This document shows, piece after piece, positions 1-64,000 of a stretch of 64,000 bases of DNA. Origin of the DNA: a virus; IMG/VR virus record IMGVR_UViG_3300020401_000014, positions 62,881 to 126,880 of that record; one strand, 5' to 3'. The notes under the pieces are model-generated. The model did not search any database and was not told the origin of the DNA. It worked only from the letters and a program-made list of their open reading frames with translations. How positions within the stretch are numbered: the stretch's first letter is position 1; each line of letters starts with the position of its first letter. Made by a program: the position numbers and the translations under genes.

Positions 1-246
1 CATATGCGAATTGATATCTTTCTCTCCTGTTACGCGTAATATAGCATTTTCAGCTGTAATAGTGACGTCTGATTTAGACATCCCTGGAATTTGCGCAGTG
101 ATAACATAATTATCCTCCTTTTGATCGATTGTTGTTCGGTATTTATAGGAATCTATACTTGAGTCGATCACATTGTTAATCGCTTCATCAAAAACGCCTA
201 ACAATTCAGTCTCCCCAAAGAAGTTAGTGAATAGTGAATTTTTCAT
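1..246 (-). CDS. Small heat-shock protein (Hsp20/alpha-crystallin family), truncated by the window edge
   Basis: Not in the ORF track. Manual translation from ATG at 246 gives MKNSLFTNFFGETELLGVFDEAINN...EDNYVITAQIPGMSKSDVTITAENAILRVTGEK, which matches the Hsp20 core pattern. Confidence 0.85.
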   Translation of the reverse strand, partial: MKNSLFTNFFGETELLGVFDEAINNVIDSSIDSYKYRTTIDQKEDNYVITAQIPGMSKSDVTITAENAILRVTGEKDINSHM

Positions 247-324
247 ATGCAAGTATATTTGCATACTTCATGCCAATTTAAAAACCGCTATAATAAAGCC
301 TGACAGGATAAAACTGAGACAAAA

Positions 325-1134
325 TTACTCAGGGCGCTTTCCGAGGGGTTTGCCGTCCTGGCCAATTTGTCCCGATCTTATTTTTGTGGCGGAGACATCT
401 TGCATTTCTTTGCTTAATTCTAGCTGCTCAATATTATAACCCACACCTCTGCCGTAAAAAACGTCTGTAATATTAGGGAGTTCAACAACCCGGATTTTAT
501 CTCCAAATTCAACGCAAGCTTTTTCTATTTCGTATTTTACCTTTTCAAAATCATACGGATTACTGTCATCAGTTCCAGCAACATCCCTTAATGCAATGCA
601 ACATTGACCAACCCGTTGAATAGATTCTTGTACTAAAGTTTTGTGGCCTATATGAAATGGCTGATATCTGCCAATTAAAAGTGCTGTTGGGGCCTGGTTG
701 TCCCATTTCTCTGTTTCATATATTTTTCTAAGAACTTTTTCAACCCATTCTTCTGGCGAACCATCAGTTAATCTTACGTCGTAATTCATGGGTCTTTCGA
801 ATAGCTTATTAGTATCTTCATATCTACCTTCAAGAATTCTATCTACCCATATTATTAAATCAGCATTAAATACATCCCTGGTTTCTTTAGTTGGGCAGCA
901 AAAATCCGCTATAACAAAATTTCCACCCATGGCAGCCCAATCACTTAGCTTGCCTAATCTTCTAGCATGCTCTATTCTATCTTCTTCAGAAAATCCCAAA
1001 TCTTTGTGGATTTCTTGCCTTATAGCATCAGCATTAAACCATACCGCTCCAAGTGCAGGTACAAGAAGTTCTGCCAGGGTAGTTTTACCACTCCCAGGCA
1101 ATCCCATTATTAATATTTTTCTTTTAAGTTTCAT
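325..1134 (-). CDS. Adenylylsulfate-kinase-like P-loop domain fused to a cytidylyltransferase-like (HxGH) domain
   Basis: N-terminal GLPGSGKTT, NADAIR and LGFSEEDRIEHARR (CysC-like); C-terminal IGRYQPFHIGH and VSATKIR (nucleotidyltransferase superfamily). Confidence 0.8.
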   Translation of the reverse strand: MKLKRKILIMGLPGSGKTTLAELLVPALGAVWFNADAIRQEIHKDLGFSEEDRIEHARRLGKLSDWAAMGGNFVIADFCCPTKETRDVFNADLIIWVDRILEGRYEDTNKLFERPMNYDVRLTDGSPEEWVEKVLRKIYETEKWDNQAPTALLIGRYQPFHIGHKTLVQESIQRVGQCCIALRDVAGTDDSNPYDFEKVKYEIEKACVEFGDKIRVVELPNITDVFYGRGVGYNIEQLELSKEMQDVSATKIRSGQIGQDGKPLGKRPE

Positions 1135-1414
1135 TTTTTAATTTTATAATTAATTCCTGACTGTTTTCAGAATCAGGGTTCCAGTTTATACATTCAATGA
1201 TTTCGGTAGAATATTCAAATTCACTTTGGCGGCATTCTGAATTAATGTATTGTTTAGTTTTTTTTAATTCTTGCTGCAAAATTTTTAATATATACATAGT
1301 GTCTTGTAGTTTGTATTTACAAGCATTTAAATTAAATTGTAATCCTTTTAACCATATCATATCTTGTTCGTCTGGCATATATTTAGATACACCCCCTGGC
1401 TTTTTTTTGGGCAA
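1124..1414 (-). CDS. Hypothetical protein
   Basis: 96-aa ORF overlapping the start of the downstream gene, same strand. Confidence 0.55.
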   Translation of the reverse strand: MPKKKPGGVSKYMPDEQDMIWLKGLQFNLNACKYKLQDTMYILKILQQELKKTKQYINSECRQSEFEYSTEIIECINWNPDSENSQELIIKLKNET

Positions 1415-1546
1415 GCTAATTTGTTATAATTTATATTTTTGTTTTGATATTGAAAAATACCACCCCCCGCCGGATTTCTTTGTCACATTTTAAAAATCAA
1501 TTCACAAAATGGGTAGGGTTGCCATGCGGGGGTATATCAGTCCGGC

Positions 1547-1631
1547 TTATAGGCTCATTAGTTAAGCTACAAACGAACTAATAAGTCATTTTTTTCTCGC
1601 TTTTTTCGGTTTTTTCTGTTACCTTATAGGT
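1547..1631 (+). promoter_or_regulatory. Operator-plus-promoter repeat, copy 1 (palindrome GGCTCA-TTAGT-TAAGCT, extended -10 TGtTACCTT)
   Basis: Near-identical to 2821-2906 and 3829-3913; the -10 ends 6 nt before ATG 1632. Confidence 0.65.
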
Positions 1632-1832
1632 ATGAAAATGATTGATACTAGAAAAGAAATCCTCGAATCTCGGATCGAGGGAATCCACCACGCCATCGCA
1701 AAGATGCGTGAAGACGCAACCTCTGCAACCCGTGCCAATGTTGAAATGGCAATCGAAATGCTTGCACTTCCCGAGCTTGAAAAGATCGAGTCTCAGCTTG
1801 CTGAAGTGCTTGCCGAAGTTGAAAACTCTTAA
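1632..1832 (+). CDS. Hypothetical early protein (coiled-coil, acidic)
   Basis: 66-aa ORF directly behind a promoter. Confidence 0.7.
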   Translation: MKMIDTRKEILESRIEGIHHAIAKMREDATSATRANVEMAIEMLALPELEKIESQLAEVLAEVENS

Positions 1833-1846
1833 CTCATTTTTTTTGC

Positions 1847-1874
1847 TTGACCTTTAGCCTTTAATCCTTAGAAT
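1847..1874 (+). promoter_or_regulatory. Sigma70-type promoter with leaderless geometry
   Basis: TTGACC-16 nt-TAGAAT, ATG at 1881. Confidence 0.7.
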
Positions 1875-1880
1875 ATAATC

Positions 1881-1988
1881 ATGAAAGTAAAAGTTAGAAT
1901 CCCAATGGTCTTCTCCAAAGCCCGCCCTCACAAACTCAAAAACAAGGTTTTGCCACGCAAGGCAAAGCACAAAAAAACTTTCGCCTAA
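1881..1988 (+). CDS. 35-aa basic peptide
   Basis: Manual translation MKVKVRIPMVFSKARPHKLKNKVLPRKAKHKKTFA*, directly behind a promoter; below the ORF-track cutoff. Confidence 0.6.
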   Translation: MKVKVRIPMVFSKARPHKLKNKVLPRKAKHKKTFA

Positions 1989-2036
1989 ACGCATTTTTTT
2001 CTTGCAATTATCAAATCAATCCTTATACTTAGTAAT

Positions 2037-2327
2037 ATGATCAAAAATAAAAATATCGAAGCAATCGCAAACGCAGTCGCTAACGCAAGCGACACCAAGC
2101 TCACAGGTCAGTTCGCTGATCTCCTCGCTGATCTCAAGGAAGAGATCGCCAACGAGGAGTTTACCCTTGAGCATGGTATCCAACACGCCTCCGAGCGTGA
2201 CATCGAGGACGAGTTCGTTTCTCTTGATGCAGTCGAAGCAGAAGAAGACGAAGACTTCGACAATGACGAAAACCTCACCGACATGAATTGCATCAGTGGT
2301 GCAATGCGTGACATCTTTGAATCCTAA
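2037..2327 (+). CDS. Highly acidic hypothetical early protein
   Basis: 96 aa, D/E-rich (EAEEDEDFDNDEN); promoter TTGCAA 2002 / TATACT 2024 upstream. Confidence 0.75.
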   Translation: MIKNKNIEAIANAVANASDTKLTGQFADLLADLKEEIANEEFTLEHGIQHASERDIEDEFVSLDAVEAEEDEDFDNDENLTDMNCISGAMRDIFES

Positions 2328-2340
2328 ACGAAAGGCTAAT

Positions 2341-2502
2341 ATGTACATCCTTAAATCTATACTCAACCAAGCGGGTGCCGTTTGGGTTGTCGAATCCATA
2401 GCAATGCGGAAGCGTGATGCCGAAAGGCTCTTACGCTCTCGTCTTGCCCACAACGACGGCTCTCGTCGTTATGGTCTTTTCCCTGCTAACGCTTCAAGCT
2501 AA
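2341..2502 (+). CDS. Hypothetical protein
   Basis: Likely start MYILKS at 2341, inside track ORF 2296..2502. Confidence 0.5.
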   Translation: MYILKSILNQAGAVWVVESIAMRKRDAERLLRSRLAHNDGSRRYGLFPANASS

Positions 2503-2727
2503 ATGGAAGGCTATAATGGCTGGGCTAATTGGCAGACTTGGAATGTCGCCCTATGGCTAGGCAACGACGAAAGTTTATACAAACTTGCTAGGCGTTTTGT
2601 ACACTACAAAGATCTAGCCAACTATCTAATAGAATCGGGCACTACTAGCACACCCGACGGTGCGGACTACCAAGACCCTGAGCTTGACACCCACGCACTT
2701 GACGAGTTGCTAATGGACGAATTCTAA
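2503..2727 (+). CDS. Conserved-looking phage hypothetical protein (YNGWxNxxTWNVALW motif)
   Basis: MEGYNGWANWQTWNVALWLGNDESLY resembles a motif recurrent in small phage proteins. Confidence 0.7.
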   Translation: MEGYNGWANWQTWNVALWLGNDESLYKLARRFVHYKDLANYLIESGTTSTPDGADYQDPELDTHALDELLMDEF

Positions 2728-2801
2728 ATCCTTGACAGTCAAGAATTTAGGGCTCCGCCGGCCCCGGGTTTTGCCGGAAATGCTTGTGCTTCAAGCGTTT
2801 A
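2725..2801 (+). repeat. 77-bp 25-27-25 double-palindrome element, copy 1
   Basis: TAAATCCTTG-ACAGT-CAAGAATTTA, a 27-bp GC-rich spacer, then GAAATGCTTG-TGCTT-CAAGCGTTTA. Confidence 0.85.
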
Positions 2802-2820
2802 GGCAGGTTATCAGCGCGAC

Positions 2821-2906
2821 TTATAAGCTCATTAGTTGAGCTACAAACGTACCTAATGGGTCATTTTCTTGTCGCTTTTTTGGGTTTTATATGCTACTGT
2901 ATAAGT
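2821..2906 (+). promoter_or_regulatory. Operator-plus-promoter repeat, copy 2
   Basis: AGCTCA-TTAGT-TGAGCT at 2826-2842; -10 TACTGT ends 6 nt before ATG 2907. Confidence 0.65.
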
Positions 2907-3098
2907 ATGATTAAAATAATAGAAGTACTAATGAAAAGAGATCAACTTTCCGAAGAGGAAGCAACCGACCAAGTCGCCGCATTTCAATCTGAGATGTGGC
3001 TCGATGTCGCACAGGGTGGCGATGTCTGTGAATGGGAACACGCTTTCACTTCCGAGTTTGGGCTTGAGCCGGATTTCTTCGAGCTTTTAATCCTGTGA
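2907..3098 (+). CDS. Acidic hypothetical early protein
   Basis: Likely start MIKIIEV at 2907, set by promoter geometry. Confidence 0.65.
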   Translation: MIKIIEVLMKRDQLSEEEATDQVAAFQSEMWLDVAQGGDVCEWEHAFTSEFGLEPDFFELLIL

Positions 3099-3164
3099 TA
3101 ATAAAATGCCGAATGTGAATAACTTTTGCTCGACTTTTACCAAAAAATTTAATAGAATACGAAT

Positions 3165-3407
3165 ATGTTAGAAAAATTAGAAAAACTCCAAAAAGATCTT
3201 GCTTGGTGGCAAGACAAACTCAACCGATCACGCAAGGAATCGACTCGCTCGATTCGTGCCGTTCATGTGCAACACTTGCAAGATGAGATTGCAAAGCTCA
3301 CGCAACAAATCCGAGAGCGTGACTTGGAAATGCTCGATCTCAAAATCGCTCGTATAGATGCCCAAATCAAAAATCGCTCTTGGCAAAGAAGAGAGCAAAA
3401 CGCTTAA
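3165..3407 (+). CDS. Hypothetical coiled-coil protein
   Basis: 80 aa; promoter TCGACT 3130 -17- TAGAAT 3153. Confidence 0.7.
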   Translation: MLEKLEKLQKDLAWWQDKLNRSRKESTRSIRAVHVQHLQDEIAKLTQQIRERDLEMLDLKIARIDAQIKNRSWQRREQNA

Positions 3408-3411
3408 GCTT

Positions 3412-3753
3412 ATGAGAAAAGTAACACAACAAATAAAAGAAGCATTCGAACAACGCAAAGCCAAGACTGTTGGCAATACTCACACCGACGGAGAAAGCGT
3501 GTGGCTACATGGTAACAAGATAGTGACCCGCGACCCTAGTGGCGTTGTAATGGCTACGCTTGCAGGTTGGAACACTCCAACCACAAGAGAAAGAGTCAAC
3601 GGAATAACAGGATTAGGCTTTCACCAAGTAAACTTCGAAGCTTGCCTGAACGGTCAGATAGTTGACCCATTCGCTTGGTTTGTCAAGACGCACGAACCCA
3701 AGACTACCAAGCAAGTCTTGCCTCCACTTCCTAAGTCGTTGAGCGTCAAGTAA
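3412..3753 (+). CDS. Conserved-looking phage hypothetical protein
   Basis: MRKVTQ...VWLHGNKIV...LAGWNTPTTRERVNG; start re-called to ATG 3412. Confidence 0.7.
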   Translation: MRKVTQQIKEAFEQRKAKTVGNTHTDGESVWLHGNKIVTRDPSGVVMATLAGWNTPTTRERVNGITGLGFHQVNFEACLNGQIVDPFAWFVKTHEPKTTKQVLPPLPKSLSVK

Positions 3754-3808
3754 TTAGGGCTCTGCCGGTCCCGGGTTTTGCCGGAAATGCTTGTGCTTCA
3801 AGTGTTTA
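3732..3808 (+). repeat. 77-bp 25-27-25 element, copy 2
   Basis: TAAGTCGTTG-AGCGT-CAAGTAATTA, 27 bp, GAAATGCTTG-TGCTT-CAAGTGTTTA; spacer nearly identical to copy 1. Confidence 0.85.
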
Positions 3809-3828
3809 CGCAAAGCTATCAGTAAGAC

Positions 3829-3913
3829 TTATAAGCTCATTAGTTGAGCTACAAACGCAAATAATAGCGTTTTTTTTCTCGCTTTTTCGGGTTTTATCTG
3901 ATACATTGTATGT
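3829..3913 (+). promoter_or_regulatory. Operator-plus-promoter repeat, copy 3
   Basis: AGCTCA-TTAGT-TGAGCT at 3834-3850; -10 TACATT ends 6 nt before ATG 3914. Confidence 0.65.
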
Positions 3914-4114
3914 ATGATTAAAAATGATAAAGTAATACAAGTAAGAATCAAGAGATGGTCAACGCATTGGGCTGTCAAAATCTTCGACCAAGGAGTCGAT
4001 GCAGAAGGCAACGAACGCCCACGCGTTCGAACCGCTTCAAGTCAATCTCATCTCAATAGAATCATGCGAGATGAAGGTCTCAATCAGTTTCGTTTTAATG
4101 TTGTTTTTCAATAA
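3914..4114 (+). CDS. Hypothetical early protein
   Basis: 66-aa ORF behind a promoter. Confidence 0.65.
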   Translation: MIKNDKVIQVRIKRWSTHWAVKIFDQGVDAEGNERPRVRTASSQSHLNRIMRDEGLNQFRFNVVFQ

Positions 4115-4154
4115 TAAAGCTTGACTTTCACTCTTTAATCCTTAGAATATAATT

Positions 4155-4355
4155 ATGTTTGAATCACAAGACATTGATTACATCGCACAGAAAGCTTATG
4201 AAGCGGGCTTCGAAGGTAGCGATTCCGAAGAGCTTCCAAAGCGTTTGAGCGATCAACTCGAAACAGGCTTCGAGTATGTTTGGCTCGACAATTACCGCAA
4301 GGGGCAAGACGATGCTTTCCGCATCGTTTTGGCTGAATCTCCAACTTGGGAGTAA
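4155..4355 (+). CDS. Acidic hypothetical early protein
   Basis: TTGACT 4121 -16- TAGAAT 4143, ATG 4155. Confidence 0.7.
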   Translation: MFESQDIDYIAQKAYEAGFEGSDSEELPKRLSDQLETGFEYVWLDNYRKGQDDAFRIVLAESPTWE

Positions 4356-4358
4356 GAT

Positions 4359-4640
4359 ATGGCTTGGATGGACGAAATTGACTTTTCTCGTGAACCCAAC
4401 AGTAGGGAATGGGTAGGAATGTGTAGACGCAACCAAGCTCGTTGGGATGCACACAATACGGGCGAAAAGGTATACATTCTTGACATAGAGAACCGCTTAC
4501 TTGATCACAAGTTTCAGGTTCATCAACGTGCAAAAAACGCTTGGCAAGCTGCACTAAGATACTACAAAGGACTTGACCACCAAGTGCCTGCTTGGACTTG
4601 GAAGTGTACCAAAGTTGTAAAAGCTACCCTAAAGCCTTAA
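4359..4640 (+). CDS. Hypothetical protein
   Basis: 93-aa ORF immediately downstream of the previous gene. Confidence 0.65.
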   Translation: MAWMDEIDFSREPNSREWVGMCRRNQARWDAHNTGEKVYILDIENRLLDHKFQVHQRAKNAWQAALRYYKGLDHQVPAWTWKCTKVVKATLKP

Positions 4641-4706
4641 TAATCAATGTTTTAGGGCAAATCGCCGCTGTCGTCGCCGCGCAAATGCTTGATAAACAAA
4701 TACTTA
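4630..4706 (+). repeat. 77-bp 25-27-25 element, copy 3
   Basis: TAAAGCCTTA-ATAAT-CAATGTTTTA, 27 bp, CAAATGCTTG-ATAAA-CAAATACTTA. Confidence 0.85.
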
Positions 4707-4766
4707 CAAGATAAAAAAAATGAAAAAAAAGCTTGCAATTGCTTGCAATACATGCTACCTTTAGGT

Positions 4767-4955
4767 ATGACTAAATCAGAAATCGAAAGCCACATCTCTC
4801 ACCTTCACGCTCACCTTCAGACCGCTGATCTCAGCGAGCCTGATCGGGTTTCGCTCCGCAACGAGATCGGGCATTGGCAGGACAAGCTCGCCCTTCTCGA
4901 ATTCCAAAGCGAGGGCGAGGACTTCGACTTTGGTCACCACTCCGAATGGGAGTGA
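4767..4955 (+). CDS. Hypothetical protein, paralog A (C-terminus FQSEGEDFDFGHHSEWE)
   Basis: Start MTKSE at 4767; shares the C-terminal 17 aa with 5269..5457. Confidence 0.75.
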   Translation: MTKSEIESHISHLHAHLQTADLSEPDRVSLRNEIGHWQDKLALLEFQSEGEDFDFGHHSEWE

Positions 4956-4957
4956 CC

Positions 4958-5034
4958 TAAGTCGTTAATAGTAAATGTTTTAGGGCAAATCGCCACTGTC
5001 GCTGCCGCGTAAATGCTTGATAAACAAAGACTTG
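4958..5034 (+). repeat. 77-bp 25-27-25 element, copy 4
   Basis: TAAGTCGTTA-ATAGT-AAATGTTTTA, 27 bp, TAAATGCTTG-ATAAA-CAAAGACTTG; spacer nearly identical to copy 3. Confidence 0.85.
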
Positions 5035-5268
5035 CAGGATAAAAAAAATGAAAAAAAATGAAAAAAAAGCTTGACTTTTCGGCTTTTCTGTGGTAGAGTA
5101 TACTCATAATAAGATAAAAAATATAACCAACACCAAAAATGACAAATCTAACTGAGCGAGAAAAAATCCTTATCATCACAAAAATAATTCAAAAAAAAGC
5201 TTGACTTTTGCCAATTCATCTGATAAATTCTAAATATAAAATAAAGAAAACCCAACACAAAAAAAATT

Positions 5269-5457
5269 ATGACTAAAACCGAAATGCTCAACAAAATCTC
5301 TCTCCTCCGCGAAGTCCTTGCGGACTCCGTTTTGTCCTCCGCTGATCTCGTTGCGATCCGCAACGAAATCGGTGACCTTCAGGACAAGGTCGCTCTCCTC
5401 GACTTCCAAAGCGAAGGCGAGGACTTCGACTTCGGTCATCACTCCGAATGGGAGTGA
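5269..5457 (+). CDS. Hypothetical protein, paralog B (C-terminus FQSEGEDFDFGHHSEWE)
   Basis: 62 aa, same length as paralog A. Confidence 0.75.
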   Translation: MTKTEMLNKISLLREVLADSVLSSADLVAIRNEIGDLQDKVALLDFQSEGEDFDFGHHSEWE

Positions 5458-5503
5458 AAAAAAACCTTGACTTTCACTCTTAAATCACTAGAATAGTAAT
5501 CAT

Positions 5504-5764
5504 ATGTTAAATACTTCAAATAGAAATATCCCAACTCGCAGAGTCGAGTTTCTCAATGTCACTCTTCGCATCGTGCAGTCTTCAGTCGAAGACCCAACCG
5601 AAACGAGAGTTTTCAATACCAAGGTTTCGGCTGATCTTGACCAAGACCTTGACCACTTTTGGGCTTTGTCCGAAGCTCGTCGCCTAGAAGGCAACGCATG
5701 GAACACCGAAGAGGTTTCCGTTGAGCATTCATTCATTGACTCAACCGATCAATTCGTTTACTAA
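5504..5764 (+). CDS. Hypothetical early protein
   Basis: TTGACT 5467 -16- TAGAAT 5489 upstream. Confidence 0.65.
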   Translation: MLNTSNRNIPTRRVEFLNVTLRIVQSSVEDPTETRVFNTKVSADLDQDLDHFWALSEARRLEGNAWNTEEVSVEHSFIDSTDQFVY

Positions 5765-5952
5765 TGAGAATAATTGACATCGAACGAAACGAAAACCTGT
5801 CCGAGTGGCTCAATGTCCGAATCTTTGGCAAGGTTGTAGAAACTGAAAAGTCGCTTGCTTTGGCAATGCAAAAAGCAAAAGAATTGCAAGCACGAGAAAA
5901 AGAAAACACTCGCACCCCTTTCATTATAATAGTAAAAGACAATGCAAAATAA
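5764..5952 (+). CDS. Hypothetical protein
   Basis: Translationally coupled (TAATG overlap). Confidence 0.6.
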   Translation: MRIIDIERNENLSEWLNVRIFGKVVETEKSLALAMQKAKELQAREKENTRTPFIIIVKDNAK

Positions 5953-6130
5953 AATAATCAAAGAAAAAATATCGAACCTCACCTCCACGCTTCAAGCTCT
6001 CACATTGCAAAAAATGAACGCTTTGAGAGTTGGCAACCGCAAGGAAGCTGAAGCAATTCAATCCGTACAAGTTGACATTGATAATAAGATTGTGCAACTT
6101 GAGAGAGCAATAAGACTCATTAGATCATGA
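5942..6130 (+). CDS. Hypothetical coiled-coil protein
   Basis: 62-aa ORF overlapping its neighbours. Confidence 0.6.
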   Translation: MQNKIIKEKISNLTSTLQALTLQKMNALRVGNRKEAEAIQSVQVDIDNKIVQLERAIRLIRS

Positions 6131-6193
6131 CTTGGGACATTGTACTATTCTTGCCTTGGGTTGTAGTATTCTACTGCATGCACAAGAGCATTA

Positions 6194-6270
6194 TAAGCTC
6201 TTGATAATCAAGCTTTTAGGGCACGGCCGGCCTCCGGTTTTGACGTAAAACCTTGATAAACAACATCTTA
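6194..6270 (+). repeat. 77-bp 25-27-25 element, copy 5
   Basis: TAAGCTCTTG-ATAAT-CAAGCTTTTA, 27 bp, TAAAACCTTG-ATAAA-CAACATCTTA. Confidence 0.85.
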
Positions 6271-6344
6271 GGGTGATAGAATTGTGCAAAAAAGTAGTTG
6301 AAAGTTTTTCTTGACTTTTAGGCTTTGATATGTTACCTTAAGGT

Positions 6345-6527
6345 ATGATTAAATTAAATGATGTAGTTCGTGTCAAATATGGCACTCACAAGGGTAAAAC
6401 CTTTCAAGTCGTGGGCTTCGCTCGCAAAGATAGCCTTGGCAAGTTAATCACTTGCAGGTTATACCGCTCTCAATATCGGTTTAACTTCATGCCTTGGCAA
6501 ATTGAGATTCATCCTTTTTTTGCTTGA
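6345..6527 (+). CDS. Small basic KOW/SH3-like hypothetical protein
   Basis: IKLNDVVRVKYGTHKGKTFQVVG resembles a KOW motif; promoter TTGACT 6311 -17- TACCTT 6334. Confidence 0.55.
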   Translation: MIKLNDVVRVKYGTHKGKTFQVVGFARKDSLGKLITCRLYRSQYRFNFMPWQIEIHPFFA

Positions 6528-6557
6528 CTTTCACTCTCCAAACCTTAGAATATAGTT

Positions 6558-6797
6558 ATGTTAGATCAAAATAGAAAATCTCAATTCCCTGAGCTAGATC
6601 TCTCGCTCGAAATGTCAAAGCTAGAAGGCAAGCTTCGTTTTCTTGCTACTTGCTCCGAAAAAGTCAGCGAATGGACTCCGAGCTTTACACAAGCCGAAAC
6701 GATTCTCGAATCGCTTGGACATATCCAAGCCATAAGAAAAGACTTTGAAGAGTTGCAAGAGTTGCAACGCAAAAAATTGCTTGACTCCATCTCTTAA
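6558..6797 (+). CDS. Hypothetical early protein
   Basis: TTGACT 6524 -16- TAGAAT 6546, ATG 6558. Confidence 0.65.
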   Translation: MLDQNRKSQFPELDLSLEMSKLEGKLRFLATCSEKVSEWTPSFTQAETILESLGHIQAIRKDFEELQELQRKKLLDSIS

Positions 6798-6814
6798 CCT
6801 GTCATAATAGAATC

Positions 6815-6949
6815 ATGAACGAAAGACAAAAAGAACTCACCCAAATCATTAACGAACACACTGAGCTTGCCGAACAAGGTTGCATTGAGTCGATGCAAAT
6901 TGTGATCAATGCCCAAATAGAGCTTGACCAAATCACCGCAAACCAATAA
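6815..6949 (+). CDS. 44-aa hypothetical protein
   Basis: MNERQKELTQIINEH...; TTGACT 6781 -16- CATAAT 6803. Confidence 0.55.
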   Translation: MNERQKELTQIINEHTELAEQGCIESMQIVINAQIELDQITANQ

Positions 6950-7025
6950 TGGAATTAGTCATTCTTGTAATCGTTTCGGGTTTGATCGGTGGCATTAAAG
7001 AATTGATCTATCCAACTCTAGAACG

Positions 7026-7145
7026 CAAGTAACTGATAGTCAAGCTTTTACGGCAAAGCCGGCCCCAAAAAATTACGTAAATACTTGATAAACAAAGTTT
7101 TACATAAAATAACATGGCCGCAAATCCCTGAATATCAGGGACTTA
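7026..7145 (+). repeat. 77-bp 25-27-25 element, copy 6, plus a third palindrome 18 bp further on
   Basis: CAAGTAACTG-ATAGT-CAAGCTTTTA (7026-7050), 27 bp, TAAATACTTG-ATAAA-CAAAGTTTTA (7078-7102), then CAAATCCCTG-AATAT-CAGGGACTTA (7121-7145). Confidence 0.85.
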
Positions 7146-7165
7146 CGCATGATTAAAAAATATGT

Positions 7166-7228
7166 TATTTGGCTATTTGGCTATTCTATTTGGCTATTTG
7201 GCTGTTCTATTTGGCTATTTGCCTCTTC
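7166..7228. repeat. Three tandem 21-bp units, each (TATTTGGC)2 + TNTTC
   Basis: Units start at 7166, 7187 and 7208; non-coding, at the point where the + and - gene blocks converge. Confidence 0.9.
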
Positions 7229-7239
7229 TAAATATATAA

Positions 7240-7449
7240 TTATACATAGTCGGCATGGGCGTATAACTTTCCTTCTGTATAGTTAGCTTTTCTTGTTATG
7301 TCAACAAAGTTTCTCGCCTTGACATTTGCTTCTACGCAAGCTTTGCCCAATACTTTCTCATCACTCTCTAATACTCTTCTTGCACAGACTTCTGCGATGA
7401 TAGGAACTTTGTCGTTGGATAATGTTAAGATAAATTTTGTTTTGTTCAT
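7240..7449 (-). CDS. Hypothetical protein
   Basis: 69-aa ORF, last of the minus-strand block. Confidence 0.6.
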   Translation of the reverse strand: MNKTKFILTLSNDKVPIIAEVCARRVLESDEKVLGKACVEANVKARNFVDITRKANYTEGKLYAHADYV

Positions 7450-7472
7450 GGCTTAATTATATCAGATTGAGA

Positions 7473-8207
7473 TTAAGAGTCAATACCTTCTTGCACAAAA
7501 CCTGTCGCATCCTTCTTTGCCATACCTTTTTCGATAAGCCCGACAACAACGCCACGCTTGTCAAGGAAACGCAAATCCGTGTCATCACCATTGACAACTT
7601 CGTAGCCTTTCCAAGTTTTGGGCAACTGATTGCGAAATACCACGGCAACATTACCGCCCATCGCAAGAACCATTTCACACTTGGCATCATTGTTTTCGCT
7701 ACGAGAGAAGGTCAAGTGATAATTGGAAGGAAACTTTTCGCCTTTGATAAAAGGCTTGCCAAGAAAGTTGCTCATTCTTTTGAACGACTTTGTATAATCA
7801 TAGAATTGAGTTTTGCCAAACTTCTCAAAGATAGTAACACCATCCTCATTAATCTCATTCTCCCAACTGATGTCGCTCGTAAGGTTTAAACGAAATACCG
7901 CTTGCATTTCCTTTTTGAGAGAGCTTTTGATGGTCGAAGTAATCTCTTTGGACAACTTAGTAAAGAAGTCCATTTTTTGCTCAAAGAATAGCTTTGTCTT
8001 GGCAATGCGTGATTGCTGAACGCTATTCATTTGCCCACGACCAGCCGTGTTGAGACATGACATTGTGCAACCTTTAGAACGCCAACGGCAAACTTCATAG
8101 CCTGCAAGATTGGCGGGGGCAAGATGAATGCCTTTCGTGATGTAACCCATTTTCTCGCCCTTGAGAATTTTTTGGTTACCTGATGTGAGAAGAGTTGTTT
8201 TAATCAT
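7473..8207 (-). CDS. Phage GP88-like protein (Cys-cluster, radical-SAM-like)
   Basis: LAPA...VCRWRSKGCTMSCLNTAGRG, RLNLTSD, FYDYTK, YHLTFSRSE, DGDDTDLRFLD; leaderless promoter TTGACA-17-TAGTAT. Confidence 0.75.
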   Translation of the reverse strand: MIKTTLLTSGNQKILKGEKMGYITKGIHLAPANLAGYEVCRWRSKGCTMSCLNTAGRGQMNSVQQSRIAKTKLFFEQKMDFFTKLSKEITSTIKSSLKKEMQAVFRLNLTSDISWENEINEDGVTIFEKFGKTQFYDYTKSFKRMSNFLGKPFIKGEKFPSNYHLTFSRSENNDAKCEMVLAMGGNVAVVFRNQLPKTWKGYEVVNGDDTDLRFLDKRGVVVGLIEKGMAKKDATGFVQEGIDS

Positions 8208-8230
8208 GATACTATACTAATGGAAATAAA

Positions 8231-8647
8231 TTAATCTGTCAAGCCCCGAATAGCCTCAACCAAAACTTTGTCTTGATAAAGTTTGCAAATACTAGCAAAC
8301 CATCTTGGCTTCTTGTTTTTGACATCAACAAAAGACTCGTACTTGTAAGGATTGTATGTTATCTCAACGAAGTCAACCCATCCATGCCATACGGTGTCTT
8401 CATAAAATCTAAGGTAACCTGAAATACCGGCATGAACATTCTTGCTCTTTTCACGAAGCACACGCTCACGACCTTTTTGGTTTACTTTCATTGTTGCTGA
8501 ATATATAGCAATTGGAGATCCATCCGAATGAGCTTTAACTAGTCCATCCTGGCGAATGCTCCAACAATCTTTGTGAAGGTTTTTATATACAAACACCTTG
8601 CGATCATAGTCGATGTTATAGCGAGAGTCGTTTTTTGTTCTAATCAT
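8231..8647 (-). CDS. Conserved-looking phage hypothetical protein
   Basis: VYKNLHKDCWSIRQ...RERVLREKSKNVHAG...ITYNPYKY is a recurrent phage motif. Confidence 0.7.
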   Translation of the reverse strand: MIRTKNDSRYNIDYDRKVFVYKNLHKDCWSIRQDGLVKAHSDGSPIAIYSATMKVNQKGRERVLREKSKNVHAGISGYLRFYEDTVWHGWVDFVEITYNPYKYESFVDVKNKKPRWFASICKLYQDKVLVEAIRGLTD

Positions 8648-8699
8648 ACATATATAATAACATATAGAGCCCGTATGTCAAGCCTTTTTTATCTTTTCG

Positions 8700-8776
8700 C
8701 AAGTGTATGATTGTCAAGGTTTTGCGTAAAAACTTTGGGCCGGCAGTTACCTAAAATGTTGCAAACCAACAACTTA
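8700..8776 (-). repeat. 77-bp 25-27-25 element, copy 7 (inverted)
   Basis: CAAGTGTATG-ATTGT-CAAGGTTTTG, 27 bp containing GGGCCGGC (reverse complement of the GCCGGCCC core), TAAAATGTTG-CAAAC-CAACAACTTA. Confidence 0.8.
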
Positions 8777-8798
8777 TAACTTAAGAAATTTAACTAAT

Positions 8799-8828
8799 AA
8801 AAAAACCCTTGGTTTCCCAAGGGTTTTT
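8799..8828. terminator. Intrinsic terminator
   Basis: AAAAACCCTTGG-TTTC-CCAAGGGTTTTT perfect hairpin with A/T tails, downstream of the minus-strand ORF 8853..9080. Confidence 0.8.
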
Positions 8829-8852
8829 GAGGTTAGGCTAAGCCTATCCGAG

Positions 8853-9080
8853 TTAAGCGCCCGCACGCTTGAAAAAGCGTGAGGCAACTTTTGCACGGAT
8901 AACCTTTGCACGATTAACACGACGCTCGCCTCCATTGGTATCCTTAAAGCGGATAACCTTGGAGTTGTAGTCATGAACTTTAGCTGAGTAAAGCTCACGC
9001 TTGAGACCATTCTTGAGGAGAACGGATACAAACCGACCTTTGCGTGCGTCTAGGACTTCGTTGATGTTACGACATTTCAT
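8853..9080 (-). CDS. Basic hypothetical protein
   Basis: 75 aa, followed by a terminator. Confidence 0.65.
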   Translation of the reverse strand: MKCRNINEVLDARKGRFVSVLLKNGLKRELYSAKVHDYNSKVIRFKDTNGGERRVNRAKVIRAKVASRFFKRAGA

Positions 9081-9111
9081 GATATGTAGTTCCTTTGGTT
9101 GATGGTTAAAG

Positions 9112-9909
9112 TTAAGCTACAAGCTCGACCTGCTCGACTCCTGCGATAGGATCGAAAGCATTGTGAAAGATTTCAGAGCGTTTGGGCAAGTGCATGACAT
9201 TGCGTCCTTTGCTCACTTCCGTGAAAGCATTGTACAATGAATTGAGATTGCGGTCTTGGAAAACCTTGTGATCGGAATCTTTCCATTGCTCCCATGCTTG
9301 AGCAAGAGTAGACTGACCAATAAGATTAGTCTTGATACCCGCCTCGTAGACATCGAAAATAAGATGTTGAGCTTCACGATCGTTGAGTGCAACCTCCTTG
9401 TAAGAGTCAACTCTCTTGTTTTGATGCGTCCACATTGGAATAAGATGCTCGGTGATCTTTTCTACACGCTGAAGAAGTTCTTTGCGGACTTCGCCAACAT
9501 GCTTGCGAGTGAATACAACATCGTTGTGGAATACGAGGTTGTCACAAATGAATGGTGCATCACCCGCACACAATCCCGCTGCGAAAAGTTTGTCATGCGA
9601 ATTACGCATTCCAACTACGCAACCACGCTCCTTGCCGTTGTCGGCAATCTCTGCGTGATGAACTTGAAACATTCCAAAGTAGTGTTCACCCGCTTTGGTC
9701 AAGTTGTGGCATTCGTTTACGATCTCGAAACCTTTTTCTTCAAGAGTGTTGCGAGTAACATCGACAACGCTTGCATGAGGCACAGGCTTCCAACGATTAG
9801 TTTCCTTTGGAGTAGGAACTCTGCGGACAGAATCCATGTCCACGACATTTGATTTTGAGCCACAAATCCGAAGATTGAGGCGTGGAATTTCATAGGTTGT
9901 TTCTAACAT
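9112..9909 (-). CDS. DUF932-family protein
   Basis: TNRWKPVPH, VGMRNSHDK, GLCAG...FICDNL, RKHVG motifs. Confidence 0.75.
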   Translation of the reverse strand: MLETTYEIPRLNLRICGSKSNVVDMDSVRRVPTPKETNRWKPVPHASVVDVTRNTLEEKGFEIVNECHNLTKAGEHYFGMFQVHHAEIADNGKERGCVVGMRNSHDKLFAAGLCAGDAPFICDNLVFHNDVVFTRKHVGEVRKELLQRVEKITEHLIPMWTHQNKRVDSYKEVALNDREAQHLIFDVYEAGIKTNLIGQSTLAQAWEQWKDSDHKVFQDRNLNSLYNAFTEVSKGRNVMHLPKRSEIFHNAFDPIAGVEQVELVA

Positions 9910-9979
9910 AATTTTTTAAGTTTAGGATTTTTGATTGTTATGATATAAGTATAAGTTAATATATAGCAAAAGTCAAGCA

Positions 9980-10249
9980 TTAATTTTGCGAATTCTTGTT
10001 TTGTGTGATGCCATACTGAAGGTCTTCCCAAGCTTGGGCTTTCTTGGCAATAATGTTAAGAGCAAACTTGATATGCATAAGAGTCTCTTGTTGTTCTTCG
10101 TCAAGCTCTCCGCTTGCAAGTGCGGGAACAATAAACCAATCACCCAATACATCGGTGACTGCATCCATTGCCTTTGTTGCACTGATATCTGATGCTGAAA
10201 AGATATCTTCGTTTTCGTCGTTGTTAGTGAAGTCTTTCTCAATCCTCAT
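9980..10249 (-). CDS. Acidic hypothetical protein
   Basis: Start re-called to MRIEKDF at 10249, from promoter TTGCAA-16-CATAAT. Confidence 0.6.
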   Translation of the reverse strand: MRIEKDFTNNDENEDIFSASDISATKAMDAVTDVLGDWFIVPALASGELDEEQQETLMHIKFALNIIAKKAQAWEDLQYGITQNKNSQN

Positions 10250-10321
10250 ACATATAATTATGACAGGTTCTGAGCTAATTGCAAGCATAAAATGACTAGT
10301 AAATGCATTTTTTTCAGTACT

Positions 10322-10398
10322 TAAGTGCTTGATAACCAAGGTTTTGCGCCAAAACCGGAAGGCCCAAATCCCCCAAAAGCTTGGGGGATAAGGACTTA
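10322..10398 (-). repeat. 77-bp 25-27-25 element, copy 8 (inverted)
   Basis: TAAGTGCTTG-ATAAC-CAAGGTTTTG, 27 bp, CAAAAGCTTG-GGGGA-TAAGGACTTA. Confidence 0.8.
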
Positions 10399-10569
10399 GG
10401 GAAGGGTTTTTAGAAAACCCTTTTTTCTAATTTGTAGAGCTTTTCTAACATGGAATCATGCAATTTTCTTTTCTCTACAAAATCTTCGCAATAAGCACCC
10501 GAAGACTCAGCAAGCATTAGCTCAAAGCCAAGCTCCCGAATGCTTTTTTTCAACGCTTCGATGTTCATG

Positions 10570-10800
10570 TTATACCTTTGCGAGAGCTTTCACACGATCA
10601 TACCTAAAAGAGCGAATGCCCTTTCTGTTGTGGCAGAACGCACGAAACCCGACAACATTACGACCTTCGTGATTGTTCCCAAACTCGTAGTCATGCTGAG
10701 GTTTGTTGATGGTATAACTTTCCGTTCTTCCATCTTCAGTAGTATATACCACTTGATACTTAGGAGAGAACAGGTTCTTGATTTTGCTTAGTAGCTTCAT
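10570..10800 (-). CDS. Small WYL-like/Sm-fold protein
   Basis: FRAFCHNRKGIRSFRYDRV resembles the WYL R-x-F-R-x-D-R motif. Confidence 0.5.
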   Translation of the reverse strand: MKLLSKIKNLFSPKYQVVYTTEDGRTESYTINKPQHDYEFGNNHEGRNVVGFRAFCHNRKGIRSFRYDRVKALAKV

Positions 10801-11032
10801 AAGCGATCCTTTCGTTTTGGATTTGTTCTAGTTGATTGAGAACTGCTTGACATTGATCATGCGTCTCGTAATGTAAAGTAATTAGATCGGGGTATTCGTT
10901 TTCACCCCTTCTGTACCAATCGGGCAAACGCTCCTCGAAGTACATTTCCCAAAGCCCTGACTCTTCATTAAAAGTGGGTTTGTCGAGAGGTGGTAACTCG
11001 CAGTTTTCTTGAATGTATTCTAAATTTAACAT
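10760..11032 (-). CDS. Hypothetical protein
   Basis: TTGACT-17-GAGAAT, 6 nt before the ATG. Confidence 0.65.
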   Translation of the reverse strand: MLNLEYIQENCELPPLDKPTFNEESGLWEMYFEERLPDWYRRGENEYPDLITLHYETHDQCQAVLNQLEQIQNERIAYEATKQNQEPVLS

Positions 11033-11233
11033 GATATAATTCTCTCAAAAATAGACTAAGAAGTCAAGCCTTTTTTTGCTTCTTGAGCTTTTTTTACCTT
11101 TTGCGTGACCATCACATTTGGATTGTTGATGTGTGGGACAAGTGGCTTTGCTCCTGTGTGAGACTGTTGCTTTGCCTTTTTATATAAATCCAAGTGTTGT
11201 TCTTGACTTGGCACTCCTCTTTCTCTGTTTCTT

Positions 11234-11437
11234 TTACCCATTTTTGGCTTCCTCTATGATTTGTTCTAGTTGTGCAAGCACGGACTTTTTGTTGCCTTTA
11301 AGTCCAAACTCGCTTTTGACGATTGAATATGCTGATTGACCTCTTCGCTTCATTCCAAGACACTCTAGCTTGAGTGCGGATCTGAGGCTAAGAATTCTAT
11401 ATAGTTCTATATGTTCGGATGTGTCTAATGCTATCAT
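11234..11437 (-). CDS. Conserved-looking hypothetical protein
   Basis: LRSALKLECLGMKRRGQSAYSIVKSEFGLKG is a recurrent phage motif. Confidence 0.6.
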   Translation of the reverse strand: MIALDTSEHIELYRILSLRSALKLECLGMKRRGQSAYSIVKSEFGLKGNKKSVLAQLEQIIEEAKNG

Positions 11438-11443
11438 AATGTT

Positions 11444-11668
11444 TTAGATGTTTGCTGATTGAAAAGATGCTTCTATTCTACGCTCATCTCGCAAACTTGT
11501 CAAGTCTGAAATGATGTCATCTAAGACTTCATCGAATGACTGAAAAGTACTGCCGAGCGGAAACTTGTCGGGGTGGCGTTCGTGTTGGTCAAGGCAAACC
11601 TTGGACATTGGATCTGCCCAAGCAAGATTTCCCTTAACGATTTGGATTACTAATTCTGCTTCTGTCAT
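11444..11668 (-). CDS. Hypothetical protein
   Basis: TTGACA-17-TAGTAT, 6 nt before the ATG. Confidence 0.65.
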   Translation of the reverse strand: MTEAELVIQIVKGNLAWADPMSKVCLDQHERHPDKFPLGSTFQSFDEVLDDIISDLTSLRDERRIEASFQSANI

Positions 11669-11979
11669 GGTATAATACTAAGCTAGTTTGAAATATATGT
11701 CAACCACTAAATCCAAGAAAATGAACGATTGCGATATATATAAAGATGATTAATGCTGCTAGTGCGAATGTTTGTTGGTATGTCATGGTAAATTGGTAGG
11801 ATTTTTTTGACAAATCAGGAATCCCATAAACCTGTTAATTAGCTAGTTTGGATTTTCTACTTACTAATTTCAGCTACTCATCCGCTATACTAAAGTGTGA
11901 ACCTCTTTCTCTCTCCCGAAGGTTGTAGGCGTGTGCTGACGCCTCGTTGTTCAATGCTTTCGCATCTACAGAAAGAGCA

Positions 11980-12111
11980 GTCCCCTGCAGGATTCGAACC
12001 TGCGTTTCCTACATCCTCATCGGATTACTCCTTACCAATGATCAGTTGGCTACAGACTAACTAGTATCCTGTTGTGGAGTGGCGTCCTAGGCCGTACTAG
12101 ACGAAGGGGAC
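11980..12111 (-). ncRNA. tRNA-like RNA (132 nt) with an expanded, non-canonical anticodon arm
   Basis: Acceptor GTCCCCT/AGGGGAC, D arm GTCT...GGAC, T arm GCAGG-TTCGAAT-CCTGC; 75 nt lie between the D arm and the variable loop instead of 17. Own promoter TTGACA(12175)-16-CATAAT. Confidence 0.7.
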
Positions 12112-12252
12112 ACAAATTGAAATTGATTATCAAAAGAACTATATATCATTATGACAGAAAAACGCTCCGTGTCAACACTTTTTTTTCGTTACCTAAATCG
12201 TTGGCGCAGAAGAAAATAGGAAAAATATATAAAACCTTTAAAAAAACTTTCG

Positions 12253-12329
12253 TAAGTCGTTGGCGCAGAAGAAAATACAACAAATCTCAGTGGGCGATTT
12301 TCCATAAGTTGTTGATAATCAACTACCTT
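12253..12329 (-). repeat. 77-bp 25-27-25 element, copy 9 (inverted, partly degenerate), with an extra half copy at 12194-12218
   Basis: TAAGTCGTTG-GCGCA-GAAGAAAATA, 27 bp containing GGCGATTT (reverse complement of AAATCGCC in copies 3 and 4), TAAGTTGTTG-ATAAT-CAACTACCTT. Confidence 0.7.
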
Positions 12330-12503
12330 GGTCGCCGCCTCAAGTTAAAATAAATTCATAAGTATAATATTTGTCACTTTATTATTTACAATTATATAAT
12401 TCACAATATTTATATTTGTCTTATTTACCATTCCTGTATTGCTAATTTAATTCCTGCTATTGCTCCTATTGCTAGTATTAATAATATCTCCATATAATAT
12501 ATG

Positions 12504-13115
12504 TTATGTTGTTTTGGAATACTGTTTCCATATCTCTAGGTCAAGATCGGTAACTGACTTACCAAGTATGCGAGCAATGTTTTTAAAGATGTTTGCAAAA
12601 TAGAAGTATGTATTCTCGTTTTGTGGCGTGCTTTTGGGTGCATCCTTGTAACCCTGATCCCTAAGGAAACTAAGTATATGAGTATCGAGCATCGGCTCGT
12701 CGAAATCCTCACGAGAGTGAGAAAGAAAAAATCTTGCGGTTTTTAGCCCAATACCACGAACCTGAAGAAGGCGTGCCAAGGATACTGTGCGCAGGTCTCC
12801 AAGCTTGAGAACATCGCAATAACTGTTGTAGCGTTGCTTGTATGGACTGATTGCTGCCCAATGCATGATCTCCATCAGGCGATTGTCGCCATCAAGACGA
12901 TTGCCATGCCAAGTGCGTCGCATATGTTTAAGCTTGTTCATGCCATCAAACGGAGCGTTGTGCCCTGTAATGTTTTGAACTCGCTCTAGAAATACTTCTA
13001 GCTTCGGAGCTTCTACTGCAGACTTCTTGCCCGCGACATTAATACAAAACAATAAAAACTCTTGTAGTTCTGATTGTGTGCGATTATAATTTGTTACTTC
13101 TGCTGGATTTATCAT
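12504..13115 (-). CDS. HhH-GPD DNA glycosylase/AP lyase (8-oxoG glycosylase-like)
   Basis: LLQVRGIGLKTARFFL helix-hairpin-helix followed by LDTHIL; C-terminal LDLEIW. Confidence 0.7.
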   Translation of the reverse strand: MINPAEVTNYNRTQSELQEFLLFCINVAGKKSAVEAPKLEVFLERVQNITGHNAPFDGMNKLKHMRRTWHGNRLDGDNRLMEIMHWAAISPYKQRYNSYCDVLKLGDLRTVSLARLLQVRGIGLKTARFFLSHSREDFDEPMLDTHILSFLRDQGYKDAPKSTPQNENTYFYFANIFKNIARILGKSVTDLDLEIWKQYSKTT

Positions 13116-13273
13116 AATGCTTTATCTACGATCTTTGCGAGTCGAAGGAGTTCTGTTCTAGCTTCTCTTTTTGCTGTAAAAGCTGCGTTTTCATTTTCAA
13201 GGACTGCGATGTATATCTTAACGCAAGCCTCCCAAGTTGGTGTGATATCTATTGTTTCTGTCATGATATAATA

Positions 13274-13531
13274 CTAGTTGAATTTGTAGTCTGTGTCAAC
13301 ATAAATGTGTTGCCCGCCATATAAACAATCTGCAATATATACATCTAAATATTTTAATTGTTGCTTTGCTTTAAGTGGATATCCTCTTTTCAATAATAAT
13401 CTAATCAATTCAACTCTATGTTGTATGTCTTGTTTTTGATTATATTCTAATCTATGACTATTATCTACTACTAAATCAGCAATATCTAATAAGCCATACT
13501 CTACTGCATCGTGTTCTGCTTTATACTTCAT
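13274..13531 (-). CDS. Hypothetical protein
   Basis: 85-aa ORF in the gene-dense minus block. Confidence 0.55.
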   Translation of the reverse strand: MKYKAEHDAVEYGLLDIADLVVDNSHRLEYNQKQDIQHRVELIRLLLKRGYPLKAKQQLKYLDVYIADCLYGGQHIYVDTDYKFN

Positions 13532-13838
13532 AATATATAATAATTAGTTGGCGACATTAAATACTTCGCGAAGTTTTTCCATATCTTTCGACCACAAGAA
13601 AACAGACCTCACATAGTCCGTATCTTCTGCCTCGACCTTTTCCATGCGTTCAATCGCTTCCCATGCAGGAAGACGCTCACGCTCCATTCTACCCCATTGT
13701 ATGACTACTTTCGTGTGCGGAAAGTATTCTACGAGTTCTTTAAGTTGACAATCGGTTATATAACCCATGTTTACGAAGATTTGCATTAGTGTGTTCATGC
13801 TATCTATACTAGAGGCATAATCGATCCTTGTCAACAAT

Positions 13839-13874
13839 AAAAAAACCCTCTCCGATTTCTCAGAGAGGGTTTTT
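13839..13874. terminator. Intrinsic terminator
   Basis: AAAAACCCTCTC-loop-GAGAGGGTTTTT. Confidence 0.75.
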
Positions 13875-13967
13875 AAGACCAAAGGCTTTTATTGAGTTAC
13901 CTTTGAAGCGATGATAGTAACTAGAGGCAACACACAACCTCCGCATATTTGCTCAGAAAAAATAGAT

Positions 13968-14150
13968 GTGGGGGAGGACTACTGAATACCTCCAACTTTT
14001 CGGCGTGAACATCAGTTCAGGATTACCTACTTCGAACCACAGATTAGACTTGGCATTCGTCATCGACTCATCCGATTGGACTCTATCGCCCCGCCACAGG
14101 GAATCTGCGTACTTTAGCCCGCTCACGACAGGTTTAGTTCAGTCACCCAC
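13968..14150 (-). ncRNA. Structured rod-like ncRNA candidate (183 nt), 6S-like in size and shape
   Basis: Nested long-range pairings on the minus strand: GTGGG/CCCAC, ACTGAA/TTCAGT, ACCT/AGGT, CGTGAGC/GTTCACG, GCAGATT/AATCTGT. GC-rich island in an intergenic gap, between a perfect promoter and a terminator. Confidence 0.55.
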
Positions 14151-14246
14151 AGGAAGGATTATAAGCCCTTCCAAAGTGTTTAAAATGTTAAAGATCAATT
14201 TATTTTATTTATTTGAGTTTGGTTCTCAATTTTGATTATGTAATAA

Positions 14247-14275
14247 TTATACTATATATTTAGTTATTTGTCAAT
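14247..14275 (-). promoter_or_regulatory. Perfect consensus sigma70 promoter
   Basis: TTGACA-17 nt-TATAAT on the minus strand, with no substantial ORF downstream. Confidence 0.8.
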
Positions 14276-14689
14276 GATTTTTTTTGAATTTCTGCTTTTT
14301 CTTTTAATTCATCATATATTAAGCATTGTATTCTCCATAAACCATGATCCTTCATATTAAGACCGAGTTCTTCGTTAAGCAAGTCTCTAATCTTTTTACA
14401 TATAGCAGTTGCTTCTTCTTTGAAAGCGTAATCACAAACTTGAAGCTTAGGAGAGTCAGTCAATTCAATCATGCCCGAACTCCTTTGCCAAGTGCTTGTG
14501 CGGATAGCATTTTGCGTTTTACATCTGCTTGTTCTGCCAACATAGTATGATAATATATACTATCTTCTGCAATAGAACCATATCCCGCAAATTTATTATT
14601 GTTTATATAATGTCCACTTTTAATTTTGTTCATTATATCTGATGATCGTGCGTTTTTAGCTATACTCATAATTATATTTATATTAGTTG

Positions 14690-14974
14690 TTATCGTCTTG
14701 CAATTATATCTGCAATTCTTTGTAGTTGTACTGTATTCTTATCTATTGATGATCTTATATCATCGAGATAACCATTGGTGCATTGAGATTGATCCTCGAT
14801 CTTGTCTCCAAGGAAACCAAGATGTTGTACAAGCTCAGATGAGTTGCCACTCAAGTGAATAGCAAGGTTACTTACCTCTTGTGCGAGATTAGGTTGCTTG
14901 CGTAGCGTTTCGTGTGTGCTAACCTGTGAAGGTTGCCGATTGAGATATTCAAGTTGTTCTTCTGCGTAATTCAT
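14690..14974 (-). CDS. Hypothetical coiled-coil protein
   Basis: Start re-called to MNYAEE at 14974 (TTGACA-17-CATACT upstream). Confidence 0.6.
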   Translation of the reverse strand: MNYAEEQLEYLNRQPSQVSTHETLRKQPNLAQEVSNLAIHLSGNSSELVQHLGFLGDKIEDQSQCTNGYLDDIRSSIDKNTVQLQRIADIIARR

Positions 14975-15646
14975 GAGTATAAGTATGAGGCAATATGTCG
15001 ATCTTGTCAAGACTTTTTTTTCGATGTGTCGATTTTGTGGTTAGTTGTACCCATATTCTTAAAAGAGGTTTGGTATCCGTTTCGCCATATTGTTATTTGA
15101 TCTCCATCTCTTAATATATTTGCAATACTCATTATATTTTCAATAAAGGTAGCTTGCTCTTCATTATATTTGTTTATTTTATCTTCATAAGTTGGATATT
15201 CATCTCCACTATCAGATAAGAACTTATTATAGTCATATTCAGTCATATTATGCCTCCCATAGATATATATATTTGCCTGTTATCTTTCTACTATACTTAT
15301 TTAGGTTAAAACCACTCATAAATTCTATTACTTTACTTATATTTTTATCTTCAATAGTTAAAATAATTTGATTAGTTGTTTTGTCTATTACTTCACCCTT
15401 ATATTTGTTATTTATATTTGGCTTAAAGTCGTTTGTAAATGCCTCTTTAGTTAATTGCACAACGCTTATCTTCTCCTAGATCATTAACATAGTATATATT
15501 AGTAAAAACATCATTAACAGATTCGCCATTATTTGTTATTTTATTAATATCAGTTATAATATTTTCAATAGTGTCGTCTGTATCTGATTTATTTTGTTTG
15601 ATGTTATTATATTCGTCTAACAATGTGTTTATTAATTGTGCAGTAG

Positions 15647-15862
15647 TCATGGTTTAAATTCGTATGTATCATATTTGTCGCTATCGGGGTCAAAATGTGG
15701 GAATAGAACGCTGATCTCGTTGTCTAGTACGCTCTCATACCTTGGGTAACCCTCATCGTCATGCCAATAGCCTCTTATTTGCGTCTTCTCAAGGAACATA
15801 GGGTCAAATGTCTCAAACATATGATACTCTACATACTTTAATGACCTTGCTTCTATGTCCAT
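15647..15862 (-). CDS. Hypothetical protein
   Basis: TTGACA-17-AATACT promoter just before the ATG. Confidence 0.55.
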   Translation of the reverse strand: MDIEARSLKYVEYHMFETFDPMFLEKTQIRGYWHDDEGYPRYESVLDNEISVLFPHFDPDSDKYDTYEFKP

Positions 15863-16677
15863 GCTTATAAGTATTGACTATATTTAGGACTTTGTCAATC
15901 GAAAATTTGCGAACCGCCAAATAAATATATATTAATAAGTTAAAATATATTAAAAAGAGCAGTAATTCGTTTAAATGTTTGGAAATCCGTATTTATTTCG
16001 CTTACCTTTATTTATATTTGGCTTAGTATTATTATCAATTTTCAATTCGCAATTATTTGATTTATTATTATTAGTTAAATTAAGATAAGTATTACGCACA
16101 AACAATTTTTCTTTTATTTGATTTAATATTTTTGTTATTTTCATTTGATCGCTATTTATATTTATACTATTATTTATATATATTGAAGTCGCGTACTCCA
16201 CTCTGAACCACTTTGACCCACAATGAAACACCTTGGAATCCCTTTATTTACAAAGGTTTATATACAAATCAATTATAATCAATAACTTAATATAAATCAA
16301 GTAATATTATTAGTGTGTTGTATGTTTCTTATTCTGTTATATATGTATAAGTATATTAAAATGTTATTATTTTATTTGTATTACTTATCATATAATAAAT
16401 AACAATCATCTAGCTCAATATAAAGATGACGCAATTCTCTTTGTACAAATTCAATATATTCTTCATCTCGTTCTGATTCTAAAAATAATGTATCAAGTTC
16501 AGCAGTTTTATCTTTTATTGAGAGTTGAATATCTCTTATTCTGTCTTTAAGATTAGTTGTATTTGAATTAGTCATTATATGTAAATAAAATTAACATTAG
16601 CATAAGTATTGCCGACCCGATCCCTACAATCACAAGTAGATCATTCAAGTACCCGATTATTTCCGACATATACATGA

Positions 16678-17088
16678 TCAATACCAACAATGATAGAAAA
16701 CTTTGTTTCCGTTTTTAATTGCTTCTCTAGCTTGCTCAATGAAGTCAAGATCGGTTGACTTATGAAAATAATCTTTGCCTTTATGTGGATTGCCGTTCTC
16801 GTCTTCCCAAGCAAACGAATCATCCCCAAAGAAAAACCCACTTGTTTCGGGCAAATCCTTGTTGCATACATGAGCTTCAAGTTGCTCCAAGTCGGATTCA
16901 TCTATTGGCAAAGGAATGCAGTTGAAATCGCCAAATTCACTTTGAACATTTGGATCGAGGTTTGGTTTGCCTTTGGCTCGCCAAAGTTGCTCCATCCATC
17001 CTTGCAAGCGATTGTGCTTTCTCCAATAGCAAATTTCAGTTTGCTCTCCATCTGAATTTTCGTAGTATGCAGTTTGATCTAATCCCAT
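16678..17088 (-). CDS. Conserved-looking phage protein (MGLD...YWRK family)
   Basis: MGLDQ...CYWRKHNRLQGWM...LPETSGFFFG...YHCWY. Confidence 0.75.
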   Translation of the reverse strand: MGLDQTAYYENSDGEQTEICYWRKHNRLQGWMEQLWRAKGKPNLDPNVQSEFGDFNCIPLPIDESDLEQLEAHVCNKDLPETSGFFFGDDSFAWEDENGNPHKGKDYFHKSTDLDFIEQAREAIKNGNKVFYHCWY

Positions 17089-17684
17089 AATATATAAAGT
17101 TTAGTTTAATTTGCTCTTATTGTCAATACTTTTTTTTGTTTCGGCTCTTAATTTTCTTAATTGCTCGATAAAATATATTTTAAAATTCGCCAACATCGTC
17201 AAGGTTAATTGGAAATGCCATTGGGAGAAAAGCGAGAGCATGACAAAGATCATACTCCATTCGCTTGTAATCTCCTCTTTGATGAAAGAACTGCAAAGTA
17301 TTAATCAAGTGACTAAGATATTCATGCACTTGCTCCATACTATTGAGATCATCATGCTTGGCTTTTATTCGCTCTAATACTTGAGTAAGCTCTGATTGAA
17401 GGATGTGGATTTTAAGCTCGTTCTCTTCGTTGTTCACGATGCAGAAATCAAAGCTTGATGAATAATATTTCTAGTCTTGTAATCAAGAATCCTACCTTCA
17501 TCATCTTGGGGCAACTCACTTAAAACCTCTTCTAAATTTAAATTATGAAGTTGGCATAAGCAAGCGACTTTTCTATAAATACCAATTTCTTTATATTTAA
17601 GAATTGCCCAAGAAGCATCTATTGTTGCAGAATCAGAAGAGCAAATTGCATCAGTTAATTTATTTGTCTCGATAGTTGTATCCA

Positions 17685-18776
17685 TCACAATTCTAAAACT
17701 CTCCAATTTGACATGATCTTGTCTTCATCTTCTTCTATATCAAAACCCATATCTCCAAGAAGAATCGCAATGTCACGCACTCTCCAACCTTCTTCACGAC
17801 TAACTTTCAAGTCAGCAATGTGTTTAAGAGTAACTTCTTCGCCATTCTCCATTTTGTTTTCGATATAATTGCGAACCGCAAGTCTTGAAACCGCATCTTC
17901 TGAATCATCAAAAGGTTCGTCATCCCAATCTCCTTCGATTTCAGAATCGTCATGCTCGTAATCGCTATCGCTTCCGTAGATAGGCTTATTAGCCTCGTAG
18001 ACTACCTTATCTAGCTCTTGACGAGAATCGGTAATGTCTGCGACTACCCTGTATTTAGAAACCCTTAGTTTCTGAAATTCACAATCGGTAGGAACGCTGA
18101 CTGCATCTTGAGGATCGAACTCCACAAGAAGCAAGCGACCTTCACTTCCCGCCCAATTATTTGCGTAATCATACGATCCAATATGCAAACCATGTGAACA
18201 ATGATTATCCTTATTGTCATCGCAACTTCTACGCTGAATCTCGATAGTTTCACCGACTCCATTGTAGATTTGGTGACGACTATTGGTTTGACCTTGCACA
18301 ACAATAGTATCGGCATTGCCTGTGTTGCTCCAAAAGTCATTTTGGACTCCTTTGTAACCCAATACCTTGCCTTCGGGAGTGATCGGAAGTGACCGATAAC
18401 CAAGGAAAGTATAAAGTTCATCAACAGAATTAGAAGATGGATTGTTCATCAATCGTCCAATGTAGTTAGTAATCGGAGTAGAATCTTTCATTCCACTACG
18501 CAACATATCCAAGAGTTTGTCAACAACTACTCCATGTAGTCGATGCTTGCCCTTGTAATATAGCACTTCATCTCTAACTTCTACATCACCCTCTACGAAG
18601 TCCGTAATAGCTTTCTTTACATCAAGCAATTCGGGAACATCTTCGTAACGACCTTCAAAGATTGCAGATCGCAAAGCGGAGAAGTTGGCATTGTCCTTTC
18701 GGATGGTGTAAGGTTTTCCATCATAAAAGATAGTGATGGAATCCTCGCTCAAGTTATACGCTAATTTTTCGCTCAT
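17685..18776 (-). CDS. rIIB: RIIB-like lysis inhibitor protein
   Basis: LYTFL...LPITPEGKVLGYKGV, DDN...CSHGLHIG...YA, VSVP.D...KLRV..Y; adjacent to rIIA. Confidence 0.85.
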   Translation of the reverse strand: MSEKLAYNLSEDSITIFYDGKPYTIRKDNANFSALRSAIFEGRYEDVPELLDVKKAITDFVEGDVEVRDEVLYYKGKHRLHGVVVDKLLDMLRSGMKDSTPITNYIGRLMNNPSSNSVDELYTFLGYRSLPITPEGKVLGYKGVQNDFWSNTGNADTIVVQGQTNSRHQIYNGVGETIEIQRRSCDDNKDNHCSHGLHIGSYDYANNWAGSEGRLLLVEFDPQDAVSVPTDCEFQKLRVSKYRVVADITDSRQELDKVVYEANKPIYGSDSDYEHDDSEIEGDWDDEPFDDSEDAVSRLAVRNYIENKMENGEEVTLKHIADLKVSREEGWRVRDIAILLGDMGFDIEEDEDKIMSNWRVLEL

Positions 18777-18855
18777 AATGTTTTGTCTGTTATAGTAATA
18801 ATATTAGTTGAAATTGTTGTCAAAGTCAAGAAAAAAGATTCGGGGAGAGGCATTT

Positions 18856-21141
18856 TCATGCCTCTTCCCCTTGCTTATCACACATAGAAATATAATCAAT
18901 GATATTCTTGCCGAAGTTGTCTTCGTTGTAATTGATCCATCCGTAAACTTTTGAACATATATTCGCAAGTAATGGGTACTTGTCGTCAATGTCTTTGCAG
19001 AGGTAATCGAAACTCTTCCATTTATATTTAGAAGAGAAATTCTTGTCGAACCACTCCTTGTCTTCTTCTTGCACCAACTTTTTAAGTTTAAACAATGTGC
19101 TGATAACAAGGTCATCGTTTTGAGAATCCGCTAGAATTTGCATAGCTTGTAGAATATCGTTGTCTTTGTCAAAAGTCTTATGCAGTATGCTTCTGAAGCT
19201 TGTATTGCCCAAAATATTCTCTAGCTTCTTTACATTGTTCATTTCATGCCTATGCTCTTGATATGCCATTCTACGCTCTCCACGCAAGAGATCGGCTTTT
19301 CTGCGAAGCAATGCACCCTTGGCTACTTTGATGCGATGATCTTGCCATTCAATCCATTTAGATTTGTCAAGCTTTTTTACATCTGACTTACGGATGCCAT
19401 AGACTTCAACCTTGCGGTCATCATCAAGGTTCTTGAACAAGGCTTGTAAACCTTTGTAGTCACGCTTCAATGAATCTAATTCATATCCAATTCTACCGCA
19501 TGGTTTATAATTACTAATAGCAATATATACAAGATAGGAGTCATCGTCTAAATCTTTCTCAAGGTCTTCGACTTCTGATCCATTTCTCCATTGATCTGAA
19601 TTTCTGTATCCACAAGGATCATATAGAAAAGTTGGTACAGATGCACGACTTTCGCCACTTGCTCTTGTGCCTTGCTTGAGTTTTGCTTTCTCAACATTGC
19701 TAGTATAATACAAGTTGTCCTTAGATACAAGATTGAGTTGCCAACCATCTTCATCACCGAACATATATTGGCTACCAACATCAGTATAAGATACCACATA
19801 TACACCCACAATAGAGTCATCACTATTGAACATAGTTCTTGCTCGTAGAGCATTACCATGCGAAGATGCAATGTCTTGCAAGATGAGTCGGTTGTTCTTG
19901 TGAACATCCACTCTGCTTACTTTTTGACTTCTTACTTTATATCCATCGGTAACATCTTTGTCTTCGACTTTAGTATATTCAGTAATAGTAATATCTTCAT
20001 TGTACTGATAGTTTCTATGAAAGGTTGCACCCAAAATTGGAATACCTTTCCATTTAAAACTATTTTGAAAAATGCTTCGTAGTTCGTATGGCAAAGCATT
20101 AATAACTTGTGCATACTTTGCTTTCGCATCCCATAGGCAAGTTGCTCCACCAAGTTTTTCCTTGGCAATCTCTTGAATGTCATCGTACATTTTCCTAAGA
20201 TGTTGAACAATAGCTTTTTGCGTAGCTTTGTTATATTCCAAAGACTCACGACTATGATGCAATTTTAGTTCGCCAATGTCGAATCTAAGATATACATTAT
20301 CTTCATCACATATATTCTTTAGAGGAGCATAATCGTAACCTTCTTCTACATAATTTTTGAAATCAATAGAATTGGTATTGATAGGATAATGCACTCTGCC
20401 CATGAAAGCATGAGATTGAGAATGGCTTCTTCTCCAATAGTCTTGCTTGTCATCAATGATAAACCAAGACTTGTCCTTGGCTTCAAGCACAACATCGTAC
20501 TTGTCAAAAAATTGTTCGTCATCACCAATGCCAATGAATTTGGGCATTTCTTCTTCGCTGAAGAAGCGGAAGAATGCTTTGACAATTTCTCTGAACTTGT
20601 CTACATCTTCATCTGCAATGGCAACTTCTACCGACAAACCACTTGGTTCGTTGCTAGGTTCTTTGTGCATCTCTACAATCTTGGTATCGTCATCTTCATT
20701 GACAAATATATTGTAAGAAGATTTAGTTCCACCATGATACGAAACGCAAGTAAAATTGTTTCCATAAGACAATGGAGCAAATTTACCGATACCGAAAGCA
20801 CCAATATATGAATTGGAATTACGCTTGGTACTTTTGCCGTACTTTGAGTATAAACCGAATACATCTTCTTTGCTCAAACCACTACCAAAGTCACGAACGC
20901 AAAAGTTTGGATTAAACTTAGATGGCAAAGTAATCTCGACTTTGCGAGTAGCATTTGCTTCTTTGTTTGCATCCAATGCGTTTGCACTAATCTCACGCAC
21001 AACTGCGAGAGGTGGATTGGAATAGTTGTTGCGAAGAAGAGAAGCGACATAACGCATATCTTCGGCATCAATGGTACAATTTACGGAATCGAAATCGTGA
21101 GACGATACGACTCGTTTGGATTTTTCTTGTGTGATAATCAT
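18856..21141 (-). CDS. rIIA: RIIA-like protein (GHKL/HATPase N-terminus)
   Basis: VVREISANALDA, VRDFGSGL, STKRNSN..IGAFGIGKF; 761 aa, upstream of rIIB. Confidence 0.88.
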   Translation of the reverse strand: MIITQEKSKRVVSSHDFDSVNCTIDAEDMRYVASLLRNNYSNPPLAVVREISANALDANKEANATRKVEITLPSKFNPNFCVRDFGSGLSKEDVFGLYSKYGKSTKRNSNSYIGAFGIGKFAPLSYGNNFTCVSYHGGTKSSYNIFVNEDDDTKIVEMHKEPSNEPSGLSVEVAIADEDVDKFREIVKAFFRFFSEEEMPKFIGIGDDEQFFDKYDVVLEAKDKSWFIIDDKQDYWRRSHSQSHAFMGRVHYPINTNSIDFKNYVEEGYDYAPLKNICDEDNVYLRFDIGELKLHHSRESLEYNKATQKAIVQHLRKMYDDIQEIAKEKLGGATCLWDAKAKYAQVINALPYELRSIFQNSFKWKGIPILGATFHRNYQYNEDITITEYTKVEDKDVTDGYKVRSQKVSRVDVHKNNRLILQDIASSHGNALRARTMFNSDDSIVGVYVVSYTDVGSQYMFGDEDGWQLNLVSKDNLYYTSNVEKAKLKQGTRASGESRASVPTFLYDPCGYRNSDQWRNGSEVEDLEKDLDDDSYLVYIAISNYKPCGRIGYELDSLKRDYKGLQALFKNLDDDRKVEVYGIRKSDVKKLDKSKWIEWQDHRIKVAKGALLRRKADLLRGERRMAYQEHRHEMNNVKKLENILGNTSFRSILHKTFDKDNDILQAMQILADSQNDDLVISTLFKLKKLVQEEDKEWFDKNFSSKYKWKSFDYLCKDIDDKYPLLANICSKVYGWINYNEDNFGKNIIDYISMCDKQGEEA

Positions 21142-21378
21142 AATTTTCTAAGTGTTATATAATAAGTTTGACAGGTTTCTAGGATATGTCAACCCTTTTT
21201 TTTGATTAGACCAAAATTTGTTCGTCACCAAAGAGAAGATACTTGGCTTGCACAAGACAATTTATCTCATGTATATATCTTTCTTCATTCTCTTGAGTGT
21301 CGATATTGTAATTCTCGATCTCTTCTATTTTTAAATTAATTAGTTCTTTTAGCTTTTCCATTGTTGAATATAATTACA

Positions 21379-21690
21379 CTATTCGTGATGCAAAAAGATC
21401 GGAGTATATTCTCCCATGTAAGCACCTTCAATATTAAAATCGTAGAATTCAACTGCTTCTTCGTATGTCATACCATCTCGTTCCATCAAGGTTTCTATGA
21501 TATTGTATACGCTATAAATGATGCGACCATCTTTGTCGTATCCTTCGATAGCATTATCAAGACCATCAAGCACAACTGATTCGGGGTTTAATTCTTTGAT
21601 AGTTTCAAGAAGTTGTTCTATGCGTTCTGAACGATGCCTTCTGATCGTCTCTAAAATATCTTCAGCGGTTTCTGTTTCTTCGTTTGTCAT
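21379..21690 (-). CDS. Conserved-looking phage hypothetical protein
   Basis: LDGLDNAIEG...GMTYEEAVEFYDFNIEGAYMGEYTPIF. Confidence 0.7.
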   Translation of the reverse strand: MTNEETETAEDILETIRRHRSERIEQLLETIKELNPESVVLDGLDNAIEGYDKDGRIIYSVYNIIETLMERDGMTYEEAVEFYDFNIEGAYMGEYTPIFLHHE

Positions 21691-21710
21691 AATAGTATTC
21701 AATCAGAATG

Positions 21711-22286
21711 TTAAACGCTTGTCAACATTTTATTTTCTCTGTGCAAAGGTAATACTCTTTCTATTAGAAAATCTACTACTGCCCAAGATATATCAAGCAT
21801 TTCTTGGCACTCTCTGCGATCTCCACCATATTGAGATTGGTTCGCTGAAAAGTGAACTTGGTATCCTTCCGCATCGGTAGCAACATTTGGATCATAGTGC
21901 ATAACCCAATTTCCTTGGGCATCTTGCTTGTATTCTCCACGCTGATGATCGCTTGTTATATATGCAATAGCATTAGGCGAAGTCCATTTGTTTACCCCAT
22001 TAGAATATTGTTTCTTGATATTATATTTTACGAAGTCAATTTCTGCACAAGGAAAGTCTTGCTTGAAGCTATGCAATCGAACGGATACTCCAACTGCCTT
22101 CTTGACAACTCCACCATATTTTCCAAATGCATTTTCTGTAAGTACATTTATGAAACTACTCTTGGTAGTATATGATGCCGTTTGAATTTCATCTTCAAAT
22201 TGACTGCTAATTTTATTTCGCTTAATGAAAATACTTTCGGGGCTGAAATCATGCCAATGTATTTGTTTTGTGTTCCAATAATTCAT
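21711..22286 (-). CDS. Hypothetical protein
   Basis: 191-aa ORF. Confidence 0.6.
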   Translation of the reverse strand: MNYWNTKQIHWHDFSPESIFIKRNKISSQFEDEIQTASYTTKSSFINVLTENAFGKYGGVVKKAVGVSVRLHSFKQDFPCAEIDFVKYNIKKQYSNGVNKWTSPNAIAYITSDHQRGEYKQDAQGNWVMHYDPNVATDAEGYQVHFSANQSQYGGDRRECQEMLDISWAVVDFLIERVLPLHRENKMLTSV

Positions 22287-22695
22287 TAGTTAAGATATTT
22301 TAAATGTTCTTTTGTGTCAACTCCTTCGGGAATTTCTTGTCCATAATATTCAATTCTATGCAATATATGTTTAACAATCATAGTTCTTACTGCATCATTA
22401 GAGAAGTCTATTTTCTTTATATCTTTAAAGTCTGATAAAGCTTCTTCACCTAATTTAATTTTATCTTGTAGGTTCATGTTAATAATACTATGCTAGTTTT
22501 TCCCATGTGTCAACATCTAAATTCATGCACTCGCTCATGGGCGAATCTTCTTCAACGCTATTGATTGAAATTGTAATCTTCTCTTTATATTCGGTAGAGT
22601 CATTCGGAAGAAAATGCAATTTGATTCCACCTTCTCTTATGTCAATAAAGTCTGATTCTGCTAAACCAAGATTAATTTTATATTCTTTAGTCATT

Positions 22696-23505
22696 TTATT
22701 TTTCTAAGCAATAACTCCAATAGCGAGAATTTCTTCTGCCTTGAACTTTGTTCCAATAGATTTCTCTAGCAACATTCGGAGCGACTCCATACTTGTTGCA
22801 ACGATCAAGCCACTCGTTTTCCATATGCTCATAGACCGCAAGATTCGATGCGTGACCATTAGAAAGATCGTGACCCATGAAGCGAAGCAAGTGAACATCC
22901 AAGCAACATAGTTGCGAATCGGTTGGATTAGACAATGCAATGGCATAGGTTGTCTTTGCGTTGCCAAGACCATAAATTTGACCGATCATGCGATTACGAA
23001 ACTCTTGCCATGTTTCGTCATCTTGCTTGTAGAACTGACTTGGGTTCTCACGAAACTTTTCTACAAGTTGCCATAAGCCAATGTTTCTACGCTTGTTGAT
23101 GCCAACCCTAGCATCCGTAACCATGTTTGCTAGAACATCTTTGTCAAGAGTCCATGACATATCTTTTGTTGCGTATTCGTATCCACGCACATTAGATTCC
23201 CATGTGGTATGTACTGACATGATGGCAAAGACCCAACGCTTGAAGCACTCTGCATGAGAGTCAACCTTGAGGCTATCCCAATAGTCGGTTTCTGTCTTAA
23301 CAAGCTTGAGCGTAAGATTGTCAAAGAAGCGATCAACATTCTTGAGTTGATCCACTTTGTGCAATGCTTGAGCTTGCTCAACATTTTGCTTAAAGGGAAA
23401 TAGCATCTGATCGAAACTATTCGTTAAATCAAAATTTAATAATTTTTCTGTTAGTGTGATTTGCATGATGTAAATAAGTATTGAGGAAAAATGCTTGATT
23501 GTCAA
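22696..23505 (-). CDS. Second HhH-GPD DNA glycosylase-like protein
   Basis: IYGLGNAKTTY followed by CLDVHLLR and Y...E..W; true start probably at MQITL, 13 codons in. Confidence 0.65.
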   Translation of the reverse strand: MTIKHFSSILIYIMQITLTEKLLNFDLTNSFDQMLFPFKQNVEQAQALHKVDQLKNVDRFFDNLTLKLVKTETDYWDSLKVDSHAECFKRWVFAIMSVHTTWESNVRGYEYATKDMSWTLDKDVLANMVTDARVGINKRRNIGLWQLVEKFRENPSQFYKQDDETWQEFRNRMIGQIYGLGNAKTTYAIALSNPTDSQLCCLDVHLLRFMGHDLSNGHASNLAVYEHMENEWLDRCNKYGVAPNVAREIYWNKVQGRRNSRYWSYCLEK

Positions 23506-23557
23506 GCTTTTTCTGAAAATGCTTATAAGTTTCTCATTATAAGTCGTTTAAATATAA

Positions 23558-24745
23558 TTACTCGTAATCTCTGAATGCAAGTGCATACGGAAATCGTGGA
23601 ATGCCATCGGGAGTTAGTTCAAAGAATTTAATTGTAGCATATTTGCCAATGTAATCATCCTTATTATTTAGAATTTCTGCTAGATAGTCAAAGTTACCCT
23701 TAATATTTGAGTTGAAATGTTTATCTTGTTTGGGACAATAACATACAAGATGCTTTGCCGTTCCTGTTCTATTTCCATTACCCTCTTCAATATCTGTTAC
23801 AAGATATTCTGCATCCATAAAATCTTTACGCTTGAGTAGTTTTGCACTACGCTTGCCTTGTTCGTATCCATGATTAATGCGGATCATTTGACCTTCGTAG
23901 CCACTACCTATATATCGTTTATATATATCATTAAGATCATCCCTGTCAAACGCAACTTGGGTATTAACCATTTTTATATATTCACTATCAAATATATCCA
24001 TGCCAAAGAAACGCTCTGTAAATAAATCTGTTGGTTCATTTACATTTGTTTGCGGAATATCGTATATCCAATATTGAACAAGCGATCTTGATTCTAGCAA
24101 AGCATTATTAAATTTATTTACTTTATTTAAATAAGATTTATCTGTATCTGATTTACTACGAACAGGTTTTTGTTTTCTTACTAATGAAACTATTTTATTA
24201 AAATCATGTTTCAAGTCGTGATTATATAATTCACCATCAAGTACCATTGTAGGATCATCTTCAAAATATTGAGAGAGTTCTTCTGTAATGTGTGGGACTG
24301 CATCAATCACTCTGCCATTACGAGTCCTCGCAACGACTTCATCTCCTTCTTTGCGTACAATACAACGAATACCATCTAGCTTTGGTTGGGAATAAACAAC
24401 TTGTTTTGAGTATGCTTCTTCAACTTCTGCCTTGCGATCATCATAAGATTGTGCAAGCATGGGGTCAAAATAAGACTTTGACTCTGCATCTTCGGGAGTC
24501 TTAGCATAACCTTCTTTGAGTTTCTTTTCCCATTTTGCCATTGCTTCTAAAACCGCTTGCTCTGCATCGGTAGTCTCATTACTTCTTCCTATATTTTTAG
24601 CAGTAGAAGTTGTTGGTTTATCTTGCGTTAGCTTCATGCCAACTAAACCCTTTACTGCATAAAAGGAGTTGTCATCAATGTGCATCGTCCATTCTCTAAG
24701 TCTGCCTTGAGAATCTACTTTGTATAGTTTTTCTAGTGTTTGCAT
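23558..24745 (-). CDS. lig: ATP-dependent DNA ligase
   Basis: Motif I QPKLDGIRC, LDGELY, GYEGQMIR, LLKRK; start re-called to MQTLEK at 24745 (TTGACA-17-CATATT). Confidence 0.92.
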   Translation of the reverse strand: MQTLEKLYKVDSQGRLREWTMHIDDNSFYAVKGLVGMKLTQDKPTTSTAKNIGRSNETTDAEQAVLEAMAKWEKKLKEGYAKTPEDAESKSYFDPMLAQSYDDRKAEVEEAYSKQVVYSQPKLDGIRCIVRKEGDEVVARTRNGRVIDAVPHITEELSQYFEDDPTMVLDGELYNHDLKHDFNKIVSLVRKQKPVRSKSDTDKSYLNKVNKFNNALLESRSLVQYWIYDIPQTNVNEPTDLFTERFFGMDIFDSEYIKMVNTQVAFDRDDLNDIYKRYIGSGYEGQMIRINHGYEQGKRSAKLLKRKDFMDAEYLVTDIEEGNGNRTGTAKHLVCYCPKQDKHFNSNIKGNFDYLAEILNNKDDYIGKYATIKFFELTPDGIPRFPYALAFRDYE

Positions 24746-24906
24746 AAGTTTAATATGACAGAGTTTGATGCCCCTGTCAAGCATTTTTTAAATCCAAGTG
24801 ACTTTTCCACCATCGAGTTCTTCTTGGGTGACTTCTACCCAATCGCCACTCTCCATGTCTTGATACCAAAAAGAGTCGGTATAGCTATCGTATTTTAATG
24901 AGTCCA

Positions 24907-25140
24907 TTATTGTATTCTTCCGTTGCCATCAAGCACATTGCGTAAGCAACTTGACTGACCCTTGCGAGAGGTCATGCGTTTAGCATTGTCAAATGCTTCG
25001 CTTGATTTATATTGTACCATGATGGGTGTTGATTTGTCAAGATAGACTACCATACCCTTGCGAGGTTGAGAGTCTGCTTGTCGTTTTGCGTTCGCAATAG
25101 AACGCTCAATGTCTTGTAAGAATGCTTGTGCGGTGTTCAT
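24907..25140 (-). CDS. Hypothetical protein
   Basis: Start MNTAQ at 25140, after TTGACA-17-TAGTCT. Confidence 0.55.
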   Translation of the reverse strand: MNTAQAFLQDIERSIANAKRQADSQPRKGMVVYLDKSTPIMVQYKSSEAFDNAKRMTSRKGQSSCLRNVLDGNGRIQ

Positions 25141-26949
25141 GTTAATAAGACTAAAGACAACCACAAAAGTTGTCAAGCCTAAAATTAATCTTCAGCAGTA
25201 GCGATGACAAAAAGCTGAACCCCATCCTTGCCATCTCCACACAAACCAAAAGTATCGACTACCTCTTGGAAGATTGCTCCATCTTCGGGATATATATTAA
25301 GTATTTGTCCAACTTTGTCTCCTTTATTTGGCTTTGCCAAATCCCAATTATGCTTTTTTAATAAAGCCATTTGTTGTTTATTTAATTTCATATCAAGAAC
25401 CTAAGAAACCCGATATTTCCCATACATCATCAAAGCCAAGCAAAGCCTCTGTATCTCCACCAATGTAATCTCCGTAAAAGCCATCTTTATTTTCAACAAT
25501 TAAAGTATGTCTTGATTTTTGAATAGATTTTACAATACCTTCTTGTTCAATATCACTCTTAAAACCAACCCATTCGCCAACTTTAAGATCAAAAGTTTCA
25601 TCCCATTTATTTGTTATTTTCATTATTGTCTCCAAATAATTCATTCCATTCTTCTTCAATTTCAAGATCAGAAATATTATCTAATCCTTCAAATCCATCT
25701 ACAAGTAAATTTATAATATCTGCAATATTCATATTCTGTGCTTCTCGTTCTGCAAGATCATATCGCATATCATCTACATCTCGTTTACTCATTTCTTTCG
25801 CTTATTATATTTACTGCCATTTCCAAAAGCACCTGTTGGAGTCGCAACTCCACCCTTTGAGCCTGTCTTGCCTTTGCCTAGCTTTTTCTTGCCAATAAGA
25901 TATTTATTAATATTTATTTGTTTCATGCAAATAACACTAGACTAAAATCGGGAGTTTGTCAAGCAATTATTTTTTGAGCGGTGGAAATCTGCCCCAATTA
26001 CCCATGCCATCGTAGTCTGCAAAGTCACCCATATATTCATTTATATATACATGAGAGGTTTTATTTGGCTTATTGGATTTTACTTTTTTAGTCGTAAAAA
26101 ATTTTAGAATATATTTAATCATAGTATTTGTTGCAATGTATATAACGATTCAAACTAAGAAACGGATCATTAATAATCATTTTCATGCACTTCTTGCTCC
26201 ATCTCTTTTTTTATTTCTTTATATATTTTATGTAACAAATCTTTTTGAGCATTATAAACGAGAAGCTTATCGTCTTTATTTGAACTATTTACTCTAGGAT
26301 ACTCTATTTGGCGATCAACACTTCTTACTGCATACAATGCCATGTTAAATCCATGCCTTGCCCCACTATTAAATTCATCGTGTGCCATTACTTCTTAAAT
26401 TTATTATCAATCCAAACTTTATAAGTATAGAGTGCCATCAACATAAATGTCAACAACAAACCATCAGTCCAAGATAAATCCCATAATTCTTTTATTTCAC
26501 TCATATTTACTTATTTCTCCATTTTTTAAATTTAATTCTCTTTCAATTTCTTTGGCAACATTTTCACCAACAGATATTTCGTGATCTTTAGATAAAGTTT
26601 CTAATAGCTCAACTAAATTTTTTCCTGTTTTATCTCTGCCTTCTTCTCCCGCAAAAAATAAATTATCTTTAGTTTGCAAAATAAAATCATTGTTTACTCT
26701 AAGTAATATATGATTTATTGCATCCTCGCTACCTCTTACTCCTAATTGTATTTTCATTCGTAATTACTCAATAGAAATAATGAAAACAAACATAATAAAA
26801 TAACCATCAATAATAAACTCATATTATTTAGAAAATATTTTTTTGTAAATAGAAACCATAATATATAATGCTAATGGACATACTGCTGAAATCAAAAAAC
26901 TAAACCAAGGCTCAGAAATCATTGCAAAGTTTACTTAAATATATTTTTA

Positions 26950-27477
26950 TCAATTCCAATTCCAATTATTGAAAGAAAATTTACTATCAATATTTGCCCC
27001 ATTTTTTGTTACCCTAATAAGAACAAAATTTTTAATGTATTTCCGTTTTAATAAATCATCAACGCAATTCGTAAGTCTTGTAATATGTTTACTCTGCATA
27101 CTTGATTGTGTTTCATTAATAACAAAAACATAACTAAAAGATTTAATTTTATTTATATATTTCGAGATGTACGCTTGTCCCGCCATCTCCTCAATTCTGT
27201 TGTTTATATTTTTAGCAAAGGAAGTCGCAGATATAGACTTTAATTCAATCGCATCCTTGGTTTTATTTGCAAAAAACTTATTCAGAAAATGAGTTTTATT
27301 TTTAAAAACCAAATCATACCTTTTATTGCCAACTTTACTTTTACAAATAATTTTATTTTTAGTAATTATTTTCTTATTTAAATAATCATAAACAGAATCT
27401 AAATGCTTGTCGCTTTTAACTTGATTACCAATCGCAGAGCAATCAGAAACTAATTTATTTCTTTGGGTTTGATTCAC
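26950..27477 (-). CDS. PD-(D/E)xK nuclease resembling the XhoI/PaeR7I restriction endonuclease family
   Basis: RYDLV...AIELKSISATSFAKNINNRIEEMAGQA resembles the family motif ExKSQ...SFGNNFNNRxEEAxG. Confidence 0.55.
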   Translation of the reverse strand: MNQTQRNKLVSDCSAIGNQVKSDKHLDSVYDYLNKKIITKNKIICKSKVGNKRYDLVFKNKTHFLNKFFANKTKDAIELKSISATSFAKNINNRIEEMAGQAYISKYINKIKSFSYVFVINETQSSMQSKHITRLTNCVDDLLKRKYIKNFVLIRVTKNGANIDSKFSFNNWNWN

Positions 27478-29010
27478 TTTTAATTACATATTTTGCAATC
27501 AATGGATGTTTCTACGCAATAACAACTATTTAATATATTTATTGCAGAGCAACCACACAAAAATGCAGTAATTAAAATAATTATAAATTTTTTCATTTTA
27601 CTTGCCTCTTGTACTCCCATACTTCAGTTTGTATTTGATCGTCTAGTGTTTTAGATACAGATTTTTGTAAAGTAAGAATTGAAGCGTCAATAAAGCCAAG
27701 CCTATTAAACTCTGCGTCATTCAAGCTAGAACCCATATCTAGATCGTCAAGAATTAGCTCGCATGAACTAATTATTTGCTTTAAAAGTATTTCTTCTTTT
27801 GATTCGTTGTGATTCATGGTAATAATACTACCAATATAAAACTAAAAAGTCAAGCAAAATTATTGATTTAACGAAGATAATAAAATTAAACAGTATTTAT
27901 CAACTTCTATCTCAATCTCTTTTGCAAGTTGTTTGCGAAAAGACTCACTTGCCATGTTCGGCTGAAGGTCTTTGTATTTGTTTAATATATTTTCTATTCT
28001 TTGATGTAAGTCCATTATTTTTATTAATTGGGTTATTTGTAGATTGCCTAATGCAACCCTCGATTATAGAATAACCTGTCATTCTTTTATTAAACCTTCT
28101 GATTCTAATAAACAAAACGACATTGATTCTAATTCAAAACTTGCTTGCTTTTCGCTAAAAAATTTATGTCTGTCATCTAGTCTTTTAAATAGATTACTCG
28201 CCACTTCAATTCTTTGATTATATGGCAATATATTTAAATCATTTACAATTTCCTTCCAAAAAGCATACGAAAATCTTTTTCTAATTTTTTTATATGAATG
28301 AAAGGTTTTGAGGTCTTTCTGTTTTAATGGAAAACCTCTTTCCCAACATCTGTGCATATGTGATTTAGTCGGTATCATCGCAACCTTTTATAGCTTTTGA
28401 TGGCTCATAATCTTTATTGAATTGTGAGAAGAAAGAACCATATTGATCATAAAACGCATTTACTACTTCAACTGCTTTTAATATTCTTAAATGCTCGTCT
28501 GTTCTTTCTCCCAAGGCAGATATTTCTGCTTCATTTGCGACAATCTGTAATGCCTCTTTAAGATTCATTTGTTTTATCGGATGGGATGTAGTCGGGCATT
28601 GGAGTGTCAGGAGTTGTTCCTTGCAATTCAAAGAATTGAACCATTGATTTTACAAGTGCCAACGCTTGTTGTTTACCAATAGATTTTTCTTTAGATTCAT
28701 TAATATGTTCTTCCGCTTCATTTACGATAATTTTAATTGCTTCTTCTATTTCCATTATTTTAAATTTCCTTGTTTAATTAATTGTTCCATGCACTCCCAA
28801 GTCGCATCGCATCTCACTTTATGCAACTCCATCATGCCTATTAAAATATTCATTTTTTGATCTTCTGTTAAACTTTCTTCTGTATCAAATTCTTTGTGCA
28901 TCATGGATTCAATATCTTCAGTTATTTGATAAAGTGAGGTAATAAGTTCTTCTAGCTTGAATCGATCTACTTCTTTTTTAATCGGTGTAATAATTTCCAT
29001 AATTGTAATC

Positions 29011-30123
29011 TTATACTAATTCTGCTTTGTTGTCAACTGCATTTTCCCAACCTTCTGCATAACCTTTTGTATAATGATAATTAGATGTTGGAGAATGTAA
29101 TTCCATGCCTTCAATCAGTTTTTGTATAGCAATATCTTTGAGCTTTACTTCGCATTCCCATTTAGCTTCGTTATTTGGATCAATAGCAATAACAGGGGGA
29201 TAGTTGCCTAGTGCAAAATAATCTGCGTGTGACCTTGGCTTTTCGGGTTTACCTTCTGACCAATGGAAGACAGGAGCAATGAAATCTCCGCTATCTTGAT
29301 CTACCCATGTATACGCACAACGCTCTGCTTGGAATGTAGTGTTGCGTTCTTCTGATGGATTGCAAAAGTCGTGAAGATTGTCGTAGCAAACAGGAAGGTT
29401 GAAATTGTATTTGTGAAATATATATTCACTAAATGAAATAATATTGTCTACATTCCAAAAACCTTTGTCTTCGTTTTCGATAGTTAGACGATTAAAAACA
29501 CCTTCATCACAACGCATAAGATTATTGTAAAATCTATCTGCCATTTCTTTGATACGAGCGTTGTTGATCGAGAAAGGGTCTAAATCCATTTTGTCGGATA
29601 TTTCGGGCGGTGTAGCATTGATATGAATATTCATGGGTGCTTCATGGGTTTGTGGCAATCCCATTGTGTCCATAATCCACGCTTGCATATTAAGTTCTAC
29701 AATCGTTTTGTTCACCGATGTTTCATTAGTTGAGGCAAGCACATTGAATTGATCGGGGTGCATACCTACTGATATTCCATAATCTTCTGCCATGAAACCT
29801 GCAAGCAGAAGTTCTCGTTTGACTATATCAAGATTATGTATGTCTGAAATAGATAGATCAAGAGTTGGGTCACTAATGAGAGGCAATATATTACTACTGA
29901 GCCTGTAATGAGCAAGCCCAATATCACGACAATGTGAAAGTATATGTTGAGTTGCATACGCATTGTGCAAAATTCTTTCAGAAAGTTCTTTAATCGCTTC
30001 ATACCTGTCATGTTTTACACACAGATCATTAAAACGCTTGCGAGTCATCGTGCGAAAAGAATATTTTTGTTTATCTTTGAGCTTGAGTTGCTCGCTGATG
30101 CAAGTAAGTCCTAATTTAGTCAT
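29011..30123 (-). CDS. uvsE: UV damage endonuclease (UvsE/UvdE)
   Basis: LGLTCIS, YRLSS, GMHPDQF, NIH, RLTIENEDK, YDNLH, FHWSE, HADY, ECEVKLKD. Confidence 0.9.
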   Translation of the reverse strand: MTKLGLTCISEQLKLKDKQKYSFRTMTRKRFNDLCVKHDRYEAIKELSERILHNAYATQHILSHCRDIGLAHYRLSSNILPLISDPTLDLSISDIHNLDIVKRELLLAGFMAEDYGISVGMHPDQFNVLASTNETSVNKTIVELNMQAWIMDTMGLPQTHEAPMNIHINATPPEISDKMDLDPFSINNARIKEMADRFYNNLMRCDEGVFNRLTIENEDKGFWNVDNIISFSEYIFHKYNFNLPVCYDNLHDFCNPSEERNTTFQAERCAYTWVDQDSGDFIAPVFHWSEGKPEKPRSHADYFALGNYPPVIAIDPNNEAKWECEVKLKDIAIQKLIEGMELHSPTSNYHYTKGYAEGWENAVDNKAELV

Positions 30124-30907
30124 GTAAGAATAATCTCATAGATTGATTGGTTTGTCAAGCAATTAATTTTTTTCATTGATTGATAGGTTGAGATGATAGT
30201 CGTCCTCTGATTTACTGATAGTAATATTTACATCACTACAATCTTCACTATACATGAGAAAAGCAATGATGTCTTGAATATTGCTTGGGCTAAGACCGCC
30301 ATGCGTTGACCCTGTTGAATAAGTCCCAAGCTTTTCCATCGTTTCGATTATTAAATTCTTTAGTTCTTCTTGAGAAGATGGGGGAAGTTCATTATCGTTA
30401 TTAAAACTTATCATTTTCTGCTAAAAATAAAATCAATGATAATAATAAATGCAATGATCGCACCCATTATCATTTCCATAGACATAAAGTTTATTTCTTT
30501 TTCCAATTTATTTGCTCGTAATTTCTTTTGAATTTATTTGAAACATTTCTAGGCGAATCACCCTTGCCATTCTGACCTTTTGATTGAGAGGATTTATTTG
30601 GCTTACTTGTCTTTGCAGTCTTCGCTTTCAAAATATTTCTCTAAACCTTCTAGGCGATCAATCGCATCAATATACATACAGAGAGCTTGCTCTGCATTTT
30701 TATAATAATCATCAGTAGAATGATCTCCAATACCAACTGCGTGATTAGATAACAAATCAAGCGTAAGCTTTGCTTTGTCCAAGTCTGCGTGGGCAGAACT
30801 TTTTAACATATTATATAATTCACTCTTCATTTTTAAATATTAACATAAAACTTGCATAAATACAATAACAAAGCACTCCAATGGCACAAAAACTTTGCCA
30901 AAACCAA

Positions 30908-31669
30908 TTAATTATTTTTTTCATTTGTAAATTCGGGATAAAATTTTCCATATTGAGGTAGATAGTGTTTGATTTGCATATCAGATAAATCTTTTAAATG
31001 TTTATTATTTTGCATTAAACTAGATGACTGCCTGTACCAATCTTGAATACATATTCTAGGTAAAGAATAGTAGGTTTTTTCTTGCATTGGTGCTTGTATA
31101 TATCCGATCAAGTCTTCAACACAGGTGTTTGGCTCTTTATCAATAAAAGTCATTAACTCTTTATGTCGATCCAACATTAAATTAATTGCATTGCGACTAT
31201 AATAAAAACCGCCAAGACAACAAGCAAAATTAAATCCGTTATAAAAATAAATATCATTATGGTTGGGTGCATTGTTTAATATATGATATGGAATTCTATC
31301 AAATTTAATTATATCTACATCGTTATTTTGTATAAATTCATTAACAATGCCTCTCCAATTATTTACAAATATTACATCATCCTCAAAAACAAAAACATGA
31401 TCTAAACCCATATCTTGGGCGGTCTGAATGCATTTAACATGGTTCTTGTATAAAGATAAAAATTGCTCTGAACGAGTTGAAGACGCAGAAAACTTCTCCG
31501 CTTCAATGAAAAAATAATTTTTATTTAGACGAGTACGCATTCGCTCGGCTTTGCCTGAATCAACAGAAATAACAATCGAAAAAATGAATTCTTCAAAAGA
31601 AGCGTCATTGTTTATTTTTATAAAATTATTATTAAATTCAATAGAATTAATGTATCTAAGTTGACTCAT
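30908..31669 (-). CDS. Glycosyltransferase family 25-like protein
   Basis: SLYKNHVKCI...VFVFEDDV, plus CLGGFYYS. Confidence 0.6.
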   Translation of the reverse strand: MSQLRYINSIEFNNNFIKINNDASFEEFIFSIVISVDSGKAERMRTRLNKNYFFIEAEKFSASSTRSEQFLSLYKNHVKCIQTAQDMGLDHVFVFEDDVIFVNNWRGIVNEFIQNNDVDIIKFDRIPYHILNNAPNHNDIYFYNGFNFACCLGGFYYSRNAINLMLDRHKELMTFIDKEPNTCVEDLIGYIQAPMQEKTYYSLPRICIQDWYRQSSSLMQNNKHLKDLSDMQIKHYLPQYGKFYPEFTNEKNN

Positions 31670-32710
31670 TTATTGTAAGCATACAAAGCGTCTTTTGTAC
31701 TAATATTTATATTTCTAGTGCTTTTCTCAATTTTCTTTCTGCACTCTATATTTGATTTGTACATCTCTTGTTGAAACTTTAGTTCGGTTTTTGCCCCTTG
31801 CAAAGTAGAAATAGCTTTATTTTCAGTCATTTTGCCATGAAGGACTTGGGTGACACAAATTTTTACTTCTCTTGCAGTAATCCGATAAGGAAAGTTTCTG
31901 CAAAGAAACTTATAAAACTTACCGCTTATTTTTCCGTGCTTTAATTTCTTGTGCAAGAATCTTCTGTACGCACAATTTTTAGTATTATGTAATGTTTTCA
32001 TTTATTTCGTCTTTTTTTATTCATCCAATATTGAGAGCTTTGTCTTAATTGGTCATTAGATTCTCTGACATATTCTAAAACGCTACTTGCTATTTCAATT
32101 TTTGTATCAGTATAAATTGACTTTGGGGAATCTTTTACTTCTTCCAAGATGTGTTGGATAAAATCTATATAGGGGCAGGTTAAACTAGGAACTTCGGGGG
32201 AGTTATCTTTTTGCATCTTTTTTTAATTTGTGCCTATTAAGAAAATCGCTACATTGAAGTAGTAAAGTGTCTGTCTCCCAATCTTCTTTTGACAAGAAAG
32301 ATTGATTATCAAGCAAAGATTGAGCGTGAGCTATTATTTGATGAAGTAAAATTTGTCGATCAACTTTTTGTACTCTTTTCATTATTTATATAATGATGAC
32401 ATATTTTTAAATATTTGTCAATCATAATCCGTGATTTTTTTTATCTTCATCAGTCCATTCTTGGTCAAAAAGCTCTTCCATAATATTAGTTGAAAACTCT
32501 TCTACCGAATGTCCTTGAGGCATAAGGGATTGAATATAGGCTACAACTTTCTTTCCGACTTCGTCATGTATAGGAGAAAAAGTATAAGTGGTCATATCTT
32601 TATCGCTACCATATCCAAACTCAATAACAATGTGGCAATCGTCTATCACTTCTTTATTTGTGATCGGACAAGTTTGATCTAAAGTCTCGTCATAAAATGG
32701 ATCTGATTTT

Positions 32711-33058
32711 TTACTCATCAAAAAACAATCCTTTCATAGTATCGTTCCATTCTTTTTGTGTTTCTAGCATTTCTTGTTTATTTACTTCAAACCATTCCTT
32801 GTCTTCTTCGACTCTCCATGCTCCTTCTTCGGGATAATCAATGTAACACCAATGGGTTACATCTCCTGTTAAAAAACCTGAATGGCTACCAAATACATGA
32901 TTATTTGAATTGGGGTAATCTTCATCTCTGCCATAATAAAAACCCGTCCATACTCCTGTTCCTTCAAAGAAATAAAGCAATCTTCTAGCTTCTTCGGGAA
33001 CTTGATCTTCAATTTTAGTCCAATTAATCATTTTCCATTTTCGCAATCTTTGTGCCAA
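32711..33058 (-). CDS. DUF551-like protein
   Basis: WTKIEDQVPE...VTHW pattern. Confidence 0.55.
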   Translation of the reverse strand: MAQRLRKWKMINWTKIEDQVPEEARRLLYFFEGTGVWTGFYYGRDEDYPNSNNHVFGSHSGFLTGDVTHWCYIDYPEEGAWRVEEDKEWFEVNKQEMLETQKEWNDTMKGLFFDE

Positions 33059-33780
33059 TCGCCTACTATTTTATTTGAGTGGCTTTTACCCCAAAATCCA
33101 CATAGACATGGGTCATTTGACATCTGATTTGCTCCCGCTTGATAACCTTTCTCATAAGCCTCAGAATGAGCTTTTATTAAAGCCTTCTCATATTTTATAG
33201 CAAGACGCTCTTGTGCGTCTGCCCAACCTTTATCATAACCCCTGTTATAGCTAATTTCTTCTGTCATTGCTTCGTGCATATTTACCAATTTTTTATAATA
33301 TTAAGTATAATCATAATGCAGGTTGCCATATTTGTCAACACAATAATTGTTCTAATTAGCAAACTTATTTGGGCTTGCTTTAAGGTAAGGATGGGAATAT
33401 CGGGTTGATCTTCGTCTGTTCTTCCAACTCTATGATCAAGAGTTCTTGCCCATATCAACCAAAGTTTTTTCACTAATATTTGACTTTTAAACCGCCTTGA
33501 ACATAATTTGGCTCTTCTTTCATCCAATCGGGAACAATCAATCTTTCTACATCTATATACTCTTGAAAGAAAAATTTAAAAGCATCTTCGTCATTATTCT
33601 CTTGTGCAATTCTAATTTCTTCTAATATTTCTCTTTCTATCTTTTTGTTTTCTGCGTCTTTCGCAAGAAATTCATTAATCTCATTTTGATACTCGGCAGA
33701 TCGGGATAAACCTGTGTCTTTAGGTTTTAAGTGATTTGTGCAATTTGATAATAATAATATTGCGGGGACTAATAATACTT

Positions 33781-34047
33781 TCATACATTAGTATAGTATA
33801 ATCCAAACGATAAAATAAAAACCTGTGGCACAAAATTTAATAAAATACTATTCTCTCTCCAAGCAAAGCCTACAATGCTCCATGTACAAGCCCCGATAAG
33901 ATGAATGATGACATTCAGAGGGTGAACATTAAAAGCATGAAGGCAAATTGCCAAGACAATAGTTAAAGCACTAAAATATTTTAAAAAGTATATAATTTTT
34001 TTATTCATTTTTTGATCCAAATCTAGTTTATAATCGTTATCTAACAA
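33781..34047 (-). CDS. Small multi-pass membrane protein
   Basis: Three hydrophobic segments. Confidence 0.55.
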   Translation of the reverse strand: MLDNDYKLDLDQKMNKKIIYFLKYFSALTIVLAICLHAFNVHPLNVIIHLIGACTWSIVGFAWRENSILLNFVPQVFILSFGLYYTNV

Positions 34048-34295
34048 CTATGCTATCAAATGAACAATGTTTTAAACTGGCGAGATTTATGGTCTCGGTA
34101 ATTTTTACTGCGATAGGCACTATGGTGACTTACTTAAATACAATGATTTAAGTGATATGTTTTCCACTAATCCTAGCTATATCTCTCACCATCTGATTAT
34201 GATTTTCGATAAATAATAAAATTGGTTTTAATATATCTCTAACTAGTTTTAGATTATCTTCCGTAGGATCAGAAACCCTAACACGAATCTCTTCT

Positions 34296-34823
34296 TTAAT
34301 AAGAAACTCTAGAGATTGCTCTGTCATGTAAAGACCATTGGTTTGTAAGTTCAACAATATAGACTTTTACAGAAGAATCCTTGAAAATATCTTCAATCAT
34401 TGACGAGATAATATTCCAACTACCCCCTGCAAGACCACAGGAAATTCCAAAAGGCAAGCCCAAGATCATTTCTTCGCCCGATTGTATTTGATGGTTTTGC
34501 ATTGCCTTTTCAACTTTAGAAAGAGCTTCGTAAAAAGCTTCATAATCGACTTCCCTGCCTTCGCCAATGGTTGATTGAGTATATAGATTGTAAACGCCTT
34601 TTGTGCAGTCTCCTGAGTCTAAATCAGCCCATCCAAAAGAGTACGAACCTAAGAAATTCTCTATATTTTTATGAGCAATACAATCCGCTTGCCAAGCATA
34701 AGGAAATCGATCTTTAATTTGTTTAGCGATTCCTGCCCCCATAATATTCATGGTATTGCACGAATGTGCAATACGATTGATGCCTTGAGGAAAATCTAGT
34801 AAATCTCCTTCGATAAGTTCCAT
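34296..34823 (-). CDS. Macrodomain protein (ADP-ribose binding or hydrolase)
   Basis: IEGDLL, IAHSCN...MGAGIAKQI, NLYTQ, GISCGLAGGSW. Confidence 0.88.
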   Translation of the reverse strand: MELIEGDLLDFPQGINRIAHSCNTMNIMGAGIAKQIKDRFPYAWQADCIAHKNIENFLGSYSFGWADLDSGDCTKGVYNLYTQSTIGEGREVDYEAFYEALSKVEKAMQNHQIQSGEEMILGLPFGISCGLAGGSWNIISSMIEDIFKDSSVKVYIVELTNQWSLHDRAISRVSY

Positions 34824-35278
34824 ATTACTTTTCTTTAATATACTTCTTTTGAGTATGGTTCATTCTAAAAGCTCTATTCATTATGTTTGCTTCCGATGAA
34901 GTTAAATTAACAACCCCTCCGACTATTTCTTTGCCTTCGGGTCGTGCAAAATCATAAAGCCTGTATCTATATAAAGGCGTATTTTTTGGTTCAATATTCA
35001 TATTATTTTATTATGTAGAGTTATGCACAAATGTCAAGCATTAAAATCTTCTACATTGCCTAACATAAGTCTATTTTGATTATAATTTGGGAAATTTTCC
35101 TCTATTCGCAATATATGTTTAAGTTCTATTAAGCGAGCATCTACATCTTTTGATTCAAGAACAATATCATTGTAGCGACACTTGTCCTTCTTGTTGACTT
35201 CTTGCAATAATTTTGTAGCAAGCTCATTCAATTCTTCCGCACATTTAAGAAAAACTTTTTTTTGTTTTTTATTTAGAA

Positions 35279-36229
35279 TCATACTTTTTCTAATTCTTTG
35301 CAAACTTTGATGCCTTCGGATGTAATCTTGCGTCTGCCATCAATTTCGATCAAATTTTTATTTAAAAGATATAACTCATGGTCTTTTTGTATAGATGTTT
35401 TACTTAAACCTAGTTTTGCAGCCAAACCTGTGAGCGTAGCCGAGCCGTGCTTGTTTAAAACTTCTAAAATTTGTTTTTCAGTATATGTTAAGCCAAGAGG
35501 TAATATACTAACACTTTTGCACAAATCTTTGAAATCTCTTAAAGAGAAAAAATACTTTTCTTTTGCACCACAATATAGGGATATTTCTTTGGCTCGCATA
35601 ACTGCATTTCTTGCATTGTTTCTAACTGATGTAGACACAACCTTTAAGCACTCATCACTAATTGTTGCTTTCGGGGCACAAAGTTTTAAAATTTGACCCA
35701 ATTCATTTTCAGAGTAAGGCTCAAAGTCAACATTGGTTAATCTATCTTTAAGCGGTGGAAATATTCTATCGCTCTCAGTAGTTGCGAAAATAAAAGTTTG
35801 CTTTTTAAAATCAAACTCAAAAGACATTTCGTTCCACTCAAAAGATTTCTTCGTTGAAGTTTCTGTGTTAAATATAGTAAGGAAAGCCATTGTTAAATCC
35901 TTAGGCAAAGCATGACACTCATCAAACAAAATAGTAATTTCATTATTCGCAATTAAGGGTAGAAAGATTTGCTCAAAGAATTGCTCATTATTTCTAATTG
36001 TAGAGCAGTTTAATTCTAAAAAGTTTCTCTTCGTGCCATCATTGTTTACAAGGTTTTTAGCAAAGCCTTTTGCAAATTCGGTTTTGCCCAAGCCTTTTGC
36101 TCCTGTCAGTAACAAAAAGGGGCATACTCCTGTTTTATTGAATGCGTCAACATAAAATGACAACTTGCGTTTAACGGCTTTTTGACCGATTAGATCGGGA
36201 AAGTAATTATTCAAATTTTGTAAGTTCAT
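35279..36229 (-). CDS. ruvB: Holliday junction branch-migration ATPase, RuvB-like
   Basis: LIGQ, Walker A GAKGLGKT, Walker B LFDECH, FATTE, PLKDRL, RNNARNA, C-terminal wHTH with E.YL..GR; start re-called to 36229. Confidence 0.8.
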   Translation of the reverse strand: MNLQNLNNYFPDLIGQKAVKRKLSFYVDAFNKTGVCPFLLLTGAKGLGKTEFAKGFAKNLVNNDGTKRNFLELNCSTIRNNEQFFEQIFLPLIANNEITILFDECHALPKDLTMAFLTIFNTETSTKKSFEWNEMSFEFDFKKQTFIFATTESDRIFPPLKDRLTNVDFEPYSENELGQILKLCAPKATISDECLKVVSTSVRNNARNAVMRAKEISLYCGAKEKYFFSLRDFKDLCKSVSILPLGLTYTEKQILEVLNKHGSATLTGLAAKLGLSKTSIQKDHELYLLNKNLIEIDGRRKITSEGIKVCKELEKV

Positions 36230-37346
36230 ATTCAATGGTATTGTTTGTTTGATTAGGGTTATATGTTTTTGTGGGCTGATCGGTTTCTTCGCCCTCACCT
36301 GTGATCGAATCAAGCCAATTCTTGGAAACAGGAATTGAAGCTTTGGTTCCAACATACATTCCAAGCTCTTCGTAAGTAATTCGCTTGTATACTACTGGTC
36401 TACCTTTTTTCATAATATTTAACACTAAACCAAGATTTAGATTTGGTCAAGCATATTTTTTACTTCGGCATGAGAGGAATTAAGCACATCTCTAAGATGA
36501 GTGGTGACTTCTTTAAGTTCTTCAAAGTAATCTACTGACACCTGCCTTTCTTCGGGTATCGAATACTTATTTTCTTTATAATAATCTATCAAATCAGAAA
36601 TTGTAGAGATTTGTTTATTATAATATATATTTAAATCTGCAACTGTTTTGTCGAACTTTATAGCCAAAATATCTTTATTAATATTATCTTCGCTATTTGG
36701 AAGATTAATACTGAATGCTATTTGACCAAGGTTTTTTTGCAAATCGTCAAAAGCTTTAGATGCGTTATCAGAAAAAACTTGATCTAGTTGAGCTAAAAGA
36801 TAACTAAACTCATCTTCTAGTCGAGCGATTTTTTCAAGAACAAAATCATGAGTTTGCCATAGTAATTCTAGATCATTAATCATAGAAACTTGTGCAAAAG
36901 ATGAAATTCCCTTGTTCCTAGATATTTTACAAAATAGGAGCAAAACTCTGCAAGAGTAGAATGTTCCCAATTTTCTTCGTGAATTGTTTCTGCGACACCG
37001 AAGTAATCTCCGTCTTGCCACATCTCTGTTAATTTAATGAATTCTGTATTTTTCATAATTATTTAAGTCTGTCAGTTTTTTGCTTAGATGTCAACACTTT
37101 ATTTTGTGTAAATTGGTGTGTGGATAGAACGGCAAAACAGAGAATAATTGATTATTTAACTATTTTAATCATGCAAGATAGTAAATTTGTTTGTAATCCC
37201 CACATCCGTGCAAAGTGTGCGTGGATGGAAGCAAAGAGAATTTATGAGAAAATACCTGACGAAAAAAAGCAGAGGCTTTTAAAACTCGCTCAAAAAAGGG
37301 ATTACGCCAAAGGAGAAAGACATTTACCTGACTTTTGGGATTAATT

Positions 37347-37718
37347 ATGAAAAAGAAAAATACAATATTTTGCGATATAGATGGAACTATATTTAAATAC
37401 AGAAAATTTGAAACTTACAAAAAATCTGAAGCAGTACCAACTCTTAATACAGTTAAAATACTGCAAAGATGGCGTGATAATGGTCATATGATAGTGCTTA
37501 CCACCGCTCGCCCTGAAAATCTTAGAAAACATACCCTAGATGAATTAAAAAATAATAATATACCTTTTGATCGACTTATTATGGAAATTGAAAGAGGTCC
37601 GAGGTTTTTAATAAATGATATGGATCCATCAAAACCTGGCGAAAGAGCTATAGCTATTAATCTATTAAGAGATTTAGGTTTAGGCTCCGTATATTGGGAC
37701 CAATGGAAGGAAATGTAA
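37347..37718 (+). CDS. HAD-superfamily phosphatase
   Basis: IFCDIDGT motif I and LTTAR motif II. Confidence 0.75.
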   Translation: MKKKNTIFCDIDGTIFKYRKFETYKKSEAVPTLNTVKILQRWRDNGHMIVLTTARPENLRKHTLDELKNNNIPFDRLIMEIERGPRFLINDMDPSKPGERAIAINLLRDLGLGSVYWDQWKEM

Positions 37719-38110
37719 ATGCAAGAAGGCGATCACATTACATTTAAAATAAATAATGAAATTAAAAGTGGAAAAATTGTAAAAATATATACCCAAGTAG
37801 GCATGGCAAATCACGGACAAACATTTGCAGTTATAGTTCTACATCAAAGTGATGGGTTATTTGGTAACTCTGAAATTAAAATCAATATTAACGAAATACA
37901 TTTAATATAAATAAAGCCGCCGCTGATAAATGAAAATATTTTAATCGTTCGCATTTTCTTGGATGCAAAATAATCTTATATATTTGGCTTTTTCTCATTC
38001 ACAATTTTGTGATCTGTATTTCGGGCAGTGTCGTTCATATATATTATGAATAATTTTATAGATGAAGACGAAGATACTACATTTCATTTACCAGATTTTA
38101 CTGATTAAAA

Positions 38111-38186
38111 TGGAGCCACCTGTCAGGATCGAACTGACGACATCCTCATTACAAGTGAGGTGCTCTACCATCTGAGCTAAGGTGGC
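38111..38186 (-). tRNA. tRNA-Thr(UGU)
   Basis: Full cloverleaf GCCACCT...CCTCA-CTTGTAA-TGAGG...GTCAG-TTCGATC-CTGAC...AGGTGGC-T-CCA. Confidence 0.95.
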
Positions 38187-38189
38187 AAA

Positions 38190-38999
38190 TTATAAATGAT
38201 ATTCTTTAAAAAAACTTTGAATTTTTTGCAATTCACCCTCTTGAGCAAGAGTGTTATAATGGTAGTCTGAACCTCCATTTAATACACCTTTTAATCCAGT
38301 GAACCTATGATCTGTGTCATATTTTTTATGCAAGAATACACAGTCCGTTCCAAAAGCCCTGCAAGGCAAAGCGCAGTGGAGCCGACTGGTTATTACTAGA
38401 GACGCTTTTTTATAATTATCAAGAAATTCAAGGGCTAATGTTAATCTTTTTTCAACATTTGTTTCCCACATCTCAAAAGCTTCGTGTTTAACAACTTCAA
38501 AATCTTTAAATAAACCCATGTTTAAATTCATGCTTGGAACATAAGGACATTCACCATTAACATCAACCAAGTATTTTTTTTCAGATTTGATTTCGTTTCG
38601 GTCAAAAGCCAAGGTTAAGCACCCTGTAAAGTATGCATCAATTCCATGGCGATTGAAAAGATCAACGGTTGCCTGATCCCTGCATCCGATTGCAGGCTGA
38701 CTTTTAAAATAATCTATATTACGAGTTACTAAAGAATCATTTGAGACATTAAAACTTAACCAGATTGGTTTTATTTTTTTGCTTGGAGGGAAGTTTTCGG
38801 GTTTATGCATAAACCAGCCATTCATTATTACATATAATTCTTCTCCGTCATAAGCATGCATCTGCTCTCGATTTAATAAAGTGTATTTTCTAATACCTCT
38901 TTTTTCTAAAAAATTCATTGCTGCCAAGGTTTGTATATCGTCGCCGATATTTGTTGTTGGCGCAAAAATTACCCCATATTTTTTATCATTCATGGTCAA
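38190..38999 (-). CDS. Polysaccharide pyruvyl transferase family protein
   Basis: NIGDDIQ, IGCRD, FTGCLT, VITSRLHCALP. Confidence 0.82.
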   Translation of the reverse strand: MTMNDKKYGVIFAPTTNIGDDIQTLAAMNFLEKRGIRKYTLLNREQMHAYDGEELYVIMNGWFMHKPENFPPSKKIKPIWLSFNVSNDSLVTRNIDYFKSQPAIGCRDQATVDLFNRHGIDAYFTGCLTLAFDRNEIKSEKKYLVDVNGECPYVPSMNLNMGLFKDFEVVKHEAFEMWETNVEKRLTLALEFLDNYKKASLVITSRLHCALPCRAFGTDCVFLHKKYDTDHRFTGLKGVLNGGSDYHYNTLAQEGELQKIQSFFKEYHL

Positions 39000-39229
39000 T
39001 ATTGTGAAAATTTATTGCTTCTTCTACCCATTTGTCTGCGTATACATCTTTTTTTTCTACTGAAATAGTTTGGCCAGTAAAATTTTTTCTTTTCATCATG
39101 GCTTCGTGAAACTTTAGGGCTTGATCTGCATCTAAGGCTGTAAAATAATGGTATGAATCTTCAACGGCATGATCTGCGCCAGCATTATATTTGATTCTAT
39201 AAGTATAGAGTTTTGGTTCTTTATATTTT

Positions 39230-39976
39230 TTACTCATTTGTTTTTTTATTCCAATAATCTGAACGCTTTGTATATTTGCGTTTTTTCTTTTTAGGGGTTA
39301 ATTCTCTTTTTAAGAATTCTTGATATTTGTCGCCTTCTAGTTCGCCATTTTCTGCAGCTTTTGCCAGCTTCTTAACCGTTTCAGGGTCATTCATATCGAC
39401 CACAGGAACGTTGCACTCCATAAAAGCCGTTGGGTTTTCAGGATTTGGCACCCACCCAACCTTATACTTTTTGTGGGCTAGAGGGGGATCATCAGGTCCG
39501 GGATTTTGAGCATCCACACCACCGAAATGCATTTCTGGCCAATCAACGCCCGCTTGTTCAGATTTTGTTTGACGAATCATGTCCGTTACATCTTTTAATG
39601 TAACAATGTGCATTATTTTTTCATTCTCAATCCTAAGGTCAAAAACCTCTTCGCAAAAAAAAGCAATTTCCATCAAAGATAAAGAATCCATTCCGAAATC
39701 GTTAATAATTTCGTTATTTGGACCTAGTGAAGCAAAATCTGGTCTATTTTCTGAGGAATCAGATAGCGGTGAAAATTTTTCTAAAACACCTTTTATTACT
39801 TCATCTAGAACTTCATCATTTTCGTTAATTAAATAATCAACCGCCAAATCGGTTACTCGATCAGGAAAGTGACGAAAATGGTGGCGAATGCACTTTTCAT
39901 TTTTCATGTCCCATTTGGGAGCATCTGGAGTTTCGAACTCCTTGTCTACCACTTTTTGTAAATCTACATTAGACAT
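39230..39976 (-). CDS. Acyl-carrier-protein domain embedded in a larger protein
   Basis: DFGMDSLSLMEIAFFCEEVFDLRI...IVTLKDV includes the phosphopantetheine-attachment DSL serine. Confidence 0.75.
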   Translation of the reverse strand: MSNVDLQKVVDKEFETPDAPKWDMKNEKCIRHHFRHFPDRVTDLAVDYLINENDEVLDEVIKGVLEKFSPLSDSSENRPDFASLGPNNEIINDFGMDSLSLMEIAFFCEEVFDLRIENEKIMHIVTLKDVTDMIRQTKSEQAGVDWPEMHFGGVDAQNPGPDDPPLAHKKYKVGWVPNPENPTAFMECNVPVVDMNDPETVKKLAKAAENGELEGDKYQEFLKRELTPKKKKRKYTKRSDYWNKKTNE

Positions 39977-40665
39977 CTGGATCGACTTTCCAATATATAT
40001 TTTTAAATAAAACTAATCTTACTTCGTTACCTCTTTCAAGGTCAATACCTATTGGCTCTCCTTCTGGAACAGGTTCATCAGTATCCTTATAAAAAAATTC
40101 TTCTTCTTCTGAAGCGTGAACAACATCAAAACTAGATAGTAAATCAATAATTGCAGAATTACTAGACTTGGATTCTCTTGCCATATTCATCATATTTGTT
40201 AATTTTTCGTTCATAAAAATGTTATTTGGTCTGGGTTTTCTATATATTCTATCATGTTTTCATTAGTTTTGTCAATAACTTTTTTACCTTTTAGCCAATT
40301 TCTTTGAGCCATGCGGATTACAAAACGCATAAATGCAAAAGCATAAATCTTATTAAGTTCTACGACACCACCGTCTTCGCCGTCTATTATTAGAAACTTT
40401 TTAGTTTCTTCATCGTACTCAAACTCTGCGTTTTTTAGTTTTTTTCTAATTTTCATTTAAACTTTTTTTGATAAACTTTCTAGCTTCGGTAAAAGCTTCG
40501 GGGTACTTGAATGCACACCAATTCAAAACCCACTCTCTAGCATAACACTCAATCAGCTCTTCTTCTGTAACATTGAGTTCATAAGTATATTCCGAGTCTT
40601 CGTTTTTTATTTTACCTTTAATCACGGGTTAATTATACTATATTCAAATAAAATAGTCAAGGATT

Positions 40666-41040
40666 TTATAAATAAAAATAAATCCAACCTTGATCTGAGT
40701 GATAAAAATAAGGAAAAACAGAATCATCGCTCCAAAGCCAACCATAATCCTCTGAAAAAAACCAATAGCCATAAGAGCATTGAGAGGGATACAACCAACC
40801 TAGCTTCACATGAAATATCCACTGTGTATTACTTTGATAAAAAACACCAAATTGAGAATCTCTCCAGCCGTCTGAAATAGGAGTGGACTCATAAATTACA
40901 CAAGGATTATATCCTCTATCCCTAAATGACTGCTGAATCGCATCATAGAGCTGCCTTTCAAGATCAAGTAAAATAGATTCATAATTATTTGCAAGGCAGA
41001 CAATCGGAAATAAAAAAAGTAAAAATAATTTTTGCATCAT
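40666..41040 (-). CDS. Secreted or exported protein with Trp-rich repeats
   Basis: Signal-like N-terminus MQKLFLLFLFPIVCLA; WIFHVKLGWLY / YWFFSEDYGWLW / YFYHSDQGWIY repeats. Confidence 0.65.
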   Translation of the reverse strand: MMQKLFLLFLFPIVCLANNYESILLDLERQLYDAIQQSFRDRGYNPCVIYESTPISDGWRDSQFGVFYQSNTQWIFHVKLGWLYPSQCSYGYWFFSEDYGWLWSDDSVFPYFYHSDQGWIYFYL

Positions 41041-41257
41041 GTATAATATGACACATTGCCTTTAAAAAGTCAAGTTATTTCCACTTGCAATAATTTGGGT
41101 CTTTAGCTCTCTTGCGGCGCATATATTCTCTTTTTTGTTTTCTACGCCGCTCTATGTCTGATAAGTCATATTTTTTTTGGGCTTTTTTTAAGGCTTCTTT
41201 ACCTTTTTCTGTTTTGTGGTATTTGTTCATTGTTTTTATATAATTGCATGTTAAAAT

Positions 41258-41331
41258 TGGCAGTCCGGCAGGGATTTGAACCCCGACTAAATGGACCAAA
41301 ACCATCCGTGCTACCGTTACACCACCAGACT
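41258..41331 (-). tRNA. tRNA-Gln(UUG)
   Basis: AGTCTGG/CCGGACT acceptor, GATGG-TTTTGGT-CCATT anticodon arm, CGGGG-TTCAAAT-CCCTG T arm, encoded CCA. Confidence 0.93.
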
Positions 41332-41794
41332 ATTCAAAATCTATTTCCTCCAATTCTGATAACATGTTATCTGAAACTTGTTTAACTGCTTCTGAAGAAA
41401 AACCCCAAAAGGTTAGCTCCCATAAAATGTGAGCCAAAATTTCAGAATCTGCCAATTCAAAATCGGTTTTAATTTCTTTTGCCAACAAAACGTTCCAGTC
41501 CAAAAAATCTAATCCATAAGTTTCATTATTAACTTTATTTAATAAACAAACTTCAGTAAATACTTCTTCATCTTCTACGCGATTACCAATAAAAATAACA
41601 GAATCTTTCACATCTTTATCTTCAGATTCTGCTGGTATTGTATTTGAGAGTTCATTCCATGCTTGCAAAAAGTTTATATCCATTTGAGCTACCTTGTTTG
41701 CGGTATAATAAACATCTTCTTTCAAGTAATGTTTGTATATATTATTAAATACTGGTTTGTAGAAGCATTTTTTAATTAATTTTTGTAAAGTCAT
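41330..41794 (-). CDS. Hypothetical protein
   Basis: 154 aa with ILAHILWELTFWGFS near the C-terminus. Confidence 0.6.
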   Translation of the reverse strand: MTLQKLIKKCFYKPVFNNIYKHYLKEDVYYTANKVAQMDINFLQAWNELSNTIPAESEDKDVKDSVIFIGNRVEDEEVFTEVCLLNKVNNETYGLDFLDWNVLLAKEIKTDFELADSEILAHILWELTFWGFSSEAVKQVSDNMLSELEEIDFE

Positions 41795-42501
41795 TTTAAA
41801 TAGGGGGTAAATTTAACGGGCTATCTTCTTGTTGCTTTGGTCTATACCAATAAACTTCAGAATTAATTCCTAGCATTTTATTAATTTCAATAATATAAGC
41901 TCTTTGCGTTTCAATTAAGTTGTATTGATCATCTATAACGGTTTTTTGATTATCAACGAGATCGTTTTGGCAATAAATATAATATCCAATATATAACGCT
42001 ATGGCGAATAAAACAAAATTTTTTAAATCAACCGTCATTATCATTAGTTACACTTACTTTTGTGCATTTTTTTGAATATGTTCCAATCCCACAAAACGCA
42101 GCAGAAGTAATACTAAATACACCAAGCCAATGCCCTGATACTGCCAACTCGACAGCTAAGATACAATTTATAATACAGCAAAATATTAAAAGTTTGCCAT
42201 AAGAATTACATTCTTTCCAAGGTCTAATCATCTTCGTCTTCGTTAAAAAAATCTTCGTCTACTTCAAATTCAATACTGCCGAACTCAAGCAACTCTTTAA
42301 TTTTTTCCTGCAAGGCGCCAACCATGGTAATTGTGTTAATATCAAACTCATTCAGGTATCTATCGACTATATCGTCAAGCTCGAATCGAAATGCATCAGT
42401 TTGCTCATCATAATCTTGAGGCCCGTTGACATAAAAATCATCTTCATCGTCTTCGCTCATACATTATGATATGATGCTAATAGCCTAAAATCAAATTATC
42501 C

Positions 42502-43197
42502 TTAATATTCGTATCCAAAATAATCTATATCCGCTTTATAATGATTGGCAACTATTTGGGCAGTTTCTTCGTCAAAATATTCGTGATATGTAAAATAAAA
42601 CTTAGGCGACTTATCTTCTCTCGTAGATTGTCTTCCGCTAAAACCAACGTGACCAAGCGGAATATGAGGTATACCAATGCATTCACAAGCATCTTCAAAA
42701 GAATCCTCAAGGTCTTCAAATTGATAAATTTTAGAAGCTAAATTTGTCCCATCTTTATCTAAAAACCAATCCATGCTCGGATCAAGAAGGTAGCCTTTTT
42801 TTATGTAATTAATAAAATTTTTACATTCATTTAATTCTTGTATACAATGCTCCGCCCAATCTTTACTTCCCCATCTTTCAAAAGTCCATTTTTGTATGCA
42901 TCTTTTTTTGTACTCATAATTTGAGACTTCTCTGTCCCAAGGGTTTCTAGCGAATCCAAAAACAAAATATTCTTCCCAATTATGCCCTTCTCGTTCAAAT
43001 CTTTCTTTTAATTCCCAGGCTTTCATATGAGGCGTATAACTTGGGTCATAAAATTTATGGTATTTCCCAAAAACGCTATCTTCTGGATAATCGTCAGGAG
43101 TAATATCCATGGTCTCATTTAAAGACTCTCTGATGGAAGTGCTTCCTGTCTTAGGGGAAGATAGGAATATATATTTGTATTCGTGCGATATTCTCAT
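42502..43197 (-). CDS. Sulfotransferase family 2 protein
   Basis: 5'-PSB FLSSPKTGSTS and 3'-PB RNPWDREVSNY. Confidence 0.85.
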   Translation of the reverse strand: MRISHEYKYIFLSSPKTGSTSIRESLNETMDITPDDYPEDSVFGKYHKFYDPSYTPHMKAWELKERFEREGHNWEEYFVFGFARNPWDREVSNYEYKKRCIQKWTFERWGSKDWAEHCIQELNECKNFINYIKKGYLLDPSMDWFLDKDGTNLASKIYQFEDLEDSFEDACECIGIPHIPLGHVGFSGRQSTREDKSPKFYFTYHEYFDEETAQIVANHYKADIDYFGYEY

Positions 43198-43877
43198 GTT
43201 TGTTTTTCAAATTGATAGTTAAATCTTTCAATATCTTTGGAGTACACTTCCGCTACAAGATCAATCCACTGTTGTTTTTTATAAAATGAAGAATAATGTA
43301 TCTGTCCAGCACTGCGAGAAGTTTTATTTGTGTGAAACACTCGATCTAATGGCAGATTTAAAATGCTAAAAATATGATTTAAGTCATCATCAAAGTTTTC
43401 TAAACTACCAATAAAATCAACCTCAGTATCATTTTGAAAATCATAAAGAAAGTCAAAGCAACACTTTCTATAAAGCGATCTGTTTTTTAAAAACTCCCCA
43501 AAATCACTTGCTTGGCTTTTTCTGTCATAACAATATTTTGCAAAAGAATAATCAATTTCTAAAGATTTTTCTTGTAAATCCAGCTGCTTATATATTGCAA
43601 TAAATTTTTTAAAATATTTAAAAAAAGAGACCTCCCTGTCCCACGGATTTCTTGAAAAACCAAAGGTTTTGTAGGTTGAGATATCTAGATTTTGAAGTTC
43701 AAAATATTTTTTTATAGTCAAAAAGTCAGAATGAAAGTTTAAGGAAGTACCTTCAGATTCTCTTTCCGAAGTTCTTGCTCTATAATCCGAATGTTTTGAT
43801 AGAGATCGTCTTACGCTAGTGCTCCCGGTTTTAGGAACTGCAATGAAAACAAATTTATGCTCGTGAGACAAAATCAT
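43194..43877 (-). CDS. Sulfotransferase family 2 protein (tandem paralog)
   Basis: FIAVPKTGSTS and RNPWDREVSFF. Confidence 0.85.
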   Translation of the reverse strand: MILSHEHKFVFIAVPKTGSTSVRRSLSKHSDYRARTSERESEGTSLNFHSDFLTIKKYFELQNLDISTYKTFGFSRNPWDREVSFFKYFKKFIAIYKQLDLQEKSLEIDYSFAKYCYDRKSQASDFGEFLKNRSLYRKCCFDFLYDFQNDTEVDFIGSLENFDDDLNHIFSILNLPLDRVFHTNKTSRSAGQIHYSSFYKKQQWIDLVAEVYSKDIERFNYQFEKQT

Positions 43878-43878
43878 A

Positions 43879-44853
43879 TTAATTTGTCATTTCTTTATAA
43901 ATCCAATCGTAAGTAATTTTTAACCCATCTTTAAGCTTCACACTTGGCTCCCAGCCTGTAATTTCTTGAATAAGAGTATTGTCGCTATTTCTTCCTCTCA
44001 CTCCCTGAGGTTTTGTAAGATCGTAATTGCGCTTTACTTTAATTCCTGCTATATTTTCAATGATATCTATAAGCTGATTGACGCTCACCATCTCGGCACT
44101 CCCAAGATTTAATGGTTGACTAAAATTGCTTTCCCACATTTTATCCATGCCCGTAATACAGTCATCAATATACATAAATGATCTAGTCTGCTCTCCGTCT
44201 CCCCATACTTCAATCTCATGATTGCCAGTTAACTTGGCTTGAATGATTTTTCGACATAACGCTGCTGGCGCTTTTTCCCGTCCGCCATCCCAAGTTCCGT
44301 ATGGCCCATAAACATTATGATATCTAGCTATTCTAACATTCATATCATAATCTTCTTCAAAAAACTTTGTTAAAATTTCATTAAATAATTTTTCCCAACC
44401 ATAACCGCTTTCTGGGTCAGCAGGATATGCATCGATCTCTTTGAGCGCAGCACTGTCCGTCTCGCCTTGTTTATATGTTGGATAGGCACAAGCGCTACTG
44501 CTATACAGAAAGTCTTTAACACCATGCTCTTTGGCCGCAACAAGCATGTGAACATTTATCAATACGCTCAGCATACATAGCGCGTGATTATTTTCTATAA
44601 ATCCCATTCCGCCCATGTTGCAAGCAAGATTATAAATCTTGTCCATACCTTTTGCTGCGGTCATGCAATTTTCTCTTAGCTCTAGGTCTAAAACCATTTG
44701 TTCAGTTCCTGGAACTAACTGATACCACTCTTCCAACGGCTTAATGTCTACTACCCGAACATTGTAACCCTTTTCTTTGAGGTCTTTGGCTAAATGGCCG
44801 CCGATAAATCCGCCGCCGCCACACACTAATATATTCTTATTTTGTTTTTTCAT
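43879..44853 (-). CDS. NAD-dependent epimerase, GDP-mannose 3,5-epimerase-like
   Basis: GGGGFIG, LACNMGGMGFI, SSACAY, YGWEK, GREKAPAALCRK, WGDGEQTRSF. Confidence 0.9.
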   Translation of the reverse strand: MKKQNKNILVCGGGGFIGGHLAKDLKEKGYNVRVVDIKPLEEWYQLVPGTEQMVLDLELRENCMTAAKGMDKIYNLACNMGGMGFIENNHALCMLSVLINVHMLVAAKEHGVKDFLYSSSACAYPTYKQGETDSAALKEIDAYPADPESGYGWEKLFNEILTKFFEEDYDMNVRIARYHNVYGPYGTWDGGREKAPAALCRKIIQAKLTGNHEIEVWGDGEQTRSFMYIDDCITGMDKMWESNFSQPLNLGSAEMVSVNQLIDIIENIAGIKVKRNYDLTKPQGVRGRNSDNTLIQEITGWEPSVKLKDGLKITYDWIYKEMTN

Positions 44854-46012
44854 TTTTTATAAATTTATTTACATCTTCTATCACATAATTACTTAAATCC
44901 GTACTAAATTGATCTTTATAAAAATAATTATTTTTATGCATTATAGAGTTGCTTCCAGCGATACAATTATATATGGTACGTTTTTTAAAATCATTTGGAT
45001 CATGAAAAGGGGGCATGTATGCAAAGTTGTAGTAATCTGAGTCTGAAGGGTCGTATATCGTTGTAGATACTTTTCTCCAAAAAGATTGATGCACATGAAT
45101 ACACCTAACAAAACCACAGAACCCTATATTTTTAGGAGCAAAACCTTCTGATCCTATTCTACCTAAAAATTGATTTTCACAATGGTACCTGCCTAACTCA
45201 AAGTCCAAATCTACGGTGCAATCCGCGAGATTTATTTTAAAAGCCCATGCATCGCTACTATCTGGGCCTAAAATTTGTTCTGTTTGGGATACAAGTTTTT
45301 TTCTTACAACGCTCGGTAGCTGATTTGTATCGGGGATGTGCCCTGCACCATCCCACATGTCTGGATGTAATGCATCAATAATGGAACCATCGCTTAGCAA
45401 ATCTTTACGAGTCATTGAGAAAACAGTTTTTCCCCAATTAAAATTTACATATTTAAATAAACTTACGGATTCGTCAAAATAACAATCATTATTTGTTAAA
45501 ATAAAAACCGCGTCTTTTTCATCTTGAAGGGTTTTATTCTTAATAAAATCTAAAAAGGATCTATAAGTTGATCGATTGCAATCTCTAATAAATTGCACAT
45601 TAGATTGAACGAAGAAATCATTGGCAAGATCTTCGCTGGACCGTTCTTCGTTTTTTTCTAAAAAAATATATATTTTATAAAACTGCCCGCAGTCAATGTT
45701 TTTCTGTATAGCAAATATAATTTCTTTTTTTCGTTCTTCATTTTTAACATTGTAATAATCTAATAACAAAATAATCTTGTTGTTTTTGATGTTGTGGTCT
45801 TTGATTAAATTTTCATCAAGCGGAACTTTTTTTTGCATAGACTTCTTGAATGTCGAGGCATTCTTGTGCCAATGCGCTCTGATCTCGGCAACCTTTTCAA
45901 GAACAAGTTCTCTGGTATCTGGAGAAATCATATTGGGATAATCCCTCGCCATAAAGAAAAGAGGCCAAACAAGATCATCGGTTATTTCTAGATATCTATC
46001 GCTTAATTCCAT
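44837..46012 (-). CDS. Putative glycosyltransferase-like protein
   Basis: LTNNDCYFD (DxD-like) in a glycan operon context. Confidence 0.45.
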   Translation of the reverse strand: MELSDRYLEITDDLVWPLFFMARDYPNMISPDTRELVLEKVAEIRAHWHKNASTFKKSMQKKVPLDENLIKDHNIKNNKIILLLDYYNVKNEERKKEIIFAIQKNIDCGQFYKIYIFLEKNEERSSEDLANDFFVQSNVQFIRDCNRSTYRSFLDFIKNKTLQDEKDAVFILTNNDCYFDESVSLFKYVNFNWGKTVFSMTRKDLLSDGSIIDALHPDMWDGAGHIPDTNQLPSVVRKKLVSQTEQILGPDSSDAWAFKINLADCTVDLDFELGRYHCENQFLGRIGSEGFAPKNIGFCGFVRCIHVHQSFWRKVSTTIYDPSDSDYYNFAYMPPFHDPNDFKKRTIYNCIAGSNSIMHKNNYFYKDQFSTDLSNYVIEDVNKFIKNEKTK

Positions 46013-46779
46013 AATATCTTATACACTCTGCAGCATACAATAAAGTCTCCAAAATTATTGATATTTGCTTTTAATTTTCTTATAACCCCACCAACTTTTT
46101 CTTAGTAAATATTTTAATCTCATCACTAAACCCCAGTCTTGTTCTGCTTTCGCTTTTTTTACGGCAGCTTCAGTCTTGCGGATTTTTTTAGAAAGGTCTT
46201 TTCTTTCTCTGTATCTTAAAATCCATGGAACTGATCGGTCTTTTCTTGTACTCATTCAATATATTATACACTAATCAAGCCAATGATTGTTAATATAATA
46301 TAAATCTATATCTTTTAAAGACCAAACTTGAACGCAGTATAAATCAGTGCCGTCCCAATGATATACATTTTGAGTTAAAAATATACCGTTTATGTCTTTT
46401 CCGTTATCGAGGTGAGTAAAAAACATCTCAGCAATTAAATTTTGATGCTGATCTATGCAAGAAATAGAAATTGATGGCGGGAACTTAAGTAGTCCTCCCA
46501 CAATTTTTTTGTAATACTTTAAGTTGTGCGCGGGATTTTTGGTCAATTTAATTTTATCTAAGCTAGTGCCAGGTTCATCAACCCCACACAGCAACATAGT
46601 TTCCACAAATAAATCATGAAAACTATGAAGTTTTTCTGCAAAAAATTCGTTAGCCTCGCCTAGAAAAAAGTGCCTTTCGGTTTTCAAGTTTTTTTTGACC
46701 TTTGACTGCTTTTTTTAAAGTGCGCACTTCAGACTCCAGCCTCGAAATTTTAGACCTTAAATACTGCATATTATATTTT

Positions 46780-47172
46780 TTATTTTTCATCAATCCTTAT
46801 CTCCTCCCAAAAAACATTTCCATTGAGTATGTTATCTCTTATGTTCCTTTGTTTTTGACTTAGCTGAGATTTGCCGCTTTTAATTTCAGAAAAAGTTATT
46901 GAATCTTCTTCAAAAACTAAGTAGTCTATGGGTTGACCTAGAAAAACTGCTGATTCTGGATCGTGTGGGAAATTATCTAAAAAGGGGGCAAATTTTTCAA
47001 CTATATGGCCTGTTCTGACTTCGGTGCTTCGTTTTTTTGAAAACAGCTCGCTTTTTTGATTTTTTAAAACCTTGTTTTCTTCTGTTAATTTCTTTTTTTG
47101 ATTATAAAAAAATAAAGACAGCGCTATACAAAATATAGCGAAACATAAAGCTACTGTGCTTACATCAATCAA
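46780..47172 (-). CDS. Holliday-junction resolvase-like endonuclease (Endonuc_Holl type) with an N-terminal TM segment
   Basis: GHIVEKFAPF, FLGQPIDYLVF, FSEIKSG, LSQKQRNIR. Confidence 0.8.
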   Translation of the reverse strand: MIDVSTVALCFAIFCIALSLFFYNQKKKLTEENKVLKNQKSELFSKKRSTEVRTGHIVEKFAPFLDNFPHDPESAVFLGQPIDYLVFEEDSITFSEIKSGKSQLSQKQRNIRDNILNGNVFWEEIRIDEK

Positions 47173-47535
47173 GCTTAACCCCTTTAGATTCGCAATAAGC
47201 TACTGCATATCCAGATTTATAATGAAAATGCTGAGAAAAAAATAGCATTCCCATAATGATATAAGGCTCGATGGATCCGAAACCCATTTTGTAAAATGCC
47301 AACACTGCTATAAATATAGTGGGCATAAATTTATTTAAACAAAAATTTAAAATCATTTCTTTGAATATTTCTTGTTAGAACGAATTGGCTCAATCACAAA
47401 ATTCCTTCTTAGTTCATCTGCAATCTCTGTAGAAAGTAAATCTACTAGAGACTCTTCTCCAAAAGATAACTTATAGCGCTTATATTGGCTAATTACTCTT
47501 TTAATTGTATCTGTTGTTATTGGTTTTTTCATAAA

Positions 47536-47961
47536 TTATTTTCCTGTGCTTCCAAAACCTCCAGTTGATCTGTCAGATTTTGAAAGAGTTTTTGTTTCTA
47601 TAATATTAATTTCTGGTAAGTTCATGATGACAAGCTGTCCTATTTTACTATATAAATCATACAAGATATTTTCTCCATTGTCAAGACCAAAGCGAAGCTT
47701 GATTTCTCCTCGATAACCCTGATCAATCACTCCGACTGCATTGCGCAAGCCAAGAGAGGTTTTGCTAATGCTTGATCTTGGAAAAATTAAGCCAACAGTT
47801 TTCTCTGGCAATTCTAAAGCTAAACCTGTGCCATATTCTATATAAAGGGGAAACATGTCTTTATTAATACTTATAGCTGTTAAGTCTAGCCCTGCGTCGC
47901 CAGATTTAGCGTAAGATGGAATTACTGCTTCTGGGCTTAGTTTTTTAAATTTTACATTCAT
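47536..47961 (-). CDS. dut: dUTPase (trimeric)
   Basis: AGLDL, RSS, GVIDQGYRGEI, RSTGGFGSTG. Confidence 0.95.
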   Translation of the reverse strand: MNVKFKKLSPEAVIPSYAKSGDAGLDLTAISINKDMFPLYIEYGTGLALELPEKTVGLIFPRSSISKTSLGLRNAVGVIDQGYRGEIKLRFGLDNGENILYDLYSKIGQLVIMNLPEINIIETKTLSKSDRSTGGFGSTGK

Positions 47962-48382
47962 CCGTAATTATATTTGCTTTTTTTAATAAATTAATTCCTT
48001 CCATATTGCGATAAATTGCACCATAAACAACCCTAGCGATTTCTGCTTGAATAATTAGCTTGGCGCATTCTAAGCAAGGCGAAATAGTTATATACATAGT
48101 GGCACCTTTGCTTGACTGTGTAGACTTTGCCAGTTTTGTAATCGCATTGCTTTCTGCATGTAAAACTTCTGGTTTTGTGAGCAAAGCTTTTTCATCGTGT
48201 TCATCTAAGCGTATTTCGCAAGAGTTATCAAAGCCGCTAGGAGTGCCATTATATCCGTCTGAAATAATGGCCCCATTTTTTACAATTAAGCATCCTACTT
48301 TTTTTCTTTTAGCTTTAGATAAGTCAGACCATATCTTTGCCATTTTTAAGTAAGACTTATCTAGGTCAATTGGGCAAGCCAT
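47945..48382 (-). CDS. dCMP deaminase
   Basis: GYNG, HAESNAI, PCLECAKLI. Confidence 0.92.
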   Translation of the reverse strand: MACPIDLDKSYLKMAKIWSDLSKAKRKKVGCLIVKNGAIISDGYNGTPSGFDNSCEIRLDEHDEKALLTKPEVLHAESNAITKLAKSTQSSKGATMYITISPCLECAKLIIQAEIARVVYGAIYRNMEGINLLKKANIITDECKI

Positions 48383-48878
48383 CTTTTTTCCATATCACGG
48401 CCCCTTGCAGAGCCAAGATATCTTTAGATAAAATTTGGCAAATTTGTGCTCCATTTTTAGAATTTTGATATATTCTGTATTTGGCTTCTTTTGCTTGGCT
48501 GACAAAAGGCATATCCCACCTCACTTTACATTTTTTGCTGTTAAGATATTCTAGTAATACCTTTCGGTTGACGATTATGTAATCGTAGGATCTTTCAAAA
48601 GCTATGAAATGCGCGGGGCCATAAACCCAGCCCGCTTCTTTGGATGTATTTCTGTATTCTATCCATGTCCATCGATCAAGGTATCTGTTTTTCTTTTTAT
48701 TCTTTTTTCGTTTCACGGCAAATAGCATTTTAACTTCTTTGTTTAAATGCCTATATTTACCCTTAACATAAAAATCAATGCCCCTGCTTACGTCATCTCT
48801 AGATGCTCTTTCAACCAAGTAATTTCTTTTTACTGCTAGATCGTAGAAAGACAAAGCGTCAACGTCTTGTCTATCCAT
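48366..48878 (-). CDS. Putative PD-(D/E)xK nuclease-like phage protein
   Basis: GIDFYV...AVK...WIEY...GWVYG.A.FIAFE. Confidence 0.45.
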   Translation of the reverse strand: MDRQDVDALSFYDLAVKRNYLVERASRDDVSRGIDFYVKGKYRHLNKEVKMLFAVKRKKNKKKNRYLDRWTWIEYRNTSKEAGWVYGPAHFIAFERSYDYIIVNRKVLLEYLNSKKCKVRWDMPFVSQAKEAKYRIYQNSKNGAQICQILSKDILALQGAVIWKKDGLPN

Positions 48879-49769
48879 CGCTTACCAAATTTTATTAGGT
48901 TTAAGTGTTTCGACAATATCGTACTTTGGCCGATAATTGCTGATCGTTTGAGAAGAAGCTTTAGAGTTCGCAATAAGTTTGTTCAGTTTATTTTGCGCTG
49001 ACTCACGAGATATATAATTAATATCCTCGAATCTTCTGCCATTTTTAGTGATGGCAAAAATAACAAGCTTGTCCTGCACTTTAGCTTTTAGCGCTCTTTT
49101 TAGCCTTTTGTGTCTTGGAAGAAGATTCTGCTTCTTCGGACTGCGTTTGGCTATCTTCGCTTTCTTTTTGAGAGCGGAGATCTTGAGCGATTTCTTGAGC
49201 CTTGATGCTAGTTAAAATTTCTTCGAGCTGCTCTTCTGACATACCATTAACCTCTTCTGTGGCACGTTCAAGAGCTTTTTCTTGTACGATTTGAAGGGTT
49301 TGCTGCAGAGTCGCAGACTGAAGAAAAGAATTAGCCAAGGCTAAAGTTGCTTTTTGTTTATCTTGATCATTCATAGTAATGTATATTATATAATATATGT
49401 TGTTATAGTAAAAATAAAGTTATTTTTTAATTTTTATTAAATAATTTTTATTCACAAGAAAAGAAATAAAATCTAGTATCTTGGCATTGTTTCTTTGTGC
49501 TTCAACGCCTTTATGTCTACCTGCTGTTTTCGCCGCTTTTTTAAAAGCTTTGTATTTTGCATTTATTAATTTTGCTTCTTCTTTTGTTGCCTCTTTTAAG
49601 TATGAGTCTAGGTCAATTTTTGATGTAACTGTCTCTGCTATAATTTCTATTATAGGGGGATTTTTAGATTTTCCAAAAATTAATCTAGAATTTTGTTCTT
49701 CGTTCGCTGCGCTTGGAAGAAAAGATTCTTTACTTTTGAAGAGGTTGATAAATTTTTTTAACATAAAAT

Positions 49770-50126
49770 TGGTGGAGGTGGCGGGATTTGAACCCGCGTC
49801 TTGTTGATTATTCGGAATTAAGTCTACAGTAATAGCTTATTTTTTTTAATGTTTTGATATAAGCATCTAACATCTTGTTACAATTATTTTCAGTTTATGA
49901 ACAAGCAAACCTTTTCTGTTTTTACAGATTGATGACCCCTGCTAACTTATCTGTGTCCACCAGCGAGAGGTGCAGCTTTATGCTGCAAGAGCGAGCTCTT
50001 CGCGAGCGAAGGGCTCAACAGAATTAATGTTTGTAGCATTTATTCTTTTATGCCTTTTAACGAAGCCAGGCATCTCTTCGTACTGCATTAAAACTTTCAA
50101 ATAACAATCGAATCCAAAACACCCCC
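49770..50126 (-). ncRNA. ssrA: tmRNA (357 nt)
   Basis: 5' GGGGGTG...GGATTCGA; 3' GACGCGGGTTCAAATCCCGCCACCTCCACCA; tag ORF 50037-49978 encodes ATNINSVEPFAREELALAA*. Confidence 0.95.
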
Positions 50127-50133
50127 AAATACT

Positions 50134-50433
50134 TTACACTAAAGCTTCAGGAAGTTCTTCAGAAACCGTTTGGGTATTAGCAGAAACTGCTTCGGTTGCA
50201 CTACCAGCCTCTTCTACAGGCTTAGAGCGATATACGACATAATCTGGCGCATTTTCATTCTTACTCTTGCCCTTGTTAGAAAAGACAACAACTTTTACCT
50301 TTTCTGTCATGCCGGGCATCGTTTCAATTTCCAAGTTGCCAGTAAGATACTTCTGGCCCTTGCCTTGACGCACCCAAAGAGCTCCAAGCTCTCTGTCGCG
50401 CCACTCTGAGTTATTATTAGATGTATTATCCAT
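50134..50433 (-). CDS. DUF736-like putative ssDNA-binding protein with an acidic tail
   Basis: LGALW...YLTG...NENAPDYVVY. Confidence 0.55.
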   Translation of the reverse strand: MDNTSNNNSEWRDRELGALWVRQGKGQKYLTGNLEIETMPGMTEKVKVVVFSNKGKSKNENAPDYVVYRSKPVEEAGSATEAVSANTQTVSEELPEALV

Positions 50434-50458
50434 ATGTTATAAAGTATACGAAATTATA

Positions 50459-50803
50459 TTGAAAAAGTCAAGGATTTTTTTTGTGTATTTAATAATAATG
50501 CTTTTAATAATAGACGGAGTGCTTTGCGAACCGCCCTCTGAAACAACATTGTTCAGGGATATTACCTTGTTTGCGTCAGTTTTCAGGGAAAAAGAAGTTT
50601 TGTTAGAGTGCGAAAAAGAAATGAAAGACATTTACTACAAGTGGTTAAAATCTAGAGGCGCATATGATTTTGTAAAAGATATTGTCTCTTATAACAAAGA
50701 GCAAGGTTTTACAATCAGGTATAAATTTAACGATGTCTCCGCTAATCTTAAAATACGTAGAATTGGGTATCATAACTTTGATAGAATTTTAGATTCACTT
50801 TAA
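50459..50803 (+). CDS. Hypothetical protein (start uncertain)
   Basis: Isolated plus-strand ORF converging on 50795..51658. Confidence 0.4.
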   Translation: MKKSRIFFVYLIIMLLIIDGVLCEPPSETTLFRDITLFASVFREKEVLLECEKEMKDIYYKWLKSRGAYDFVKDIVSYNKEQGFTIRYKFNDVSANLKIRRIGYHNFDRILDSL

Positions 50804-51658
50804 AAAATGCTTAAAAGAAGAGTGTTTATAGGAAAACGCTCCAAAGTACATCTTTCTCTCGTCTTTTGATATTTTATAGCCCTTTGTTATTGGTGAAAGA
50901 TAAATGTTTCCTTCTTGAATTAGGCTGAATATGTAATTTTCTATCTCCCAAGGCTGATGAGCTTGTAATTTAAAAAACAAATCTTCAAAGGGTTCTGACA
51001 TTTTAGAGGGTTTTCTTACTTTAGAAAAAGAAAATATGGGATATACAGTAGCGTATGCAGAATTTTCTTTAATAGATAGTTCGAGCGCTTGCTGGTGATT
51101 TGGCATGCCAAAAAATTTATTTAAACTCCAAACAAAAAATCTATTAAATATATAATGATAATTCTCGTATGAAATACCTTCGTCAGAAAAAGACAAAACC
51201 ACGGATTTTCTCGGAGATTTTTTGATATATACAGACCTAACTACTTTTCCTGTTTTAAAATCTTTTTTAATTGCTAGGTTTATGCCTGATAAACCAGTAG
51301 ATCTATCTAGTATACATTCTGAAGAGTTGGCGCAAAAGTTATGAAATTCTTTTTTTTCTTCGTCATTATACAAAAAAGTTTCTATAAAGCTGTCAGAAAA
51401 CTTTGGAAATTTATCTAAGATTTTGCAATACAATTTTACTTTGGTAGGATTTTTTTCTGTATAATTAATGCCGAGTCCATCTAGACACCTATGGACAACT
51501 TTAATCTTTTCGGAGTGTTGCATAAACGAAAGCATTCTGTCGTCACGCAATGATTCTTCAATAACGCCTAATGTATAGTCCACTGTGCTCATGTTTCTTG
51601 TCGGATTTTTTTTTCTAAATTTCGATTTTTGAATATATGATATATGGCTGTTTTGCAC
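50795..51658 (-). CDS. Hypothetical protein
   Basis: 287-aa ORF in an overlapping operon. Confidence 0.55.
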   Translation of the reverse strand: MQNSHISYIQKSKFRKKNPTRNMSTVDYTLGVIEESLRDDRMLSFMQHSEKIKVVHRCLDGLGINYTEKNPTKVKLYCKILDKFPKFSDSFIETFLYNDEEKKEFHNFCANSSECILDRSTGLSGINLAIKKDFKTGKVVRSVYIKKSPRKSVVLSFSDEGISYENYHYIFNRFFVWSLNKFFGMPNHQQALELSIKENSAYATVYPIFSFSKVRKPSKMSEPFEDLFFKLQAHQPWEIENYIFSLIQEGNIYLSPITKGYKISKDERKMYFGAFSYKHSSFKHFLK

Positions 51659-52308
51659 ATATTATATAAAAAATAATTTTCTTTTGGGGTATAGTCTGGC
51701 GACAAACATATAAAAAGATAATCAAAGTCTATATCTTGTGTGCATTTTAAAGCTCTAGTGTTAGTAAAAATTTTAGGCTTTTGTTTCACAAAATTTTGTG
51801 AGATGGGGTGAGAAAATGCTCTCTTGCTAGAAAAAAGTAAATTTCTAGAATCTATAACTCCATAATTGTCGCAATAATGCATGGCTTTATTAAAGGTTTC
51901 TATCATCTCTTCAGAAAACTCCTCTGAGGCGGGCTGTTTAATCCATGTATAGCTTTCTACTCTTTTGTTTAATAAAGCCCATAGAACCCAGTCTGCGGAG
52001 CTTACAACGCCATTCTGCACTTCGGGTATAGAAGTATCTCCTGTGTAAAAAATATCATGGTGTAAATCAATATTATATATGTTTAAAGGTTTATTTATTT
52101 TTTTAATTAAATCTAATATGTCTACATGATATTGTGCAAATAAAATATTATCTTGATCTTGTATTTTTGTGGCAGTTTCACATACTACTTCAAATAAATC
52201 ATCTATATCATTGTTACAAAGACAATAATCAATATCTACAGACAATAAATTAACATCACTCATAAGAAAAAATATTAAAATGAAAAACAGGATGCGAGCA
52301 GCATTCAA
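51589..52308 (-). CDS. UPF0489/arginase-fold-like metallo-hydrolase
   Basis: SVDIDY, NIDLHHD, ICLSPDY metal-binding-like motifs. Confidence 0.5.
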   Translation of the reverse strand: MNAARILFFILIFFLMSDVNLLSVDIDYCLCNNDIDDLFEVVCETATKIQDQDNILFAQYHVDILDLIKKINKPLNIYNIDLHHDIFYTGDTSIPEVQNGVVSSADWVLWALLNKRVESYTWIKQPASEEFSEEMIETFNKAMHYCDNYGVIDSRNLLFSSKRAFSHPISQNFVKQKPKIFTNTRALKCTQDIDFDYLFICLSPDYTPKENYFLYNMCKTAIYHIFKNRNLEKKIRQET

Positions 52309-52724
52309 TGCAATTAAAAAATCTAGTTTGAGTGTTTTTTGTTTTAAGAAATAATCCGTTTTTAATTTGTGTGGTTTTTAATTCTAAGTCTGGCGAAAAA
52401 ACATCAAGATTTAAACTGTCGCCAAGTAACTGAGTCATCATTTCTCCTCCATTTATTATTTTAGACCTTGTAGCAAAATAAATCCAGTGGTTGTATATGT
52501 TTTTATCTCGATGCTCCATAAAATCATGCGCTCCGATGGGCAAGCCGTTGGCCATAAAGCAATTAACAATGCAGCCGGGATTATTTATAATTAAATTATG
52601 TTTGTTTAATATTTTAGTTACTAAATTTTCAATAAAATTATTTTTTTCTATAGAATTATCATAAATCAATAAAGCTCCATAATTTTGGGCATTGTATTGT
52701 TCTTCTAATTTTATTATATCTGAT

Positions 52725-53369
52725 TCACTTATCATGTAATAAAAGTTTGTTAGAAGGTACTACTTTTTTAAAATTTTGATTTGTTTCTTTAAATATTTTA
52801 AGCCAACCAAACAGTCTTCCGACTAAAGGAAAATAAAGTATGCTATCTTTTGGTATGCCAGAATCAAGAAGCAGGCAGGCGATTGCGCAACCAATGTTAA
52901 GCTCTACGGGTAAAGATTGGTCAAGATATAAACAAAAAGATGTTCTGGGCCCATGCAAATCAATAAATTCTGTCAATAAAAACTCAACCCTAGGGTCTTT
53001 ATTCTTAATAGATGGGTGACCGAAACCTGGAACCCTAGGGTATTTTGATAAAACACTGCTTGCGGAATTCATATAGTTGTCTTCTATGAAGCATGCAATC
53101 TCGTCAAGCAAGAGATGTTGGTCTGTTATGCAATTCAATGCCGAAGCAGCAGAAGCCGAAAAAGAAGCCCCAGAGTTTGCAGCCAAAGCAATCACACAAG
53201 AGCTTGGAGGCTCTTTTTGGTTGTAAAATTCAATAAAAATTTCACTAACAGCATTTAAGAGCTCGCAAGTTCTTGAGTCGCAAGACCTTTTGGTTAATTG
53301 TTGATATATATTATTATAAAAATTAAATTCTACATTCATATTTGGAGCTATATATATTATATTCTGCAT
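52725..53369 (-). CDS. Citrate synthase/citryl-CoA lyase-like protein
   Basis: RVPGFGHP...DPRV, NIGCAIA. Confidence 0.6.
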   Translation of the reverse strand: MQNIIYIAPNMNVEFNFYNNIYQQLTKRSCDSRTCELLNAVSEIFIEFYNQKEPPSSCVIALAANSGASFSASAASALNCITDQHLLLDEIACFIEDNYMNSASSVLSKYPRVPGFGHPSIKNKDPRVEFLLTEFIDLHGPRTSFCLYLDQSLPVELNIGCAIACLLLDSGIPKDSILYFPLVGRLFGWLKIFKETNQNFKKVVPSNKLLLHDK

Positions 53370-53808
53370 TGATTTTTTTCGACAAAAAATTACAACTATT
53401 TATAGAGTCTTGATTTGAATTCAATATCTCTCCTATTACCCGCTCAACCCCTTTTTCTTTTAACAAATTAAAACAATGCTGATGCATCATATACGCGACT
53501 CCCTGGCTTCTGTATTCAGGCTCTACATAGGTAAACAAACCAACCGCTGTTATGCTTTTTAAATGATAAAGTTGATTGGCGCAAGTGGAAATGCAAGATA
53601 TTCCTATGCTTTTTCCGTCTTCCAATCCAAACACTATTGGGTCGTCATTTACTAAAGCAGGTCGAATATCTGTTGAGTATATAAAATCTATATTGTGCTG
53701 GTTATTTACTAGTTCGTGCTGAAAACAATTAGAAGCTATAGCCTTTGAAATAAATTTTTTTATTCTGTCTTCGTCTTCAAGGCTAGCTCTTTTAGTGAAC
53801 ACATTCAT
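53323..53808 (-). CDS. GNAT acetyltransferase
   Basis: YVEPEYRSQGVA acetyl-CoA-binding motif. Confidence 0.75.
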   Translation of the reverse strand: MNVFTKRASLEDEDRIKKFISKAIASNCFQHELVNNQHNIDFIYSTDIRPALVNDDPIVFGLEDGKSIGISCISTCANQLYHLKSITAVGLFTYVEPEYRSQGVAYMMHQHCFNLLKEKGVERVIGEILNSNQDSINSCNFLSKKINAEYNIYSSKYECRI

Positions 53809-54787
53809 AATATTCTACAGATTCAAAAGCAGACAAGTCGTTTCCTCCCGCATAAGAGATCCCGCTCTGCACATCTTGTTTTATTTCGCTGAGCTTTTGA
53901 TTGTAAGTCATGTTGTTGCAGCTAATATTAGTCAACTTTCCTTCTACGTGATTATCATGCCCCTTATTTTCCGCACTTGCGGAGCCAAAATAAGCCTTAT
54001 GTGGCACTTTGTTAACTATACTTGGTACTGCGGGGCTGTCCGTACAAGCAGCAAATAAACCACCCGCCATGACCATTGTCGCACCAGCAACAAGAGCTTT
54101 AGTGATATCTCCGTTGCACTGAACTCCGCCGTCAGCAATAATTGGGATTAATTCAGATTCATGGTGTTCCAAATCAAAAGAAGAATCTCTATAGGTTTTA
54201 GAGCAGTTTTGCACACAAGAAAACATAGGCATAGTAAATCCAGTCTTATCTTTAGTTGTGCATGGAGAACCCTGGCCGATTCCGACTTTGACCACGTCGG
54301 CACCCCAAGACGCTAAGTCTCGAACGGCGGCGCAGGTTGCAACATTGCCCGCAATGATTTTAGTTTCTGGCATAAACTTTTTAATACATTTAATTGCGGT
54401 CTTCATCCTTTCGCAATGGCCATGAGCAATATCAATAGTAATAAAGTCAACTCTTTGCTTGTATTTAGAAAGCGCCACTATGTCTTTTTTGTCTTTCATT
54501 TGAACTCCCATACTCACTGATATTGTGTCCCAGTTTTCATCATTCATCTGGGATACAATGTTCTTGAGGGAATTATCAAACCTATGCATTATGTAAAAAT
54601 AATTATTTTCGCTCATCCATTTTGCGACCTGCATACTAATAACAGATTTCATGTTTGCGGGAATAATTGGTAGTTGGAATTTTTTCCCACACAAGCTAAC
54701 ACTGGTGTCGCAGTCTGATCTGCTATAGCACTCGCTATATTTTGGGATCAAGCAGATTTGATTATATTTTAAGGCTTTCATATTCAT
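53792..54787 (-). CDS. guaC: GMP reductase
   Basis: PANM, IDIAHGH, IAGNVAT, KVGIGQGSPCTT, IIADGG, YFGSAS, SYAGG. Confidence 0.92.
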   Translation of the reverse strand: MNMKALKYNQICLIPKYSECYSRSDCDTSVSLCGKKFQLPIIPANMKSVISMQVAKWMSENNYFYIMHRFDNSLKNIVSQMNDENWDTISVSMGVQMKDKKDIVALSKYKQRVDFITIDIAHGHCERMKTAIKCIKKFMPETKIIAGNVATCAAVRDLASWGADVVKVGIGQGSPCTTKDKTGFTMPMFSCVQNCSKTYRDSSFDLEHHESELIPIIADGGVQCNGDITKALVAGATMVMAGGLFAACTDSPAVPSIVNKVPHKAYFGSASAENKGHDNHVEGKLTNISCNNMTYNQKLSEIKQDVQSGISYAGGNDLSAFESVEYYECVH

Positions 54788-55739
54788 TTTTTAAACTTTG
54801 CAAAAGGGAGTAAGGGGCGATGCGATTGGCAACCTCAAAGACATGGCTAGAAAATAGGCAAGAAAATAAGTATTTATCTAAATTGAGTTCATCTACAAAA
54901 TCTCTACTAACACCAATTGAATTAGACAAACTAACAGCATAATGTCCAGTCATGCATGGAATGTAAATTACATCTCCACGAGATAGATCATTAACAAAAA
55001 CATCTATACCTTTTAAACTTTCTAGCAAAGAGTCAATTCTGCTATTTTTTAGAACAGAAGTGACTTCAATTGCAGATCTTTGTTCATTAAGATCAAACCT
55101 TAAGGATTCTATATCTTCATCCGCGTGCTTGTCTTCAAGTTCAATTTGATCTTTGGGCATAATTGTAAAAAATCTTTTTTGCCCATCACATTGTTGTATG
55201 GTTGTGTGAATAGAATCATGGTCTGTGTGAAGCTCGCTCAGAGTTCCTTTTGGGCCAATAAAAAACCAAGTGTGTCTTTTGCCTTCAAGTACAGATTTTT
55301 TCATTAAAGGCATATATTTGTCAAACCAATCACCCATAAAACTCGGGCAAGAAAAGAACTTTGCAAGATCTGGGTTGTAATTAGAGTCCATCTCAAGACA
55401 ATATAATTTATCACTAGGATGATATTCTTTGAAAAAAGATTCTCCTGTTAATTGGTTTTCTGTATAGCAATTTTGCAGGCTTTTCCTTTCTGTGATATAG
55501 TTAATGTAGTCATGAAAGTCACACTCAATTCTTTCTGATGTGTTACATAACGATCTTCTTAGTACTACTTTTATATTAGGAATTAAGGTTTTAATTGTGT
55601 CGAAATTTAATCTATTGGCCCATTCATTTTCAATAGAATCTTTGAATACCATAGGTTTGCCACGAAGTTTTTTAAATTCTTCAGGGCTTGGCTTGCTTAA
55701 ATACGGCAGGCTCTTAATTTCTTTTAATAATGGCGCCAC
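54762..55739 (-). CDS. JmjC/cupin-like 2OG-Fe(II) oxygenase
   Basis: FIGPKGTLSELHTD (HxD), G.KRF, GDVIYIP..TGH. Confidence 0.8.
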   Translation of the reverse strand: MAPLLKEIKSLPYLSKPSPEEFKKLRGKPMVFKDSIENEWANRLNFDTIKTLIPNIKVVLRRSLCNTSERIECDFHDYINYITERKSLQNCYTENQLTGESFFKEYHPSDKLYCLEMDSNYNPDLAKFFSCPSFMGDWFDKYMPLMKKSVLEGKRHTWFFIGPKGTLSELHTDHDSIHTTIQQCDGQKRFFTIMPKDQIELEDKHADEDIESLRFDLNEQRSAIEVTSVLKNSRIDSLLESLKGIDVFVNDLSRGDVIYIPCMTGHYAVSLSNSIGVSRDFVDELNLDKYLFSCLFSSHVFEVANRIAPYSLLQSLKNEYESLKI

Positions 55740-55887
55740 TCGTCTTCGTCTGATTGATTGCCGTTTAAATTAAACTTAAACTTGTCTTTGTAAGCCCATA
55801 TAATACCGCCAATAATAGAAAACACAAGCCAATCTCCTGTAAAAAAAGAAATATATTCTTTGTCTGGTAGTGTTGCTAGTATCTCAA

Positions 55888-56427
55888 TCATCTAAATTCC
55901 TTTCGTAAAAGTCTCCATCTATCTGAATCAATTTGTTTATTGCCATCATTAATAGCATACAACATATCTACTATTTCGTCAAGACTATTATAGATATATT
56001 TGTGCGGAAGCATGCCCAGCATCCATAGCGGAGTCTTTGCTTTGCCACCCTCCATGCTTATAAAGATGGGTTTTTTCATTCTTACTGCCGTCACTATCTC
56101 TTCAGCAGAGCCCCAAGAGGCAACATCTGGAACAAGGTGCGCCACAATAAAATCACTTCTATCTACCAAGTTTAGATCGTACGCTCGAACAGTCTTCATT
56201 CTGTCTGTAACTCGGTCATACTGCTTAGTTTTCATCCAGGTTTCCATTTCTTGTCGAGAAGCTTCATCTTCTTCTACGTCTTTCATAAATGGCTTTTTGT
56301 ATGGATCAAAGCAGGTTACATTCAATGGTTGTAGTTTTTCTGTAACTTCTTCCCTCCAGTTGCGCCCAGACAAATACTGCATGTGGCCAACTAAGTAGGT
56401 TTTTGTTTTATACAATAAGTTTGACAT
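55888..56427 (-). CDS. Nucleoside 2-deoxyribosyltransferase-like protein
   Basis: YLVG, FDPY, DLNLVDRSD, GSAEE. Confidence 0.7.
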   Translation of the reverse strand: MSNLLYKTKTYLVGHMQYLSGRNWREEVTEKLQPLNVTCFDPYKKPFMKDVEEDEASRQEMETWMKTKQYDRVTDRMKTVRAYDLNLVDRSDFIVAHLVPDVASWGSAEEIVTAVRMKKPIFISMEGGKAKTPLWMLGMLPHKYIYNSLDEIVDMLYAINDGNKQIDSDRWRLLRKEFR

Positions 56428-56467
56428 ATTTTAACTTTACTATAAAAGCAAAGTTTTGTCAAGTTTT

Positions 56468-57112
56468 TTATTCTGGAGCTTTGCCGCCTTCCCAAGCTTC
56501 ATTATAGTCTGGAGTGCTTGGGTCATCTGGAATAAATTTTCCGTCTTTATCTCTTGCTCGTTTAGGTGCCATTTCTGAGCCTATTGGCGGAGGAGTTTCT
56601 CCTTCTGCTCGCTCGATTTTTTCCCACTTAATTTCTGGGCGAGGTTCATCGTAAAACTCAACCGATTCATGTTCTTCAAGTTTTTCAGTTTTTTCTTGTT
56701 CGTCAGATAAAAAGTTCTCGCCGCTTTCTTCATAAATTTCTACGCCACACATAAATACCTTAACTGCGTCGTCGTATTTAAAATTAGGGACTGCAGGAAG
56801 TTTTAAGTAATTCGCGTGACCTTTTTCATAAAAACCTTCGGTTTGAGGAGCCTCTCTTAATGCTTGACGAAAACTCTTTAGAGAGCTTAGTTCTTCTTCG
56901 CTTAAATCGCTGTCCGGCATAACCATCCAGTCTGTCATGTTGAGAATTTTATTACGTATACTCGTAATAGAAGTAACTTCTGCGATATTTGCAGGTTCTT
57001 TAAGTTTTTGAGCAGCATTAAAGTTGTTTAATGCATTGTCAAGCATTTGACTCATGTTCGCAGGGTCAAATTCGTTGATCATACTTTGATTAATTTGTTG
57101 TGATTTGTCCAT
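56468..57112 (-). CDS. Tail fibre assembly chaperone-like protein
   Basis: RNKILNMTDWMVMPD...FRQALREAPQ; C-terminal RARDKDGKFIPDDPSTPDYNEAW. Confidence 0.65.
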   Translation of the reverse strand: MDKSQQINQSMINEFDPANMSQMLDNALNNFNAAQKLKEPANIAEVTSITSIRNKILNMTDWMVMPDSDLSEEELSSLKSFRQALREAPQTEGFYEKGHANYLKLPAVPNFKYDDAVKVFMCGVEIYEESGENFLSDEQEKTEKLEEHESVEFYDEPRPEIKWEKIERAEGETPPPIGSEMAPKRARDKDGKFIPDDPSTPDYNEAWEGGKAPE

Positions 57113-57118
57113 TATAAA

Positions 57119-59929
57119 TTAGGGGTCTTCGTCTCCTTGTGTTCTTGGGCTACCGCTTGATAAGTGTTGATTCCAATACCAAGGATCATTTTCTTTCCAC
57201 CAGTATGGTTCTTTCCTCAGGTTAATTCCATTTGTAAAAGAATGAATTGCTGGGCGTGATTCAAGATCGAACCAGTATTTAATAATATCGTCGTTACTAG
57301 TATGGACAGCATATGGATTGTTGTATGTGTCTAACGGAATTAAAAAGTTGTGTCCTTCTCCTGGGTCGGTATCATCACCAGTCGTCCGTCCAGCATAATA
57401 ATTTTGATGACTAAATGAATATTGGGCGAAGTTCCAAGTTCCTTGGTACGCCCAGCTTTCTGCTCTACTTATAACAGGCAATTGAGCGATATATGTTATT
57501 CCGACTCCAACACTATCTACCCCTCCAAGAAAATTCTTTAACTCTCCAGGAAAACTACTAAATTTTACCATTTCACTTCCGCCTATTGTTGGGTAATTTT
57601 GGGGCGATTGTGCGCCGGCATTAGAACCGTGTAATAAAACAGGATGATCGCAAATATCATTACCTTCTTGATATTTAAACGCACCAACCGAACTTGAAAG
57701 AGTATTTGGACAAGGATAAACCCCTCCAGACAATGAACTATAATGAGTGCCTGTATTTGTTGAAACGTGAAAAGAAAACTTTGTTATTCCCCCTCCATAA
57801 AGGCCATCTAGTACATTCAAAACTATAGGCCTAACACCCAAGCTAGATAGGTTTCCTGATCCAGTTGAACTAATTCCTCCCCAGGCGTCAGGAACATATG
57901 TCATGGTAGAATAATGCTTTGCTAAGAAAATTTTTGCATCTGTGGAAGAAAAACTATAACCAGAACTACACGGGCTCTGAATAGTCGTTCCAATTCTTGT
58001 GTTTTTACCTGTAGCAAAATGCTGAAGAAAATTGGCAGTCTCTTGTCCATAAGCGTCTAAACCTAATACCCCAGTATTACTTCCCATTGAGGAACGCATG
58101 TAATGTCTGTAGCCTCGATTGTCATAAAATCCGTAGTTTCCATCTCCTTCAGAAACATAAGATAGTTGGCTTTGTGACATGTAATTGTCTGCGCTATTGT
58201 TATTCATAACATAAGGCCCTTTCACTATGCCTGGCATAGTTTCAGCATAAGTTCCTCCTGCTCCAACTGTAGCCATTTTCCAAGCTTGCCAAGGTAATGA
58301 AGCCGAGCAATGTTCAATGTTCCAGAGATATTTATCTTTGTCATTTGGAACGTCACTGTTTTGGTAACTTTGCGGGGTGACTCCTCGATAATACCAATTC
58401 AAGCCGTGTACATCATAATATTGCCAGCTGGTATCGTTAATGTTTCCGTGCCCACCAGTAAGCCATTCATGGTTCTGGCCGCTGGCCCAATTTATAAAAG
58501 TTAAGTCAGTCTCTCCATGAGTTGTGCCAGACTCTCCGAATCCAAACTTAGCTCCATGGCTAGCTAGTGTTGTTCCGTCATGATAACGAAGTGTATCTCT
58601 GTCCATCGTAAGTTGTCCAAGAGACCTAGACCAGCCATGAAAAAGCGGGTCGAAAACTAAAGTAGATGCGCCAGTGATACTGCTGCCTGGATTTCCAACT
58701 TCAGCAATTTTAACAATTTGCTGTGGGGCTGCTTCAAAACTAGCTTCTGATATTCCATCATCTGCTGGACAAGCTGAGTAAGCAAGATCTGGATTTGCAA
58801 GAACGTTTTCTCTGTTTTTCATAGAAGCAGCGTAAGCTGATGGAGTAGTTCCGCAGCTATAATGTCTAAGGTTGCACATAATATATACGCTACCCCCTTC
58901 GATCACTTCGAAAATTGTTGAAGATCCATGTTTTGTTACAAAAGAACATCCTCTTTGATTTGCAATAACATGTAATGTGGATTCTAAATTTGAGGTCTTT
59001 TCTCCGAACATATGAACCCTTCCGTTACTAACTCTAAAAAATCTTTGATTTCCTAGCCGTGGCCCATGTGCGTAATCAGCAAATGTTAAGCCTGCAATAT
59101 AAATTTTAGGAATATCTCTAAACCATATTCTTAATCCAGCATGCCCTCCGAAGTGAACATACAGGTCTGTAAGAGTTTCTTTGGGTCCATAATCTGCATC
59201 AAGCCCCCTTCTATCTTTGTGGCCGTTGGCAACAGATGTTGCACGATTCATGTTGGCACTATGCGGGCCTCCAGCAGTGTTATGATCTGGTATCCATCTG
59301 GTATACGCGTATGTATCATCGGGATGTCCTTTGCCTACACCCCAAGCCGCCACATCATTATAATAAGTTCCAACAAATCTATGTTTACTAGTTATTGAAA
59401 ATGTTCTTAAATTCATTGCGGATGTAGCATTCGGTCCAAATTCTCCTAATTTATCCCCTTTTTCAAAACAATAGGTTGAGCCGCATATATCAATTTGTAA
59501 TTCCCATCCACCTGGCACATTATACTTTGCCCAAATCATTGCTTGGTGCAGTGTATGAAAAGGTCTATTCAGAACAAACATTGGAACTGGTTGGTCGTAA
59601 GATGTAAAATGGCAAAGATCTGTTTTGAATAAATCTTCTGGAGTATTTCCTCGTCCTGGATAAACCAGCATCCAGGCTTTGTCTCCCCATTCTTCTGTGG
59701 CCGGTCTGTTTACGCCATAAATATCTGTCACGCTCTTAGCTCCAACCATGATTTTAGCTCTTGTAATCATTGAGCCTTGTCCGGCGCTGTCAGATGCAAG
59801 CATGCCTTCTGAAATTAACCTATTTAACGGAACACTTCGTGTTGTACCATCAGCCTGAGCAATTAACAAAGAATCTGCAGAAGATAATGCGTCGGCGGTA
59901 GGAAGTTGTCGAACTGTAATGTTTGCCAT
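57119..59929 (-). CDS. Large virion or tail-fibre-like protein
   Basis: 936 aa, G/S/T/Y-rich; N-terminal ITVRQLPTA...D.LLI.Q...T resembles tail-fibre anchors; next to a chaperone gene. Confidence 0.55.
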   Translation of the reverse strand: MANITVRQLPTADALSSADSLLIAQADGTTRSVPLNRLISEGMLASDSAGQGSMITRAKIMVGAKSVTDIYGVNRPATEEWGDKAWMLVYPGRGNTPEDLFKTDLCHFTSYDQPVPMFVLNRPFHTLHQAMIWAKYNVPGGWELQIDICGSTYCFEKGDKLGEFGPNATSAMNLRTFSITSKHRFVGTYYNDVAAWGVGKGHPDDTYAYTRWIPDHNTAGGPHSANMNRATSVANGHKDRRGLDADYGPKETLTDLYVHFGGHAGLRIWFRDIPKIYIAGLTFADYAHGPRLGNQRFFRVSNGRVHMFGEKTSNLESTLHVIANQRGCSFVTKHGSSTIFEVIEGGSVYIMCNLRHYSCGTTPSAYAASMKNRENVLANPDLAYSACPADDGISEASFEAAPQQIVKIAEVGNPGSSITGASTLVFDPLFHGWSRSLGQLTMDRDTLRYHDGTTLASHGAKFGFGESGTTHGETDLTFINWASGQNHEWLTGGHGNINDTSWQYYDVHGLNWYYRGVTPQSYQNSDVPNDKDKYLWNIEHCSASLPWQAWKMATVGAGGTYAETMPGIVKGPYVMNNNSADNYMSQSQLSYVSEGDGNYGFYDNRGYRHYMRSSMGSNTGVLGLDAYGQETANFLQHFATGKNTRIGTTIQSPCSSGYSFSSTDAKIFLAKHYSTMTYVPDAWGGISSTGSGNLSSLGVRPIVLNVLDGLYGGGITKFSFHVSTNTGTHYSSLSGGVYPCPNTLSSSVGAFKYQEGNDICDHPVLLHGSNAGAQSPQNYPTIGGSEMVKFSSFPGELKNFLGGVDSVGVGITYIAQLPVISRAESWAYQGTWNFAQYSFSHQNYYAGRTTGDDTDPGEGHNFLIPLDTYNNPYAVHTSNDDIIKYWFDLESRPAIHSFTNGINLRKEPYWWKENDPWYWNQHLSSGSPRTQGDEDP

Positions 59930-60003
59930 GTAACTATATTACACTCAAAAAAAATAAAAATCAAAAAAAATTACATTGGTTGTGTTTATGTGTAAATATA
60001 TGC

Positions 60004-63000
60004 ATGGCCGATTTAACAATCAAACAGCTTGTAAAAAAAATAGCCGCATTTAAGGCTTTTATAGATCCGGATGGAGATGGTAATTTTGATAAATCATTTT
60101 CTCTTCTTAGGGCCTATACTAAAGCTGCTGAAACAGACGCCGCGTTTAATGCGATTGCTAATCTTAGTTTATTTAGAATATCTACTCAATATAATGAGGC
60201 GGGCTTTGGAGATAGTAATGATAGCGGCAGGGATGTGGATCTTGGTGGTACAGAAGGTTCTGTGAATTTAAGCCCTTTTGGAAGTGTTCAACCGCTCAAC
60301 CCTGATGACGACGAATCAACTCAAAATGCTCTTGGTTGGTACTGGCATAATGTGTTTGGGTGGTTTTGGTTTAGCTATCCGTGGATATATTCTACCAAAT
60401 ATAAAAGGTGGTTTTGGATAGGTCAATTAAAAAAGAAAAATGAGAAGCTGACGGGATGGGTTTGGAATCCTGATCTTGGGTGGCTTTGCGCGATAAGCGG
60501 AGGTATTTATAATCCAGGTCCACCTCCAACTGAAATTAACAAGGGTACTGGAAGTCTTGAGCCTGACGATGGTAATCTGGACGGCGAGCTAAACAACGAA
60601 AAAAATGGAGACCTTGGAGGTATTAATGAAAGTAGCGGAGACGATGGATCTGGAACCCCTGCGAGTAACGATTTAGATAAAAGATATTATGTTTCGCCTT
60701 GGGGTTGGTGTAGATGGGACGGCATTAGCGATGAAATTTATTTGGAAGATTACAAAGAGTGGATGTTGTTTCCTGAAGATGTTTCGTTTCCTCCTGACCC
60801 GACAGACTTTCCTATAAATGTAAAAATTGGACCTTTTGATACTGATGGAGGCGGAGGAAGTACAATAGTTTGTACGATAAACCCACCGAAACTAGAAGAG
60901 GGAGACGGTTCAGAGTTCACGGTTACAGGATATCCTCATGTAACCGACCCAACCAGCCCAACAGATCCAGAAGTTGACAATAAAACCAAGCCAACTGGAG
61001 TAGATCCAATATTGGCTACGGGCTGGGCTTACAATAAAACGTTTGGAACTTATTATGTGCCGCAAAATATAACTGCAGATAGCCTAGAATACAATGGAGA
61101 AAGTCACGTATGGGGAGATTCGGTGTTAGGAGATGCAGATGCAATTGAAGCTGTATATCAAACAGTTTTGGGGAGAGCTTCTGACTCTGGCGGGCTTGCT
61201 TATTATCTAACTTTGGATGTCACGCTCTATGATTTGGTGGGAATTTTTGTTGATAGTGACGAATACAAGGCAATGTCAAATCCGCCTGATGACCCTAGAA
61301 TAAAAATTAATTGGATTTATTCTGGATTTTGGGAAACATGGATATATATTGGCGAGCTGACGGGCCCTGACGCTTTAATTGGGTGGGTCTGGTTTGATTC
61401 AACCGAAACATGGTACTGGATTACTGATGGATTTATATTTATTCCTGGGTCATCAGAAATGAATTTTCTCACTGGCACAGGAGGTAGTACTCAAAATTTT
61501 GACGATTTTAATGGAGTGTCAACTAAAACTGGATCTAATTTTGAATTTCCAAAATTCACGAGCGGCGGAGGAACTGGAGTTGGAGGAGGAAACTTTGGGC
61601 CGTGTATTATATTTGCAGACAACAATCCCGCGACTAACGGATGGTTTTGGAGTTTTAGATTTGGGTGGATATATGGCAATCCAACTACTGGCTGGTATTA
61701 TATTTATAAGTGGAAGGATTGGTTTTGGTTTGGCGTCTGTGCTGACGGTTCTGGCTGGACATATTCTTTTTGGCACAGAATTTGGTTTTGGTGCTTTTTT
61801 GGAAAGCTTTCTACTGCAAGTGGGCAGTCACCTGAAGATTTAGGTGGAGGAGGAGTTACTATCGATGGATTTCCAGGAACAAAAACTGGAGGACCTTTTT
61901 CGGGGCCAAGCAACGCAGGTAACGGAGACGGAGAAAATTCAACTAGTAGCGGTCCAAACCCAATCACTAAAATTCCATCAAAGCCAGAGGCTGCTATAGA
62001 GTTAGGACTTAATATAATTGCTGATACTGTAACCGAGGTACTAACTACTACTACCGTGTCTCATCCAGATGGAGATTACGAAATTGCTGACCAAGTTAAT
62101 GTAACTGGTGGAGAATTTATTGGGCTCGACCCAGCAAACGGAACGGCAATAGAAAGCTGGGATTTTGATAGAATACTAAGCGTTGCAGATGTTAAGTTAA
62201 TTTATGATACAATATTTGGAGCAGCTAATCATACTTTTGTAGATGAGAATTCTGCTGACGGAGGTTACTGGGTTGGAAAAGAATCCAGCTTACTTTTTGA
62301 AAGCGACAATTTAAATGATGCATTTGATGGATCGCACGATCAAAGATATACAGATTCAATAAAAGACCTGTTGGTTGCTGAGCCAAATGAAAATGAAACA
62401 AAAGGATTTTCTAATGTAAAAAGTTTCTTTAAAGAAATAGACGAATCAACGCAAACATTTACTACTCCAGAAGATGCAATTTTGAGCCCTGCTACTCAAA
62501 ACGGATTCAGTGCATCTTGGAGAAAAGTAAAACCCGCATCAGCATACGCGGTTCAAATTTCTGATTCTCCAGCTTATTTAAGCCACGGAGGACAAAATTA
62601 TGAATGGTCAGATATGGTAAATCATGATTCTGCAAAGGTAGAGGCGATGTACCAAGTAATTCTCAATAGAGGTTCTGACCCTGGAGGTTTAGCTCACTAT
62701 ACATCATCAGAGTATGAATATACAACCTTATTTGATCTCGCCGACATTTTCCTTGGTAGCGCAGAATATCAAGGCATGTCTAGTCCTCCTGGTGATCCTC
62801 GTCCTGACGCAACTGAGTGGGCCACATTTTCGAGAACAGAATTTATAACAAGAAAAGAATTTAAATCATTTAGTAATTTAACTGCAGGCGAAACTTATTA
62901 TGTTAGAATTAAAGGTATTAATCAAAGCCTTAATACTGATTGGACTAAAACATTAATGGCTAAATTGCCTGATGGTCAAGCCCAGAGCCATCCGTTCTTG

Positions 63001-63009
63001 TACGATTAA
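60004..63009 (+). CDS. Modular surface or virion protein with Trp-rich repeats, two DUF4214-like domains and an Fn3-like C-terminus
   Basis: Start MADLT at 60004; YQTVLGRASDSGGLAYY and YQVILNRGSDPGGLAHY; SASWRKV...YAVQIS and LTAGETYYVRIKG. Confidence 0.6.
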   Translation: MADLTIKQLVKKIAAFKAFIDPDGDGNFDKSFSLLRAYTKAAETDAAFNAIANLSLFRISTQYNEAGFGDSNDSGRDVDLGGTEGSVNLSPFGSVQPLNPDDDESTQNALGWYWHNVFGWFWFSYPWIYSTKYKRWFWIGQLKKKNEKLTGWVWNPDLGWLCAISGGIYNPGPPPTEINKGTGSLEPDDGNLDGELNNEKNGDLGGINESSGDDGSGTPASNDLDKRYYVSPWGWCRWDGISDEIYLEDYKEWMLFPEDVSFPPDPTDFPINVKIGPFDTDGGGGSTIVCTINPPKLEEGDGSEFTVTGYPHVTDPTSPTDPEVDNKTKPTGVDPILATGWAYNKTFGTYYVPQNITADSLEYNGESHVWGDSVLGDADAIEAVYQTVLGRASDSGGLAYYLTLDVTLYDLVGIFVDSDEYKAMSNPPDDPRIKINWIYSGFWETWIYIGELTGPDALIGWVWFDSTETWYWITDGFIFIPGSSEMNFLTGTGGSTQNFDDFNGVSTKTGSNFEFPKFTSGGGTGVGGGNFGPCIIFADNNPATNGWFWSFRFGWIYGNPTTGWYYIYKWKDWFWFGVCADGSGWTYSFWHRIWFWCFFGKLSTASGQSPEDLGGGGVTIDGFPGTKTGGPFSGPSNAGNGDGENSTSSGPNPITKIPSKPEAAIELGLNIIADTVTEVLTTTTVSHPDGDYEIADQVNVTGGEFIGLDPANGTAIESWDFDRILSVADVKLIYDTIFGAANHTFVDENSADGGYWVGKESSLLFESDNLNDAFDGSHDQRYTDSIKDLLVAEPNENETKGFSNVKSFFKEIDESTQTFTTPEDAILSPATQNGFSASWRKVKPASAYAVQISDSPAYLSHGGQNYEWSDMVNHDSAKVEAMYQVILNRGSDPGGLAHYTSSEYEYTTLFDLADIFLGSAEYQGMSSPPGDPRPDATEWATFSRTEFITRKEFKSFSNLTAGETYYVRIKGINQSLNTDWTKTLMAKLPDGQAQSHPFLYD

Positions 63010-63039
63010 AAATAAATTATTTAAAAAAAATAAATAATA

Positions 63040-63999
63040 TTAACAATCACATTGATTGCTTTTTAGCTGTTCAATTTCAGATTTAAGTTCTTTAATTGCT
63101 TCTACTAATACTGGTACTAATTTTTCGTAATTAATGTATTTGTAGTCCGAATTGTCAAAGGTTTTAACCGCTTCTGGCATTATTTTTTCTGTAGCTTGAG
63201 CTGATAGTCCGACTTCTGATCTTCCAGAGTCAATTCCAAAAGCTTTAGCTTTATCGTTCCAGTCGAATGTGAAGCCTTCTAGGCTGCAAACTTTATCAAG
63301 TGCGGAATCAATTTTTAAAATGTTTGTTTTGAGGCGTTCGTCAGAAGCATTAGTCATAGCAACAACATCACCGGCAGCTAATAAACTGACCCCTGTAGTA
63401 TTTGATTGTGTTATTGTTAATGGGCCCTGCATGGTCTGCGCGCCATCGCTTGTGCTTACAAAGTCGGGAGAAAGAGAGTCACCAAGGTAGTTAACTACTG
63501 TGTTGTAGTTTACCCTAATAGGACTGGAATTGATACCATCATTGAATATAAAATCCCAGGCGCTAGCTACTAATGGAGCAAGCGTAAGCTCCTGAAAGTC
63601 TAGTTTTATAGTTGGGTTAACCGTGCTGGAGCCCGTTAAGTCTAGGCCGTTTCCGCCCACATTAACAGAAGTTACTGTTCCCGAAGGAATTGTAGGCTTA
63701 TTGGTAAGATCATTGTAGCTTCCTGAAAAATTCGAACCGCCCACGCCAAGACTTGCAGCGTTTGCTGCAGTTACAATCTCACTTCCAAAGGCGTATGCTT
63801 TATTGGTGTTTGAATTCAACTGAAGCGGATAAGGGGTTTCCCACTGATTGGTCGAATCAGTAATAGGATTATCTGTACCAGTCGCATCTCTGTCGGATAA
63901 TATATAAAAATTGCTACTGTTTGCATGAACATACCAATCGTCTTCGTCAGCACTGGTGTCATTAAATTTTATCGTGGGAAACTGACCCTTTAGGTGCAG
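63040..63999 (-). CDS. Tail fibre with a C-terminal intramolecular chaperone (Peptidase S74), 5'-truncated
   Basis: SDERLKTNI, FDWN, GLSAQ, PEAV, YEKLVPVLVEAIKEL; the frame stays open to the window edge. Confidence 0.88.
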   Translation of the reverse strand: MHLKGQFPTIKFNDTSADEDDWYVHANSSNFYILSDRDATGTDNPITDSTNQWETPYPLQLNSNTNKAYAFGSEIVTAANAASLGVGGSNFSGSYNDLTNKPTIPSGTVTSVNVGGNGLDLTGSSTVNPTIKLDFQELTLAPLVASAWDFIFNDGINSSPIRVNYNTVVNYLGDSLSPDFVSTSDGAQTMQGPLTITQSNTTGVSLLAAGDVVAMTNASDERLKTNILKIDSALDKVCSLEGFTFDWNDKAKAFGIDSGRSEVGLSAQATEKIMPEAVKTFDNSDYKYINYEKLVPVLVEAIKELKSEIEQLKSNQCDC

Positions 64000-64000
64000 A

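Follow-up and report, generated by a model that had tools for sequence, protein, structure and literature searches.

The early region of an uncultured marine phage of about 200 kb is punctuated by a repeated 77-bp element, which raises the question of what such an element is and what it does between small early genes. An earlier note on this DNA had described nine copies, each composed of two 25-bp palindromes (hereafter arms) separated by exactly 27 bp. We analysed the elements in a 64-kb stretch of the phage (the window; positions 62,881-126,880 of IMG/VR record IMGVR_UViG_3300020401_000014) and in its relatives.

Nine elements between early cassettes

All nine copies with the 25-27-25 layout were found in register, as listed below in window coordinates.

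2725-2801, plus strand: copy 1 (arm 2725-2749, spacer 2750-2776, arm 2777-2801)
3732-3808, plus strand: copy 2, a near-duplicate of copy 1, downstream flank included
4630-4706, plus strand: copy 3, with the stop codon of ORF 4359-4640 within arm 1
4958-5034, plus strand: copy 4, a near-duplicate of copy 3 with a degenerate arm 1
6194-6270, plus strand: copy 5, the highest-scoring of the nine
7026-7145, plus strand: copy 6 (7026-7102) and a third arm (7121-7145)
8700-8776, minus strand: copy 7, between an intrinsic terminator and a TTGACA promoter
10322-10398, minus strand: copy 8, adjoining a bidirectional terminator-like hairpin (10398-10426)
12192-12329, minus strand: copy 9 (12253-12329) and a duplicated third arm (12192-12216)

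An nhmmer model built from the nine copies recovered all of them full-length and ungapped (E 1e-13 to 1e-20) and detected no other complete copy anywhere in the 64 kb. When one mismatch was allowed, the arm pattern YAA-N4-TTG-N5-CAA-N4-TTR matched 21 times in the window versus 2.4 +/- 1.6 times in shuffled sequence; none of 100 shuffles reached 21, and 15 of the 21 real matches were arms of the nine copies. Since copies 1/2 and 3/4 are recent duplicates with common flanks, the independent copies number fewer than nine. Copy 9 is weak, with at least two mismatches in each arm. The third TTG-N5-CAA seen after copies 1 and 2 is part of another palindrome, AGCTCA-N5-TGAGCT.

The orientation of the elements tracks gene direction, with six plus-strand copies before 7.1 kb and three minus-strand copies after it, as the earlier note had observed. 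Its association of elements with stop codons also held, as stops lie in or adjoin arm 1 in copies 1-6; the first three bases of arm 1 in copy 1 are the TAA stop of ORF 2503-2727, and arm 1 of copy 2 contains the stop of ORF 3358-3753. The element typically follows a stop codon or terminator and precedes an A/T-rich UP region and the sigma-70 promoter of the next cassette, and downstream promoters were found in the window for copies 3, 4, 5, 7, 8 and 9. Copy 3 is followed about 27 nt on by an A-rich UP region with a TTGCAA promoter, a TTGACT promoter begins about 37 nt past copy 4, and a TTGCAA promoter is located about 37 nt downstream of copy 8. The TTGACT -35 of copy 5 begins 40 nt past arm 2 and has the upstream motif ATTGTGCAAAAAA...TAGTTGAAAG, which also occurs in relatives. 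Transcription towards copy 7 first meets a canonical intrinsic terminator (8828-8801, minus strand), and 18 nt past the copy comes the TTGACA promoter of gene 8231-8647; the copy 9 unit stands upstream of the TTGACA promoter of a tRNA-like gene. Copy 6 is located where the two transcription blocks converge; a downstream promoter is absent there, and a TATTTGGC iteron-like array comes after the third arm.

The core between the arms

Relative to transcription, this core is polar: it starts with GG in 71 elements versus 8 in the opposite sense, and ends in a 3' T-run in 76 elements versus 8 with an A-run. The GC-rich core can form hairpins of 4-7 bp, whose register varies and whose covariation is weak. 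A consensus terminator scan flagged none of the nine window spacers as a terminator; a single match reaches into a spacer, at 10356-10340 (minus strand) of copy 8, and its tail enters arm 2. A canonical terminator distinct from the element is found beside each of copies 2, 7 and 8, and that of copy 2 is a terminator-like hairpin at 3853-3872 on its 3' side. Since copy 7 has such a terminator ahead of it and copy 2 has one behind it, the element is not just the terminator.

Conservation of the arms

To describe the arms more widely, we used 148 distinct oriented elements from about 40 related IMG/VR phage contigs, where the strand of an element was set by promoter voting because ORF-length voting was too noisy with small genes. 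Only TAA, TTG, CAA and TTA are conserved in the arms, the N4 segments drift, and the inner half-sites are the best preserved. The arm is two-fold symmetric, TAA-N4-TTGA-N3-TCAA-N4-TTA, which amounts to a pair of IHF-type cores (WATCAA-N4-TTR) placed back to back. In the two inner half-sites, CAA-N4-TTR occurs in 100/148 and 110/148 cases, while an exact 13-mer match to the IHF consensus occurs in only 50/148 elements; conservation is weak at the W-A-T positions of the consensus, and arm position 21 has a further conserved A that lies outside it. Matches of half-sites to the IHF consensus WATCAANNNNTTR, as previously claimed, were confirmed by 9 exact matches in the window arms, out of 17 in the window where 10 were expected. 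By their likeness to this consensus, we regard the arms as putative IHF-type sites. As the conserved TAA-N4-TTG...CAA-N4-TTA corresponds to the symmetric IHF core, the sequence pattern suggests recognition of the arms by a protein at the DNA level.

Two departures from the common form bear on this pattern. In one lineage (L012/L039) a single half-site is left per arm and CAACGACTTA is kept, so that palindromy itself is dispensable. Sister lineages (L020, L030) have a GnCn palindrome before the same UP/promoter motif in place of arms, and the arms are therefore not essential to the promoter cassette. Triple-arm forms occur in relatives as well as in the window.

Spacing, distribution and cassette exchange among relatives

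The spacing of exactly 27 bp stood for the nine copies of this genome and did not extend to relatives, in which the spacer is 17, 23-25, 27-28 or 30 bp depending on lineage. Its length is typical of each genome, with variation of 1-2 bp in some, and the arm centres are 42, 48-50, 52-53 or 55 bp apart. The suggestion that both sites face the same side of the helix was not supported, as the spacer is not a multiple of the helical turn and the centre spacing ranges over 42-55 bp. A TTGAC-N16-19-TAnnWT promoter lies downstream of 73/148 elements, with a modal -35 start 40 nt after arm 2, and the arm-to-promoter distance ranges over 10-93 nt. Since neither the arm spacing nor the promoter distance is phase-locked, these values argue against a rigid looped architecture. 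The lineage shift in spacer from 17 to 30 bp constitutes a natural experiment on the importance of geometry.

In four complete genomes of 194-211 kb, the arms cluster in a single zone of 10-15 kb, in line with the proposed confinement to the early region: each genome has one such hyperplastic early zone. Similarity of elements is modestly higher within than between genomes, and concerted evolution could inflate the apparent conservation. Among 185,579 genomes of bacteria and archaea, none contained the consensus form of the element. Scanning IMG/VR for exact matches to an 18-mer of arm 2 from the window gave unrelated contigs only (L050-L079), none matching the element profile, and a megablast of 11 kb of the window against INPHARED phages gave no match. 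Beyond this, there are only distant relatives at the protein level, among phages of Alphaproteobacteria.

The early cassettes are shuffled between relatives, and the genes downstream of the element are apparently leaderless, with no Shine-Dalgarno part. The earlier idea that elements act as recombination points at cassette boundaries was supported in part. In one indel (L017/L040), the cassette junctions lie inside arms and a "triple-arm" scar remains; however, this is the only independent arm-arm event among 75 pure indels, and breakpoints are enriched about 2-fold near arms, no more than near promoters (about 3-fold). Roles in packaging, DNA entry or replication scaffolding, which had also been raised, found no support.

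Comparison with known systems

Tandem IHF sites are found upstream of phage early promoters such as lambda pL and Mu Pe. The present elements resemble these in placing IHF-type motifs tens of bp upstream of a strong sigma-70 early promoter with an A/T-rich upstream region, whereas here the sites are symmetric, are repeated at many cassettes, stand at variable distances from the promoter and also occur at promoterless spots.

The earlier note knew of no named element with such a layout. While our literature search found no earlier description of the double palindrome, the element occupies the stem-loop position of a composite of the PeSL type (PMC4122927), and BIMEs are analogous (PMC3184786). 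PeSLs are promoter-early stem-loop composites of T4-type phages (Arbiol et al. 2010, PMC2839356; Comeau et al. 2014, PMC4122927). In both systems, a repeated intergenic module immediately precedes an AT-rich region and then a sigma-70-type early promoter, occurs mainly where small ORFan cassettes make up a hyperplastic region, and is linked to indels, replacements and cassette shuffling; moreover, the GnCn stem-loop of the sister lineages is simple, as in the PeSL description (PMC4122927). In contrast to the one short stem-loop of PeSLs, the window phage has two, sometimes three, symmetric AT-rich 25-bp motifs around a GC core, with genome-specific spacing and without hairpin covariation in the arms, and its downstream genes appear leaderless. 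Genes for rIIA/rIIB and an ATP-dependent ligase are present. The Gp23 capsid family (PF07068) of T4-type phages was unmatched in two complete relatives, in a search that had no positive control, as control genomes likewise gave no match. Mini-circle formation by recombination between tandem copies is another PeSL feature.

E. coli BIMEs combine REP palindromic units with IHF sites, which lie in the linker (PMC3184786). BIMEs and RIP/RIB elements are similar to the present element in being mosaics of palindromic units with conserved linkers of fixed length at 3' gene ends, with an IHF-type motif and an implication in recombination (PMC3184786). The layout is reversed, however, since here the palindromic units are the AT-rich IHF-like motifs and the linker is GC-rich, and the present element is phage-borne, confined to 10-15 kb and without a RAYT transposase. 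Identity with REP or BIME-REPIN elements was rejected, as the arms are AT-rich without covariation and PF01797 is absent from four genomes. Correia-type elements and other MITEs are likewise short (~100 bp) and intergenic, have terminal inverted repeats and an IHF motif, and lie near promoters and terminators (PMC3184786). Unlike in these, neither target-site duplication nor a transposase was identified here, the IHF-like motif is in the arms rather than at the centre, and the genomic distribution is restricted.

Alternative explanations

The element could act at the RNA level, with arms and core forming two or three hairpins in the early transcript that would end transcription, offer a processing site to RNase III/E or stabilise the 3' end, on the model of T7, whose early genes have RNase III sites between them. 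Its orientation along transcription, the polar core with its T-run, and an arm 1 that starts at the stop codon and is hence transcribed would fit such a role. Several relatives' copies also fold better than shuffles (z -2 to -4), and a small GGGC-loop-GCCC hairpin in the core shows some C-G to A-U exchanges. However, RNAalifold gave 0 consensus pairs on 90 elements, arm pairing was 69.7% versus 69.5% in shuffled sequence, and the covariation score was 0.122 versus 0.121. At variable arm positions the Watson-Crick fraction equalled the shuffled expectation in every pairing scheme tried, and G:U mismatches were not in excess over A:C mismatches in the transcript sense. Single-sequence folds of the nine window copies were inconsistent, with z of about -0.2 to -0.6 in 5/9. 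The missing consensus structure, the shuffle-level pairing and the lack of G:U excess argue against the arms as selected hairpins, and the models of a long hairpin of arm 1 with arm 2 and of an inner pair were rejected because they too paired only at the shuffled expectation. A correlation of columns 22 and 56 (CC or GG) was due to pseudo-symmetry and subfamilies. Rfam yielded only a tmRNA, a manA RNA and two tRNAs in the window, none inside elements. Considering also that one lineage drops half-arms yet keeps CAACGACTTA, that copy 7 comes after a strong canonical terminator, and that no spacer was flagged as a terminator, we regard an RNA-level role as improbable. As covariation is absent, the protein-DNA motif envisaged in the earlier note fits better than an RNA fold.

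A selfish, non-autonomous repeat of the MITE, REPIN or BIME kind, tolerated in early intergenic spacers without function beyond its side effects, would explain arms that resemble terminal inverted repeats (TAA...TTA), the lineage-specific presence, the triple-arm forms and the modest excess of within-genome similarity, and known MITEs and BIMEs do carry IHF sites (PMC3184786). We nevertheless think it unlikely, because the element keeps to a single zone and a single position relative to stop codon and promoter, its consensus form is missing from the bacterial and archaeal genomes, certain motif positions are differentially conserved across divergent lineages, no clean empty-site/filled-site pair with target duplication was found, and four complete relatives contain neither a Y1/RAYT transposase (PF01797) nor a tyrosine recombinase (PF00589). 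The absence of the latter also speaks against integron-like attC sites bounding mobile cassettes, despite imperfect inverted repeats right at the stop codons of small cassettes and a cassette order that differs among relatives; with a promoter for each cassette, unlike the promoterless attC cassettes, no structural covariation and just one arm-arm junction, this disfavoured reading is very improbable indeed. The arms could instead be operators bound by a dimeric regulator that the phage itself encodes, for instance to switch early promoters off or on. Two-fold symmetric 25-bp sites upstream of early promoters and limited to the early zone would suit it, as would the conserved base beyond the IHF consensus, and armless sister lineages could be those without the regulator. 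On the other hand, TAA/TTG/CAA/TTA are kept in all lineages with no sign of the specificity switch expected under co-evolution, the promoter distance is variable, copy 6 and its orthologue stand at the convergence without a promoter, and no DNA-binding candidate emerged when neighbouring genes were annotated with Pfam and PHROG, so that we see little prospect for such a regulator. No gene of the HU/IHF family was found in four complete phage genomes.

A proposed boundary module for early cassettes

Taken all together, the element points to a PeSL-like composite in which symmetric motifs stand in place of the stem-loop or on either side of it, and the way these motifs are conserved would indicate protein recognition more than RNA folding. 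The whole proposal, for which we see the chances as evenly balanced, is a PeSL-like boundary module with arms as DNA sites for a putative host protein of the IHF/HU class, serving both insulation and exchange. The module would run from stop codon or terminator through arm, polar GC-rich core and arm to the A/T-rich UP region, the sigma-70 promoter and the next cassette. The arms would be recognised by a dimeric, probably DNA-bending protein, and the core, aligned with transcription, may be the counterpart of the GnCn stem-loop in sister lineages. Once bound and bent, the arm pair may form a roadblock or topological barrier that insulates strong early transcription units from one another, and it could also help the downstream promoter, while the repeated modules would provide short homologies for gain, loss or swap of cassettes. 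In a further version, which seems doubtful to us, symmetric IHF-class dimers, one per arm, would clamp the polar GC/T-run core into a nucleoprotein boundary acting as bidirectional roadblock terminator and insulator, with early-gene cassettes mobile without a recombinase. If true, such a boundary would be the phage counterpart of integron cassettes, made from host architectural proteins and short-homology exchange.

To our knowledge, no mechanism other than PeSL-type elements has been proposed to explain how small early ORFan cassettes turn over so rapidly in large phages, and descriptions of these elements have so far come from T4-type phages only; a related system is now seen in an uncultured, abundant group of marine phages. 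If a host IHF-class protein binds the arms, host nucleoid proteins would be linked to the insulation and modular exchange of the phage's host-takeover genes, and the element would offer a compact, testable synthetic "cassette boundary".

Copies of the element in the window and in related phages

The window, part of a large phage genome, carries rIIA/rIIB, an ATP-dependent ligase, two tRNAs, a tmRNA and a manA RNA. No near relative was found among sequenced isolates, and its best protein matches, at 35-39% identity, were to large phages of Alphaproteobacteria. The two structured RNAs are located as follows:

13963-14172, minus strand, manA RNA (73 bits, phage-borne)
49770-50126, minus strand, tmRNA (133 bits; tag ends in ALAA)

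All nine copies of the 77-bp element claimed in the earlier note (2725-12329; copies 1-6 on the plus strand, copies 7-9 on the minus strand) are in register, with two 25-bp arms exactly 27 bp apart, and their orientation tracks transcription in both gene blocks, as had been claimed. A profile built from the nine copies recovered those nine and no further full copy in the 64 kb scanned. With ≤1 mismatch, the arm pattern occurred 21 times in the window against 2.4 expected, and 15 of these 21 were arms of copies. Copies 1 and 2, as well as copies 3 and 4, are recent duplicate pairs, while copy 9 is weak. In copies 1-6, a stop codon is placed at the start of arm 1 or overlapped by it. Two extra third arms were detected:

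7121-7145, beside copy 6 (with which it forms a triple-arm element, 7026-7145)
12192-12216, near copy 9

Where the two transcription blocks converge, directly past the triple-arm element, TATTTGGC units are repeated in an iteron-like array that may serve as a replication origin or bind protein and whose location is conserved in relatives (window 7166-7228; L014 ~12300-12360; L016 ~10700-10760). Tiny hydrophobic ORFs (22-27 aa, e.g. MELVILVIVSGLIGGIKELIYPTLERK), which may encode membrane micro-peptides of a shared family, end within or near arm 1:

6950-7033, plus strand, hydrophobic small ORF
6128-6205, plus strand, hydrophobic small ORF
~12430-12500, minus strand, hydrophobic small ORF

Using the GP88 family gene (7473-8207), a conserved neighbour of the elements, we retrieved 49 IMG/VR loci of related phages whose best matching segments share 54-94% amino-acid identity with it. 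Profile and arm-matrix scans of these loci gave 141 profile hits, or 106 distinct sequences, and the later total was 148 distinct transcription-oriented elements, with strands assigned via a promoter regular expression; since many of the loci are closely related, these counts do not represent independent events. The element consensus was TAAGTCGTTGA-N3-TCAACGACTTA, a GC-rich spacer and TAA(C/G)TCGTTGA-N3/4-CAACGACTTA, and it was absent from 185,579 prokaryote genomes. In four complete relatives (194-211 kb), the arms were concentrated in one 10-15 kb zone per genome, and the hits beyond it were scattered singletons close to the level of a reversed-pattern control, confirming confinement to the early hyperplastic region.

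Nature of the arms

To distinguish an RNA fold from a DNA motif, we compared arm pairing with shuffled alignments. The Watson-Crick fraction at variable arm positions equalled the shuffled-column expectation for local hairpins, arm 1-arm 2 and inner-half pairing alike, and G:U mismatches on the sense strand were not in excess of A:C mismatches. RNAalifold predicted no pair on 90 aligned elements, and an explicit three-helix model gave 69.7% paired cells and a covariation score of 0.122, compared with 69.5% and 0.121 in shuffles. Therefore, the palindromy of the arms stems from their conserved columns TAA, TTG(A), (T)CAA and TTA, with free variation in the N4 blocks and at the centre. The best-kept parts are the inner half-sites, which flank the spacer, and arms of the L012/L039 lineage retain just one half-site each.

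The IHF core consensus is WATCAA-N4-TTR. The conserved arm positions and their 4-nt gap match this core, and nine window arms fit it exactly, in agreement with the IHF resemblance suggested earlier. The likeness is imperfect, with W-A-T weakly conserved and an additional A conserved at arm position 21. Judging from these patterns, the arms behave as putative IHF-type protein-recognition motifs. As no HU/IHF family gene was found in four complete phage genomes, a host factor is predicted as the simplest candidate for binding them.

With respect to known repeat classes, integron attC (no integrase found in four complete relatives) and REPIN/BIME (no RAYT transposase found in the same four, no stem covariation) were rejected, and no Rfam family matched the element.

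Spacer length and polarity

The fixed geometry proposed for the element holds within the window, where the 27-bp spacer is invariant, but not across relatives, in which spacer length differs by lineage.

Spacer lengths among the 148 distinct elements
27 bp: 86 elements, most loci
17 bp: 15 elements, mainly L043 and L002
23-25 bp: 22 elements, mainly L006, L031 and L041
30 bp: 11 elements, mainly L010 and L008/L009
26, 28, 29, 31, 33 and 35 bp: 14 elements together, various loci

Spacing is tight within genomes, being identical in the window and L043 and varying by 1-3 bp in L006, L010, L031 and L033, whereas across lineages the arm centres lie 42, 48-50, 52-53 or 55 bp apart. Because these are not helical-turn multiples, the idea that paired arms must strictly share one DNA face was not borne out. 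The invariant 52 bp of the window instead reflects shared ancestry, homogenisation and a loose constraint. Identity at variable positions was modestly higher within than between genomes.

The spacer is polar relative to transcription: it opens with GG in 71 elements, compared with 8 for the reverse orientation, and its 5' half has an A-run in 89 (vs 5) and its 3' half a T-run in 76 (vs 8). It can fold a 4-7 bp GC hairpin adjoining arm 1. A canonical intrinsic terminator was rejected on a consensus terminator scan, in which no window spacer was flagged; the sole hit overlapping a spacer was at copy 8, with its tail extending into arm 2. Since canonical terminators lie separately upstream of copy 7, downstream of copy 2 and alongside copy 8, the element is not simply the terminator.

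Cassette turnover and indel junctions

Window cassettes occur in other orders and neighbourhoods in relatives, and megablast breakpoints were enriched ~2-fold within 25-100 bp of arms. Replacement ends showed a comparable enrichment near promoters (~2-3-fold against ~1.4-3-fold). The association is with intergenic boundaries in general and carries no arm-specific signal. Support for the proposal that elements bound recombination cassettes came from one indel: L017 has a promoter and a 63-aa ORF between two elements, whereas in L040 this cassette is missing and the arms are fused into a triple-arm element, with the junction falling within them. Of the 75 pure indels, no other was an independent arm-arm event; chance alone would give 0.08. 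Triple-arm forms, including that at 7026-7145, are best read as putative arm-arm indel scars or slippage products.

Promoters and the PeSL slot

Past arm 2, an A/T-rich stretch is followed by a TTGAC-N17-TAnnnT promoter, which most often starts 40 nt after the element, and by an ATG ~6 nt beyond the -10. Uncorrected for shared ancestry, the distances from arm 2 to the -35 show minor modes at 20, 30 and 40 nt. The early promoters, TTGACT/A-N16-17-TAGAAT or TAGTAT with an ATG ~6 nt on and no Shine-Dalgarno sequence, include, among others:

4121-4157
5467-5506
6311-6347
6524-6560
8242-8205, minus strand

The proximity of the ATG to the -10 and the missing Shine-Dalgarno sequence suggest that early mRNAs are leaderless. 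ATGATTAAR (M-I-K) opens many of the cassettes, in the window as well as in relatives. A second palindrome, AGCTCA-N5-TGAGCT, distinct from the arms, was observed right after copies 1 and 2 (2826-2842 and ~3834-3850), ahead of promoters whose -35 boxes are poor. Many cassettes of different lineages, with arms or not, carry the motif AGAATTGTGCAAAAA-N-TAGTTGAAAG-TTTTTC before the TTGACTTT -35 (window 6277-6300; L010 ~12060; L014 ~14000; many copies in L030 and L020); the motif may be a factor-binding site or UP element.

Two sister lineages, L030 and L020, have a GnCn palindrome in place of the double-arm unit before the same upstream motif and promoter. This GGGGGGG/CCCCCC palindrome and promoter composite, present in 6-8 copies (L020 12467-19535; L030 11912-15331), has the classical form of the PeSL, the promoter-early stem-loop composite repeat of T4-type phages, and agrees with the published description of the RB49/phi1 stem-loops (PMC4122927). 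Given this shared site, the double-arm unit takes the place of the stem-loop in a PeSL-like composite. Taken together, the element is a real and conserved variant, not described before, of the PeSL-type boundary repeats. It could plausibly serve as an insulator or roadblock, and recombination may use it as a substrate.

Follow-up and report, generated by a model that had tools for sequence, protein, structure and literature searches.

The window analysed here, a stretch of 64,000 nucleotides of viral DNA, carries on its minus strand an RNA that, judged by the compensatory changes among its homologs, is a real and selected tRNA-shaped RNA that does not decode, and that belongs to an uncatalogued phage family. 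A second structured RNA, a four-way-junction domain of 78 nt, follows it directly, and the mimic and the domain together are a family that is not catalogued in Rfam. An initial annotation of the sequence had drawn the 7-bp acceptor stem, the D arm, the canonical T arm and the absence of an encoded CCA, and all of these are present as drawn. It had placed the end of the element at 11980, but the conserved domain runs directly on to 11901; both this obligatory 3′ domain and the self-complementary loops of the mimic had been overlooked. The features discussed below are collected in Table 1.

The source of the window is an uncultured marine T4-like myophage. The open reading frames (ORFs) include those for an rIIA-like protein, a DNA ligase, UvdE and many sugar-modifying enzymes, and ARAGORN and Rfam identify a tRNA-Thr, a tRNA-Gln, a tmRNA and a manA RNA, the last of which lies 1.9 kb upstream of the tRNA mimic. 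The tag peptide of the tmRNA ends in ALAA. DNA searches of the phage collection returned no relatives of the locus or of the first 20 kb of the window; an identical stretch is present in marine metagenome runs and in locus L182. Pfam scans of the 28 larger window ORFs gave no candidate protein partner, and no Ro (rsr) gene was found among them. Two tetranucleotides are strongly depleted across the window, ACGT (24 found, 210 expected from composition) and GTAC (83 found, 210 expected), which suggests restriction-site avoidance.

Table 1. Coordinates of the features of the window, with the observations on which each is placed
Feature	Position	Strand	Basis or remark
Sigma-70-type promoter, TTGACA-16-CATAAT	12148-12175	-	11/12 positions, plus TG before the -10
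5′ leader, ~30 nt	12112-12141	-	Between the inferred transcription start and the 5′ end of the mimic
tRNA-shaped RNA, tRNA-Glu-like body	11979-12111	-	133 nt including the discriminator U at 11979
Anticodon-stem equivalent enclosing the three-way junction	12027-12080	-	12080-12076 with 12031-12027, R1 alignment
Hairpin A, 4-bp stem, 13-nt loop with ACUAGU (12065-12060)	12052-12072	-	Covariance alignment
Hairpin B, 4-bp stem, 7-nt loop with UGAUCA (12044-12039)	12035-12049	-	Covariance alignment
Extra variable-region segment with hairpin	12004-12026	-	Subfamily-specific; 17-nt insertion relative to R1
Conserved four-way-junction domain, 78 nt	11901-11978	-	R2, 98.7 bits (match 11979-11901)
Domain P1, 8 bp, closing	11977-11970 with 11910-11903	-	8/8 pairs covary
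Domain P2, variable hairpin	11965-11954	-	4/4 pairs covary
Domain P3	11943-11928	-	Invariance partly imposed by the search pattern
Domain P4, C-run/G-run hairpin, stable tetraloop	11922-11915	-	
Third conserved non-coding module	11800-11900, approximate limits	-	Similar by eye to the sequence after the domain in L040, L097, L038 and L039
28-aa hydrophobic ORF (MTYQQTF...GFSG)	11786-11700	-	Just past the RNA modules
manA RNA	13963-14172	-	Rfam, 73.4 bits (gathering threshold 55.2)
tmRNA, one-piece, phage-encoded	49770-50126	-	ARAGORN and Rfam (133.5 bits)

Compared with a canonical tRNA, the mimic possesses a perfect acceptor stem (12111-12105 paired with 11986-11980), a D arm (12102-12084) with a 4-bp stem and an A14...GG...A21 loop, and a T arm (12003-11987) with a 5-bp stem and a UUCGAAU loop. 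All three helices covary, and the elbow nucleotides U8, A14, the GG of the D loop and the T loop are intact. What is absent is the 5-bp anticodon stem with a 7-nt loop, together with U33 and purine 37, and CCA is not encoded at the 3′ end. Close to bacterial tRNA-Glu, by comparison with that of E. coli, are the 5′ half of the mimic, its D arm and the 4-nt end of its variable loop. Pair 3:70 is C-G in the window mimic and in its relatives. RF00005 gives no match in the window even at E up to 10 (gathering threshold 29 bits), and some longer relatives reach 43-52 bits on it with the insert skipped. ARAGORN in its default mode does not call the mimic at 12111-11979, and none of the Rfam families calls it, even at E up to 10.

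The promoter that had been proposed at 12175-12148 is a strong one, borne out by its match to 11 of 12 positions and by an upstream TG, and L035, L040, L041 and L055 share it together with the leader. We infer that transcription starts at this leader and that RNase P cleaves there. The leader is ~90% identical to that of L025/L035, and the RNA body is less so. No terminator-like site was found at the locus. A contig from an RNA library, in which DNA carry-over is possible, comes from a close relative and spans 12185-11881 with the insert retained; no splice joints were seen in the assembled RNA-library contigs, which may derive from DNA. Contigs from two RNA libraries cover just the conserved domain of relatives, which speaks neither for nor against processing.

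To collect homologs, we used sequence patterns. A pattern composed of the two conserved loops and the T loop retrieved 7 viral and 36 metagenome loci, one made from the conserved downstream sequence retrieved 74 IMG/VR loci, and a D-arm-based pattern had no matches in IMG/VR. The downstream pattern, shortened by one base, matched just 10 contigs of metagenome-assembled genomes in a set with one genome for each of 185,579 species, and at least two of these were fortuitous hits in GC-rich DNA that cannot be parsed as the domain. Given so few matches there and so many viral loci, the family is therefore essentially confined to phage-type contigs. The four-way-junction domain is present in at least 118 such contigs, and the family is spread over phage contigs from marine and other aquatic settings. 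A search by synteny with the adjacent genes reveals the element in one contig alone, L025/L035; in none of 28 loci that share the neighbouring 203-aa gene does the spacer contain the element, and the domain model R2 finds no domain there. Literature searches, which included a catalogue of 10,006 viral RNAs, turned up no description of the mimic or of the 3′ domain, and the motif letters matched nothing but the coding sequence of a luciferase.

Folded by itself to minimum free energy, the sequence of the mimic did no better than shuffled sequences (z -1.4), and the three nested inner pairings of the initial annotation therefore called for comparative testing. We built a six-helix covariance model of the mimic from 14 homologs (hereafter referred to as R1). 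Along its entire length, R1 matches the window (12111-11979) with 55.6 bits (E 4e-11). In the 14-sequence MAFFT seed, 98.3% of the cells pair and 21 of the 30 pairs change on both sides; none of 500 shuffles reached the observed values, and slid controls pair at 35-46%. When the alignment, fitted to R1, was extended to 32 distinct sequences including the window and its closest relatives, 97.3% of the cells paired and both sides changed in 23 of the 30 pairs. All six helices of the mimic covary in homologs, and hairpins A and B pair at 100% across the 32 sequences. The D, T and anticodon stems of the L025/L035 copy differ from those of the window by paired changes. Compensatory change in every helix, both insert hairpins included, supports the original notion of a selected mimic and argues against decay, which would have been suggested by an insert that is unconserved and does not covary.

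The helices obtained by comparison are not the nested ones drawn before. The insert is therefore a branched three-way junction accompanied by a variable-arm hairpin, not one bulged helix. The anticodon-stem equivalent, in which family-wide both sides change in five of six pairs, opens into the three-way junction, in agreement with the earlier observation that no 5-bp stem with a 7-nt anticodon loop can be drawn. It encloses an insert of 44 nt (12075-12032), with hairpin A (stem 12072-12069 with 12055-12052, 4/4 pairs covarying) and hairpin B (stem 12049-12046 with 12038-12035, 3/4 pairs covarying); the junction strands of the window have 3 nt before A, two bases between A and B and three bases after B. 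The variable-region segment adds a further 23 nt, and the AAAC that had been taken for the variable loop is a segment of this longer region. The hairpin in the segment (12025-12022 with 12016-12013) is a local optimum, the exact pairing in the window being ambiguous, and a similar hairpin, like a class II variable arm, is also found in L159, L169, L179, L172, L163, L144, L152 and L153. The outer CC...GG contact may be a remnant of the anticodon stem of an ancestral tRNA-Glu.

Full-length matches to R1 and R2 are adjacent in the window and lie on the same strand. The 3′ domain begins one base after the discriminator and P1 two bases past the acceptor stem (N73, a purine, then P1). From there the order is P1, GUAG, P2, GAACAACGA, P3, UACAA, P4, AGAG and the 3′ strand of P1. 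P2 loops are mostly GNRA, with long insertions in some copies. Because MAFFT lost the register of the P1 strands across length variants of P2 and P4, we used a homogeneous seed with realignment by covariance model; in the resulting alignment (R2), which leans towards its model, 96.6% of the cells pair. The junction nucleotides are invariant, and the role of the junction strands, be it catalysis or the binding of a ligand or a protein, is for this reason unreadable from covariation. At the base of P2, GUA stands opposite GAA, an arrangement that would be compatible with a bulged-G (loop E) motif. A reading of P2 as a specific mimic of the sarcin-ricin loop was rejected, as its tetraloop and stem length vary.

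We compared the domain with known ribozymes. Rfam, all ribozyme classes included, gave no match to it at E up to 10 in the window and up to 1 in 12 homologous loci; in the same scope, no hammerhead, twister, twister-sister, pistol or hatchet model matched. Nor is the fold that of an HDV-like or theta ribozyme: P1, which covaries, pairs the two ends of the domain with each other and not its 5′ strand with an internal one, and there is no nested double pseudoknot.

The surroundings of the domain contain further structured elements. Structured inserts of ~35-50 nt recur at differing places (in L037 and L039, and in P2 of L041 and L086), and an insert with a GGGGCUAAUCCC-type start lies inside P2 in L037 (11590-11640) and downstream of the domain in L039 (~12140-12180); this recurrence suggests small mobile RNA modules. 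In relatives, the third module of the window (11900-11800) comes in longer versions closed by a GCUAG/CUAGC helix, or there is a different module of ~100 nt with GAGAG/CUCUC closing. Several uncatalogued RNAs seem to lie together here, as an island in the early region. The 28-aa ORF past these modules, which falls below the length of the listed ORFs and probably encodes a tiny membrane peptide, is kept in L040, L097 and L055 and is identical in L182.

The domain and the mimic go together. A long tRNA mimic precedes about 50 of the 57 distinct copies of the domain, and the bodies of these mimics are very different in sequence; the domain is thus the constant partner and the scaffold the variable one. 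Among the 118 domain-bearing loci, ARAGORN makes 81 tRNA calls, just six of which are followed by the domain, and all six are aberrant: an 'AAA' tRNA with G33 that is counted in three loci, two calls with 4-nt 'anticodons' and one miscall on hairpin B. L092 has 25 ordinary tRNAs without the domain, and the single mimic in the cluster has it. The domain is no trailer of tRNAs in general; that it is linked exclusively to non-decoding mimics speaks for a joint function.

Two normal-length tRNA-like genes stand before the domain, at 6621-6696 of L147 and 5258-5331 of L106. Both have aberrant anticodon loops, one being an 8-nt loop to which ARAGORN assigns a 4-nt anticodon and the other having G at position 33. 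At 4080-4165 of L142, ARAGORN by default mistakes part of a family member for a tRNA-Ile(GAU) with hairpin B (CUGAUCA loop) as the anticodon arm, a trap for automatic annotation.

The loops of hairpins A and B in the window contain ACUAGU and UGAUCA, respectively, both of which are 6-nt self-complementary sequences. To follow them through the family, we used units that had been collected via the downstream domain, that is, without selection on the loops. NCUAGN in the family inserts has complementary flanks in 35 of 41 cases (A..U in 21, U..A in 11, G..C in 2 and C..G in 1), and L094 has ACAUGU at the position homologous to ACUAGU. UGAUCA occurs in 11 of 34 non-redundant family inserts; of 41 GAUC sites, 21 extend to a palindrome of 6 nt, which is UGAUCA every time, and the other flanks vary without compensation. 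In total, the family inserts contain 63 palindromes of 6 nt, against 42 ± 6 in dinucleotide shuffles, a modest excess of 1.5-fold that partly reflects shared ancestry and not independent events. The loop sequences are more conserved than the stems, and the ACUAGU and UGAUCA hexamers are not unusual elsewhere in the window. Self-complementarity kept through double changes is what loop-loop pairing between identical RNAs would predict.

Several known RNAs resemble one or the other part of this element. The T4 species 1 and 2 RNAs (rnaC and rnaD, in the tRNA cluster) are, like the mimic, small, stable, non-decoding RNAs encoded by a T4-type phage, and the 3′ 92 nt of rnaC likewise place an acceptor stem and a T arm around a non-tRNA interior. 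However, rnaC scores only 14.8 bits with R1, the match being limited to the acceptor stem and the T arm, and it has no match to the D arm, no two-hairpin head and no four-way-junction domain; a search of the T4 region with R2 found nothing. The tRNA-like domain of tmRNA also combines an acceptor stem and a T arm with a long helix in place of the anticodon arm, leading on to further structure, whereas the mimic has a true D stem and lacks G3-U70, a tag frame and pseudoknots. YrlA and the bacterial Y RNAs are non-decoding tRNA mimics in which the acceptor stem is closed and the RNA ends in a Ro-binding stem on the anticodon side. The topology of the present mimic is the opposite, its ends pairing as the acceptor stem. 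In engineered bacterial tRNA scaffolds, the anticodon stem-loop is replaced by an insert, and the body is kept for folding, processing and stability. The mimic shares their topology, with a structured module grafted on the anticodon stem, but it is natural, has an obligatory 3′ domain and does not encode CCA.

Theta ribozymes are, like the 3′ domain, structured RNAs of Caudoviricetes that lie directly 3′ of a CCA-less tRNA-shaped RNA (PMC10879173). The 3′ domain differs from them in fold, being a four-way junction that its own two ends close and that has no nested double pseudoknot, and it matches none of the HDV-like families of Rfam. It is found in marine and other aquatic settings and is tied to mimics without an anticodon, whereas theta ribozymes come from the gut and are associated with suppressor tRNAs (PMC10879173). 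The tRNAs with 'enigmatic introns' of Lak megaphages (PMC6784885) are also oversized, with conserved inserts in the anticodon region, and are missed by standard tools, but they keep an assignable anticodon after removal of the insert (PMC6784885), which members of the mimic family do not. The manA, GOLLD and ROOL RNAs are phage-associated, often lie near tRNA genes and assemble via loop-loop contacts (10.64898/2026.07.01.735769; PMC12286853). The mimic shares no sequence or fold with them, and its putative multimerisation is deduced from its self-complementary loops.

The explanation that we favour, and to which we would give an even chance of being right, is that of a non-decoding tRNA scaffold whose self-complementary loops are presented for pairing between RNAs and which acts in concert with the 3′ domain. 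The locus would be one module of an early, promoter-driven non-coding transcript of several modules, and RNase P would trim the conserved leader. As in engineered tRNA scaffolds, the tRNA body would help the RNA to fold, to be processed by RNase P and to stay stable. The loops on display may kiss between RNA copies to give dimers or higher oligomers, and the 3′ domain would either stay attached as a second functional head or set the 3′ end. Early in infection, the particle so assembled would probably bind or sequester a host or phage factor that recognises tRNA; this part is a guess, one that fits early expression. ManA RNAs are reported to self-assemble into cages through kissing loops (bioRxiv 10.64898/2026.07.01.735769), and GOLLD and ROOL RNAs also self-assemble (PMC12286853); self-assembling phage RNAs therefore have precedent, which we regard as context and not as evidence. 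A bolder proposal, which we put forward tentatively and consider on balance unlikely, is that the scaffold uses its two self-complementary loops to build defined dimers or larger particles of RNA alone, carries an undescribed four-way-junction RNA that is dedicated to mimics and is catalytic or binds a ligand or a protein, and, as a new class of phage ribonucleic assembly, acts early on the tRNA-handling machinery of the host. A decoy role, as raised by the initial annotation, is possible; a decoy for GluRS or GluTR, conceivable from the tRNA-Glu-like body, was set aside, as the bodies of other members are unrelated.

Other explanations place the function in the 3′ end of the mimic or in its loops. 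The domain could be a 3′-end-forming module, a new self-cleaving ribozyme or a nuclease guide, such that the mimic is freed at the discriminator, receives CCA and acts in monomeric form as a decoy, aimed at enzymes or defence nucleases by which the acceptor and elbow of a tRNA are recognised. The fixed start of P1 two bases past the acceptor stem, the small-ribozyme-like invariance of the junction nucleotides, the lack of an encoded CCA and the theta (HDV-like) ribozymes postulated to trim the 3′ trailers of phage tRNAs (PMC10879173) are all in its favour. We nevertheless consider it rather improbable: the ribozyme families of Rfam give no hit even with E raised to 10, P1 is formed by its 5′ strand and the 3′ end of the domain, unlike in the HDV-like topology, and RNA-library contigs, which may derive from DNA, cross the junction. 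Moreover, ordinary tRNAs in the same clusters never have the domain, which hence is no general trailer processor. Less probable still is that the two conserved loops are antisense seeds, in which case the RNA would be a regulator, built on a tRNA scaffold, of the host or phage transcripts with which it pairs. Such a regulator would gain stability from the scaffold, and the loops are more conserved than the stems, but a target in trans does not require the double changes that keep self-complementarity; the window contains no extended complementary site, a 9-nt extended complement occurring once against 0.8 expected.

The remaining explanations have very little to recommend them. The initial annotation had considered an intron-containing or split tRNA, and a tRNA-Glu gene interrupted by a small protein-spliced intron is consistent with the likeness of the mimic to E. 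coli tRNA-Glu in its 5′ half, D arm and variable-loop end. Phage tRNAs with unexplained inserts have also been reported (PMC6784885). ARAGORN with introns allowed, a check that had been suggested, does call a tRNA; its anticodons and intron positions are, however, inconsistent, the forced calls for near-identical homologs being Val, Ile, Ala, Lys, Thr, Pyl and others while the position of the intron shifts. Once the hairpins are excised, 6-8 bases are left unpaired, among which there is neither U33 nor purine 37, and so no canonical anticodon loop; no loop contains a UUC or CUC anticodon; a group I intron would not fit into so small an insert, which matches no Rfam intron; and the RNA-library contigs, taken by themselves and with DNA carry-over possible, contain no joints. 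We thus regard this reading as very unlikely. No more plausible is an action of the hexamer palindromes in DNA, as operator or methylation sites, with an incidental RNA fold: the loops do contain CTAG and GATC cores, but the stems flanking the palindromes covary as RNA helices, and the frequency of the hexamers elsewhere in the window is ordinary. A decaying tRNA pseudogene or a mini-tmRNA, the latter also raised by the initial annotation, is scarcely credible. Pervasive compensatory change excludes decay. The window insert does have a Shine-Dalgarno-like run followed by AUG AGG AUG UAG, but this mini-frame lies in a window-specific segment and is absent from the closest relatives; no reading frame is conserved. 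The C-G at 3:70 is not the G-U of a tmRNA, the phage has a separate tmRNA, which is the only one called by the ARAGORN tmRNA search (49770-50126), and the Rfam tmRNA match to the mimic reaches 7.3 bits, in the T arm only.

Stable tRNA-like RNAs of phages have been known since T4 species 1 and 2. The family described here is tractable, as it is widespread, both of its halves are supported by covariation, its loops give a testable prediction of self-pairing and the junction nucleotides of its partner domain do not vary. It also shows that when relaxed finders report oversized 'tRNAs with introns' in phage genomes, these can be RNAs that do not decode. Should the 3′ domain be catalytic, or the RNA multimerise, the family would add to the few natural ribozyme classes or to the few RNA-only assemblies.

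Follow-up and report, generated by a model that had tools for sequence, protein, structure and literature searches.

A manA-family RNA with a conserved branched fold and unit architecture in an uncultured marine T4-like phage

The GC-rich, ORF-free stretch analysed here is a folded and abundantly expressed RNA of an uncultured marine T4-like phage; it belongs to the manA family and is not the 6S-like decoy for RNA polymerase that a sequence-only reading of the window (the whole 64-kb stretch of viral DNA that was analysed) had proposed. The best explanation of these observations, to which we assign a probability of about 0.58 as a whole, is that minus-strand positions 14172-13963 are this phage's single manA-family RNA gene and a self-contained transcription unit. 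The product would be a stand-alone, abundant stable RNA, made early by the host polymerase with an rrn-like leader, and would act folded, as a particle that is most likely a homo-oligomer held together by a covarying contact.

Identity of the element and its relatives

The manA motif was described in marine metagenomes, two gamma-proteobacteria and T4-like cyanophages, and was considered a probable cis-regulatory riboswitch candidate (Weinberg et al. 2010, PMC2864571). When the whole window was scanned against RF00013 (6S) and all other Rfam families, the minus strand from 14172 to 13963 matched manA (RF01745) with 73.4 bits (gathering score 55.2, E = 8.8e-17) along the full model, positions 1-192. 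A score above the gathering score over the full model places the element in this catalogued family, which disposes of the fallback that the sequence-only reading had kept in reserve, an unrelated new structured RNA. Even in a permissive scan (E ≤ 1), RF00013 had zero matches anywhere in the window. Other parts of that reading were borne out: the element is a discrete structured non-coding RNA with its own consensus promoter, its own terminator and a presence in RNA libraries, the boundaries given for it (13968-14150) are exactly those of the domain closed by helix P1, and its GC content (0.46-0.51) stands above that of the flanks (0.22-0.41). The gap likewise proved free of any conserved ORF. 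Peptide coding was rejected because a 57-aa same-strand ORF is kept in only 5 of the 97 relatives and the region lengths take every value modulo 3. Coordinates of all features are collected in Table 1.

Table 1 Features of the manA locus, in window coordinates
Feature	Position	Strand	Details and basis
sigma70-type consensus promoter	14246-14274	-	-35 14274-14269, 17-nt spacer, -10 14251-14246; 12/12 match
Leader hairpin	14213-14229	-	5-bp stem, at the position of boxB in rrn leaders; conserved in related loci
boxA-like leader motif	14186-14198	-	11/13 identical to E. coli rrn boxA
manA RNA (RF01745), full length	13963-14172	-	cmscan and covariation over 97 relatives
P0	14172-14152	-	manA helix
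P1	14150-14146 with 13972-13968	-	manA helix
P3	14133-14117	-	manA helix
L3 loop strand of long-range helix	14124-14127	-	partner 14004-14007; 4 pairs, 97/97
P4	14109-14102 with 14045-14038	-	manA helix
P5	14101-14089	-	manA helix
P6	14088-14064	-	manA helix
P7	14061-14047	-	manA helix
P8 region	14037-13996	-	manA helix
L8-side strand of long-range helix	14004-14007	-	partner 14124-14127; covariation in the 97-sequence alignment
P9	13993-13973	-	manA helix
L9 loop strand of pseudoknot	13981-13986	-	partner 14138-14143; 6 bp in the window
Single-stranded 3' tail, U-run at end	13955-13967	-	conserved across the 97-sequence alignment
Intrinsic terminator	13834-13874	-	15-bp stem (13874-13841) and T-run; sequence
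Next promoter, serving the downstream 84-aa gene (ATG at 13798)	13806-13834	-	10/12; promoter scoring

The surrounding DNA also encodes rIIA, rIIB, DNA ligase, a tmRNA and two tRNAs, a gene set that fits an uncultured marine T4-like phage, and blastn of positions 13500-14700 against deposited phages gave no DNA-level match. The tmRNA (49770-50126, minus strand, 133.5 bits) has a predicted tag peptide ending in LALAA, and the tRNAs are tRNA-Thr(UGU) at 38111-38186 and tRNA-Gln(UUG) at 41258-41331, both on the minus strand; one relative (L021) carries a tmRNA too, ~9 kb from its manA. Searches of the flanking small genes against Pfam and PHROGs returned nothing. A 203-aa protein encoded at 12504-13115 (minus strand) has a weak match to an Ogg-type helix-hairpin-helix (23 bits, under the cut-off) and a strong one to a PHROG of unknown function.

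Relatives were gathered by three pattern scans, the first of which returned 45 loci (11 were dropped as chance matches in coding DNA), and two kinds of manA were recovered. One kind, the seed-like copies, comes from T4-like cyanophages and reaches 173-185 bits; here the RNA directly adjoins its promoter, and the gene that begins ~40 nt past the U-run is gp32-like or transaldolase-like. Nine relatives belonging to the window's subtype scored 72-84 bits against RF01745, and 126 complete copies of this subtype yielded the 97 distinct sequences of the alignment used below. Each of four related phage records (105-203 kb) holds exactly one manA copy. A single scan of bacterial genomes recovered no Photobacterium manA copy. 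Two seed-like copies lie on contigs of ~188 kb that are filed as bacterial, one titled Nonlabens xiamenensis (L212, 142 bits), which also has PhotoRC-II and a tRNA, and the other from a Prochlorococcus single-cell genome (L213, 186 bits); both contigs look like cyanophage DNA within bacterial assemblies.

The window's RNA shares with the published motif (RF01745; PMC2864571) the same helices, the conserved junction motifs, the probable pseudoknot partners and the setting in marine T4-like phages. It differs in being a divergent subtype, at 73 bits compared to 173-185 in the cyanophage members, with P6 and P8 extended, and in having a leader of ~65 nt with a hairpin and a boxA-like site. It also has a separate strong terminator followed by a new promoter, and is thus not placed as an mRNA leader.

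Conserved fold and long-range contacts

In the alignment of 97 relatives, the branched fold together with three tertiary helices is paired in 93.3% of cells, compared to 82.8% in column shuffles (0 of 500 reached the observed value) and 40-49% when partners were slid. With changes on both sides in 36 of the 58 pairs, the helices have been kept through compensatory change in homologs, and every shuffled or slid control fell below the real alignment. The conserved fold is multi-branched, with about ten helices and tertiary contacts, and lacks a conserved central bubble.

This fold accommodates only part of the end-to-end rod that had been drawn from the single sequence. GTGGG/CCCAC is P1, invariant and 100% paired across the 97 relatives, and GCAGATT/AATCTGT is P4, which covaries. 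ACTGAA/TTCAGT corresponds to the manA pseudoknot, which in the family joins the P2 internal loop to the last hairpin loop; its 4-bp core is paired in 88.9% of alignment cells, with wobble changes only and no change on both sides, in a set gathered with patterns that had a fixed 5' strand. CGTGAGC/GTTCACG proved to be a real long-range helix: its first four pairs form in 97 of 97 relatives and show compensatory changes. The remaining two rod helices found no support in relatives: one pair of ACCT/AGGT fails in 26 of 97, two pairs of CGGG/CCTG in its rod register fail in 50-60%, and hairpins P3 and P9, with which both compete, covary. The minimum-energy fold of the single sequence is indeed rod-like (-60.9 kcal/mol), yet not more stable than those of shuffles (z -0.22 and +0.36). 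The branched fold, at -57.8 kcal/mol before tertiary contacts are counted, is nearly iso-energetic with it, so that the "rod" amounts to two tertiary contacts read as secondary structure. Homolog comparison, in short, upheld a conserved and covarying structure, though a branched one.

Inside P8, an isolated pair (14034 with 13996, minus strand) covaries (CG 65, GC 18, UG 11, UA 1) and adjoins invariant purine-rich strands (14031-14026 with 14003-13998) that contain two fixed G-C pairs; these strands are candidates for a non-canonical element, for instance a kink-turn or a loop E. The 3' tail, considered as an antisense to early message starts, had 7 matches in the window at ≤2 mismatches where 9 were expected, and hence no excess.

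The clearest long-range signal comes from the helix between L3 and the L8 side, in which all four pairs show compensatory changes. Among the 97 sequences, the first pair is CG in 55, UA in 24, GC in 16, AU in 1 and GU in 1; the second is GC in 77 and AU in 20; the third is UA in 94, CG in 2 and UG in 1; and the fourth is GC in 82, AU in 7, UA in 5 and GU in 3. A local pair that would rival this helix fails in 9 of the 97. Complementarity between L5 and L7 is weaker, with 72% of cells paired.

These loops coincide with sites of assembly reported for other members of the family. A July 2026 preprint (Ren et al., bioRxiv 10.64898/2026.07.01.735769) describes cryo-EM of manA RNAs that assemble in vitro, with no other component, into pentamer-based particles (octamers, decamers and an icosahedral cage of 60 subunits), with subunits joined by kissing loops L5-L7' plus either L8-L9' or L3-L8'; by that account all five RNAs formed closed oligomers, two of them deposited solely as monomer models. 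The window's loops are complementary at the L3-L8' and L5-L7' kissing sites, and L3-L8 covaries strongly; whereas particles were seen in that work, the window's subtype is known from its sequence, and its helices were matched to the published numbering by their order. Mapped in this way, by helix order from P1 alone, helix 14127-14124/14007-14004 appears to fit the reported L3-L8' inter-copy contact, and we infer that L3 and L8 probably meet between copies in this subtype as well, although the covariation itself is equally compatible with an intramolecular and an intermolecular contact. Comparable ornate RNAs of phages or bacteria, of unknown function and forming RNA-only homo-oligomers, are GOLLD, ROOL and OLE (PMC12286853), which are far larger and have folds unrelated to manA.

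Transcription unit and presence in marine RNA libraries

The TTGACA-17-TATAAT promoter noticed upstream on the minus strand matches the consensus at 12 of 12 positions and is the sole perfect match in the 64-kb window, where shuffles average 0.10. A promoter scoring at least 10/12 lies within 160 nt upstream of the RNA in 62 of 99 related contexts.

Between promoter and RNA lies an rrn-like leader, in which a hairpin is followed by a boxA-like motif. The motif at 14198-14186 is boxA-like by the E. coli rrn consensus. Leaders of the boxA type are typical of untranslated stable RNAs and not of mRNA leaders. The E. coli rrn boxA consensus finds indirect support in PMC3177189. Within 160 nt upstream of manA, a boxA-like motif is present in 73 of 98 contexts, and it is largely confined to this position: its 85 occurrences in 1.35 Mb of these loci fall nearly all in manA leaders, and the window contains 1. 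The hairpin precedes the motif by 15-17 nt in 60 of 98 related loci. The arrangement, with a hairpin, a 15-17 nt gap and a boxA-like 13-mer ahead of an untranslated structured RNA, resembles the boxB-boxA antitermination leaders of rrn operons; these are bound by NusB/NusE, whereas use of Nus factors by the window's leader is suggested by its motifs. Many relatives (L046, L075, L095, L096, L098, L109) have an extra ~50-100 nt between the boxA-like site and P0, which puts the leader motif 75-150 nt upstream of P0 compared to about 25 nt otherwise.

Downstream, the strong terminator that had been noted at the end of the gap is present, and its place in the unit is conserved. A terminator-like hairpin with a T-run follows within 300 nt in 88 of 98 contexts (20% of random windows) and within 100 nt in 81 of 98 (5% of random windows), the usual distance from RNA to terminator being 47-83 nt in most contexts of the subtype, while the sequences of the stems are unrelated between loci. 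Past the terminator, a promoter of at least 10/12 lies within 90 nt in 65 of 87 contexts, as against 22 of 600 controls (3.7%), and the 84-aa gene that it serves in the window follows the RNA in 60 of 112 loci. That gene seems to be leaderless, with no Shine-Dalgarno sequence and 7 nt between the -10 element (13811-13806) and its ATG at 13798. In the window, the RNA and the terminator are separated by an 88-nt spacer (13875-13962, minus strand) shared with one relative only (L006), most relatives having 15-50 nt of pyrimidine-rich sequence; a 28-aa ORF in this spacer is not conserved.

Seventeen marine RNA runs contained part of the stretch, and four of them were examined in detail along it, of which X3 contributed nothing. 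The library of run X1 comprises just 14 million letters; its manA contigs reached a word depth of 176 for the one identical to the window and of 41 for a variant, with zero depth on the flanks. DNA of a 200-kb phage genome could not have produced this level in so small a run. Run X5 had a depth of 3-47 over the RNA and of 2-3 over the flanking genes. The identical 164-nt contig ends in X1 are assembly-graph artefacts, since each overshoots the outermost variant site by exactly 30 nt, and were rejected as RNA ends; contigs of this kind give no RNA ends, and the uncovered spacer and promoter stretches were not counted as evidence.

In the course of events that we propose, the host sigma70 RNA polymerase would initiate at the consensus promoter, with a predicted start at ~14239, and transcribe an AU-rich leader whose hairpin and boxA-like site may recruit NusB/NusE-type factors that shield the transcript, which is not translated, and assist its folding. 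The polymerase would then produce the branched manA fold of 210 nt and halt at the strong terminator, leaving the next gene to be transcribed from its own promoter. The folded RNA would accumulate as a stable RNA and act in trans, most likely as a homo-oligomer whose copies are joined by kissing contacts, chiefly through the L3-L8 helix with a weaker contribution from L5-L7.

Alternative explanations and significance

Given the length of the P1-enclosed domain (183 nt), its rod-like single-sequence fold and the strong early expression, one might suspect a 6S-like RNA, that is, a bubble-centred rod that would mimic an open promoter and sequester the sigma70 holoenzyme. 6S RNA (RF00013) is of similar length and is likewise an abundant untranslated RNA from a sigma70 promoter, but it matches the element in neither sequence nor structure: 6S is a rod with a bubble, whereas the manA element is branched and its helices P3 and P9 covary at the expense of two helices that the rod needs. 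The 6S identity was therefore rejected, and we consider such a decoy hardly credible. It would also be possible to keep the stand-alone stable RNA and drop the oligomer, so that single molecules do the work, perhaps by sponging up a host or phage protein or by giving it a scaffold, and all covarying contacts are intramolecular. The succession of promoter, leader, terminator and new promoter and the expression evidence fit this explanation as well as they fit the oligomer, and the covariation is equally compatible with contacts inside one molecule. Counted against the oligomer, moreover, are the distance of the window's subtype from the seed-like cyanophage members (73 compared to 173-185 bits) and the incomplete pairing of L5 with L7. 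A solitary monomer nevertheless seems improbable to us, in view of the closed oligomers described for all five manA RNAs in the preprint cited above (with the two deposited only as monomer models), and because no gene for a partner protein is consistently adjacent, the neighbours being without known family.

The weightiest rival, which we still judge doubtful, makes the manA domain a cis-acting attenuator or riboswitch in which a ligand, or the folding or assembly of the RNA itself, would decide whether the terminator forms and so tune read-through into the 84-aa gene and beyond, atop that gene's own promoter. An aptamer followed by a terminator is the classic riboswitch layout, and the close spacing of RNA and terminator in the window's subtype, the recurrence of the same small gene downstream and the position of the RNA just before gp32-like or transaldolase-like genes in T4-like cyanophages agree with it, as does the classification of manA by Rfam and by Weinberg et al. 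as a cis-regulatory riboswitch candidate. Two relatives, L021 and L046, lack the terminator; each has an ORF that begins ~20 nt after the U-run of the RNA, and the first stretches of the two ORFs are similar, an arrangement that we list against a stand-alone RNA. The G-rich 3' arm of the terminator also pairs with the C-rich 3' strand of the RNA at -10.7 kcal/mol, compared to -5.8 for other terminator-like hairpins of the same loci (p = 3e-18). This complementarity exceeds that of control terminators, yet it is not locus-specific and is largely compositional, since RNAs permuted among loci gave the same energy (-11.01 versus -11.06) and shuffled strands gave -9.2. The terminator lies outside the conserved fold, and its sequence, as noted, is unrelated between loci. 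A strong promoter just past it restarts transcription in 75% of contexts. In this phage, as in the majority of relatives, the terminator and a new promoter separate the RNA from the next gene, which is not the placement of a 5' leader. Placement as a 5' leader is a trait of the family annotation and not of the RNA fold. The boxA-type leader suits an untranslated stable RNA better than an mRNA leader, the downstream genes are functionally unrelated across the manA family, and no ligand for manA is reported in the literature that we found.

Beyond the stand-alone, probably oligomeric RNA that we favour, it is conceivable, and we put it forward tentatively, that the covarying loop-loop contacts join copies and are maintained by selection. 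The phage would then transcribe this RNA early, with an rrn-like leader, from its strongest promoter, and inside the cell the copies would build closed particles of RNA alone, decamers or cages, that play some part in infection.

While the manA family itself is catalogued, the present analysis measures how far the unit architecture is conserved, supplies strong covariation in favour of one assembly contact already reported, and clearly rejects 6S, so that a phage 6S in this stretch can be dropped as a false lead. The family has stood as an orphan "riboswitch candidate" since 2010, and the 2026 preprint reports RNA-only cages in vitro. Three results argue for the RNA itself, and perhaps its assembly, as the functional product: a large marine group of T4-like phages carries it once per genome as a self-contained gene; it has a leader of the stable-RNA type plus its own terminator; and one reported inter-copy contact has been kept through extensive compensatory change. 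If assembly in the cell were true, manA would become the first RNA shell in nature whose assembly interface shows evidence of selection.
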